A stretch of DNA of 60,091 bases, filler included, from Ionaspis alba (GCA_964255285.1; 10 parts of 10 records of this genome joined end to end with filler, not necessarily neighbours in it), one strand, 5' to 3'. Counted from the first letter of the whole stretch, positions 1-60,091 are shown. Notes: generated by a model from the sequence alone, not told the origin. Made by a program: numbers and translations.

Positions 1-2272
1 CCAGGGAGATTATGCTCCATTCTGCGAGTGCTGATATCTGCCACATATTGCGGCGATACCCGCGCCTGATCTACTGTAGAGCTACAACCCTATAGCTTGC
101 ATGTGGCCCTAAAGCTTAAATATGCATGACGATGAGTGAACCAGCTCAGCTTCGGAGAATATGTATCCTTGTTGGGCGTGGGCACGGGAGAACAGACTAT
201 AACCAAAGACATGAAAGTGGGCTAGAGTCCAAGCTCTGCATAAGGCGAACGTAGTGGATTGTCGTAGTTCCCGGACCTGAATCATCCAAGGCGCAGATTT
301 GATGGCGGTAAGTGATCGAATCATCCCGCGGTCCTGCTCGACTCCAAGGGAGATCTACCAAGAGCTGGCTGCACTCCTATGGCGGCATCATTACGAGTAC
401 AACGGGGGGGCTTCGAGCTAGAGATTAGTTGACCCCGGCAGGGGAACGGAAGGCGCGCGGGGTGGAGGGTAAAGCGATGATAGCGGGCGCAAGTTCGCCC
501 AGGATTCGTAGATTAGTGGCATCATTCAGGCAACCCTAATTAATTCTTACCTATTTCATTTCCACCCTGGCGTCTGTTCATTTCAGCTCCCTGCCCAACC
601 AATCTTATTGCATTTCCCCATCACAGTGGGACGAGAATGCTGTGCCTCGACCGTTGAGTTTCAGGTGCGCGAACCGGAATCTGCCAGACTCTGCCACCTG
701 CAGTTGGCTTTTGCCACTTGACAATTTGCCTTGTTTTGCCCATCTGTGCCGCCGTTGTCCCCTAAATGCCGGGCCCCTGGAGCTTCAAAACCGTTGCACA
801 AACCACCATAAATGGACATTGGTCCGGAATAGCCTCCAACAGATTGGTTCGCACTGCCGCCATCGACATGCCTACCTCGGATGTTCTGACTGTTAGATTC
901 ACCTCCGTGTCCAGATCTGAGATCGTCAAACAGATTCCCTCGATCGAAGTACACCACAATGGGCTCGAAGCAGTACAGGGTGGTGTAAAATGAATATGTA
1001 TCAGCAAGACCTGGTTTACGGCAGGGCAATGGCTTTAGGTCCCGAATGACTTCGTCGACTCCGGCATCCCGTGTCGATCTCGAGTCATGTCAAGCAGCTC
1101 ATGAATTTGTGCACATGTGATAATCATCTTGTAAGCCATGGCTGCTAATAGCGGTACGAGAAAGCGGTATGAGGAATCGTTGATACAAGCCCGTTTGGAA
1201 GGGATGAATGATCGACGTCGAGGCTGAAATGCTCCAAACCACACCACCATACCACCACACCACCATGCCCTCTCGTCCCATACCCCGGGGAAGAGCATCC
1301 ACAATTCTACCCACTCGGCGTTAGCGGCCTGCCAGCGACACGTTTTCTGCCTGAACCTTTCCTACAAGGTTTACAATCCTCCTTCCACCATTCAACCATT
1401 CACCACCTCTCATGCTCAGCCCTGCCTCCTTCACAACGCTCCAGCTACTCCTCACGTCCCACAAACCACCAGACGAATCTCCCCTCTTCATCACTTCAAC
1501 CAGCAGGTCGACACGGATAGCCCCTGTTGGAGTCAGCCTCAGTCACTTCGGTGAGTACCTGCCTACGGACTACAGCAGAAGCTCTAAGCTTTCGTGCCCC
1601 CCATGTCATCATGCTATCGGTCCCAAACGACCCAGAACCTATCAGGCCACGAACCGCTACCTACCTGCCGCCAACTGGGGAATTCTTTCAAGGCAACACC
1701 CCTTCCTTGTCTTTGTGCAAGTACTTTTACCCCTTCAGGCACCATGTGCCGTTCCAAATATTGTTTTCTTACAGCATAGCCTCTACTGCATAAGCATTTC
1801 TATATCCGATCTGCTCGACTACGTGATGGTCTAGTTTTATATTCGTCCGATGGTCAGCATCCTAGCAAGACAGTCAGACTTCGTTGTTCTGCAGCACATC
1901 CTCTTATCCGTATATTCACCATGTGGTATGGATTAGCGTATGCAGATCTCTCCCAGATCTAGTCCCCTTGTAAGCCGAAGAGAATTCATCGTCTTTCTAG
2001 AAACGGCTTCTCCGTTCCTCACCTCCTCTTGACCGTCCATCTTAGGGTGGTTGATTTCCGATATTGCCTCGAGAAGCTTCATCTACACTCCCAGGACCCG
2101 GTTAGTTTAGGCATCATCTAGCCTTATCCCATGAATAAATCCGCAACCATCAGAACACGAGACCAGTGGAATGATTGGAAGACCTCCTCGATGTATCACG
2201 GAGCAATCGTGCCACCCCCTGCCTTAGAACTGCGCATCCTCTTTCGGCTGTCATATTGGCAAGCCCTACACC

Positions 2273-5073
2273 ATGAGTGAGCGGTCTAAGGACCTCAACA
2301 CTCTTGGAGGTAATTTTCGAGGGCCAGAATATCACTGCAATTCCCCACCTTTACCCACTGCAGTTACAAATAGTTCTTCAGCGATACCCCAGTCAGCTGC
2401 GAGCCAGCCTTCTTTACTGTCACCAAGTGAGCCGCCTCAGTCCTCAGCACCTGCAAAGCACATACAACCCGCCATGATGTCAACCTCGACTTCAGTCGGT
2501 CAAAGGGGACTTCCAAGACAGACTTCGATGGCCACTGCTACTATTCTTGGTCAGCCATCTGAGCATGTCGACTACACTCCTATCACCAATCGCATCAGCC
2601 GGGCAAAGAAAGGGAAACCAGTTCATGCCTGTGGGTATGGTTGTGGGAAGGTGAGAATGATTTTGGAGAGCTTGTCGAGAACCTTCCGTTGCTGAAGATT
2701 CCTTAGGTCTACACGCGAGCAGAACATCGCAAGTACGTCAAATAGGGTCCGGATATGGTCTTCATATTGATCTTGCTGCAGACGTCACGAAGCCAATCAT
2801 CGAGGAGCACCAGAGACCATATGCTATTTTGAAGACTGCAAGAAAGGATTCTACAGGACAGATCTGTATGTTCGCCACCTGGACAAACAGTGAGTAAAAT
2901 TATTCTATTCTGTGTACTGCAGCTAACTCGGTAGACATAATATCCAGTCCCCTGGCAGCGCGCACCGAGACCAGGGACACCGGCGCCATGCTAGTACATC
3001 TTCATCGATCGCTACATCGAGTCCAGCAAAATCGCCTACTACGACAACTGCTGCAGATGTCCCGGCGGTATCGAATCATCAGCGGGTGTCCTTGCCTTTG
3101 GCGCCTGCACCTGTCCAATCAGCCAGTTTTGGTTCAGGAGCTTTTCTTTCGCCAGATCCGCGACTGAGCAACTTGCATCCGGCCAGGATGACGGTCGTAT
3201 CGCGACCAGCAATCTCTCCGCAGAAATCAAGACATCTAGTTCCACCTAGTCCGTCGATGTATTCATCCAACAGCAACTCACCCGCGTCGGATACGTCTCT
3301 AGGTGTGGCTGGCTCGCATCCATATGTACCTCAATACAATCAACCAATCATTACGTCCTCTATGTCAGACTATCACCCTCCGACGACCACCATGCCAACA
3401 GCTTCAATGTCAGAGTTTTCCAGTTGGCCGAACTACGAAGGTATCTCAGAAGACATTGGAGGATTTGGTGGTGCTTATGAAGGTCAACCACCGACTCCAG
3501 TGGGTATCCACTGCATTGTCTTTCTTACTCACGAGTAGTCAGTTGATACTTTATTAGACACGACTACCCCGACGACTTATGCCTTTGTGGAACAATCCAC
3601 CACAATTGCTTTACAGGCAGGATCTGTCGGCCCAGGGAGCGTGGTAGAAACACAGAAGGTCGAGGCAGTAAGCTTGGATGGCGAGATTGCGCATCATTAC
3701 TATGAATGCTACTGGAAGTCTTTTCATCCCTTGTATCCAATTATCCATCAGCCTTCCTTCTCTACGTTTGATCCTCAGTCTCTATTGAACGTCACGATGC
3801 TTGCCATTGGAGCACACTTTTCAAGCCGGCCAGATGCACGGTCTCACTCGGTCGCATGGTTCGTTTCTGTTTTACGCATGATTACGATGGTAGGTCAAAC
3901 ACCTTAACTGTCCAGTCAAAAGCTAATGAGTGTTCTAGTACGACATAACACTAATCACGAGCAAAGCACCTCTCATGTGTATTCAGAGCATCATCCTCCT
4001 CGAAGCATTTGCATTGTATCGTTCACGGAAACCTGGAGTTCATCAATCACAGCAATTCGTTGCCCTGTACAAAAGCGTACGTGCGACACTAGTCAAATGC
4101 TTTGACTGTACACTAAACTTAGCAGCTTCTGCACGATCCAGATATCCACTACGTCGATACAAAGTCCTACGTCGAAGACCTTCCGAAAAGACCCAGTCAG
4201 CAGCACCTCGGTGTAGCACATCACAAATGGGTCGACAAAGAAGCTCGGCGAAGACTCCTACTCGCAGCTTTCATCCTCGACACCCAGCGCAGCACCCTCT
4301 TCCAAAAGGATCTCTGCAGCACCTCTCCTCTACCACAAGGACCCAATCTGCCCGATTTCTGCTCGCAAGAGCTCTGGGACACAACCGACCTATCCACATG
4401 GCACAGGCACCTCTCTCGAAAACGACCCCCACGTTCCCGCGACCCAAACCATTTCGAACAATCCGTCCGTCAATGCCTTCGAATACACACCCAGCAGCGC
4501 CTCCCCATGCACACTCCTCAAGCAAGCAAAGACATCATGCACCACGCTCTTCTCCTAGCTGGTTACACCCCTCTCCACAATCTCCTCGTCGTGGCCGCCG
4601 AGTCCTGGCTCTTCGCTCGCAAAATCGACGATCTGGCTTCTTGGAGTAAAGCTAAAACTGACCTCCGCACCTGGGTCCAGAGCGATGAGGCTAGTAAAGC
4701 TGTCTGGCACGCTGGGCAGATACTCCTCTTACGCCACGACCGCAGATCGGATGATCGAGGCGGCTTGCATGAGGAATGGTGTCTCTACCTCGCGGCGTTG
4801 GTGTGTTGGGCGTATGGCTTTCCACCCCAAGGGCAATCTCACAGGCATGTGCAGCAGGATGTGGTGGAGGGGGAGATGGATGCTTATCTTGGGAGGTTGA
4901 ATGTGCGAAGCTGGAAAGAGCTCGAGGGACTGAGAGGAGCTGGGGGAACGGAAGCTTTGTTGAAGTGCGTGAGGGGGTGGATTAGGAGGAAGGGGAATGG
5001 GATTTTGGTTAATGAAGGGGAGAGGGTGTTGGGGAAGTTGGTGGAGGGGCGGTCAAGACTATGCTGGTTTTGA
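2273..5073 (+). CDS. C2H2 zinc-finger transcription factor with fungal-specific TF (Fungal_trans-like) domain, multi-exon
   Basis: Splicing GT-AG introns near 2651-2706, 2733-2781 and 2890-2934 yields two C2H2 fingers (HACGYGCGKVYTRAEHRKRHEANH; CYFEDCKKGFYRTDLYVRHLDKH). Downstream exons carry YWKSFHPLYPIIHQPSF and AVWHAGQIL...LHEEWCLYLAALVCWAYG, typical of this family. Confidence 0.85.
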
Positions 5074-5335
5074 CGTGTTTGAGAGAAAGGCCGAGGATGG
5101 GGTTAGGAGATGGTTGTGTGTTGTGAGGGACGGCTAGCCGTTACTTCGATGTGTATCGGTTTTGGGGTATGGCAGAAAGAGAGATATTCCGCTACTCACT
5201 CTTGCATTAGTGCGGAGACTCCTGGACATGCTAGCCATGTCTCATTCACCACGAGCGTCTCCAATCTAGGATCTATTATGGGACAGCGAGTGTAAAATCT
5301 GTGGATCTTTTATCAAATCTATAAGCACTTCTTTA

Positions 5336-5970
5336 TCAAACAAGATCAAAAAAAGCATCTACGATCTTCCCTGTCGGTCTCTCCAGCGCTTCTATGATTG
5401 CTTTGATCTGCGCGTCATACTCCTTTCCATCACCTGCCGGGTCTCCTCCAGCATCAGAACCGCTGTTGATCTCGCAGATTTCGCGCTCCGATCCATCACC
5501 AAACTGACCGCGAAGATCGCTCTCTAATTCTTCCAGTGTTTCGCCGATTTGCAAGGAGCAGACTTTGTCATCTTGAAAGGCGATGAGAAGATGGCCATAG
5601 ATCGTTGGGCTGATGGTATAGTAAATCAGAGACGAGCTCTGGCTTTGGCTTTGGGTTCGAGTAGGTGCTACCGACGAAAGTGACGAATCTCCCGAACTTG
5701 AATATCGAGTACCACCTTGGTCCACTACAACCCAGGTCTGCTCTCCCGGTGACGACGCAAAGTATCCTGTCGGAAGTACGCCAGCATTATCCTCCGAAAC
5801 AGACATCCAACCGGCATCGCATTGATCGGGGTGGAAATCATCATTCGGCGGCGTCGGATAAGCATTCTCCGCCCTCAGCTCCACATTGGCATCGACCACC
5901 TCCTGCCCTTCTCCGTTTCCAACGCCACTCTCCCCCTCCTCCCCGACCAACTCCCCCACAACTCTCGGAC
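5336..5970 (-). CDS. Ada-like alkylation-response protein, C-terminal part (5' end lost at contig edge)
   Basis: IYYTISPTIYGHLLIAFQDDKVCSLQIGETLEELESDLRGQF...QIKAIIEALERP resembles the N-terminal subdomain of the Ada/Ogt methyltransferase module. No PCHR active site before the stop. Confidence 0.5.
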
Positions 5971-6070
5971 NNNNNNNNNNNNNNNNNNNNNNNNNNNNNN
6001 NNNNNNNNNNNNNNTTAATTAATTAANNNNNNNNNNNNNNNNNNNNNNNNNNNNNNNNNNNNNNNNNNNN
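5971..6070. other. Artificial contig-joining linker (N-TTAATTAATTAA-N, 100 nt); also at 12019, 18060, 24099, 30125, 36137, 42136, 48123 and 54110
   Basis: Identical 100-nt blocks containing a six-frame stop 12-mer, spaced about 6 kb apart; genes are cut at these points. Plain 100-N scaffold gaps occur at 26904-27003 and 32862-32961. Confidence 0.97.
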
Positions 6071-6421
6071 AGAGATGCAGAAGCCGCCTCGCGAGTTCGG
6101 GTCACTGTAGCTTGAAGTACCTTGATGGAACCCTAAGAGTGACGTTTAGACCTATACACGTTTTATGAACCCATAACCACCTATCTTAGTGCATAGAAGA
6201 AGATCTGAAATCGTGCTATAGGCAGCCTTCAGTTCTGTACTTGTGTTCAATAGGTGAGATGTTCTGCGGAGGACTGCGTATTATCATGTCTTCAAACAGC
6301 ACTTTAACGGACTCTACATATCATAAGCATTGAGGGAGGCCGTACCAAAAACAGCATACTGCAAGTTAACTCTACACTATCGTGGGTATCTATCGATCTA
6401 TATATCAAACGCCACCAAATG

Positions 6422-8481
6422 TCATGCCGTGGATTGGACTAGCGGAGTGGCCCTTGATTTTGTACCTCGTGTGTTTCTTGTTCTGGTTCGAGGTGCCTGC
6501 TTTCCTTCGTTGGGAGCAGCCCTTTTCCCACCCTTCCGTCCCTTTTGCATCGTTTCCTCAACTGGAGGCCCCTTCTCTTGTGCCTCATTCTCCTTCGCAG
6601 ACGAGTCATGGTCTACAGCAGCTTCCTGCTCTGCGACTTCTGCTCTTTTGCGAGTAGCTTCATCCATTGCCTCCTTCTCCTTTGCTTGCTCCTCCTCAAT
6701 CCTCTTTCGATCCTCGGCCATGTCACGTTCCAGCTCGGAAGGATCCCTGTAGACCGTGTTCGTCATTTTCGAGAAATCGTCCATGTCCACTGGTAATCTC
6801 TCGCCCAGTAGCGTCTCTTTGATCTTCTCGCTTTCCAACTTTTCCTCTTTTGTGAATTTGAGTTTGATCTCGCGCCGGCTCCTTCCGGGGAACATCTTGC
6901 TGATCATACCAAAATCGGTTCCAAACATTCGTAGACCGTCATAAAACCTATCTGTTGACTCTTCATCCCACCTTGAACGCTTCGTCCGCCTCCTCATATA
7001 AGTTCCACTGTTGATTCGGTGAGCGAATTGGTTAACCACCTCCCCTTCTTCAGCCGCAATGTTTGTGTTAGCACGCAGATCTATCTGTCGTGTCGGGTCG
7101 GCCTCAACTATTCGTCCATTCACGACTCGCATGACGGGTGCTAGTGCTGCGAGCCCGTTATGCTGATGAGTTGAGACAGCTCTCTGTGGACTAAGCTGCG
7201 GCTGGTGTTCGGTATCGATCTCCTGTTGTGCTTCTCCATCATTCTCTGCACTTTGCTCCTTCTCCTTCTCCTTCCTAGCGACCTCCGCTGCCTCCCATTC
7301 TTGCAGTTGCTTCCCCTTCTCTGACATCTTACCGGTACGATTGTCGCGGCACAGATCGGCCATTTTGACCACTGTCGGTGTAATCTCTACTGTTTCGGCA
7401 TCATCTGGAGTAACAGCTCTTCTACGCCCCTTTCGACTCCTTGTCTTCCTTTCTGGGTTGGTTCCACCCTCTGTACTTGTTATGCCGCCGACTGCGTCTG
7501 CCACTATGGCAGCTGCAGCCTCCTCCATGCGCTTTTTCCCTCTGGCTTTGGTAGCCCGCCTTTTTGTCTTGGGCATCACCGGTTCGATCGCGGCCCCTTC
7601 AACATTGTCGGAATGTACAGTAGTCCCTTGTTGAGGGATAGACACTGGAGCTGTGATAGCTGTGTTTGTAGATACTTCGTTGCTGCTGACAGTAACTGCC
7701 GTAGCCAATTCCTTTGACGGGTTGACCTTTCGACGTTTTGCTTGCGGCTGGTTGGGTTGTGTCTCAGCCTGAGGATGAGCGTTTGAGACGAGATGCGTGA
7801 CCCGAGGTAATGATATGTTTGATGATGAAGCCTCCCGCGATTGGTCCTGAGCAGTAGAACGGGCTGAGGTGGTTGTGGAAGCCTGAGGCTGACTTATCGG
7901 TTCCTTGGACTTTCGAGTCGATTGGAGTGTGATCGCCACAGCGCTCATGCCTACAGAAGTGGTAGTTTGAGGAGCCCGTTCTTCGCGAGTGGTCGCACTG
8001 CGCGATTTTGGTTGGGTGACGGGGATTGAAGCATCTTGAGACACGATTGTAGTAGCCGTCACATTCTCTGCAGGTATAGTGCTTGCAGATGCAGTCCCCG
8101 TATTCTTCAGGTTTCCCGGTGATACTGTCGCCGCAGTGACAGAATGTGTAGGTCTCACATCTTGTCTTACAGCCGAAGGTTGAGGAGTTGCGCGCTGTGA
8201 TTGAATTTGTGGTTCTACGCTTCCGCGGACAGAGGTCTGGCTGGAACCAGGAGCACCCGCACGCCTGGTAGGCGCTTTCGGTTTGAAGTCTTTCTTCGAC
8301 TTGCCTAGAACATATGTCAGCGATGCCAAACATTAACAATTGACAAGCTTCAATGTGGGCCCATTGATATCGTGCTCGAAGACTCGCAATGAGAGGACAC
8401 AAGGCAGAAGCTATAAGAGAAATACTCGTATTTGCTGTCACGTAACGATACAGTCATACACTTACTTAAATATGAAGACAT
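6422..8481 (-). CDS. BDP1: TFIIIB B'' subunit Bdp1 (SANT/Myb domain)
   Basis: RWDEESTDRFYDGLRMFGTDFGMISKMFPGRSRREIKLKFTKEEK SANT motif and the VKMADLCRD motif. Predicted first exon MSSYL at 8481-8466 with an in-frame GT-AG intron 8465-8305. Confidence 0.9.
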
Positions 8482-8804
8482 TGTTCAACCCGTGGTGTTT
8501 GCGCGACCATCGCACATCGCCCGATGCTGTTGTGTTTATTTGAAAGCCACAAAGAAAGTTAAGAGTGGATGTGGGGGATTAACGAGAGAGTATCACGTGA
8601 GTGTCAAAGCTAGACTAGCGTTCCCGCTCGGGGCAAAGGTCAGACCTCGAAAACTGCTCCTGAAGCCACGATCTCCTGATTTATGACACTAATATCGGCC
8701 ATAACGCTTCTTCCAACGGTCCGAACTAAAGATTGATGTCTATATACTGTATAAAACTTGCTTGAAAGAGCTGGAAGTGATTGGCCTTCGGCCTTCTGGC
8801 ACTG
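8482..8804. promoter_or_regulatory. Compact divergent BDP1/BRE1 promoter with palindromic E-box TCACGTGA (8593-8600)
   Basis: About 320 bp between head-to-head start codons, with a bHLH (Cbf1-type) site near the centre. Function is inferred only. Confidence 0.4.
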
Positions 8805-11233
8805 ATGACCCTCGTCGAAGCTCGTTCAGTCTCTCTTTCTTCATCTGGTCTTGTGAAGATGGAGGAAAGAAAGAGACCAGCCTCATACGAAAATGACGAT
8901 GTCGCCCCACCGCACAAGAGACAAGCCACTGCGAACGTCAACGGCGTCGTGAAAGCGCACCAAGACCCTGACATGCCTGGTAAAGACGAACTTGAAGTGA
9001 GCCTCACCATTTCTTATCATCCATCCACACTTTTCCACGTCTACAGATCGAGCTATGGCTCAACCATGGCCATCTTCGATGCTGACTCGATCTTTACGGA
9101 TCCAGAGATTCCAGAAAGATGCTATCTGGCGCCAGATGCAAGAATATAAGCGTGAAAAAACAACTTTAGAGGCCCGGCTGAACGATCTCATAAAGCGCAA
9201 GGCATACCACGACGATCACCTACGAAGGGTAGATGCATGGTTCAGCCAGGTGAGTGGGCCACACTTGTCTTAACCTTTACTATAGTTATCAGCCTCAGAC
9301 TAATCTTCGTTACATTGTAGCTCTTGGACGAAGCTAGGATATCTAGAGGCAAGATTGACGAAACTGAGCCATTCAAGACACTACCTTCCTCGTTACTGGA
9401 CGCCGATGATGCCACATTCCAGAAGTATCTCAAGTCGAGGTCTGATGCCATAACCTCCGCCTTGTCGCGGCTATACTCGCAAGAAGTCTCTTTGCCGGAA
9501 ATAGCAGATTTCCAGAAGCGCATTACACAATTGCTGGCTACGGAAAAGAGTCATGTTATCGAGCTCGACAAGAGCCGTGCAGAGATGGAGCAGATGGAAG
9601 AGCGACTGGAGACTGCCTCGATGCGATACATGATGGCAGAGAAAAAGCTGGACCGTGCAAAAAGTCTGACCGTGGCAAAGCTTGAGCGGCAGGCTACCGC
9701 TGGAGGACGCAGTGACGCTGGCAGTGGGCTGGGAGGTGGTGTTGAGTCTACTAAGAACGATCTTCCAAACGGCCAAGCCGATAACGGCGAAAGTCTTATG
9801 GAAGCGGAGACAGCTAGAAAAGAAGCTGTTGCCGTGTCGAACAGACAGCAGACCCAACTTGATCAACTCGCGGCTGAGAATGAGAGGCTCACAACTCAGG
9901 TGACAGCACTGAATTCCAGACTATCGCGTCTGACAGATGATGACTACGCTCGCACGGATCTGTTCAAACATTTGAAGTCCCAGCATGAGGATGTGATAAA
10001 ACGAATAAACGATCTTGAGGCAACCAATGTGGAACTACGGCAAGAAGCCGAGAAGCTGCAAGCTGAGAGAACAGCATATCGAATGCAACTGGACTCTGAG
10101 TCTCAAGCGGCTGTTAGTGAGAAGGAGGCACAGCTGGCCAAGGCGGAGAATGACCTGGCCAGAATACGAACGGCTCGAGATGAGCTTCATGCCGATGTTC
10201 AGATGCGGAAGCAAACCCAGGATCAGGAGAAGGCTTCTGTCAATCAACTGAAACAACTCGCCGCCGCAAAGGACGACCGTATCAAGGCTTTGGAATCCGA
10301 GGTTGAGAGACTGCGGGCGGAAACTGGTCAATCCAATAGTACCGCGTCCAGTCAGGTCGATCTGGAAACCTTACCTTTGGAGGAACTTCGCACCAAGTAC
10401 AGCAATCTAGAGCGACAATACACCATGTTGAACGACGAACTGTCTTCAATGGGCACTGCTTTCAAAAAGGCTTCCACCGCCGCTTCACAGAAGACCAGCC
10501 ATTTGTCGGTTCTCGAAGAGAAACTTTCGAGAGTTGCGGCGGAAAAGTCAAAGGCGGATCAGAAGTACTTTGCCGCAATGAAGAGTAAGGATACTACGGA
10601 GCAACACATCAGGACTTTGCGAGCACAGAACTCGAAAAGCTCGGATATCGTGTCGCAACTCAAGGATGCGGAAGCTTCCACACGGCTTTTAGTTGTCAAT
10701 CTTGAGAAGCAAGTCACTGAGATCAAGGAAGCCCTGTCCACCATGGCCAAGCAACAGCGCATGTCGCAACAGCAAGTGATAGAGAAGAATATTTTCATAG
10801 ATGGCCTGAAGGCACAGGTTGATGAGCTTAAGGCATCTTTGGTCTCGAAGGACAACTCGTATAGCACGGTCTCGAATACTGCACGGAAGGCTGAAGTTGA
10901 GGTGGAGGAGTTGCGAGTACGGCTAGAAGAAACCAAGAAGAGCCTCGACATGTGGAAGACCAAAGGTCTAGGCAACCAAAGTGGCGAGTATGAGATGCTT
11001 CGGGTATGTTGGACCAAGCAGATGAAGCCAAATGTGGTCCTAATACTAACGTACCACAGAACCTCGCCATCTGCACGGTATGCAGGAAGAACTTCAAGGA
11101 CACAGCCGTCAAGACTTGCGGCCACGTCTTCTGCAGGGAATGTGTGGAAGAGCGCCTGCAGTCACGGATGCGGAAATGTCCGAACTGTAACAAGGCTTTT
11201 GGTGCGAACGATCACATGCGAATTACGCTTTAA
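8805..11233 (+). CDS. BRE1: E3 ubiquitin ligase Bre1 (histone H2B monoubiquitination)
   Basis: FQKDAIWRQMQEYKREK N-terminal motif, long coiled coil, KADQKYFAAMK, and C-terminal RING CTVC...CGHVFCRECVEERLQSRMRKCPNC. Introns at about 8997-9104, 9250-9320 and 11004-11059. Confidence 0.95.
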
Positions 11234-12635
11234 GCGAGGGGCATATCAGGTGCTTTCATTTCTCTCTCTACTTTAGCATGCCCTTCATGCATTGGGTTGT
11301 TGTGTGCGGACGGGTGCCGCCTGTTGCTGTTGTACTACTAAGCGAAGGTGCCTTGGGTGCGCCTTGGGGCTTTCGATAGCTTACGATGTAATATAGATCA
11401 GTTGAAAATGTGACTGGGGAATTTACTTGCTTGTGTATATCTTGCTGTGTTCGATGGCCGAGGGAGTCACGGTAGTTTGTGGGAGCCCTCCCGGACAGAC
11501 CAACCATAACAGGGTGAAGAGCTTCGGTGCTACATGATGATCTCTAACCGGGATGGCAGAGGTCTGACTCTAACAGCGGAGCGAAGCTGATCAGCGCTGG
11601 GTATCCGCGTCGTGAGTCCCCAATATATTAGGTGCGTATCCCCCGGGTACTTGCATCTGTACCACCTGACATTCTCCAGTATCCAAGCAGTGTGGTGCCT
11701 CGAGGTTGGTCGGGAACCTTCAGCCTGCAGGTCTTTCACAGTACTAATGGACGCTCATTATTGTATACCACCGAATACAAAATTTGCTGCTGGCCCCCTC
11801 ACTTCTTGTGAACCTGTACTTAGAGGCTTTCTCCACAACCTAGGTATCTTTCCGATTAGCCATCTTCCTTGATCACATAATCAGATACAGGCCGACCACC
11901 ACATATCCAAAACATCTAAGGATCAATATTTCTTCTGCTTAACGCGTTGCGAGTCGCCCAACGTGATTGGGAATCATTATTAGAAATAGTTGTCCAACGC
12001 CTGGATATTGGTGATGCTNNNNNNNNNNNNNNNNNNNNNNNNNNNNNNNNNNNNNNNNNNNNTTAATTAATTAANNNNNNNNNNNNNNNNNNNNNNNNNN
12101 NNNNNNNNNNNNNNNNNNGTGGTGAGGGTACCGATTGTGTCGACTGGAGGTGGAGGAAATGACATGGTGAGAGTGTCAATTGAGAGTTCTTTCTATAGGA
12201 GGACAAATTGGAGTACAGAGCAAATGAAGGAACTTATAACGTTTCATCAGCGAAGTAGACAAGAGAATAAACAGAAAGGAAAGTGTTCCAATATCCGCCG
12301 AGCCAGAAAATAAGTGAAGCTGACTGACGGCCTGCGAGATCGGCTGCACAGGGATCAGCTACTAGCGAGGGATGTCCCAGGGCTTATGCAGGTCCAATGC
12401 ACGGATCACTACATGCATAAGGCCAACTTTCGACAACACTCTTGCGACATCGAGGGCCCGTTGGCCCTTTGTTTGTGCCATGGTCAACTCCAACGCCTCG
12501 AGCTGATCGACGAGACATCAACAGAACACGCGAGTCCTTTTGATTACTTGATTCTTTCGGACGAACCCTTCCGTCCAACGACCTCGACGAAATGCGCCGG
12601 TAGCAAGCCTCTAGACTTCAAACTACCCACGAATA

Positions 12636-13514
12636 ATGGCCCACTCCACCAGTACAAAGGCCAATCGCCGTTTCCTCGTCCTCCTCCTCGCCGCCACCGG
12701 AATAATATCCCTCTTCTACATTGGCATACTTCGATCGACAGAGCCCGCGATCGCTTACAGCAAGACGCCTATCCATCATGTGACGGTGGAAACAGACACG
12801 CTGAAAGGGGATGCGATTATGGGAAAGTTGGGGAACGAGACGCTGAAGTACGTCACCTGTGCTTACGAGAATGGGACGAAATATTAGAGGGAGAGGTGCT
12901 GATAGAGCGGTACAGAGCAGAGTTGGGCAGAGCAGCGTGGAAAGTGTTGCATACGACTATGGCGCGGTTTCCGGACAAGCCAACGCAGGATGAGCAGACG
13001 GCGTTATTCTCGTATGTTCATTTGTTTGCGAGGTTGTATCCATGGTACGTCGTGCTCTTCACCCAAGCTCAGTTCTTGTTCGTCTCCAAGATCGCCGACT
13101 GACCAACGTTCCCTATAGCGGCGAATGTGCAGGCCACTTTCGCCAAATCCTGAATAAATTCCCACCGCAAGTCAAAACCCGATCGACGGCTGCCGCGTGG
13201 GCATGTCATGTGCATAATCAGGTGAACAAGTCGTTGAAGAAGGAGTTGTTCGATTGTTCGAAGATTGGGGATTTTTATGATTGCGGGTGTGCCGAGGATG
13301 AAAAGGATGAGAAAAAGAAGACAGTCAGTCCATGAGTATTCTGCAGTGTCGGATCAAGAGACTCATGCTAGTTCTTCTATTTAGGAAGGTGAGGCAGATT
13401 CATCAGAACCTCCAGGGCTCAAACTCGTGAGGGAAGGGTAGGAGCTCCCCTGTTTTCCACGATTGGAGTCCGATGCTAACTGTACGGCTGCGCAGTGAAA
13501 CACAAGGCGGTTGA
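12636..13514 (+). CDS. ERV2: FAD-linked sulfhydryl oxidase Erv2 (ERV/ALR family, ER type)
   Basis: N-terminal signal anchor; AIMGKLGNETL, ELGRAAWKVLHT, LYP-CGECAGHF (CxxC), WACHVHNQVN and the C-terminal CGC motif. Stop is at 13335 if unspliced, or 13514 via two further GT-AG introns. Confidence 0.92.
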
Positions 13515-14918
13515 CGAATAGAGATCGGAGCGTCCCTGTTAAGAAATTGAGCTTGCGCATCTCTTTGCTATCCTGTTCGCGTTCCTTTGATACCCACTGA
13601 GCTACAATCTAGACTAGCAATGCACGAGCTATCGTTCAAGACCTCTCATCACCAATTGTAATCATTCTTTTGAAATACTTGCTGATCAATCCCAAACCAT
13701 TGACTTTCCTTACCTTTACAAGAAGATGCCATGTCTCTTCAACTTCCTCTCCTTCATCCTAACTCAAGGGACCCATCCGCTCCACATTACGTCTCTCATC
13801 ATCATATTCACTGCCTCCTTCGTCTCAGCCCTTGCCCTAGCACTCCACGTCCCTTCAAACTCAACTCTAACCCCCTCACTTCCCATTCCCACCAAATCCG
13901 CACTCGGGACACTACCGCTAATCGTCGCCAAACCCGCTATTCCAGCCGACGATGTATAGCGCATGTCCTAAGGGGCGGTAGCCACAGTGACAGTCGCCGA
14001 CACGTCATTGATCCTCGGCATCGGGAGGACTGTCACATGGGAAATGTGGCGGATTGCGGAAGAAAGGGAGAGTGAACGGGAATGGAGAAAATGGTTGTGC
14101 GCATTTTGGAGCGCGCAGGGATGCGCTTGTTAGAGTAATGCCAGGGGACGCAGCACCAGTGGTGAAGGATGACGATGGGTTAGTGCCCGTAGGCATAATC
14201 ATTGTATTGCTGATAGATTGACTGATTTAATGACTATCGTAAGCATGAGGATGAAAAGGAACAGGCTGCGACCGGGAACAACTCGACGACAAGTAGCAGT
14301 ATCTCAATTGCAGCAACTAGGAGCACATCCTCCACTGCGTTGAGTTCTTCCTCTTCCTTTACGCCTCATACCTCTCACAGTCAAACTCGACTTCTTCTCT
14401 CACATATTCCTATCTTGCGTTAAGCCCATCTCCTCCGGCATATGCAGATCAACCATATTACTAGATCCTTAGCTCAGCAATCTACGCCATGACAAATATA
14501 CTAGAGGGGATAGTCTGTAGTTTGAGAGTGATGCAAGGCTAATTACCCTATTCACAAATTTTGTAAAATTTAGACAGATACGACAGGGAATTTTTATTTG
14601 ATGCTTGTGGGATACCATTCAGTTCCCTGAGACGAATATAGACGTGTGAAACACTCATTAAAAGATGCTGCAGAAAGAAGTTGCTCAAGGAGAAAGTTGT
14701 TGAGTAAGGACGATTATTGTTGTTGGAATAGGTATTGCCGCCAACAACTTATTTTGTTCGGCGGCAGTTTCTGGCAGGGGATGCTCGGCGCCTTCCGCAC
14801 ACCCTCGTCAAAGTAAACAAAGACTCCATCGACTTCCACAAGAGATACCACTGCATGAATAACAACTCAAAGTGGATCTATCTACTGTGCTGGAGACGTG
14901 ACGAGAGTTTGGGACATT

Positions 14919-16412
14919 ATGTTAGCAGCAAGAGATCAAGAGAATCTGGTACATGGCCACCAAGCTGCGGCCGCCGCAAAGCCTCTCAATCAGGGTCTTG
15001 GACAGCTTCTGCCCAAGACTCCTGGAAACAAAGTTCCTAAGACACCGTTCAAAGTGCCTCTCAATGATGAAAATATTCTTGGTGGACTTGGTGGCGGTAA
15101 GACTGGTTTGAAGACGGTAGGGAAGGGGAACGAGCACATCTTAAGGGGAGGCGGAAGAGTACAGGCCGACAAGAATGCATTCATCACTCCAATGGGTACG
15201 GCTTCAATCGTGCTACGTCGATTTCGATCTCTAGATATTGTGCTGACCTTTATCACCATCAACAGGACCTAGGCCTCGAGCGCCGCTGGGACTCAAGACC
15301 ACCAACGCCAAAACCAAAGTCTACCAGACTCCCGTTCAAGCTCCGCCAGAAAATGGTTCAAAGAAAGCCAACCAGAACAGTGTATCCGCGCGCAAGCCAA
15401 AACCAAAAGTTTTGCATGCCGAGATGACAAAAGTGGGATCGCCCGGAAAAGAGATCGATCTGGAGGAGAGAGAGATTGAATATATGCCCCCGCGAGTCAA
15501 AGGTACGCTTTGTTCCTTTAGTCTCATAACACTCTTTTCTAATGCATCACAGATATTCCTGATCTTCCAGAAGATATTCCCACCTTCGATTTCTCCATGT
15601 TCCAAAATGGAAACGCAACCCGTGGTTTTATGCACTATTACATGAACAAACCTGACGAGGATGGCCTCAGTCCCATCGACCGCTGGCATCTTGAGCAAAA
15701 GGATATCAGTGAGAGGATCGATATTGAATCCAATGCGGCGATGCAACGCGATCTCGATAATGCAGATTCCATCTGCCTTCATTTCCCCGAATGTCCCGGA
15801 GAGGAGTGCAAAGACATGCCCGAGCGTCGCCGCAAAGCAGAGGAGAAATACCAGAAGACAATCGCACGCTTAGACTCAAAACAAGCTGATCCCAAAATAG
15901 TGCCGGCACAAAAGAAACCTGCCATGCCAAAGGGTCCGTCATCACTGGTCACGTCCAAAAAAGCGCCCACTGCAACTACGCAGCCTCAGTCAGCTAAAGC
16001 CTTGAAACCGATCACCGCTCCTGGTCCAAATACCAGACTTCCTCCTACTCTTGTTTCTTCCCGCAAACAGGCTCCCGTGCCCACCAACCCCTCTCCGATG
16101 CGCCATACCGCTGCACTTTCGTCGTCCAAAACCACTCTCGGGTATTCCAAAGGTCGGGCCGCATCCGCCAACATTCGCAAAACCGTTCTTCCCAAAAAGG
16201 ATCAAGCTCCTGGAGTCCCAGACGCAAGCCTGGCGCCCGCGATGTACATAAAGCGCCATGGTAATCCTTCGTTCGGCAGTGACATGTGGCTTCGTTGTCG
16301 TGCTTTAGGCTATTTTGATGAAGATGAAGACAAGAACACCGAGGAACCCAGAGACGTGGGAAGGGACTGGGTACAGGAAGAGGCCGAGAAGGATTTCGAG
16401 CTCACGTTCTAG
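14919..16412 (+). CDS. Securin (Cut2/Pds1-like separase inhibitor)
   Basis: After intron ~15196-15265 there is a D-box (RAPLGLKTTN), followed by the EIEYMP motif matching the Cut2 DIEYMP separase-binding motif. Several TP sites; low-complexity basic protein. Confidence 0.7.
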
Positions 16413-18159
16413 GTTTGTTTATGCATGCGGTGTGGGTTTCCATGGGTTTAGCGCACAGACGGACAGTAGGATTAGGGTTATTTCGGAAGACAGGGCTGCA
16501 GAACACACACTGCACTCATTGACAGACTACCGCTATTCAGCTCATTCGGCTTCAGATTGCTGGTTTGAAGGGTATGATCGTATCGTTATTAGAACGAAAG
16601 TATTAGACAAAGTCGACTTGGCTATCTCAATTTCTCAAAGCCTCCTCGTCATCTTCCTTCCTGTCATATCTCTCCTCAAGCTCTAATGAACGGATGGGAA
16701 TAGCAGTAACAGGTGATTGTCTCATGCCGAACACCTCGTCTATTGAATTGTGGTTGTGTTGCTAGGAGTAGACCCTCAAGCAGTCGACTCGGCTCATTAC
16801 CATCCATCGCCTTTTAGTGTTGAGTCGAAACAATACTGTGTAAGACAGGGGCAGCCTGTGCCAGGACTAGGTTTCTTCTGCCAAAGGCAATGTTGACGGC
16901 ATGACGGATGGCAATGATCGCAACAGGCATGGAGGGTATAAGAGTGAACTTTTCTTAGCCGAGTCTAAATTCTTGGTCTCACGTAGTCCGCATGGTTTCT
17001 CATCCCTATGCGTCTTCAGTATTACAAAATGTGACGCTTATTGGCCAAGTAGACTTACATATCACACACAAGCGTGTCTGCTTCACTCATAGCGCTTGTC
17101 AGCCCAAGCATTCTTCTTGGACACACTCGTCTCGCTCTCCGCCTTTACCTTCTCCATGCTGTTCTCCGCGATCAACCATCTCCAACGCCTAGATCGTGAT
17201 CGTGATTTTGTCCACGGAGAGCCTTTGAGTTCCACGAGAAAGCGCCTCGGGGAACCGAAGTAGAAGTCATGATGAAAACAAATAGAGTTATGAAATGCAA
17301 GCCAGCATTGTTCGAACCTGCTAGATACTCAGCAGATGCTGTAGAAGACGCCATCGATACAGCGTCCGAGGAGTGAGCTGAGGATGGGTGTGGGATAACG
17401 AATCTAGTACATATACATGATGAGAATGGCGCATGGAGCATGCTCGGTGACCATTGTCGATTAAAATAAGATAGATGGGAAAACTTGTCCCGCCAGCTCT
17501 GAGATATCGGGCGCCGAACATAAATTGCAAGAAGCTCGAGAACTTAACCAGCAGCAGCAAGTCCTCCACATGAAAGAGCAGATATACGGTCGGTCAATCA
17601 GTCCCGCAACTTAGGATCAGAGTTTTGCCTGATTCCACGGGGTTAAAGAGTCGTTGGCAAGCACTATTTGACTCAAGTCCTTAACTATATGCGATTAGAT
17701 TGACGGATACGAGATAGATGATGATAGGAAGGCATACTCTTCAATAAGATGGTCACTCAATTGGCATAGAAGCGTGGTCACTGCAGACACCGCGGTTTAT
17801 CAAGCAAGCAGGATCTGCTACAGGGGTGCATGTCATGCAAAACCAAGGTCTTCAATGCTAGAATAATGAACATGCCGGTCTCATACGCCAGCTAAGCTCT
17901 CCAAGCGCAGGCCAAGCAACTATCGAGCAGAGTACCAAGCGCCATGCGGGATGGAAAATCAGAGTATGTGTAGGAACAGCCGTTGACCGGGGAGATCTAT
18001 CATGACCGACTAAGTAGCACACACCATACCTATCTATTACCCAAACTTGTAGAGAGTCTNNNNNNNNNNNNNNNNNNNNNNNNNNNNNNNNNNNNNNNNN
18101 NNNTTAATTAATTAANNNNNNNNNNNNNNNNNNNNNNNNNNNNNNNNNNNNNNNNNNNN

Positions 18160-18481
18160 AAGACGTCGGAGACTGATTATCTGAAGCCTAGCCACTGGTA
18201 AATCATCAGGAAGTGGTACAATCTGCTTTGCTGGCATATCGCCATCCAGATCTTCTGGGTGCAATGAAACAAGGCGAGAAGAGTCGGAGTCTTCCTTATC
18301 TACGCCCATCGGATTTGGGGAATATGCTTGAAGGGTTGCGGTGGCCATCACAAGATCTGATATAGCCTGGTTCTTCTAAGATTTGTATCCGAGCACAGCT
18401 GCAACCAGACTTGTAGGGTTCATGATAGAACAAAGAAACCGGATGATTACGATGTCATGGAGGTAAGGAGAGTAACGACAT
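18160..18481 (-). pseudogene. Possible degenerate F-box-like gene start
   Basis: MSLLSLP followed by a 1-nt shift to DIVIIRFLCSIMNPTSLVAAVLGYKS* resembles an F-box helix pattern. Stops and a frameshift are present, and it is cut by a linker. Confidence 0.25.
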
Positions 18482-18862
18482 TCTCGCTCTTATCACTCTT
18501 GCTGGAAAATGAGCTCTTGATTATGAACCGCAGACTGTCGCCACCACGTCAAGAGATTTAAAATAAATGGTTTGCAACACGGTTGTGAAAGGTTGCATAC
18601 AGCATTCCCATGTAAAACCACACACCCAAAGACCTTACAAAGAAGGATCGTTTCACGCATGACCATGGTGCCTACAAATGCGAGCAAATGGACGATTGAG
18701 ACACACAAACCCATAGAAGCACAGGGCTCTTGGGACACTAGGCGGACTAGGCACCAAACTACTGGCCCACATTGCACCTCGCCGTAACCTCACTAATCGC
18801 CCAACCTCCCACTCCACCACCTATCCAGCGCTTGTATAATTCTTTTCTCATTTCCAGTCCCA

Positions 18863-20635
18863 ATGCCTCCAAACCGAAAAATCGACATCTCTATGCAGTC
18901 CCAGACTGCGCGCGCAAAAGGCACTCTCGCCCAACCCCTCCCCCAAATGAATTTTCCCTACGCTGACCGTTACTAGCAGATACTAAGAAGTCTACTCGCG
19001 GCATACTAAAGACCAGAAGACCCTCTTCTCGACGGAGTATACGATTAAGAACAAGCCAAACTCCCCACTCGCCATCTTTCGTCGCTCCCCCTCAAAAGCC
19101 CTCCAACGAACAGCAAGACTTGGCTAGCACCGGACGACAGAAGCGAGCGTGTAGCTCTGAGGACGAAGCACCACATTACGCTGAGAACGCGTGCTCTCGA
19201 AAGCGACCACGAACAAGTCTAGGGTCCAAATCCGACTGCAGCTTACCTCTCACCGAACATAACTTGGAACAACATAATACACTCTTCATGGCCGTCTCTG
19301 GAGGGAGGGGATCTAAAAGGTCGATGTCTAGCACACGGAGTGAATCGGCGAGCTCTGTCACCTCTCAGAAGTCAAGAAGCACCGCTGCTCATTATCGCTT
19401 CGGTCCTCTTAGCAAAGCGAGATTATGTATTCATCATAGACCTACCCCAGAGATTCGTACCCAGATTGACGCCGTAATTCAACATAAGGTTACCTCGGAG
19501 AAGAAGAAAAAGCTATCTCTCATTGCGCAACAACTAAGCAACAGCTTTGTTGAAATCGTCAGCCATGCAGTTGGGGAAGATGACTGCATTGAACCCTTCC
19601 ACGATGTCCTTTCCTCCATCGACCGCAGCGAGAGTTTCACCCTTCCGAGAAAAGCAGGTATGGTGTCTCCACTCTGTTCCTGTTCGTCTTCATGCTCACT
19701 CTATCTTTAGATTGGGAATTGGACCTGATGCCCCGTATCCAACGTTCCAATTTGAATCTCGGTTTCATGATGAATGGGCCCGGGAATAATGAGGCTGAAG
19801 ACCCAACCGGCCGTCCAGGCAAACGTCAACAAGGTGACATGTCTTATCTTTCTCCGGATGCCTCGGGATCCGACACCGGTGGCATCAACTTGAAAAACAC
19901 GGTACGTTATCTATATTCATAAGAAAAATTTGACAACGGCTGATTGTCAATTAGGCTTCCAATCTTGAACTTATGCCGCCGCCGCGGCCGCCGCCATCTC
20001 CGCGTCTCCAACAAGGCATACCCTCTGTCAAGACGCCTCGCCCGGACATCTCCGTTGGTCTTCGCACCGCCATCATAGTCGATACACTTCAGTCGCAAGG
20101 TCTCACCAAGATTGAAGCCAAAGATTTCCTGGAAGAACTGCAGGAAACACAAGATCCAAACCGCAGTGAACCAATACTTTGCTCTGAGCCTACCCAGCGA
20201 AGACTGGGCATCCGATTTCCCTTCTTGATCGTTGAGGGCAAAGCATATGCAACTGGCAATCCTATCTTCGATGCCCAAAATCAAGCTGCCGTCTCTGGAG
20301 CATGCGCCCTCAAAATTCTGCATGATCTCGACGATCTTGCCGGCAGAGCTCACCAAGGAAACCACTCTCAGGGCCAGCCCATGGTTTTTAGTATCTGCAC
20401 TGAAGGACCCATTCATGAACTCTGGGCGCATTATACTACGGCAGAGGACGGTGTCCGCATGTATAACATGACCATTTTGAAGACTTGCAATGCGGTACTT
20501 CACGATGAGCTATTGAGGTTTCTTATAGCCGTGGACAATGTGATGACTTGGGCTATTGGTGGGTTTTTGGACAACATAAGAAAGCAATTGGGGGAAGTGG
20601 TGAAGGCAACGAAGGCGGCGAAGCTCTCTGGGTGA
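18863..20635 (+). CDS. Fungal PD-(D/E)XK nuclease-like protein (DUF7924-like)
   Basis: KTPRPDISVGL...FPFLIVEGK...AQNQAAVSGACAL...VFSICTEGPIHELWAHY. Introns ~19658-19710 and ~19902-19954 restore one reading frame. The exact start and first intron are uncertain. Confidence 0.7.
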
Positions 20636-21049
20636 ACCAACGCAGGAGCGGTTCAGAAAATGTGTACTCATGCCGCAGTGGTAATGAGATGCTCCGATTC
20701 GCTAACGAATTGAGCCCCGTGTCTAGAAATAGAGATCCGGTGCCAGAGTATCGAGTTTTCTTGCGACCTGTTCTCCTTGTTCAAGGAGTCCTATTCTAGG
20801 AAGGCACCGAGAGTATTGGATGGTCCAGCCACATGACAACCTAGTTGGGCCTCACTCTTTGGTATACTGGAGGCATATTCCAGCCTTTCCTCCTCTTTCG
20901 TCGTCCTTAACAAAACTCTATTCCCGCCATCCACTTCCGCCCCTCAACGGGACTCCACCCTGTTCATCCCACTCCACCAACCTTCGGACCTTTAAAACCT
21001 CCTTCCAACCCTCCCCTCTTGGATATTCATTTACGTTGTGGCTACAAAA

Positions 21050-21700
21050 TAGCAAGACAAGTGGGAGGCTTGCAGATTAGAGGATAAGACCTATAAATTC
21101 ACCAGCACCACCTTCATCAAATGCGAGATACCTCTACACAAACGAAGACACTATCAAAGGAAACCGTTCATAATTCCATTCTTACCGGAACGCTTTCAAA
21201 ACGAAGCCGCTGCCTTGCAACTTATCTGCGAACGCACAAGCATTCTAGTACCCGGTCACACAGGCCGTTGTAGGGACGAAAATGGGCTCTTATATCTGGA
21301 GACAGCTCTTGTCCCAGGAGTCCGGGTCGACATGGCTGGCGATAAATGCCGGATGCCTATGCTCCATACCGCTCATGGGTCTAATACTGAGGGAGCGTAC
21401 GACCACTGCAAGGAATTAATTCGACAGAATTGCGACCGGTTCGTCAAGGAGACACTATTCCCCCAGCTCAAGGGTCTCAATTGTGATTCCATCGATGTGC
21501 ACGCTTGACGTCGACGAGAGATCAAGCTGGAAATCCAAGCATTCTGTAAACGCCACGTATTGCATGACTCACGGTGATGTACTTCTCTACAATCTCATGT
21601 TGAGCTTGAAAGCATTGAAAGTTGTTGCCGTCATAGACTGGGAGCAGAGCAGCCTCTTCCCTCTGGAGTTTCAGCAGTTGTGTCACGCGAGAGCAGCACG
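21050..21700 (+). pseudogene. APH/choline-kinase-like phosphotransferase pseudogene
   Basis: ERFQNEAAALQLICERTSILVP in one frame, then THGD...NLM...VIDWE..LFP in another frame. Upstream in-frame TAG (~21050), frameshift near 21490, and no usable ATG. Confidence 0.7.
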
Positions 21701-22630
21701 TCTTGCTGCGCAAAAATTGAGTCATTGTAGTAACGTGTTTGTGTTCGCCACAATTGAGGTAAGGGGTCATGTTGCGGAAACCACCAGTTGTGCTTCAAGC
21801 TCCTTTTTCGAGTATCAACCGCTGCAGACCGCACAATTTGACGTAGGAGGTCCCATCGCCTGCATTTTGACCAATGGTGTCTGTAGATCTGACAGAGCAG
21901 AACGTTCGATTCAATGTACGGTGAGACTTGAACAGTGGTAAAGAACGGTAAAAAGCAGAGAATGGGTCAGCCACAGGTGTACAGAATATCGGCTGATCGA
22001 AGAGCGAGACTGGAGAAGCAATATCATTTCATGGGATTGAATATACGGAGTGTCAAAACGATGTGATGTTCAGGATATGAACAACATGATTGTTTTGCAT
22101 AGAGCAATACCATATTGTACAAGACAATATTGATTCAAAATGGAAAATCCCGTTCAAAAGATTCATTCTTGCTTTTTCCGAGAGTGGTTTGCGGCACGAT
22201 GAATAGGAGGCACGCGAGGCTGCTGCATGCCCTGGTCACTACTTTGGTGGCGGAAAATAAGGAGACGGATAAACCTAGATCCCGGCATTAGCATGAACAA
22301 TCCCTCCTAATCCCACCCCTGTGAGCCAATTATAGGACTCACGTACCTGAGCCCTGTTAACAAAATTATGTGGAGAACGGACGAGGCCTAATCAATACGA
22401 GAGCTTTAGATTTCAACAGAACTTTCCTCCTTGCCTCATCTTTCTCATTATAGATACGTCGTACCGGCTGTCACACTCTTTTTGCAAGTTTGAAGGCAAC
22501 ACAACGCTCGTTACTGCCTTCTGTTAAATCGGATTGTCAACCCTTCACCGCTCGAGTCTCGAACCACCTTCGCAGTCCACCTGACACCACTCCTTTTCAT
22601 ACAGAGCAAGAAGACAGAAGACTCGACACA

Positions 22631-23959
22631 ATGAAGGGTGAGCTGTCCATACTATACTTTTATGAGCTATACTAACCAAGAACTCTGCAGCTCTCATTCT
22701 CGTCGGCGGCTTCGGCACCCGGCTTCGACCTCTGGTACGAGAACCTGAAGAGTGACAACAGTAGCGCAAGAGCTGAGACAAGTTTCTAACTACCAACAGA
22801 CCCTCACTCTTCCCAAGCCATTGGTCGAATTTGCCAATCGTCCCATGATCCTGCACCAAGTCGAAGCCCTCGCCGCCGCCGGCGTCACAGACATCGTGCT
22901 CGCAGTCAATTACCGCCCAGACATCATGGTCGCCGCCCTCAAGAAGGTCAGTCCCGCACCCATGCCATTATCCAGCTCTCAAGAACCCTAGATTAATCCC
23001 TCCACAGTATGAAGAGCAATACAACGTGAAAATCGAGTTCTCCGTCGAAACCGAACCCCTCGGCACCGCCGGTCCCCTCAAACTCGCCGAAAAAACCCTC
23101 GGCAAAGACTCCACCCCCTTCTTCGTCCTCAACTCCGACGTCATCTGCGACTACCCTTTCGACCAGCTGGCGGAATTCCACAAACAGCACGGCGAAGAGG
23201 GCACCATCGTGGTCACCAAGGTCGAAGAACCGAGTAAATACGGCGTCGTGGTGCACAAACCCAACCACGCCTCGCGCATCGATCGCTTCGTCGAGAAACC
23301 GGTGGAGTTTGTGGGGAACAGGATCAATGCGGGCATTTACATCTTGAATCCCAGTGTGCTGAAGAGGATTGAGTTGCGTCCGACGAGTATTGAGCAGGAG
23401 ACTTTTCCGGCGATTTGCAAGGATGGGCAGTTGCATTCGTTCGATCTGGAGGGGTTCTGGATGGATGTTGGTCAGCCGAAGGATTTCCTCAGCGGCACTT
23501 GTCTTTACCTTTCTTCGTTGCAGAAGAAAGGCTCGAAGAAACTCATGCCGTTGAATACGCCTTATGTTTACGGTGGCAATGTGCTTGTCGACCCCTCGGC
23601 ACGCATCGGCAAGAATTGCCGTATCGGTCCCAATGTCACGATTGGGCCGAATGTCGTTGTTGGCGACGGCGTGAGGTTGCAAAGATGTGTGCTCCTGGAT
23701 GGATGTAAGGTCAAGGATCATGCGTGGGTCAAGTCGACGATTGTGGGCTGGCATAGCTCCATTGGCAAGTGGGCGCGCTTGGAGAATGTCAGTGTGTTGG
23801 GGGATGATGTGACGATTGGGGATGAGATTTATGTGAATGGAGGCTCGATTTTGCCGCATAAGTCGATAAAGCAGAATGTTGATGGTGAGTCTGAGCAACC
23901 TTGGACATTAGTCGATGCCGACTGCTAATATTGATACAGTACCTGCCATCATCATGTAA
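22631..23959 (+). CDS. MPG1: Mannose-1-phosphate guanylyltransferase (GDP-mannose pyrophosphorylase)
   Basis: [30 protein letters not shown] assembled over canonical introns; EPLGTAGPL; hexapeptide repeats; ends VPAIIM*. Confidence 0.97.
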
Positions 23960-24521
23960 TCCGAGCTTCGTGTCCTTGGTTTTAGCGAATTGAGCGGAAA
24001 GCATTAGAGATTTGGGTGGGAAAAGTGGGCTGATTGGGAATTAGCATGAGCCACGGGGGCGGCGTCTTTGCTCTCTCTACTCAACTACATCTCGGCTCNN
24101 NNNNNNNNNNNNNNNNNNNNNNNNNNNNNNNNNNNNNNNNNNTTAATTAATTAANNNNNNNNNNNNNNNNNNNNNNNNNNNNNNNNNNNNNNNNNNNNTC
24201 CATCCAAAAAGCTTCTTAAGTCCGGCCGAATGACGTCGATTCTACCAATCTGCAGATTGATTATTATTGATGGCGGATTATTCAGGAATTAGTTAGATTT
24301 AGCTGCGGAAAATTTCCTTCTCTCCAATATTATATATATTGACGCGAGCATAGATAGAATCCGTTGCGTTCCCACATTTGTTTGTGTGTTTCGCTCGTTC
24401 GTGGATAACTGTTGCTCATACTACTTGCTTGAGTAGACGCAATTGAAATATTATTGTCGTAAAAGATTGGTTATTTGCATTAGAGATTTGTCTATATTCA
24501 CAACGTTTACAGAAAAAATTC

Positions 24522-26675
24522 ATGTCTGCAGACGAGTCTGGCTCGACTCTCGCAGACTCTGGAGACCGAATACAACATATGGCAGACGCCAGTGCAGAGG
24601 TAGCAATGACGCCGACCACTAGTAACAATTCCCAACCAAACGGGTCAGTCCCAAGGGATACAGATACCTCTTCAAGACGCTTGCAATACGTACGATCCTA
24701 CAGCGATGGCCACGGCTTCACCCGCACGAGCGAAGACGACGAACGGAAAGCTACAGATGTCGAGACGGGTCCGGACCCTGAGAAGGAATTCGAGGTGAAG
24801 TGGGATGGCGAAGACGATCCTATGAATCCGCGGAGCATGAACAGAGTCCGCAAATGGATCATTGTGGTGATTGTGTCGACGAGCTCCCTTTGCGTGACTT
24901 GTACTTCGTCGTTGTATACATCGACTTATGGACAAATTACCGAGGAGTTTCATTGCTCGCAGATTGTGGCGACGTTGGGGTTGAGTTTGTTTGTTATGGG
25001 GTTAGGGATTGGGCCTATGCTTTTAGGACCGCTGTCGGAGGTAAATACCCATGATGATTGAAGATTGGGTACGCTTTGCTGACACGTGTAGTTCTATGGT
25101 CGACGGCCGATATACATTGTCTCACTTGGCCTCTTTGTGATATGGATTGTTCCATGCGCGGTTGCAAGGAACATCGAGACCATGTTAGTGAGCCGGTTCA
25201 TCAATGGACTCGTCGGGAGTGCTTTCCTCAGCGTTGCCGGTGGTACTGTTGGGGACCTTTTCTCAAGGAATCAACTGCAGGCGCCAATGATGATTTACAC
25301 AGCAAGTCCTTGTAAGTTGCGTCGACTGAAACGCCACGTATAAAGCTGATAAGTTTTCAGTCCTGGGACCAGAAATCGGGCCGGTGATAGGAGGGTTCAT
25401 CAATCAATATGCCTCGTGGTAAGTCAAGCCACTTCGCAAAAATGTAACCCACCATTTCTGATCAGAACTAATGAGGCAAGGCGATGGTCATTCTGGGTTC
25501 TCTTGATCTGGTCTGGTGCGATGCTAGCACTTGTTTGCGTCCTGGTACCGGAGACCTATCATCCGGTATTGCTTCGCAACAAGGCACGGAAAATGCGAAA
25601 AGATACTGGTAATGAGAGTTGGAATGCGCCGATCGAGAAAATGGATCGATCTATTGCCAAAACCATCTTAAGATCGACATACCGGCCATTTCTTCTTCTG
25701 ACGCTAGAGCCCATGTGCCTGAATCTCTGCATTTTCTCAGCGATCCTGCTTGGCGTATTATATCTGTTCTTTGGAGCTTTCAACGTTGTTTTCAAGAACA
25801 ATCACAATTTCGAGTTATGGCAAATCGGCCTTTCCTTTCTGGGTATACTGGTCGGCATGGTGCTGGGTATCGCGACCGATCCATGGTTTGTCTGACCCTT
25901 GCTTCTGTCATGTAGTCTGACGATTCTGCTAAACTTCTTTACAGGTGGCACAAGAACTACCTCCGACTATTGAAGCAATACGAAAGCAACGGTGGGAAAA
26001 GCGGAGGTGCCGAACCAGAATACCGACTTCCACCTGCAATAGCTGGCGCTGTGCTTGTGCCGATAGGCTTGTTTTTCTTTGGTTGGACAACGTACGTCAA
26101 AAATGCATGAACGCATTCCAAATCAGGGGAACCATTAAGGTTAAGCTTACCTCAAACGACAGATATCCGTCCATCCATTGGATAGTGCCAATTATTGGGA
26201 GCGTGTTCTTTGGAGCCGGGTAGGCCGTGTGAACTTGGCAGTCGTCAGAGGTGTTGCTGATAGGGTGACATCCAGAGTTCTTCTAGTCTTCTCCGGGATC
26301 TTCACATTCCTTGTGGATGCCTATCCTCTGTATGCGGCAAGTGCACTGGCAGCCAACAGCTTTGCTCGAAGCACATTCGCTGCAGCTTTTCCCCTGTTTG
26401 GGGTGCAGAGTAAGCTTTCGAAGATCTCCCACTGGCCGCATACGCCATATGCGAGAACCCCAACTGACGGCCAATTGCAGTGTACAACAAGTTAGGCTAC
26501 CAGTGGGCCACAACGTTGCTGGCATTTTTGACAGTGGCAATGGCGCCTTTCCCGTTAGTCTTGACCTTGACCTTGACCTTGTTCTTCGCAGTAGTTGACT
26601 AATGTTTGATTCAGGTACATTTTCTTTAGGTATGGTAAACGAATACGAGCAAAGAGTCGATTTGCCTCTGGATAG
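24522..26675 (+). CDS. MFS drug:H+ antiporter (DHA1 family)
   Basis: WDGEDDPMNPRSM, GPLSE|FYGRRP, GGTVGDLF, PETY, PEYRLPP, YAASALAANSFARS; C-terminus RIRAKSRFASG*. Multiple introns. Confidence 0.93.
26569..26581 (+). repeat. Short (TTGACC)n tandem repeat in an MFS intron, running from about 26560 to 26581
   Basis: cttgaccttgaccttgaccttg is seen directly. Confidence 0.6.
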
Positions 26676-27928
26676 TTCGTAGCAAAAGCAAACCATAATC
26701 ATATTCTTAAAAGTATTAAACCAAAGATCTGGCGATAAGACAAGAAGTTGACCCGTCATTGGGATACACATTGTATCTGATGTTGGAAATGACGGATGAG
26801 AAGAACGGTCACGGTGACACTTGAAGGTGTCAACCACGTGGAGAAGGGAAGATTGGCGGCCGCACATGGCCTAACAGCGTTACCCGCAACGCCTACGTGC
26901 AAANNNNNNNNNNNNNNNNNNNNNNNNNNNNNNNNNNNNNNNNNNNNNNNNNNNNNNNNNNNNNNNNNNNNNNNNNNNNNNNNNNNNNNNNNNNNNNNNN
27001 NNNGGCCGACAAGGTTCCAGGGACAGGGATCAGGGTCTGATGTCGCAAGAGGGGTCTGGCTGTCTGTCTCTCACAGGCTTGTCGGTTTTGTCTCAAACTC
27101 AACTCGACTTGATCCCACAGCCAGACCAGACTTCAATTATGTACACGATCTAGCACTGCTACTACCACTCCTGCCTTGCCTCTGCATGCCACTACTCGAC
27201 TCTACTCTGATCTCATGAACTATGCTATAATCAGCTTCATTGTCTACGTCGTCCTGCATCGTGGTACCACCTCTCCTGCCTCCTCCTCTTTCCCCTCTCC
27301 AACCAATCTATCCCATACGATACCGGCCAGGTCCACATGATCTCGTGTAGGCATTCTCATGTCGGATCGATAGACATGGTCTCTATCTACCAGTCCGCAA
27401 CCTCGCAGGCGATGTGATACAATGCTCAGCCAATCCATACGCCGCCTCCAAGCCCAACAATCCCAAGAACATCCTTGATAGAGCGTGTCTCGCAATCCAA
27501 TTGGCGCACCTTAATCTGCGAGGTCCGTTGTCGTTCCTGCTGCGCGACACCAGGCTGATCTTTTTTTTGGGCAAATCTTCAGGAAAACTTGCCCATACCC
27601 GTGCTGCTCCATCAGTTGAGCCTTGCCTCCCGCCTACCTTGGATAGCGCCGCATATTGACCCACTATCGCCTCATTGCGTCGTTCTGAGCACGGCATAGG
27701 ACCTAGACTTTTCGCACCGGCGCTCTCGTGCTCCATCGCTTCACCGAGGGACCAGACGAACCACTGCAGCAATTTGGTCCCCTTGAAGGGTGAGGAGTGA
27801 TTTGCTTGGTCCAGACTGCTCGGGTATTTGGCTCGTAAGGACGTGCTTGATCCAGCGACGGCATACCTTACGGATACGGGCTTGTATGCCAAGGAAGCAC
27901 TGGTCGCCTCTGAATTCCTACATATATC

Positions 27929-30124
27929 ATGACCTCAGACTCGGAAGAAGATGGGCCTTCACACTCACAATCTGGCGACAGCGAAGGTGATCAGCACAGC
28001 GGTGACATGGGAGAGCATTCTGGTTTCGACTCGAAGTCGGGCAGTCAAGACAAGACCTCCAATGGACAAAGCAAACCCTCGTCAAATGCCAAGGATCCTT
28101 CGCGGCCCCGACGGAAGAAGGCGAGAAGAGCGTGCCACGCTTGCCAGAGAGCTCATTTGACTTGTGGTAAGTCTCCATAAAAACCAGCAAAGTCTTCAGA
28201 ATGTCTCATTGCTGTGGAAATACTTATCAGAATCTCAGGCGATGAACGACCCTGCCAAAGATGTATCAAAAGGGGCTTACAGGACGCTTGCCAAGATGGG
28301 GTCCGGAAGAAAGCAAAGTATCTTCATGATGCACCAAACGAAGCCTTGATGCCCGGAGCAGGAGCCAGTCAATTTCAATACATCAATCATGCTCAACGTA
28401 TGCGACAGGCACCTCCAGATCAGGGATTTCCCAGCACTTCAGTGAACGATATCTATTCACAGCCCCAGCAAGCACCTGGTAGGTATTCCATCTATCCACC
28501 TTCGGCTTCGTCGTCGCAAATGCCGGTCACTCTGCAGGATAGTCTGATGAGCCCTCAAGCATTCGCTGGTCAACAATCACCTCTTTCTCCCCAATTCCAG
28601 GATCAAACTGGTCCACCAACATCGTCCATGCAAAGTCTTGTGGAAGCCATGCAACAGAGTGCACCTCCGAGTTCTTCGAGCACCTTGCCGAACGCTTTTG
28701 GTGGCAACCTGTTCGATCCTAACGACCTGACGCAATACAACTTCGATCCTGCCAGCTTCAACTTTGGCAACCACTATGGTGCTCTCGAATTTGGCATGCT
28801 TAACCACATATCTTCTGGTGCAGCGAATACGCCTCCTAGCGATACTACGAATCAGCTCAGTGTGAACAGTGGCGTCGGCTTCTCAAGTCCTGGAACCATG
28901 GGTACAAACTACAGCGGCAGTCCTGTCAATAGCCAGCCATATCTTTTCAATCAAGACCAAGCCGTTGGTGACTGGCGAAATGCCACACAATCGAATGTAA
29001 GGCAAAGTGGAGTACCCAAGCTCTTTAACATGGGTTCTCGAAACCAAGAATCTTCCAATCCCATGCTAAAGCAAGAAGCACCTGATGCATTTTCCATCGG
29101 AGCAGGTCCAAGTACCCTCGCCAGTCCAACATCTTCATCGAGTCCGAAAGCAGTGATGAACGCCTTCGACATGAGTCCAAACACAGCAGCACTCTACCAC
29201 GGTGGTCTCGGCAGCAACAGCCGACCAAGCACTCAAGGACGCTCCGCACCACAACGACCAGCTTCTCCGCCAATACCAACCGCAAGACCACACCAACAAG
29301 TACGACGGCGGCGCGATCCCTCAACCATCTACGACAGCGTCACGCAACCCTACTCCTACACGACCGGCTTCCACAGCCTGACAGCCTTCCTGCAACGACG
29401 CTTCTCCCCCCAAAAAACCCTCCGCATCGCCAAAGCCCTCGCTTCCATCCGCCCCTCCTTCATCACCTGCACCAAAACCCTCGACCGCGAAGACCTCATC
29501 TTCATGGAAAAGTGCTTCCAGCGCACGCTGTGGGAGTACGAAGACTTCATCAGCGCAATCGGCACCCCCACTCTCGTCTGCCGCCGCACCGGCGAAGTCG
29601 CTGCCGTCGGAAAGGAATTCAGTATCCTGACCGGCTGGCGGAAAGACGTCCTCCTTGGTAAAGAAGCGAACCTCAATATCAACACCGGTGGGACATCCGG
29701 CCAACCGGGCACCGGCACTTCCTCCCGCGGCGGCATGAACACTCCCCGCTTCGCCGAAGGTTCCAAACCAGAAGTCCTCGATCCATCCCGCCCACAACCT
29801 GTCTTCCTCGCCGAGCTCTTCGACGACGACAGCGTCGTTGATTTCTACGAAGATTTCGCGCGTCTCGCGTTCGGTGATTCGCGGGGGAGTGTCACAACCA
29901 GATGTAAGCTCCTCAAATACAAGACGAAAGAGGACTCCGCCTTCAATGCGATGGAGGAGGGCGCAGAGCTTGGGGAGGCGAGGGCGTCGGCGCAGCTGGC
30001 GAAGCGGAAGAGGGCGTCGAGGGTTCAGGGCAAAGGGGAGGTGGTGGGGGAGGCAGGGATCGAGGAGTTGGCGGATAAGGATGGGAAGGTGGAGTGTAGT
30101 TGTTGTTGGACGGTCAAGAGGGAT
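27929..30124 (+). CDS. acuK: Zn2Cys6/PAS transcription activator of gluconeogenesis AcuK/Ert1 (3' end truncated)
   Basis: [81 protein letters not shown] running into the linker. Confidence 0.92.
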
Positions 30125-30224
30125 NNNNNNNNNNNNNNNNNNNNNNNNNNNNNNNNNNNNNNNNNNNNTTAATTAATTAANNNNNNNNNNNNNNNNNNNN
30201 NNNNNNNNNNNNNNNNNNNNNNNN

Positions 30225-30430
30225 GGCTTGTCGACCGCGTCGTCGACGTAGAACCAGAATCCTTGCCGTACGGAAAGCTCGGCTGTGGGTGAAGTGAAAA
30301 GGAAATGCCACCCTGCTGGCAGATGCGTGATCCCGAGGAAGCGGGACGAGGAGGTGGTGGCGAGGAGGTCGATGCCTAGGAGAGTTGAAGGGGGGAGGGA
30401 AAGGGTAAGGAGGGTTGCCGGCGAGGTCAT
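30225..30430 (-). CDS. AAR2: Aar2 U5 snRNP assembly factor, N-terminus only
   Basis: LLGIDLLATTSSSRFLGITHLPAGWHFLF...RQGFW matches the AAR2 N-terminal motif; truncated at a linker. Confidence 0.8.
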
Positions 30431-30732
30431 TGGTGGTTGGTAGGCAGTGGTGTGACTAGGAGCTTATTCTGAGTTGAAGTATCACGTGGAGTCACATAAT
30501 AATGCTGGTCATGCAGAATGAAGACCAAGTTTTTGGTGAGGTTGGCAACTTTGATTAATTGATGTACGCTCAATATCTAGGTTCAGAATGGATGTATTGG
30601 CTAATAAAAAGCTGCGAAGAGAACTGGATATATCAACGCCAAAAAAGTGGGATCTAATATTTCCTGCCCACAACCATCCCAATGCTGAACCCAGACTCCG
30701 TATTTCACTCCTTACACTGAAAACATAACCAT

Positions 30733-32314
30733 CTATACTGCCCTACCTCCCCTCGGCCCGTTCACACTCGACCCATTCGACCTCCCCCGGCCTGCCGGCC
30801 TACTGGTCCCTACATACTTTTCCCGAGTCTCGTTCCCTGGTTGTCCTCTCGATCTCAACGAAGTGAAAACGACAACAGCCACATATATCACGAACACCAC
30901 GGCCGCGACCACCGAATAAGCAATAACACCCTTGCCAGTATTAGCCGACAATTGCAGCCCAAATCCACCATTTATGGCCCCGACGATCAGAAGTGCTCTG
31001 CCGAACCAGACGTGCGTGATAGCCCAGAAGTTTCGGCGGCCTGTGCGTCGGTAGATCCTGTGATGCATGAGACCGAGTACGGGCTGGACGAAGATGAGAG
31101 CGACGACAATGAGACCGATCAGGGGGTGATTCTCGCTTAGCTATTCACAAAGAGTGGTCAGTGTCTTGTATGGTAGCTGCGGCAGATTCTTGAAAAGCAA
31201 GAATAACATACGGTATCAGATTTCATGGCAAGCCAGACTCCAAGACCAAGACCAGCTACAGCCATGAGATAGGCGAAGACTTGGGTAGCAGCGTGAACCC
31301 AGATGTGGCCCCTGAAGGAGAGGAGACGGATCGTCAAGGCACCGAAAGGAAAGAAAATCCTTTTTGATTTAGCACAAGTATAGTGATAGGTACCTATGTA
31401 GGAAAAAGCTCACAAGAAAGCAAGCGACATGACAATACCATGGGCTATAACGATGCGTTTCGTACTCGAGCTTCCGCCACTGCTACTTCCACTACTACTC
31501 GTACTACTCGACACGGCGCCGCTACCGCCGGATGAACTACCGCTGGCACTAGACGAGGTCGAAGGAGAGCTTGACGAAGCCGTGCTCGTGGCCGAAGAAG
31601 AGCTCGTAACGAACGGATTCAACGAGTTTCCACCGGCCGCGGATGTAAGATCGAAAGTAAGTTGGGAGGCACTGTCGTGCATCTGCAAGTCGGCCGACTT
31701 GGAGCTTGACGAGACTGGAGAGCCGCTTGCCACAGCCCAGATCCAGGACGATTGCGAGTCTTGGAAGTTCATTGATCCACCGCTCCAGCTCGCGCAATTG
31801 GTACCTGTTGATGAACCATTAGTCAAGGGCCATTGTTGATGCTTGGTTGAGAGAAAGAGAAAAGATTTACTTACAGCGCACGTTTGCTGTCATCAGCCCA
31901 TTTGCAATTCCAGACCCATCAAGCAATGAGACTTGAGCCGCTGTCGAAGAGTCGTAGTTTGGTTGGTTATTGCCTTGTCCAAGGCGTGGCGATAAGGTGA
32001 CATTCTTTCCGGTCTCGTCGGCATAGATTATGAAGATGTTAGAGCCTCTCATTGACGAGCCTTGCCCCAATGAGATCCATGCCAGAGAGGAAGGTCCTTG
32101 TATCTGGAAGTATATGTCTCCCGATCCACTCGATGCGCTGGCCGACGGCACGTTGACGCTATAGCAGACATTCGATTGACCTTGAAGACAATGCTGCACG
32201 ACTTGAGCCTGAGCAACGGTGGCTGGGGAGACGTCAGCAAACTCGATCGTTCCAAATAGGATCATCTAGATTACCGAGTGCCAGCGCTGTTTTCCATAAC
32301 GTATAGCACTTCAT
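30733..32314 (-). CDS. DOMON/CDH-cytochrome plus cytochrome b561 membrane protein (iron reductase-like)
   Basis: Signal peptide; GDIYFQIQGP..WISLGQGSSMRGSNIF; NVTLSPRLG; ANVRC.NCASW; Ser/Gly linker; then b561 helices with His ligands (AHGIVM, WVHA, HHRIY, THVWFGR). Confidence 0.9.
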
Positions 32315-33319
32315 CGTCAATATTGTGCTGTGCTTCCCAAGCGAGAAAATGATGTAAAACACAACCAGAGGAGAGGGAATGTGTACAATATGAACGGTTT
32401 ATGTCCCCGGCAAGTCAAGAGCTTAGAATTGTAACGGGTAGAAGATCAATGCCCTTGTACCACTGTTCAGTGCCCCAGTTCAGACGTCAAATAGAACAAT
32501 CAAGCATTTCCAAGCTTCGATATATGGAGCTTATTATCAAGCAAGCAAGAACGCTGCACGAGCAAGGGGCAATCAGGGACGTAGAAGATAAGAAAAGGCT
32601 CCAGGAGGCAGAAACAGAAATTGCCAGATAGCAGCTCTGCTAGCTGATAAGTCCAAACAACGGAGCAAAAAGTAGCATGTGGCAGGTGCGAAGTGGGGGT
32701 ACCCTGTGGATTCTATACAAGAGCCAGAAGCCACGGAGTCGGGGATTCTAGATGCCATGACGGTATTGAGATAGCCCGGTTGAAGAACAAGAGTCATGGG
32801 TATTCGTTTCTTTGTTTTCCTTGCACGCAATGCTCTGACGTGTGTCTTGCAATATGAAGAGNNNNNNNNNNNNNNNNNNNNNNNNNNNNNNNNNNNNNNN
32901 NNNNNNNNNNNNNNNNNNNNNNNNNNNNNNNNNNNNNNNNNNNNNNNNNNNNNNNNNNNNNTACTCCACAAAGTGGAGTCATGTCGTCGCACAATATATC
33001 AGTAGTCCAGTGGCCAGAACAATTGCCACTTCTCATATTATGCTTTGGTGGTTCAGAGATTCAGATCCACCCCACTCAATCAGTGAAACTTGTTCAATCG
33101 GATTCGTCAACGTTTGAGTATTGAAAGTGGCTCAAAGGTGGGATGATGCAACCTCGCTGCGTAAATCCCTGGAGCTTGATCCTCCATCTGCAAGCTGCAC
33201 CCGATTTCTCTGCCACCATTACCAGATAGGCTTTGCGATTAGCTTTGCTCGGTCGTGGAACCCCCCCAAGATCAATCACTCAGCCTCTGACTGGAATAGT
33301 CGTATGACTTCATCACCAT

Positions 33320-35498
33320 TTACGGTCCGGTCTTCTCCAAAATCGTCTTGATCATTTCATTGCCGACTCTCGTAGCCTCTGGAAACCGTGGAGCGAAATA
33401 CTCCTGAATGTGTTCGAATCGATCGCGATAGGAGGAGAAATCGCCAAATGAGACGCACTCGGACCACCCCTAAAATGGGAAGGAGGCAAAGGTAAGCAAG
33501 TCGACGCGAAACACTAGGGTTCTACTTGCAGATGGGAAAGCAACAAGCACAACCACGCCCGTTGGACCGGGGACATCCGTGGATCAACGGTCAACATGGC
33601 AGGTGAATACAAGCAGATAGCCTACTGAGACATGTGATGTGACCTCGATGTCAATTTCCCATGCATCACAAAGCCGTTACAAAGCCATGAGGACTGCAAT
33701 GAGCAAGGAATTGTGACTTATCACCCATGCTCGCATAACACAAAGAAAGGGAATAATAGCACTCACTCGAGCAGCAAATGTGAATTCGAGGTCATCGGAT
33801 CGAAAGGTGTTGTCCTCAATCGCCGTCTCGATGACTTCCTCCAGCAGTGATGGCTTCCGAAACAGATATTCCGTCACTCCTAGCCACAGGCGAAATAACT
33901 ACCAACGATCTTGTTAGCCCAAAGATGTCCTCGTCTCCCGGAAAAAGGAGAAACCACTGTTCCTTGGACTCACCGGAGTAGAGCAGATCATGTGGTCGTA
34001 TGGCACGATCCCAAGCTTCCACCAACAGTCCACCATAGCCAGGAGACTAAGATGGTTATTTCGTGCCTTCTCCTGCGGAACCTTGCCCAGCGAGAACCGA
34101 TCCAAGACCTCATCTCTCAGCAACAAATCCCCATCATCCTCACCCTCCCTGGAATGGAAGACCGCCGCTCCCGCCGTCTTGATCCGATGAGAGAGTTCCT
34201 CACGATGCCCACCAAGCATCAACTTGAACAGTTCTGTCACCGACTCGGCATATTGCCTGATCTGAGCTTTGGCAGAGGGATTGAGAATAGCGAGACCGGC
34301 ATAGACGTGCCATTTGTTGGAGTATATCCGGAGCGTCAAGTTGATCTTGACGTTCTCGATGCCTCCGACATAGCGGTTGATTTCCCAGGGGAATTGGTTG
34401 TTGGCTCGCCAGGCTGTTCCCATACTCAGGAAGGCTGCATGGGTTACGGCTTGGGTGTCAGCGGTGATGATGTCGTGCTTCTCGGCTGTGAGATGGACAT
34501 GTTTGGAGCCGAAGCAAGAAAGGATTTTCTCGACTAGCTGTACGCTTTGGTCGGAAGCTCGATACCGCACTATGGCCAAAGGCTGACCTTTTGGATCAAC
34601 ATTGGGTCCATGGAGGGAATGACAGGATATGATCTCGATGTCGGAGGGCAAATGTCTTTCGAATGCAGCGATCTCCGGTGCTTTGCATGAGGTCTGACCG
34701 CCCACTATGGCACCTTGCTTGGTGGCTGCAATGGTCAGACACTTTTCACACCATGCACAAGAAGTTGGTCATACAAGGCCCGTATTGAGCAACGATGTTT
34801 TCGATAGCCTCAGCTTCTACACTGTAAATGATATAATCGCTTGATCTTGATACCAGATGCCCGTTCGGGTAGATGTATACACTGTTCTAACTAATCTTAG
34901 CTACTCGTCTATATACTCGTGGTCCCTGGGCATTGATACCCTACCAGCAAACTGCTCCTTCAATGATTCATATTTGTCTGCCTTGTCACACGCATGGACC
35001 CTAGGGACAAATGTCTCGTCAGCCCCTCCTTCTTTCTCGAGTCGCTTAAATATTCACGAGTTATTGATGTCTGTGGATACAATTGTCAGTCCACAAAATT
35101 CCGAGACTTGGTGACAGCGAGAGGATAGATAGGTAATAGCAAGGTTCAGAAAAGAAAAGAATTAGGTAGCTGAGATTTTACATCATTGACGACCTGCCGG
35201 ACAGCAAAGGCAACAAAATGATGTCAGAGCTACCTGACAGGCCGTACTCGAGCCAAATGCACTCAAGTTCATCACGTCTCTAATAGAAAATGCTAGGAAG
35301 AGCACAGAATGAAAGCTTACCTTAAACCTGTCTAGTTGTATGCCCAATTATCTCTCCACTAACGCATGAAGAAGGAAAACTCTACCTCCAGCCAGCATCA
35401 CTCAGTCTTCTGGTATACATCTTCCCCATATCTCCCATACCAATGATCCCAATGGTGATGTTCTCCATAGCTGCACACTCTTTGTCCTCGGTAAGCAT
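33320..35498 (-). CDS. TYR1: Prephenate dehydrogenase (NADP+)
   Basis: IGIIGMGDMGKMY, VGGQTSCKAPE, CHSLHGP, HDIITADTQAVTH, YSNKWHVYAGLA, DDLEFTFAAR|GWSECV. Unusually long introns at 35385-35001 and 33766-33470. Confidence 0.96.
35143..35280 (-). ncRNA. snR13: Box C/D snoRNA, snR13 homologue (intronic)
   Basis: C box GTGATGA (35275-35269) followed by TGAGTGCATTTGGCTCGAG; 3' CTCAGCTACCT, then a U-rich tract and D box CTGA (35149-35146). Both blocks match recalled yeast snR13 and are antisense to LSU rRNA AGGUAGCCAAAUGC. Confidence 0.85.
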
Positions 35499-36236
35499 CT
35501 GTCCGGGTTTAGGATAGTCGCTCGTAGACCTAGTCACTTCAATGCATTGGGTGTCAATGTGCTAAAGCAAGTCCTGTCGCACTATTTATGCGTGGTGTTG
35601 TCAGTCTGGAGGTCCCACGGACGTCAAAGGTATCATTGTGCTGTCGAAGTCAATGATTGTGAGAATCCGCTCGTTGCTGTGGTTGCCGGAACAAAAATGA
35701 ATTCAAGCGGAAGGATTTAAGCTTCAGCGCGTTAGCAGCCGTTCTTAGCGAGGATTACATCGATCGCGCATCGGCAGTCCCAGCCTCTCGCCGTGATCCT
35801 CACCAAACCCCTCCAACACTGTTTCCAGCCACCACTTATTTTGCTTGCACGCATGGTGGTCCTTCACGTGTACTTACTTCGTCTCTGGCTATTGTCACTG
35901 GAAGTGATCTGACGAAGTTCACGGAAGTCCTTGCTTGAGCTTCAAACTGTGCCTCGATTGACACGCAAGCCCGAACTGGTATGCTTGAAATCAGCTTCTC
36001 ATGTCTCTCGGCGCTATATGCTGATTCACGACTCTCACTGTTCCAGTCTCCATAGAAAACATGTCTGATATCGCTGTTCCACGGACTCCGACTCCCGGCG
36101 CGAATCGCTTGGAGATGATGGATCCACCAGCTCTCANNNNNNNNNNNNNNNNNNNNNNNNNNNNNNNNNNNNNNNNNNNNTTAATTAATTAANNNNNNNN
36201 NNNNNNNNNNNNNNNNNNNNNNNNNNNNNNNNNNNN

Positions 36237-36641
36237 GACGGCCACTGTTTAACCTCACAAATAGAGAGAACAGCAGACGAAAGGATGGACGAAATATCTC
36301 GAGAAAAAGAGGAATACTTTGAAGGCGGTGTTTTTTGGAGCGTCAATCATAGCAATACTTTGTCTGAGACGAAAACCGTGTTCGAGAGAATCTCCTGTGG
36401 ATCCGACCCAGACCTTGCGCGAGCTTGCAGCCCAGTTTCAATCGAATGCAGGGAACGTTTTCGACAACGATTACGACGCATAATCCCCCGTCTAATCGAT
36501 CTTGTTAGAGCGAATCCATTTTTGAAGGAAGCGGAGTTGTCCACAAATGCACCGCTTTCAACGAATTTTTGGATTGTACTCAGCAAGCTCGAAGTCGATG
36601 AAGCTTTCAAGTTTCGACATTCGTTTATTTCACTTCCCTGA
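36237..36641 (+). CDS. C-terminal end of an unidentified protein
   Basis: Open frame from the contig edge to TGA at 36641 with protein-like composition; no family recognised. Confidence 0.35.
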   Translation, partial: DGHCLTSQIERTADERMDEISREKEEYFEGGVFWSVNHSNTLSETKTVFERISCGSDPDLARACSPVSIECRERFRQRLRRIIPRLIDLVRANPFLKEAELSTNAPLSTNFWIVLSKLEVDEAFKFRHSFISLP

Positions 36642-37034
36642 GTAAGTTCAGGCAACTTTGGGAAAGCCAGCGATTACTATCAATGGTCTATTGGCACTTC
36701 CCCACCAAGCAGACAACACCCTAGGCGGCTAGATTGTATACATTGACATTGTTACAGAGAGTATTATACTTGATGACGGTAAAGAGACAGGAGTGGGCTC
36801 TCAAACTCATGGACTGGGTCTGTATGTCAGTTCTACCACAGGCCAGCGAGGTGGAATTGGAAGATGGCTAGAATACGATCGATATGTCTCCAACAACCTT
36901 TCCAAGAACGATTATTCGAGAAAGGGCTATCATCACTGGTTCTGTACAAAACCTGTTCGCACAATGAACCTTCGGGCTGTTGCTGTTAGATTCTGCCCTC
37001 TCAAGTCTACGTTCTGGCCAATACCTACTGAAGG

Positions 37035-37200
37035 TGTTGAGTCACAACTACGCAACCATCCATGGGGGGGTGGTCTCTTGTAGTGTGTAACTCTGTGGCT
37101 TGATTGTAGACTAAAAAGGGTATTATATACATGCGCTAGTCACGTGCACTAGCGTAGCTTAGCCCCTTGGCAATCCTTGGCCTGAGTCCATGCCCTAACA
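37035..37200 (+). mobile_element. Solo LTR (166 bp) of an LTR retrotransposon
   Basis: TGTT...AACA termini; perfect 5-bp TSD GAAGG (37030-37034 and 37201-37205); internal TATATA; second copy at 51581-51746. Confidence 0.88.
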
Positions 37201-37303
37201 GAAGGTGTTATCATAATCCTACTCAGTACTCTTAGCGACAAGGGTTAAAGAAAACAGTTTACCCCAAAGGCAATGTTTGATTGGTATGAAGAATGTCGCA
37301 AAG

Positions 37304-37696
37304 CTATACCCGGTGTGGGAAGATTCCCGGATGTTGAAACTCTGAATCACTCATGGCCATTGCCACAAGGATTTCGCAGTGTTTGATAGTTGCTCCGCCG
37401 TAGATATTTGATGACGAGCCCAAGTTAGGGAGAACATACACGAGGATACCATTGAGTGTCGTGGGAATTACCGGAAAGGTCTTCGAGGAGCCAGAATGAC
37501 GCCAAGTGTAAGGAAGGGCTTCATAGATGGGCTCTGTGCTGAGAGACATATTGTTAATGATGCACGCAGGCGGATCCGACGTTCTGCCTGGTTTCAGGAA
37601 AATCAATCGGATCTCTTCTCGACCAGCGTCGATAGTTGATGGAGACAGATACAAGTCCCGAAACGCTGCTCTGTCATGAATTTCATGAGATTGCAT
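37304..37696 (-). pseudogene. Truncated HET-domain (heterokaryon incompatibility) gene
   Basis: EIRLIFLKPG...C...SL...YEALPYTW...LNG....PNL is the usual lead-in to a HET domain (consensus YEALSYTWG). The following WIDAICINQ core is absent. Confidence 0.7.
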
Positions 37697-38260
37697 GGCG
37701 TCTTGGGGTCCTCTAATTAAGATAACTGTTCAAACGCATAGTTCGGCACTTGTTGATATGGACTCTGAGAATTCGATGTCTCCCCTACCGCACAAAATGG
37801 ACACAAAGGGAGTAATTATTACATGGCAGATCTCAGCACTCGCTGGGTCCCAGGACTACCAACATTCAACACTAGTCCTGGAGTGGTATGGAGGAAAAAG
37901 TCTGGGACACGTAAGTATCAACTTCCTTGCAGTACTAAATGAAGATGCGCCAAATTATCTCACAGTCCAAAGTCATGGAGATACGGGAGCATAGTGCTAT
38001 TCAGACAAGTTTTGGCATAGGAAAGCTTTTTCTTGACGATACTTAGCATAAGAACCTTCCTCTGATGATCTATGGTCATGATCCAATACAAAAAGGAGGG
38101 TACTTCACAGCACTCTCTGAGTGGAACGGCGTAAAAGACATCGCCGTTTGCTATGTAAACGCTGGGGTAGAAAATAGACCGTTCCAGCAAACGAAGGCTG
38201 TTAAATGATCGTGCGCTCGAATATACGGGAGAGGCGGAAAGAACTAATCGGAGAATGAAA

Positions 38261-41200
38261 TCAGATGAAAACCGGAGAAGAATTTGAAGCAGCTCCGCTT
38301 GCTACAATCCGACCATTCCGTCGACTTCCCAGAAAATTCTCGACCATGCCTTGGCTAGTACCCAGCCGCTTATAATTGGGTGTGACTTCTGCTTCGCCTA
38401 GTTCCTCGGTCGATGGAGAGTTAGATGGTGATATTGTAGCTAAGGGGTCGTTGATATCTTGGATTTTCAGTCCTGGATGAGCAAAGACACTTGCTTGGTG
38501 CACACTAGTGTCGTTATGTCTTGAGCCCACTGTGTTACTACTCTGCATTCGACGAAGACGCGCAACACGCTCCGGACTGTTGCGCTGGCCAAGACTCGTC
38601 GAGGCTGGATTTCTTGCACTACTACCCCGAAACTCACCAGGATTTGGAGTACTGCCGTTCGATATCTCTGTCAGGACCTTGGCATCTTTGCTGTGGCCAT
38701 CCGAAGACTTCAGTGTAGCATGCGATACCTTCGAGCTCGCATCGGGTTTCAGGTACACTTTGGACGTCGAAGGTCGTTCATTCTCAGTTTCTGATGGCTT
38801 TCTTGTTCTTGAGCTAATCTGATCAGACGACGTTGACGCCTTCTCTTTCATACTGTTTGCGCCTGGAGAAGGTCGTCGCTCGATAAGAGGGAAGCGGAGA
38901 GGAAACTTCTCAATCATTTGGTGGGAGGTCTTATGTCGAAGTGGTGGTCGAGATGCAGCATTCACTTGCAAGATTGCTAAAGGTTGCTTCGATGTCAAAT
39001 TAAAGCTTTGCTTCGGCCTAACCTGATTATCTTCTCCATCGATCTGGGCGTTTTCTCTGCGATGTTTGGCTCCGATCGGCCGCTCGGACATCTCTGAATG
39101 CAGTTTATTCTGGCTTTGGTTTTCTAGCTGTGCTAGCTCCGAAGCCATCCATCCTTTCCAGTCTCCCGTCGAATCTGCAGATGTGTCCAGCTTACGAGCA
39201 GCACGTCGGGCAGCAAGCCCGTTGAAGGTCTGGGTATTAGTGTTGTGAATGTATGCTATACCTGGCTCACCGCTATTATCCGATAGCTCAAGTGATAGAG
39301 AAGTTTCAAATGGCTTTGGAGTACCGTTTGTGCCTCTCGAGTACGCACTCTCAGAAAGTGCGGACGTACTTGTCGGGACTCGAAGCTGTGGCGTCCTCGT
39401 GGGAGTCTTGGCTCCGACATCGTTTCCTGAGCTACGACTCATTTGCCTTTGGGCCTGGCCCTCGGTACTTGAACGAAGAGCACGTCGGTAGGGACTGATC
39501 CTTTTCGTTTGATAGTGTGCAGAGGCGGGAAAAAAGGCGGATTTCACTTCTCTCACAGGTTTTCTCTCGGCACGGTCGTTGCGCTCATTGCGTTCATTAC
39601 GTTCAGCAATCTGCTGATACGTGAGTCCGCCTTCGGGGAGATCCGAACATCCAGCGTCGGTTCCGGGCGTTAACGATGATGAGCGAGAGGACGTAAAGAT
39701 ATCATCCGCGCGACGGGACGGCTTCAGCGCAAAGTCGATAGACTTCGACATACGAATCGCGCGGGATTTGAGCGAAGCACTCTGAGACTGGTTGGTCAGC
39801 ATTCGTACTGTGGGTGATCGGGACTCCTGTGACTGCAATGAGGCCATGCGTATTGACATCCTCGACACCATTGCAGCCGGATCGGCCATACTGGGGTATT
39901 CATTATCGGCATCATCTTGTGGTTCGTGCTGGTTGTGCTTATCCAGCCTTTTTTGCAATGCTGAAAATATGCGCTGGCTGTCAACATGGCCACGGACTTT
40001 ACCGCTGCCAATTGCTCCTCGCAGTGGTTTTCGAAATGCTGCATAACCCTTCCGTGCAGCAGCACCAAGTAGTCCAGAAGTTGCCGACTGCTGTTGAGGG
40101 CTGCCATTCTCCTGTATGATTGAAAGTCGTTTCTTTTCCAGACGCTGCTGCTTGGTCATGGTATTGGTTGCGGTGGAATTGGTCCAGCTACTAACCCGAG
40201 ATCTCCCAAACGTCGGACTTGCTGAGGACACGCTTCTAACACTTCCGGGCTTGTACTCCTTATCGAGGTAGACTGGTAGTTTGTGAATTGATGATCCACG
40301 ATTTCTGACACGGAAGAGGAGCTCACCATCTGGTGTCGGTGTCGTAGGTCCTTCCTCATCTAACCCGGACGTTGCCGAAAGACTGCCACCAAAGTGACGG
40401 CGTTGCGCATGTATTTGCTGGCTAGGTAGTGAAGTTCCAGGGCTCGATGGGCGGAGGAAGACTTTTCTTATTTTGTCTTTGAGCGAGAATGAAAAATGTC
40501 TGGCTCTGTTACCAAAAGTGTCCGGCTTAGCGGACTCTTTGGATTGTGCCGATGCAATCGCACTTCCGTAGCTATTAGTACTACTAGTACGAACAGTCCT
40601 CTTGAAGGTCTTGGGCGCCGCCCTTTTCTTCGCGAAACTTGGTGCCGATTGCCGTTCCTTTAGCCTTTGTGCTTCCAATTGACGCAGATACTGGTCCCGA
40701 GCAAGCTGTATAGCAACATCCTGATCGTAGTCTTCCTGATATGGGCGAAATCCAGACCCGATGAACCCACGTAAGACAGAAGCGGATCTTTTGGAGCCAA
40801 CTGGTCGTTGTGGAGGCGGACCGCTACTGTCGGAGAGACGTCTATACGATTCACGATGTAGAATGTGGCTCTTCGGTGTGACGTTTTTGAAAATTGTACC
40901 CGGTGATTGTCGAGGGGTAAACATCGACTTGGCCTTTCTCAGCTTCCGATGGGACGCTGAGATGGGAGCAAAAGAGCCGACTGGTGGAAGTGCAGTCACT
41001 GGATTATCCGGAGTCGCGAACGGCGAGGTTGTATGCCTGGTTCCGCTTGACGCCTGCTGGAGATTGTTGCGGTCGTTTTGAGGACTTTTAGCCTGCCGCC
41101 TAGTGATTGATCTCCGTTGGCTGGGAGTCGCTCTTGGTCCGGTAAATCGAACGCTTTCCTTTTTCCGAAGAAGACCTGTCTGCTTACTGCTTATGTTTGT

Positions 41201-41392
41201 CGTTGCGGCCCCATCGCTCGCATCACCCTGGCTCCGAGCACGCTCAAACGCTGCCGTTGCTGCTGCAAGTGCATGCTGACGAGCGACGTCAGGGTCAACA
41301 TGGTCTGGTTCGGCCGCGGCGCCTCTTGTCCTGTCAGACACAGACGATTTGGCTCGACGAAGTTTGGTGGTGCTGGAGGCTCGTGATAGCAT
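38261..41392 (-). CDS. Large intronless Ser/Arg-rich hypothetical protein (about 1040 aa)
   Basis: 3.1-kb uninterrupted ORF with short ordered islands (AAATAAFERA, SRVSSWTNST, VDSQRIFSALQKRL, DWKGWMASEL). No domain recognised. Confidence 0.8.
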   Translation of the reverse strand: MLSRASSTTKLRRAKSSVSDRTRGAAAEPDHVDPDVARQHALAAATAAFERARSQGDASDGAATTNISSKQTGLLRKKESVRFTGPRATPSQRRSITRRQAKSPQNDRNNLQQASSGTRHTTSPFATPDNPVTALPPVGSFAPISASHRKLRKAKSMFTPRQSPGTIFKNVTPKSHILHRESYRRLSDSSGPPPQRPVGSKRSASVLRGFIGSGFRPYQEDYDQDVAIQLARDQYLRQLEAQRLKERQSAPSFAKKRAAPKTFKRTVRTSSTNSYGSAIASAQSKESAKPDTFGNRARHFSFSLKDKIRKVFLRPSSPGTSLPSQQIHAQRRHFGGSLSATSGLDEEGPTTPTPDGELLFRVRNRGSSIHKLPVYLDKEYKPGSVRSVSSASPTFGRSRVSSWTNSTATNTMTKQQRLEKKRLSIIQENGSPQQQSATSGLLGAAARKGYAAFRKPLRGAIGSGKVRGHVDSQRIFSALQKRLDKHNQHEPQDDADNEYPSMADPAAMVSRMSIRMASLQSQESRSPTVRMLTNQSQSASLKSRAIRMSKSIDFALKPSRRADDIFTSSRSSSLTPGTDAGCSDLPEGGLTYQQIAERNERNERNDRAERKPVREVKSAFFPASAHYQTKRISPYRRALRSSTEGQAQRQMSRSSGNDVGAKTPTRTPQLRVPTSTSALSESAYSRGTNGTPKPFETSLSLELSDNSGEPGIAYIHNTNTQTFNGLAARRAARKLDTSADSTGDWKGWMASELAQLENQSQNKLHSEMSERPIGAKHRRENAQIDGEDNQVRPKQSFNLTSKQPLAILQVNAASRPPLRHKTSHQMIEKFPLRFPLIERRPSPGANSMKEKASTSSDQISSRTRKPSETENERPSTSKVYLKPDASSKVSHATLKSSDGHSKDAKVLTEISNGSTPNPGEFRGSSARNPASTSLGQRNSPERVARLRRMQSSNTVGSRHNDTSVHQASVFAHPGLKIQDINDPLATISPSNSPSTEELGEAEVTPNYKRLGTSQGMVENFLGSRRNGRIVASGAASNSSPVFI

Positions 41393-42235
41393 TTTGATGT
41401 CACTCGCAAACAACGATCGTGATGAAGTGCAATCGATGTATCAAGTGTAGATACTGAGCCTGGCGAAGTATCCAAAAATTCGATACATGGTGAAGGACGG
41501 TGAGGAGACAAGCTGCCCAAATGACAGAGCCTGAAGGTGATACAACAGGAGAAGAGGAAGGGACAGAACATTGGCGAGTACATATTGGGAAAGGACAACC
41601 AGGAGTGTAAAATCTCTGCACATAGCTTTCGAGATGGGGCGGTTTTCGATAGCTGCCGCACTGTATGAGATCATGTGCTTTGGGGCAGGAAGCAATTCGG
41701 TCGCTGTCACCCAGGGGCAGCGTAATACGGATCAACGTGGGAAATGCAATATTTCAATGCCTGTGGCTATCAAATCCTCTAATCTCGTCCACGATCCATA
41801 GTCATAAGGTAATTACCAGCGATTTTTGCAAAGGCAAGTACTTTCCTCACCAAATTCGTGTGACCATTATGGATCGATAAGCATCAAAATGATAGTCCAT
41901 GAAGGATGTCATTCTTGGACTCCCCGAATCACCACCCGCGTATTGTCAAGGAGGGAAAGAGACAAGGAGGTCTGGCAAAAGTTTAACCGCCAGTAGCTTA
42001 GACCAGATAGTACTTCTCACCCTTTAGGCACTTAGAAAATCCACATCTTGCACCTCAACGCTGGCTACCTAGTTTTCTCAGTATGCGAGCCAAGCTAAGC
42101 GCCAATCCAGCCCCGGCTTAACATAGGAAAAGTGGNNNNNNNNNNNNNNNNNNNNNNNNNNNNNNNNNNNNNNNNNNNNTTAATTAATTAANNNNNNNNN
42201 NNNNNNNNNNNNNNNNNNNNNNNNNNNNNNNNNNN

Positions 42236-43091
42236 CCCTCCTCCAAGTCCCTCGGCTCTCAATGCAGCAACCCAACTTCTGCTCCTCGTCAATCCAGAGC
42301 ACCTCACCGCTGCCAATACCCGCAAACGAGTTCTGCTTACGGCCCTTCGCGCTTCTGACTCGTGTTCATCCGATACGCATGTCAATGCTTGGCGTCTTGT
42401 GAGCGATGAAATTGCCGTCTCGACAACGCTCCTGACGTCTCCCCTCCCGCGGCACGCCAAGTCACCGAACCTGTGGTCGCATAGGTATTGGCTTGCGCGT
42501 ACGCAATGGGATCTCCTTACAACCTCAAAACCGAGGAACGCGTCCTATGGCAGCTCCAAACGTGATGAGGGAGCAAACAATGAAACGCAGTTTGTGGAAG
42601 CAGAGATGGAAGTAGTTCTGAAAGCTGCAGCAAGAAAAATAGGAAACTATCATGCTTTCATGTACGCGCGGCGGATTACGGATATGGCTAGTCCTGAGGC
42701 AATCGGCCGGAAAGTGGTGGAGAGGATGAGGGAGTGGTGTTTGGGACATCCGAGAGATGTGTCTGGTTGGGGATATCTGGCGTTTCTGGTGAGTAGGAAA
42801 TCTGGTAGGGAATACGATGGGCCTGGAGGGGAAACGGTAGTACAGGAGGTGAGGAAGGCCGTGGAGGGGTTCGTAGAGAGGGTCGGATGGAAAGGGGAGA
42901 GCGTGGAAGGATTTCTGAGAGCGGTCGGGCAGGTTGAGAAGATATCAGGGCAGCTGCAACATGACCTAGAGAAGCGTGAGAAGTCAAAGATGGTTGCATG
43001 GGTCAATATAGCACGTCAGATGGTGTTGGTTGACGACAGAAAGCATTCGACCATTAGAGCCTATGAGGTCTCGAGCTTGCACAGATTCTGA
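42236..43091 (+). CDS. Protein prenyltransferase alpha-subunit repeat protein (PTAR1/Ecm9-like), 5' truncated
   Basis: LLLVNPEHLTAANTRKR, LLTSPLPRHAKSPNLWSHRYWL, NYHAF.YAR, HPRDVSGWGYL. Confidence 0.8.
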
Positions 43092-43321
43092 AGGACATTC
43101 TTTCCCCACCTACCCAATGCTTCGACCCAAACCCTTAGAGATGCCTCGTTCGCTAGCCTTCCCATACCATTATCATTCGCATTACTCCAATGTGCATCCT
43201 GCGTCGGGACAACTCCCATATTCCTGAAACCTTGGTCGAGATCCAATTATAAAAAGAAACAAACATCCATGCCAGAAATTGCCGCCAGCGGCGGGGGAGA
43301 AAGAGACACATATTATAGACA

Positions 43322-46300
43322 TCAGGGTGGAGATTGAGCTAGGCCGTTCATCCTCCCGCTAGGACCAAGCATGCTGGGTATAGGCTTCCTCCTTGCTTTC
43401 GCAGTGTTGATTCGTGGGACTCCTTGGATGACCCGCGGTTCTTTCATTAGTGTTGGATCGAGTTTTGCGGGTACTGCGTCTGCCGTTAGTTCATGGTTTC
43501 TTGTACCGAAAGAGACGAGGTGAAAAACATACTCCTTGTGATGATAGATCTGTAATCACCAGGAAACCTACTACTAGGAGGATTTGCGGCAGCAGATCTC
43601 CAAAGATGATCTGAGGTGTCGGATAGAAATGACGTGGTTGACTTGCTGAAAAACGATGTTCGTCCTCGGTTCTTCTTCGACAGGATAATCTGATCGAAAA
43701 GAAGGATCGATGGATCATTTGCTGATTTGGTTTCCCGCTCGTGAATAAACTCATTGAACCCTACAGATTTATTAGCATTTAATTCAACCTAGTATGTCAG
43801 AGTAACAAGAAAGAAACTGACCTTGTGTCTGCTGCAACATAGCAACATACTCTGCGTTCTCATGCGGCAAGCTCTTCATAAATCCTCCCACGTTGAATTT
43901 ATAGAGCATCCCTGCCTTCTTTTGGTCTCCTGCCGCTGGCTGCAAGAATTTCCGGTACGTGTAGAACAAACTGGCGAAGCATCGCACAAAGGCAGCTCGT
44001 ATTTGTTCTGGATGAAACGCCGAGGAACAGACGAGGACGATTTGCTGGACACAACGTCCATGTGCATGGATCCCACAGCCTGTACACCGGTAGATGCCTT
44101 CGTCTGCCTTTTCGTTGCACAAAGAGCAAGTGGCTTTCTCCTCATACGGGCGGTATTGTAGACAGTGTCCTTCAACCCAGTGTGTAGTTTCGGTATTGCG
44201 TACAGGTTGCATCAGAACGCCAGGCATGACAGTTGAGGCAGCGAGGGTCGACTGTGCGTAGCTAGATGGTGCATAATTCGAAGCACGACCATCCGTGAAG
44301 ATCGTGTTTGTCGAAAGGCTCGATGAGTGTCCACCAAACGGAGCATTGGGACGTCTAATAGTCGGCTTGCGATCAAAGCCAAATGACGAGCTTCGTTTGG
44401 AGGTATTATCAAAATGGCCGGACCTCTTTTCTCGAAGTGAAGCCTGTAGAGCAAAGCCAGAGTCGTTCCTGGAGATAGGAGTCGAAGGTGGTTGAGGAAA
44501 GGTCCCTGAGACAGGGGACAGTGAGGGAGGGCTGTGTCTATTCGTAGAGCTAGTCGTAGGGCGATCATGGCTTTTCGGATTATCCTTGGCCTGGGCAAAG
44601 GCATTGAAGACAGGCGCTCGAGGCGCGAATGTTGATTCGTTGTCTCCGAAAGATGCAGAATTAAGGCTGGCATATTTGGCCAAAGACGTTTGCGGAGCAT
44701 TACTACTGAAAATGGAAGGGTTTTCGGACGAAAAAGAATCGAAGGGGAAGGTCTCCACGGCATAGGCTGGCGGTCCAGGTAGAACACCATACCGATTGTG
44801 GTGAGGGGCGGCTAGCTGTAGCAAAGACATCAGCTTTCGTCTCTGCTGCCGTGGTAGTGGAGTTGGTAAAGTCGTGCTCTCTATTTCATCCTGGTCCAAG
44901 TCCACGAGCACAAAGTCGTCTTCCGGCAGCTCGATCTTCTCATACCGTCGCTCAATTCCAACAATGTACGGGCAGGGTGCTTCTATGGCCTGTACGAGCC
45001 GAGCAGGGAGAACAGGGATGAAGACGCCACACCAACTTAGTGGATATAGCAGTTCGACGAGCGCTTTGCTCGCTAGATGGAGCATTGAGGTATATGAGGA
45101 TAGGAGAATGATACGAGATTCGGAAAGAAGGAACTAAGGTCTGTTAGTAGGGAGAATAGGCTTCATAGAGAATTGATATTACCTCAAACAGAACCACGAT
45201 GTTGGGTATCGACAAAGCACGGAACAAGGCATACAAATCAGTCTAAGGTTTGGTTAGCCATCCGAGTCGAAAAAAGATCAGCGCTTTCATACATTTCTGG
45301 AGCCTGGCAACTCATTGATGGCTTCCTTTCTAGCAAACAGGCGCAGCTCTCTGATGGCTATCTCGACCTGGGTCTTGGATGATATCGGGCTCAATGCTTC
45401 GGTGCATAGGTTGACCACGTATCTTTCCAAAGGCTGCCACATCCCAATCCGAGGCGAGCTTGGGGGTACTTGCAGAATTGCGCCATCTGTCATGGGCACC
45501 ACGATGGCCTTCAACCACTCTTTCCAAAAAGTGGTGAGAGAGGCATCTCGCCCGAGAATACCATAGCATCTTGGAGACCAGAAGCCCGTATCTCCATCCG
45601 TCAACCCATCGATCTTGCTGGCCGCTCCATGTCGTACTGGTCGGAGCAAGTCTGTCATCAGACCAATCTTTTCTTCCACAGCACTAATTTCGTCTTCCAA
45701 GGCGTCCCTTGCCGCTGAGCCAGAGGCAACGGTTGGCAGTCGGGCTAACAGTCTTGAGAGCTTGGCACGCTCAATAGCCAGCCTCTCACCAAGACTACTC
45801 GCAAGCTCTCGCTCTTCATCCGTCATGTTATTCCGCCTCCAATCCTCGCATCTCCGCTCCAGCTCTTCCGATGCACGTTCATTGAGTGGCATCCAGACAA
45901 TGATGCAGACCCCGTACATCTTTGAATTGTCCCCGGAAGTCATTGCAAACCCGTGCCACGTACACCGAGGTCGCTCGTCCGCGGAAACCACATTGACGTC
46001 GTTCGGGAATGCGAACATAGGTACGTAATCAGGGAAGGCTCCTCGTCGTCGTGTCTCATCTACCATACTTTTCGGCGGGTATCTATCCAATAAGACAGGC
46101 TCAAATCTTTTTTTCAACGGATGCATGTTGGCTTCTAAATTGAGCGGTTGCGGGCTGGGAATGACAGAATTGTAATTGCTCAGACGTCTCGAGGTTCTGA
46201 CAGAAGCTGCAGGGAAAGGTCAATTACTTGAATCGGATGACTTTCCTCGTGGGCAAGGAGATCACTATCGCCTACCTTGTCTTGCTATAGATGGCTGTCT

Positions 46301-46933
46301 TTTCATACTACTCATATCCCGGAATGAGATCTTCCGTCTTATACTTCCAACTCCGGACTTAAGTAGTGCTGCATCTTCTCCAATCTTCTGAGTTTTCGGT
46401 CGAGGTTTGGGCCGATTGGGAACAACGGCTCCAGCACTTGTGCTTAGGTCTGTGAGAAAGGAGTCTCTCTCAGTGGCAAATTTCCGTAAGGCCCTATCGA
46501 AGTCGACATCGTTGAGTGGTCCTGATCCGTTGATCTGGATGCCCTTGATCGTAGTACTGCTTCTGTTGCTATCGGTCCCATTCTTATCAGGAGTGATCTT
46601 GATCGACTGGATCGATAATCGTGCATCGTCGGAAAGTCGCGATAGGCGATGATAAGAGTTGTGTTTGGCATGCCGTGGTGTAGGCGGTGAAGATGTCGTG
46701 ATGCCCGTAGCAGCTTCTGCCTGTTCATCTTCTTCGATAGTTGGTTCCACTGGTGTCTGAGGAAGTGGTTTCCCGTTGGTATCTTCTGCTTCGGCCCATC
46801 TAAGTTGATCGCTGTCGACGCCTGCAAGTTTGTCAGCTGAGGTCGTACAAGGGGTAGATCTCTTCCTACCTGCGATGAAAAACCAATCGGCCAGAGGTGC
46901 AGAGGTCGTTTCCAAGGGTGGCATGGGTGCCAT
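43322..46933 (-). CDS. DENN-domain Rab GEF with C1-type zinc finger
   Basis: uDENN (PLADWFFIAG, LLDRYP, VPMFAFP), DENN (FIPVLPARL..IEAPCPYIVG), C1 finger (GH...CSLC...C.GC...H..C......C) and dDENN (FVRCFASLFYTYR). Ends ...AQSPP*. Confidence 0.9.
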
Positions 46934-48222
46934 CGAGGATTCGCTAGCGATAGGTAAGGACTGTAGGAAGCTAATTCCAGCGACTGTGCTCCAAAAGCAT
47001 CACAATCTTGTCACTTCTGGCTCATGTCGTAGGAAGCTATAGATCTCGCCCTCCAATATAAGTATGAGCGAGAGCGAGAGCGTGATCGTTGGACAGGCAA
47101 AATGTAAGGCACAGTTTCCAAAAATTATTCTTTGCTGCAGGTCGGACTATAGGCGAGATAAAGCTCCACGAACGGCACAAGCAAAGGCGCAAAAAGGACT
47201 CGCATCTGCAGACATGCAGGTCCTCCCCTCTTTTCAGTGGCCGATCATTCGTTGCGACGTTTGGGCGACGGCAGATCTTATCCTCTGGTGAACCTTTTAA
47301 TGCGGCGGCTATCTCGAGTAGGTGGGGTGGGTTGGAGGTGGTCAGCATCTAATTCTCCTACGCCCGTGGTTCGTTGCCAACCAAGCAGACGAGTACCCCC
47401 GTTGGATTAAGGGGCACCCGCCAGCAAAGCACATCATGGGGAAGCTAAGAAAGGTGTAAAGATAAAAGTACGGGATGAAAAAGGGTCGACGACCATTGAA
47501 TTCACGAATATCAAGCCTTTACGCATCCAGTCACGTCGAAGCGTAAATGTTCGTCTCGCTCTCCTGCCGTCTACAAGGTTGTTGCTGGCAGCGCGAAGTC
47601 GATTAGACTGACCAGGCCACTGCAAGTGTGAACCTTGAAGCCGGTCAAAATCTTGCCACTATATTTTCACCCGTCCACGGAGCCAAGCTCCGAGTGCACT
47701 AACTCCAACTATTTATTGCGCTCAGGGGGGAAATCAGCCCAACCGAGTTGGCCTCTTCCAGGAGACCTCCAATAAAACGACGATCTGGTCCACAGGACAA
47801 CACAACGGCACAACGGCTAATCACCGCACTAAACCCCCATTTTCATGCATGCTGTGGTGATATGAGGTGTTTTATCACATGTGACAAGAGCAATTGTCTG
47901 GCCACCAAAGCGTGCGTGTGCGTGGCCGTGCTGAATCACGAAACAGAAACAAAAGAAATCGTATTTCCGCCGCGTCAATGTGTGCAAGGGTCTCGCGTTC
48001 AGATTCTAGGATTTTCTGATCATGATCTGCAGGCGGGTTCGAGGATATAAATCATCCTAGTGAGTAGCAGATTCCGAAATAAACTTTCAACTAGATCTCT
48101 GCAAGCAGTAGGTAGATCTTTGNNNNNNNNNNNNNNNNNNNNNNNNNNNNNNNNNNNNNNNNNNNNTTAATTAATTAANNNNNNNNNNNNNNNNNNNNNN
48201 NNNNNNNNNNNNNNNNNNNNNN

Positions 48223-48391
48223 AACGCATCTGGCGATTCTTTAAGTTACATACCAAGCCTTGCCTCCGTAACTCAAGCGTCGTCTTCCGCACCTTATAGA
48301 GCTTGAACAGAAAGACCACTACGCAGGCAAGCAAGAGCGCTTGCAGGCCGTAGAGTATGGACGCAAAGCGTTGTCCAGAGATAGGGCCCAT
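48223..48391 (-). CDS. Probable cytochrome P450, first exon only
   Basis: Membrane anchor followed by KLYKVR...LRRQGL and a GTATGT donor, a typical fungal P450 start. The rest is lost at the linker. Confidence 0.45.
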
Positions 48392-49618
48392 ATCGTAGAG
48401 ACGGAACCCCTTCGTCGGATATCTCAAGTAGGAGTATAGTGCAGCGATTTCCAGGCTTTAAGAAAGCCAAGTTGGTTCCATCTCAAGTCTCCGCGCCGCA
48501 TAGGCAAAGAAACCCTTATTTACCAAAGGAGTAAGTGATAAAGGATTGTCGGATATCCTTAAGATGCATGAATTGTTTCGATAGAACGTGTGTCGTTGCC
48601 TAAGATAATTATCAAAGGGAAAGGCAGAGCTGAAAATGCCGTTGTCCGCGCTCCAGGCCGTCAAGAAAATGACAACTTCGATTTACTACAGCAGCTGAGA
48701 CAGCGCCATGCAGCGGATTCTTTACCAACAATAGCGCCATATTTAGCACGCGGTAGCACTGCGTTAAGACGCGGTGCGCCGGTGCATTGTCATAGACTTT
48801 GACATTGTGTGCCCCTCCAGATAGATGAATAAGGCAATTGTCCGTAACACTACCAAGGCTTCTATTCCTTGTTTTTATAACATGGCCATATCTAATAGGG
48901 AAGACAGAATTGAAGCCAGAGACCAGCAAGCTTGGTTCGGGAGTGCTTAGCTTGTTGTATTCCAAAGCTGATTTACAACTAGATGGTCTAAGCGAGAGAG
49001 TGTTGTACCAAGCCACTAGTGCAATCAGGTGATCCCCCGAGCTCACTAGCTCCTACAGTAGTGCACTGCCGCTGCACATTTACCATCACTCCTAACAGAC
49101 CTAGCATACTCTCGGCACACGCCCCTGTGTTTGAATTCACCATAGCATGTCCATGGCGGCCTTTGGGTATCTCTCCGCTAAGGTCTGTCCTAATTGTGCA
49201 GTGGCAACCAAACTTATCCGCCAGCGCTGGGCGGTTAACGTGGCTTGACGTTGAGAAGTTTCGAAAGCACTACAATGCTATTGACTATCACATCGTGAAT
49301 ATAGGATTCGTCTGAACCCATCAGAGTCCAAGTTTTAGGTTGTTCTCGCCTCCCGAACACAACCACAATATTAGCTCTTTCAGCAGTCCATCGTCAAGAC
49401 CACTCGAACATTGTGTGTACATCAAACCTTCTCCACTACGAGTTCTGTCCTCTCAATTCTCGACACATTACAAATACAGCCGGATTAGAGGAAGCGCTTG
49501 AGCCAAACTGAGCATGAGAATTCTCATGTCCATCAGCGAATCCATTATCTCCTATCTCCTGATAAAGCTCGTTTGACTATACTTCTCCCGTTTAGCCATG
49601 ATAAAAAGCCGGTTCGGC

Positions 49619-51221
49619 TCAAGCAGAAACCAAACCCTGCTCAGCCCTTGCCTTCTTCTCAATCACTTCCACTGCCACGGCTTTACCATCAGACTTTTGA
49701 CAAATCTCTCCTAACGCATTCGCCTTTTCTCTAATTGTCTTGCCCTCCGCGTTCTCCTGTGCACATCGCCATGCCTACATCCTGGGCATCTACATGTGGT
49801 GCAACGCCACGATTTGCGTAAATGCCGATGCTAAGATGCTCCGCGGAAACAGCGATGTTGTAAGTATCGAACCAGAGAGGAAGGATGACTTGCGGGACTC
49901 CGAATCTATTGGTATATCGAGTCATTAACCAATTGCTGGGGAGAACAGGCGAGTTGGATGGGTACGGCTTGAAAGGGAACTCTCACTTCACGGCCTCAAA
50001 ATACGAGTTTGCGCCACCATGGTGTACAGGACAGACGACATGTCCGCTTTCCAGAATGGCAGCTGGGTCAGGATTCCGCCAATCTTCGATACGGACCCGG
50101 CCATTCCCGACGTCCTCAGTCAAAGTTTCTGCGATTGATGCATCCAGTGTGTCTCCATCCTCAGCCAGCTTCCACAAAACCTGCAAGCTCTTGTGTAGGT
50201 CTAGTACGATGCGTAATCCCTGGGCCAGGCTGAGTGCATCTTTGGCCTGTGGCGCGACATGCGACCCAAGGTTCACGAGGATAGCGGGAGCGCGCTGTAG
50301 CCAAGCTACAAGGTCAGCATCTGCCTGCCACAGCGATTGCGAGATCAGAACAATCGGTCCGCAGCAGGTCACGTTCTCAGGAACATATTCGACTAGATAC
50401 TCGGTGTGACGACTTCCAGGGCTAAGGTAGTGTGCTCTCTTCGGGTACACCTCTACGCCTGGTAAGATTCCAATCATCCCGGCTCGCTTGCGTGCCTTAT
50501 CAATCTTACGAAAACGTGGGGAGAGTTTGATGTGAATGAAGACGCGAAGTATGATATAGATGTTGGCGAGAATGAGATAAGGTGGAACCGGGAATCGATA
50601 CCCCGAAGACATGCTGTGATGTGCCAGAAGGTATGTTACATTGCAGATACTACCAACTGTGTGTGGACAACTTTACGCGTGATACTTCCACAGGACAGCC
50701 AGTCTCGGTTGCTGTGCAGCCAGAAATTCTTTCAAGAGTATGGGAGTTAGGGCGATAATTCCCTTTGCCAGTGCTCTGCATGTATCTATGGCTGGCGCAG
50801 ATGTGGGATCACCTACAACGACCAAGGGCTGAACACTTTCTAATAGCTTCACATAATGGAGATAGAGCTACGTGTAAAGTCCATCGCCGCAGTACTCCAT
50901 CAAATTTGTCGCTAGCCTAAAGCTTGTAATAGTACCTCGGACGCCCGGTGCGTGAGTTAGCTTGCGCGTGGGATTATGTTTCTTGTAAGTATCAAGCATC
51001 GAATCGCCAGGAACCAGATGAAAAACAACTTTCCGACTTGCAGAGGATGACGCGGATGATTGTTCAACGAGAGCCGCGCGAGATTGAAGATCAGCATAAG
51101 ATGCGTTGTAGACGTCAAACTTCTCGTGACACAAGATTTCATTGAGAACAGCGAGCACAACATTGGCTTGACCATGTTCGCTGCTGGTAATAAAGAGAAT
51201 GGGTCTCTTCGGTGCAGACAT
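49619..51221 (-). pseudogene. Family-1 UDP-glycosyltransferase pseudogene
   Basis: ILFITSSEHGQANV, LVNLGSH, VHHGGANSYFEA, GVPQVILPLWFD. In-frame TAG at 50870-50868 with homologous-looking sequence continuing, and a frameshift near 49760 before IREKANALGEIC. Confidence 0.82.
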
Positions 51222-51580
51222 TTTGTTTCTTGCATAAGGAATTGATGACATCCAAAGACGTAGTTGAGCTTGCGGCAAAGAACACTGAGCCTCAAACGCA
51301 ATAGGTCGAAAGGTATTCAGTATTGATACTAGATGTTGCAACAAAAACACCGTAGAGCTAGACACTTCGCAGCCAATGACAATGTATAGAAAATCTCGAT
51401 GCAAGGAAGTGGCACGTCTACATGTGCCTCGTAGAATAGCGTGTGCATGAGCCAGCGTGGCGTATATGCATTCATGTGGTTCAGATGTGTTTGACTTACT
51501 TCAGTCAATTTCACTTCCGTGAGCAGAGATCGCCTTGCAGATATGCTATGGAACGACAGCAATGTCGAGCACACCAGATA

Positions 51581-51746
51581 TATTAGGTCAGGGACTCAGG
51601 CATATGAGGGCCAAGGGACTAAAGCTACGCTAGTGCACGTGACTAGCGCATGTATATAGTACCTTTTTAGCCTTCAATCAAGCCTCAGGGTTACACACTA
51701 CAAGAGACCAACCCGCTATGGATGGTTGCGTAGTCGTGACTCAACA
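51581..51746 (-). mobile_element. Solo LTR (166 bp), second copy of the same family
   Basis: Reverse complement of 37035-37200 with about 20 differences; TGTT...AATA termini; TSD TATGT/TATCT (4 of 5 match). Confidence 0.85.
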
Positions 51747-51994
51747 ACATAGCCTCGCCTTTCGCTTAGTAATTCTAGCATAGTCTTAAGTACGAGTGAG
51801 AAGCCATCGCATATGGGAAAGCGCTCAAAAGGTCTATTCAGTACCTTTGTTTTATGTGTGTATTCAATGGAAAATCATACTAAGATCATTATTGCAACTG
51901 ATCCAACCAAGTCTCGAGTCCCCTGCCTTCATCTCTCCGTATCCGTACGCCATTCATCTATGATTCTCGTCGATCGTGACTACTGTACACTGCC

Positions 51995-53580
51995 TTACCT
52001 GTAGCTCTGCCTATGACCATTTTGAGGAGGCGACACTTGAGCCCAAGTCTGATGAATGTCCTGTCTCAAATGAATGCTATCGTCCTCCACGTCTCCTTTA
52101 GCGCCGCTGTGGATAAAGGTCTTTATCGACTTCAGTTGCCCAAGCTCGACGTCTGGAGCTTCAGAGTGTAGAATATGATTTGGAGGAAGCTTGCTGTCTG
52201 AAGAGTTGTTTTTGGATGAAAGATACCCTGGGTGCTTCTCAGAGTGTTGCCGGGTTGATCCTTTGCTGTGGAAGGTGTACTTGGTCCGCGAATGGAGCCG
52301 AGAGACGTAAGATGTGATTTTGGAGGAAATTGATGTATGCTGGACCAGATTCTTGCACGCGGGCATGCAAACGCACGCAACGCCGACAGATCCTTCAACA
52401 ATGCTGTGAATTACAATTTAGCAAGATGCTGTCACAGAAGCTTGAAGCCTATCAGTACTGACCCTAGTACTACCGGGGGTAGGAGCTCCCATGTGAAATC
52501 AGTACCGTGCTCTGAGCGCCAACGGTAGATGAGCCCAATTACGCTGCAAATGCAAGCACTATATATCGACTTAGACGCGGAGGCGTGGTGGAGAATAGGG
52601 ACGACTTACAAAAACCCAGTCGCAAATATTGTGACAATACCGATTTTTCGCCGTGTTGGCATCTGCAATTGCCACACTCCAACAATAGGTAGAATCAATA
52701 AATAGAAATCACTGATGACGCCAAAGCTTGCTACTGCAATTACCACTGTAGCAGCAGGACTATTCACTTCCCGAGCAATCCTCGGCAGAAAAACTTGGCC
52801 CGGCCCTGGTATCAAATAATAAAGTTGACAGATTGTGGTGGCAATATAGAAACTCGTGGTGATAACAGCACCAACATGAATGGCCCGTCTCAGAGCCTTA
52901 TTCGGCCAAAATATCTGCAGGTACAGCAGGAAAAAAGACAGTTTGGCGAATAGCATTGTTGGCGATAGGAGTGCAGCTAATACAGCGCTAGACTAGCCGT
53001 CGTTAGCTTGTGTAAGTCTTTCGAAAAAGGTGTATGTCAAAAAGCTTCTTGTTACTTTAAGGAATCGATCGTTGGTAAGTGCCCCTATCTTAAGATCCCA
53101 TAGATGCGTACCGATCCCTGCTTTGACAACTGCATGCTCCAGACCGTTAGATGATGAGACTTATTGATGAGAGTTTGGCTTCCTGACGTATCACGGAGGC
53201 TGCATATTGCCCAAATGCTCCTAGCTGAGACTCTCGTTTCGTATCAGTGCTTTAGTCACCCTGATCTAAAGTGAGAATTAGGAGCCACGCACCATTGCGA
53301 TTATGCATGTCACTAACAGTACTCATCAGTGATATTTCTCAATGCACGTTGATTGAAGCTTACGGTCATCCCAGGTGGCTTTCCCAATGATGAAGGCTTT
53401 GACACACAGTCTGGCTGCTACGAAAAAAGTCATGATTCCCACAGAAACAGCGCCGATGACCAGAGAGAGCGTTGCTTGTGACTCGGGATTCGTGAAATTT
53501 GCTTTGACTCCCGGCGGCGGAGTTGCGGCCGGGAATTCCGCAAATGCTGATAGCTGATCTGGAGGAATCGAGAAAGACAT
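51995..53580 (-). CDS. PTH11-like GPCR (fungal rhodopsin domain, no CFEM)
   Basis: PPPGVKANFTNP, WDD, GIGTHLWD, AKLSFFLLY, DFYLLILPI..VWQLQMP.RRK, DFTWE. The exons I traced join in frame. Confidence 0.88.
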
Positions 53581-54209
53581 TTCGGCCAAGGAGCTATGAA
53601 TATCTTCAGCAGAGACTGGAACACTTGAGGAAAGACTTCTTTAATGAGAGCACGAGAGACCAACACCCAATGCTTGGAGACATTCATGAACCGGATGACT
53701 TTGCGCCATCCCACTTTCAAGAAGGAAGGATTCTCTGCTTATCTCGTTGCATGCACTGTGCCTCAAATACTTCCAAATTTTAAGCTGCAGCCTGATCTTG
53801 TTGGCTGTCACATTACACGCAAGACAGGGAACGTCGATCAAGTTCAGCGATTGCGATAAACAAATGCGAGTCATCATCAACAACATCTCTTGACTACTTG
53901 GATCATTAGCAGTACAGGAGTGGACGACACACACAGTTGATGCAAAGAGGAGGCATTTCAGCTCCGGTAGACTCTTGTGCAAAGCTCAGTTGCAAGTAAT
54001 CATCCTGCCATCACAAGGCACAGCGTCTTTCCCAGGATCGTGTGCCACTCGAAGGCATGGGTTTTCAGCCTGCAGGTGTTGGATCTCGATTAATGTGGAT
54101 ATACGAAGCNNNNNNNNNNNNNNNNNNNNNNNNNNNNNNNNNNNNNNNNNNNNTTAATTAATTAANNNNNNNNNNNNNNNNNNNNNNNNNNNNNNNNNNN
54201 NNNNNNNNN

Positions 54210-57200
54210 TATGCCGTTCGTACAGTGATCAGCGGCTGGGATGAGAGCTTCAATTCCATTACCGGACTCAACGGCAGCGGAAAGTCAAATATACTGGATG
54301 CGATATGTTTCGTTTTGGGTATTACGAGTTTGACGACCGTGAGGGCAGCCAACTTACAGGTATCGACTCCGCCCAGAGATGACTCGCTGAGAGTCTGTCC
54401 CGCTTACTTTATAATCATTAGGATCTCATCTACAAACGTGGGCAAGCTGGTGTCACCAAAGCCAGCGTGACCATTGTTTTCGACAACCGCGACACCCCAA
54501 GATCTCCCATAGGCTTCGAGGAATATGCTCAAATCTCTGTTACGCGCCAAATCGTACTAGGAGGCACCAGCAAATACCTCATCAATGGCCATCGCGCACA
54601 GCAGCAGACCGTGCAAAATCTCTTCCAATCCGTCCAGCTCAATATCAACAATCCGAATTTCCTCATTATGCAGGGCCGCATAACCAAGGTATTGAACATG
54701 AAAGCAGTCGAGATCCTAGCCATGATTGAGGAGGCGGCAGGGACGAGGATGTTCGAGGAGCGGAGGGATAAGGCCTTCAAGACCATGGCCAAGAAGGAAA
54801 TGAAGGTACAAGAGATTACCGAGCTATTGAAGGAGGAAATCGAGCCCAAGTTAGAGAAGCTCCGCACCGAGAAAAGAGCATTTCTGGACTTCCAACAAAC
54901 ACAGAGTGATTTGGAGCGCCTCACGAAAATGGTTGTTGCCCACGACTATGTGAAGAACAAGGAAAGATTGAAACAATCAGCAAGCGACCTTGAAGATAAG
55001 AGGGAACGAGTGAGAGACCTCGGAGAGACGGCGGAGAGGCTGAAAAACGAAATCGTTAACCTTGAAGAGGACGTGAGGAGGATTAAGGCTGCCAGGGAGA
55101 AAGAGTTACGGAAAGGGGGCAAATTTCAGGCGTTGGAAGACAAGGTTAAGTTACACTCACACGAACTGGTACGGTTAGCAACTGTGATGGATCTCAAAAT
55201 ATCGAGTTTCAATGAAGAAAAGGAAAGACAAGAAACCTTGCAGAAGTCTGTGAAGGATCTGGACTTGCAGCTTGGTGAGAAGAGCGAGATATACACGAGG
55301 CTGCAGACACAATACGACACAGCGAAAGCCGAATTCGATAGGCATTCCGAAGAGCTAGAACAGAAGGAGGAGCTCTTACAGACTCTGCAAACCGGTGTTG
55401 CTTCGAGGGAAGGCCAAGAGAATGGATACCAGGGCCAACTGCAAGATGCAAGATGTCGTGCAAATGCCGCTACTACAGAACAAGAACAAGCTAAACTAAA
55501 AATTTCACATTTAGAGAAACGTATAAGGGAAGAGGAACCTCGAGCTAAGAAGGCCAAGGAGCAGAACTCAGGTCTTTTGAAAGACCTCGAAGGCTTGCGA
55601 GCTCAGGCGAAGAAGCTTGAGAGTGAGTTGAAGAGACTCGGTTTTGAACCTGAGAAGGAAAACCAGATGAATCAGCAAGAGGCTCTACTGCAACAAGACA
55701 TTCGACACCTTCGCGAACGGATCGATGGCATGAAGCGGAAGGTTGCCAACATGGATTTTACCTACTCTGATCCAGCGCCTGATTTTGATCGATCAAAAGT
55801 CAAGGGGTTGGTAGCACAACTTTTCACGCTGCGGGAAGAGAAGACACAAACAGGCACTGCACTGGAAATTTGTGCGGGCAGTCGATTGTACAACGTTGTT
55901 GTAGATTCGGCAGAGACAGGCACAGAGCTGCTACAGCATGGCAAGCTGAGGAAGAGGGTCACAATTATCCCATTGAACAAGATCTCCGCTTTCAGGGCAT
56001 CGGCTGAGAAGATCGGCGCAGCTCAGAAAGTTGCTCCTGGTAAAGTCGATCTTGCCTTGTCCTTGATAGGCTACGATAAGGAAATTTCTGCCGCGATGGA
56101 ATACGTGTTTGGGTCCACCTTGATCTGTGAGGATGCGGAAACTGCAAAGCGCGTGACTTTTGACCCAGCAGTGAAGATGAAGAGCGTGACCCTTGAAGGT
56201 GATGTCTACGATCCATCGGGCACGCTTTCCGGCGGTAGTTCACCTAATTCGAGCGGAGTACTGGTGACGCTGCAGAAGCTTAACGCCTCGAACCGGGAAC
56301 TGAACCTCAAGGAGACCGAATTGCGAGAACTACAAGCAATGATGGCCAAAGAGAAGAAGAAGATTGATTCGGGGAGGAAAATTAAGCAGGAGCTAGATCT
56401 TAAATATCACGAGATCAAGCTGACCGAGGAGCAGATTGGAGGCAATTCTTCATCATCGGTAAGTCAACGGAATGTGCTTAATATTTTCCAAGCTAATCTC
56501 GTAGATCATCCAAGGGGTCGAAGAGATGAAAAGCACCATCCAGCAGCTTCTGGCCGAGATTGTCGCCGCGAAGTTGCGGCACAACGAAGCTTCCAACGAC
56601 ATCAAACGCATTGACAAGGATATCAACGATTTCAGCAATGACAAAGACAGTAAACTAGCAGAGTTGAAGTCTACTCTCGACATCTTCAAGAAGGCCCAAA
56701 GCAAGCAATCAATTACTGTCAAAGCGTTACAAAAGGAGGTCCAAGTAGCAAGGCTTGATTCTGAGCAATGTGAGGCAGATCTTGGAGCGGCAAAAGAACA
56801 GCTTGCGGAAATACAGAACACCCTGAAAGCCCAAGATGCAGAAATGAAAGCATTACAAAAAGAGACTGCCGATATTAAGGTACGGAACCAGCATAACAGT
56901 CGGACTCAGTAGCTAACCCCATTCAAAGGACGCTCACAATATAGCCCAAACACAACTCGAGGACGAGCGCGCGAAACTCACTGGTTTCGATGAGGAGCTT
57001 AGAGACCTGGAACACGCCTCCAAGACGAAAGCCTCGCGAATTACAGAAGAAGGGCTGGAAATGCAGAAGCTCAACCACCAAATCGAGAAGTTCCATAAGG
57101 AGCAACAAGGCGCCGCGCAGACCCTCGCGCAAATGGAGAACGAGCATAACTGGATTGCAGAAGAAAGGGAGATGTTTGGTCGTGCTAATACCCCTTACGA

Positions 57201-57927
57201 TTTCAAAGGGCAGAACATTGCAGAATGCAAGTCTTCTCTCCGCAACCTCACCGAGCGTTTTCAGGGCATGAAAAAGAAGATCAACCCGAAAGTAATGAAT
57301 ATGATCGACAGTGTCGAGAAAAAGGAGGTTGCCCTGAAGAACATGATGAAAACAGTGGTTCGAGACAAGAGGAAGATTGAGGAAACCATCAGCACTTTGG
57401 ATGAATATAAGAAAGAGGCACTGCACAAGACATGGTCCAAGGTCAATGGAGATTTTGGGCAGATTTTTGCCGATTTGTTGCCTGGAAGTTTTGCCAAGCT
57501 CGATCCGCCAGAGGGCAAGCAGATCTCTGATGGATTGGAAGTGAAGGTCTGCTTAGGAAAGGTGTGGAAACAGAGCCTGACTGAGCTGAGTGGTGGTCAA
57601 CGGTAATCCTCTCTTAATTGCCTTTGTTCCGTCTTCATGATTCTGACAAGCCCTGTGGATAGGTCTCTTATCGCTCTATCCTTGATCATGGCCCTCTTGC
57701 AATTCAAGCCCGCCCCGATGTATATTCTGGACGAAGTCGATGCAGCCCTCGATCTTTCCCATACTCAAAATATTGGTAGATTGATCAAAACCAGGTTCAA
57801 AGGGTCACAATTCATTGTGGTCAGTCTGAAAGACGGCATGTTCCAGAACGCCAATCGGATTTTCAGGACGAGGTTCAGTGAAGGAACAAGCGTGGTACAA
57901 GCTCTTACACCGGCTGATCTAAGGTGA
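54210..57927 (+). CDS. SMC2: Condensin subunit Smc2 (5' few codons missing)
   Basis: Walker [21 protein letters not shown], hinge RVTIIPLN, signature LSGGQR, Walker [11 protein letters not shown]. Confidence 0.97.
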
Positions 57928-58609
57928 ATGTCATCGTTCACTTGGTGTCGTTGTGGCGATTAGCGAGGCGTTGTGGTGTATCAATTCGGCGGGGCTAGCC
58001 TTTGGAGGCAGGTTACTGTCTAGGTAAAGAGGATGGGATCGGAGTACGTATCTTGAAATTACCGGTCAGCAGTCAGTGTATTTCTACAATGTCTCACAGA
58101 GCATTCGTGGAGTCTGTCTGGCAGGCATGAGTTATGGGGCATCTGCTTTCATGGGCTGGATTTTTGCCGAGTATATGAATGTCAATTGCTATAGGTTGAC
58201 TGTTTGTAAATGCGAGAACCGCGAGAGATAGAATCAGTCGTAGTGCCTCCTCCCATGCTCCTATGCTTCAGAATCCGTGCCCATACACGCGGTGCGAGAA
58301 ATAGTTGGGACAGTCTCTCAACTTTTGTTCGCACCGCGTACGGCGTGCCATGTAAACTTCGCCTCATGGCTGACGTTCGATAATGCCAAGGCAACTATTC
58401 CGATTATATTCCTATCATCTGGGTTCTCGCTCAAACACGACGAGGCTTGCCTCAAACACTCCAAATACTAATTCGAGAACTGTCCATTCGCCTACATCGA
58501 GTCAAACAAAGTCCCACAGCATCCGGCCAAGCAATAACCTATTCGTGGCCAGGCCAACTCGCCACTACCACCTCGACCGCAGCCGATCCCCTCAATCCCG
58601 TCCTCTTCA

Positions 58610-59365
58610 ATGTCTTCGTCCTCAATCAATATACCGCAACTGCTCGTCGTCCTTCTCCTCACCGGGATCGCCATTCGATACTTCTTCTTCTCCTCCAGCC
58701 ATTCTTCATCCTCCGGAGCATTTCCAGGCTCAGGGTCTTCGAGCAGGCGATCGAGAGCGGCGGATCCACGGCAGGTTGAGCAAATCGCACAGATGTTCCC
58801 GCAGGTAGGCCGGCGGGAAATAATATGGGATCTACAGAGGAATGGAGGAAGCGTCACTGCTACTTCCGAGAGGATTCTGGCTGGAGCGGGACTGGAAACG
58901 GTGGGTGCTAGTTTTATTTAATGTTTGACCTAAGCACGTCCACACGCGGTACTGCTTGAGATGTAACGGTTCGGGGCTTCTACTCAAATGGCGAGATTTC
59001 ATGCTTCACAGCTACTCTCTGGCGAGCCTCGAGAGAAAGGATCCTATACTGATTTCTATGGTCAATTTTCGCAGCCACCGCCTTCCTTTCAGCCTCCTTC
59101 CCTTGCTGATTCATCACCCGGAGCCGCTTCAGGCTCTACGCCTTCAAAGCTGCCAGTCCAGCAGGACCTCATTAGCCGATACAACCTTTCATCCAAGGTC
59201 TCCCAACCGCCAGCTCCCATGGAGTCATTCGGAACAGCAGCTGGAAAGAAATTGGCGTGGTCACAAAACAAGAACGAACGGCAGGCTCTGTTGCAACGGA
59301 GAAGGGAGGAGATGATCCTGGGTGCCAGAAGAAGACTGGAGGAGAGAGATAGGAAAGGGTCTTGA
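58610..59365 (+). CDS. Membrane-anchored CUE-domain protein (Cue1/Cue4-like, ERAD)
   Basis: N-terminal TM; QMFPQV...WDLQRNGGSVTATSERIL CUE domain; DLISRYNL; C-terminal ERQALLQRRREEMILGARR. Intron ~58901-59074. Confidence 0.85.
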
Positions 59366-60091
59366 ATTGGTCGGGGTCGAGATCTGAAGAGTGAAGCATG
59401 CTGGGGCATGATGCGATTCGATTGTGGTATGAGCTAATCATATAACCAAAGTTTTTCGCCCCAGACGTTTCCGTAGTGGAGCCGCAGAAAGTGACTTGTA
59501 GCCCGAAATGGTGCTTGTTGTTCTACACGTGCGCTATACACGAAGATCGCAAGTTGGTGAACAAATAAAAATACGTCGATACAGCCCCCGAATCCAACTT
59601 TCTCCCTCCCAGACTCAGAGCTTCTCGACCGGCGGATCAGTGTTGACTTTTCCATGTTCACAAGTCGCCACGATTACTCCATCCCGCAGTCTTCTCATCG
59701 TACCTCTCAAACTGGCTGCCCCCAAATTTGAACATCAGCGTAACCCCTCTAAGGGGCTCAAGTTCTGCCACTTCGAAAGGACAAATAGCACTTACCCATC
59801 CGCTTGCCAAGGCCCATAACTTCACCAACGACTTCCACCTCCTCCCCTATCGGCACCGCACACAGATACGTGACATTCAAAGTTCTACTGACTCCTAAGA
59901 TCCTCAACTGTCAGTCTTCACCTCGTCCCAGCCCCCTCTCCCCGCAATCACTCCATGTGCCAGACAAATTGCTCCGCTGATATGGAACCCCCTTACCTCC
60001 AAACTGCCAGAAACCCTCCCGAGCCACCAAAGCCAACGCAATGCCAGTGAGATTATCAAAGATCAATGCCGTAGCACCGCCGTGAAGCATG

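Follow-up and report, generated by a model that had tools for sequence, protein, structure and literature searches.

A putative snR13-carrying intron nested within the first intron of the fungal TYR1 gene

Introns lying within introns, and snoRNAs lying within introns, are both known from fungi. In the Pezizomycotina, a canonical intron inside another canonical intron has already been defined as a stwintron 'sensu lato' (Fekete et al. 2021, PMC8469720). In C. neoformans, spliceosome profiling found 13 cases of nested splicing, one of them in a 391-nt intron, and the process is thought to reduce intron size (bioRxiv 10.1101/224170). The polycistronic snoRNA host of Candida cluster II undergoes nested and recursive splicing (PMC5033589), and the 'nested introns' of Euascomycete snR51 consist of an intron inserted within the snoRNA itself (PMC3596301). 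In humans, C/D snoRNAs prefer a position about 50 nt upstream of the branch point, and a coupling of their assembly to splicing by IBP160/Aquarius has been proposed (PMC5519232). A published homologue of snR13, CD1 of N. crassa, is 125 nt long and is given as 'Intron' with the target 26S-Am2242 (PMC2780460); its host gene was not found in the text of that paper or in the supplements searched.

The literature covered here comprised sources other than subscription journals and figure-only supplements. It held no description of snR13 within TYR1, nor of a nested intron in a protein-coding gene whose inner unit carries a snoRNA. A paper that brings together stwintrons and snoRNAs mentions the latter only in passing, and the fungal snoRNAome paper mentions neither host genes nor snR13 nor nesting. 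Nested introns of fungi have been catalogued mostly without a known reason for their existence; at the locus described here, nesting is tied to a cargo, a guide RNA of an essential pathway, and to a conserved spacing.

The DNA analysed is a stretch of 60,091 nucleotides from Ionaspis alba, referred to as the window, whose minus strand carries a TYR1 (prephenate dehydrogenase) gene starting with an ATG at 35468-35466. Its best named homologues are from Lecanoromycetes, namely Ptychographa xylographoides and Xylographa species, with 87% identity over the large exon. These homologues, together with the placement of the exons by tblastn, confirm that the host gene is TYR1 and that the intron under study is its first, as a first-pass annotation of this DNA had claimed. 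Exon 1 (MENITIGIIGMGDMGKMYTRRLSDAGWR) and exon 2 (VHACDK...) join seamlessly, with no residue lost by tblastn with full-length orthologues, and the junction AGWR|VHACD is matched by an unbroken AGWRVNACD in the orthologues. As the join is seamless, the 385 nt from 35385 to 35001 form a single intervening sequence without a coding micro-exon. Introns 2 and 3 measure about 53 and 49 nt, and intron 1 is unusually long by comparison. Read-through of the outer donor leads to an immediate stop (AGG TAG).

Among deposited TYR1 models, that of a related lichen fungus (P0003) begins within exon 1 and omits the start of exon 2, and others are short (364-370 aa). Such short or misplaced models fit a failure of gene predictors at a long composite intron, and the TYR1 intron is to this extent relevant to annotation.

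Inside this intervening sequence two complete sets of splice signals are found, one enclosed by the other, and the inner set encloses a snoRNA (Table 1). The lengths of the outer, inner and residual introns (385, 250 and 135 nt) and all splice motifs had been given in the first-pass annotation, and every number proved correct on the minus strand, including the distance of about 60 nt between the D box and the inner branch point, which is exactly 60 nt from the CTGA to the branch A. The inner unit begins 59 nt past the outer donor hexamer and ends 47 nt ahead of the outer branch element, so that its removal would leave 65 + 70 = 135 nt of outer intron. The intron as a whole folds no better than shuffled sequences (z -1.19, equalled by 14 of 100 shuffles).

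Table 1. Features of the TYR1 intron 1 region in the Ionaspis alba window
Feature	Position	Strand	Basis or remark
TYR1 coding exon 1 (3' end TGG AG)	35386..35468	-	tblastn with residues 1-28 of orthologues P0010, P0025, P0070
Outer intron (intron 1), 385 nt, phase 2	35001..35385	-	exon 1/exon 2 join (tblastn), sequence
Outer donor GTAGAG, without G at +5	35380..35385	-	sequence
Remainder of outer 5' flank (65 nt including donor)	35321..35379	-	sequence unconserved among relatives (alignment)
Putative inner intron, 250 nt, around the snoRNA	35071..35320	-	sequence and relatives
Inner donor GTAAGC, C box 46 nt downstream	35315..35320	-	sequence
snR13-type box C/D snoRNA	35141..35280, ends approximate	-	Rfam RF01223, 29.1 bits; elements recur in relatives
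C box TGATGA	35274-35269	-	sequence
Guide	35268-35253	-	sequence
D' box CUCGA	35252-35248	-	unusual D' UCGA/CUCGA of yeast snR13 (PMC5389607)
C' TGATGT	35185-35180	-	sequence
Conserved element GCTACCT	35170-35164	-	sequence
D box CTGA	35149-35146	-	sequence
Inner branch site ACTGAC, branch A 35086, D box 60 nt upstream	35085..35090	-	sequence
Inner acceptor CAG, end 15 nt past branch A	35071..35073	-	sequence
Outer 3' flank (70 nt including acceptor)	35004..35070	-	contains outer branch site
Outer branch site GCTGAC, A at 35019	35018..35023	-	sequence
Outer acceptor TAG	35001..35003	-	sequence, tblastn
TYR1 exon 2, 61 nt (begins G GTC CAT GCG TGT GAC)	34940..35000	-	sequence, tblastn
TYR1 intron 2, donor GTATCA, about 53 nt	directly 3' of exon 2	-	

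The snoRNA was searched against Rfam, a check that had been proposed together with its naming as snR13, and the outcome was mixed. RF01223 (snR13) was the sole match over the whole window in E-value mode, with an E of 0.0054 when 601 bases are searched and of 0.54 for the whole window, but its 29.1 bits lie under the gathering score of 47, so that the threshold of the family is missed and no Rfam match reaches a gathering score. The alignment covers only the 5' part of the model (C box, guide, D') and skips 71 model positions; within it, the guide equals the Rfam snR13 consensus over 20 nt. The elements themselves speak more clearly: a C box, a terminal D box and the guide followed by a CUCGA D' box are all present, and the 3' half is homologous too, as all 35 loci recovered from metagenomes, yeast-like ones included, have the C'-like TGATGT, the GCTACCT element and the terminal CTGA. 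With the start of N. crassa CD1 also being nearly the same, the identity of the cargo as snR13 is upheld, and on these shared elements we regard it as an snR13 orthologue of the box C/D class. Its target, judged from the identity of the guide with those of yeast snR13 and N. crassa CD1, would be the equivalent of LSU rRNA A2280/A2281.

The 35 loci were obtained by scanning metagenome contigs for the snoRNA C box and guide with an exact 22-base motif, a sampling that reaches only lineages keeping the motif; N. crassa CD1 differs there, which places Sordariomycetes outside its coverage, and Eurotiomycetes were likewise beyond its reach. According to tblastn, 24 of the 35 have snR13 in the same TYR1 intron, with exon 1 about 90 nt 5' and exon 2 about 235 nt 3' of the C box. 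The other 11 are low in GC and yeast-like, with snR13 apparently as an independent gene; two of them (L002, L010) have it in a simple intron, whose GTATGT precedes the C box by 27 nt and whose TACTAAC follows the D box at about 38 nt. The intron is complete in 21 loci, and these, once the window is added, reduce to 15 distinct introns; three further loci (L009, L034, L017) are cut and carry the same signals as far as their sequence extends. One relative contig of 3811 nt aligns to a TYR1 exon as well as to the snoRNA, at a spacing of 828 versus 833 nt, its intron flanks being unaligned at 80%. A looser pattern applied to a bacterial and archaeal genome collection gave two matches, both by chance and devoid of snoRNA features and of TYR1. 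As a side observation, one set of contigs resembles the source DNA and includes an apparent second allele; neither this set nor the one with the 3811-nt contig yielded a usable splice junction.

It had been expected that a genuine inner intron should keep its splice sites in relatives, and this is what the 15 distinct introns show, the spacing to the snoRNA being fixed in every case. An inner donor fitting GTRNGY lies 33-46 nt ahead of the C box in all 15 (GTAAGT in 8, GTAAGC in 3, GTATGT in 3, GTGAGT in 1), always with G at +5 and in 13 of 15 with G at -1. Past the D box, the A of an inner NCTRAY branch site follows after 51-60 nt, and the inner acceptor (CAG in 9, TAG in 5, AAG in L031) ends 12-17 nt beyond that A, again in 15 of 15. 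Inner units are 227-250 nt long, and the outer flanks of 41-65 nt (5') and 37-70 nt (3') leave residual outer introns of 78-135 nt out of whole introns of 309-385 nt. Both units have consensus elements in 14 of the 15, the remaining one (L035) being without a CTRAY outer branch site; in the 14 introns having one, the outer branch A comes 89-127 nt after the D box. The layout is that of a complete canonical intron inside a complete canonical intron. At +5, no G is present in the outer donors of the window (GTAGAG), L035 (GTAAAC) and L031 (GTAAAT).

Around these signals the sequence has diverged. Most of the flank sequence could not be aligned by MAFFT; the well-conserved columns are exons, snoRNA and splice elements, and the inner branch region can be aligned only among Pleosporales-like sequences. 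These data bear on the reading of the inner motifs as chance matches within an ordinary long snoRNA-hosting intron. Short splice motifs are common, and a chance of about 0.7% for both signals in the window alone must be seen against the 60 kb surveyed. Shuffles were scored for a GTRNGY located 30-50 nt ahead of the C box together with a CTRAY plus acceptor 45-65 nt past the D box: both signals arose in 0.04-0.66% of 5000 flank shuffles per sequence, with generous distance windows chosen after the data had been seen, and for the window alone in 0.66% of 5000 shuffles of its two flanks. Outside the snoRNA, the 15 introns together contain only 6 GTRNGY besides the two donors. What weighs against chance is that both signals stand at the same distances in 15 of 15 introns whose surroundings have diverged past alignment. 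Since the diverged flanks and the phylogenetic tree described below exclude that all loci are very close kin, the chance reading can be regarded as refuted and receives next to no credence.

In a maximum likelihood tree of the large exon, the window clusters with Ptychographa and Xylographa (Lecanoromycetes; Xylographaceae-like), two locus rows cluster with Periconia, and ten locus rows form a well-supported clade adjoining Clohesyomyces (Pleosporales, Dothideomycetes); L031, L035 and L022 could not be placed, owing to shortness or fragmentation. Kinship is close among many of the loci, and the 15 introns correspond to perhaps 6-8 independent lineages. Because the window is Xylographaceae-like and Pleosporales-like fungi are among the loci, the nested layout is older than the split of at least two classes, and snR13 in TYR1 intron 1 is a stable pairing of host and cargo in at least two classes of Pezizomycotina. 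This pattern of conservation indicates purifying selection on the inner donor, branch site and acceptor, and an inner intron that is real in an evolutionary sense; a design that recurs in distant fungal relatives is probably functional.

Other ways of dividing the intron were also considered. The AAG abutting GTAAGC in the window (35321/35320) could be an acceptor followed by a regenerated donor, that is, recursive splicing at a zero-length exon. The window and L027 are however the only 2 of 15 introns with an AG before the inner donor; TTG, ATG, AAT or TCT stands there in the rest, and no branch consensus was noticed when the 65-nt 5' flank was read by eye, so that we consider recursive splicing very improbable. 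The flanks were rejected as separate introns, with a 5' flank that has no terminal acceptor (AG in 2 of 15) and no donor after the inner acceptor. Micro-exon models were rejected as well: the acceptor or donor that they need is absent from the flanks, and orthologues are without extra residues. A stem bridging the flanks was discarded, duplex energies being at shuffle level in 13 of 13 sequences; the outer pair and the inner pair of flanks alike formed duplexes no stronger than shuffles in the 13 tested, from which the near-copies L008 and L028 had been excluded.

Only two routes conserve the reading frame: splicing of the outer intron in one step, or excision of the inner and then of the outer intron. 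We consider it moderately probable that TYR1 intron 1 holds one canonical intron nested within another, with the inner unit actually used in a two-step excision. In such a process, the spliceosome would first cut out the inner unit as a lariat of 227-250 nt (250 nt here), with the snoRNA about 35-45 nt away from its 5' end and the branch A 51-60 nt downstream of the snoRNA. After debranching, trimming by exonucleases would yield mature snR13, and the residual outer intron of 78-135 nt (135 nt here) would be removed by a second, ordinary splicing reaction, restoring the AGWR|VHACD frame. The inner signals would persist for the sake of spacing, as they may set the branch point at a distance that favours splicing-coupled assembly of the C/D snoRNP. 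Shortening of the intron from 309-385 to 78-135 nt would suit fungi with introns of about 50 nt, and one may speculate that the outer donors without G at +5 (the window, L035, L031) favour use of the inner donor first.

Several observations leave room for one-step splicing, in which the inner signals would bind U1/U2 or Aquarius-like factors and aid snoRNP assembly or precursor stability while rarely or never completing catalysis. The outer intron is complete by itself, and its sites alone can take out all 385 nt and yield an identical mRNA, so that the sequence does not demand two steps. Moreover, the D box-branch distance of 51-60 nt requires only recognition of the branch site, not full splicing. 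A nested event of C. neoformans was invisible in polyA RNA-seq, where the full intron alone was detected (bioRxiv 10.1101/224170). It also counts against the two-step reading that mammalian cells, and not filamentous fungi, are where a coupling of snoRNP assembly to branch distance has been demonstrated. Against one-step splicing, all 15 introns have retained an acceptor 12-17 nt past the inner branch A, and the inner donor has the full consensus, with +5 G in 15 of 15 and -1 G in 13 of 15. As the acceptor matters only in the second catalytic step, its retention speaks for catalysis, and the joint retention of inner donor, branch site and acceptor argues for spliceosomal catalysis that runs to completion on the inner unit. 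One-step splicing is on balance unlikely, although it keeps an appreciable probability.

The four sites might also act as an alternative-splicing switch, whose cross-pairing (inner donor with outer acceptor, or outer donor with inner acceptor) would produce premature stops and thereby snR13 without TYR1 protein. Either cross-pairing would release a lariat containing the snoRNA, a retained 5' flank places a stop directly after exon 1 (AGG TAG), and alternative splicing has been reported for snoRNA host transcripts of N. crassa (PMC2780460). No sequence feature favours cross-pairing, however, and the flanks are free to vary in length (41-65 and 37-70 nt) and have no conserved frame or motif; such a switch seems improbable.

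Returning to two-step excision, a stronger version of it can be proposed with some hesitation: the inner intron may be a dedicated snoRNA-release intron that predates the split of Lecanoromycetes and Dothideomycetes, TYR1 being spliced inside-out obligatorily or predominantly. The reason for its retention would be that assembly of C/D snoRNPs in filamentous ascomycetes, as in mammals, depends on a branch point that follows the D box by 50-60 nt. We hold this version as tentative, at less than even chances. As to origin, by analogy with the 'excised and inserted' snoRNA introns (PMC3596301), a snoRNA-bearing intron may possibly have been inserted into an existing intron; the simple snR13 introns of the yeast-like L002 and L010 resemble the inner unit in layout. 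It is a testable hypothesis that the inner sites are kept by selection on snoRNP assembly, or on the splicing efficiency of an unusually long intron. If the snoRNA-release intron were true, it would provide the first example of nesting with a clear selective reason and would be evidence for an ancient, position-dependent and splicing-coupled assembly of snoRNPs.

The arrangement can finally be set beside the known systems. In classical stwintrons (D, L and A classes), excision of the inner intron rebuilds an element of the outer one; the TYR1 nesting needs no such reconstruction, as neither outer donor, branch element nor acceptor is interrupted in any of the 15 introns. The first-pass annotation had set the intron apart from stwintrons on this ground. 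That distinction stands, but the nesting is less foreign to known introns than it had implied, given the existing sensu lato class (PMC8469720). Like members of that class, the TYR1 intron consists of two complete nested U2-type introns with intact outer elements in filamentous ascomycetes, for which an 'inside-out' two-step excision has been proposed (PMC8469720). It differs from them in that its inner intron carries a snoRNA and is kept across two classes, and in being known here from DNA alone. The nesting of C. neoformans, a basidiomycete yeast, was observed in RNA, with neither snoRNA cargo nor conservation mentioned in the available part of the report, whereas that of TYR1 is inferred from DNA.

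With Candida cluster II and snR51 (PMC5033589, PMC3596301) the TYR1 locus would share a complex, ordered splicing that frees intronic C/D snoRNAs in fungi. The Candida and Euascomycete hosts are however non-coding, with introns that overlap or abut (exons of size 1, 0 or negative), while TYR1 is protein-coding and fully nested, with an intact snoRNA in its inner intron. Regarding the cargo, S. cerevisiae snR13, N. crassa CD1 and the TYR1 snoRNA have in common the C box, the guide UGAGUGCAUUUGG and the CUCGA D' box (PMC5389607, PMC2780460), as well as GCUACCU ahead of the D box, and they measure about 125-130 nt; CD1 is intronic like the TYR1 snoRNA, in contrast to yeast snR13, which is an independent gene. 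The position rule of mammalian C/D snoRNAs (PMC5519232) agrees with the inner branch A alone (51-60 nt in 15 of 15 introns, versus 89-127 nt for the outer one), with the difference that it was established in mammalian cells and the present case belongs to filamentous fungi. Taken together, these comparisons and the conserved signals indicate that the nesting of snR13 in TYR1 is a new, deeply conserved, snoRNA-carrying version of the known nested introns.

The window carries a linker pattern of 44 N, TTAATTAATTAA and a further 44 N that recurs every ~6 kb, and it therefore looks like about ten pieces of ~5.9 kb each with artificial linkers between them. As regards the TYR1 promoter, the sequence lying past 36136 need not be its neighbour. 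Two further runs of 100 N contain no linker letters and look like scaffold gaps.

Features of the window and of the TYR1 region
Feature	Window position	Remark
Linkers	5971-6070, 12019-12118, 18060-18159, 24099-24198, 30125-30224, 36137-36236, 42136-42235, 48123-48222, 54110-54209	44 N + TTAATTAATTAA + 44 N
100-N runs	26904-27003, 32862-32961	no linker letters
Upstream in-frame ATG of TYR1	35498-35496	30 nt 5' of the ATG matching orthologue starts
X1 variant sites, outer 5' flank	35331, 35333, 35360, 35368	
TYR1 intron 2 donor, GTATCA	34934-34939	no G at +5

The donor of TYR1 intron 2 also departs from the consensus at +5, and the outer GTAGAG of intron 1 is therefore not the sole non-consensus donor in the gene. 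In the outer 5' flank of intron 1, a second allele or strain, present at about 45% of depth in run X1 (which looks like source DNA), differs from the window by changes that include three T>C substitutions and a 3-nt deletion, and the same changes are also found in one contig of run X2, which holds relatives.

An additional in-frame ATG lies upstream of the TYR1 start codon; translation from it would place MLTEDKECAA before MENIT..., and the orthologue proteins start at the second ATG. Among the deposited proteins of relatives, the 415-aa model of Xylographa carneopallida (P0003) starts at MYTRRL, within exon 1, and omits the first residues of exon 2; two other models are short (P0002, 370 aa; P0005, 364 aa). 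All three have probably been mis-predicted around the long composite intron, the N-terminus having been examined for P0003 only.

A simple intron hosts snR13 in L002 and L010, two yeast-like metagenome loci, where the donor is located 27 nt 5' of the C box and a TACTAAC motif about 38 nt 3' of the D box. This layout is similar to that of the inner intron in the TYR1 arrangement, and it is a possible hint to how the nested unit arose.
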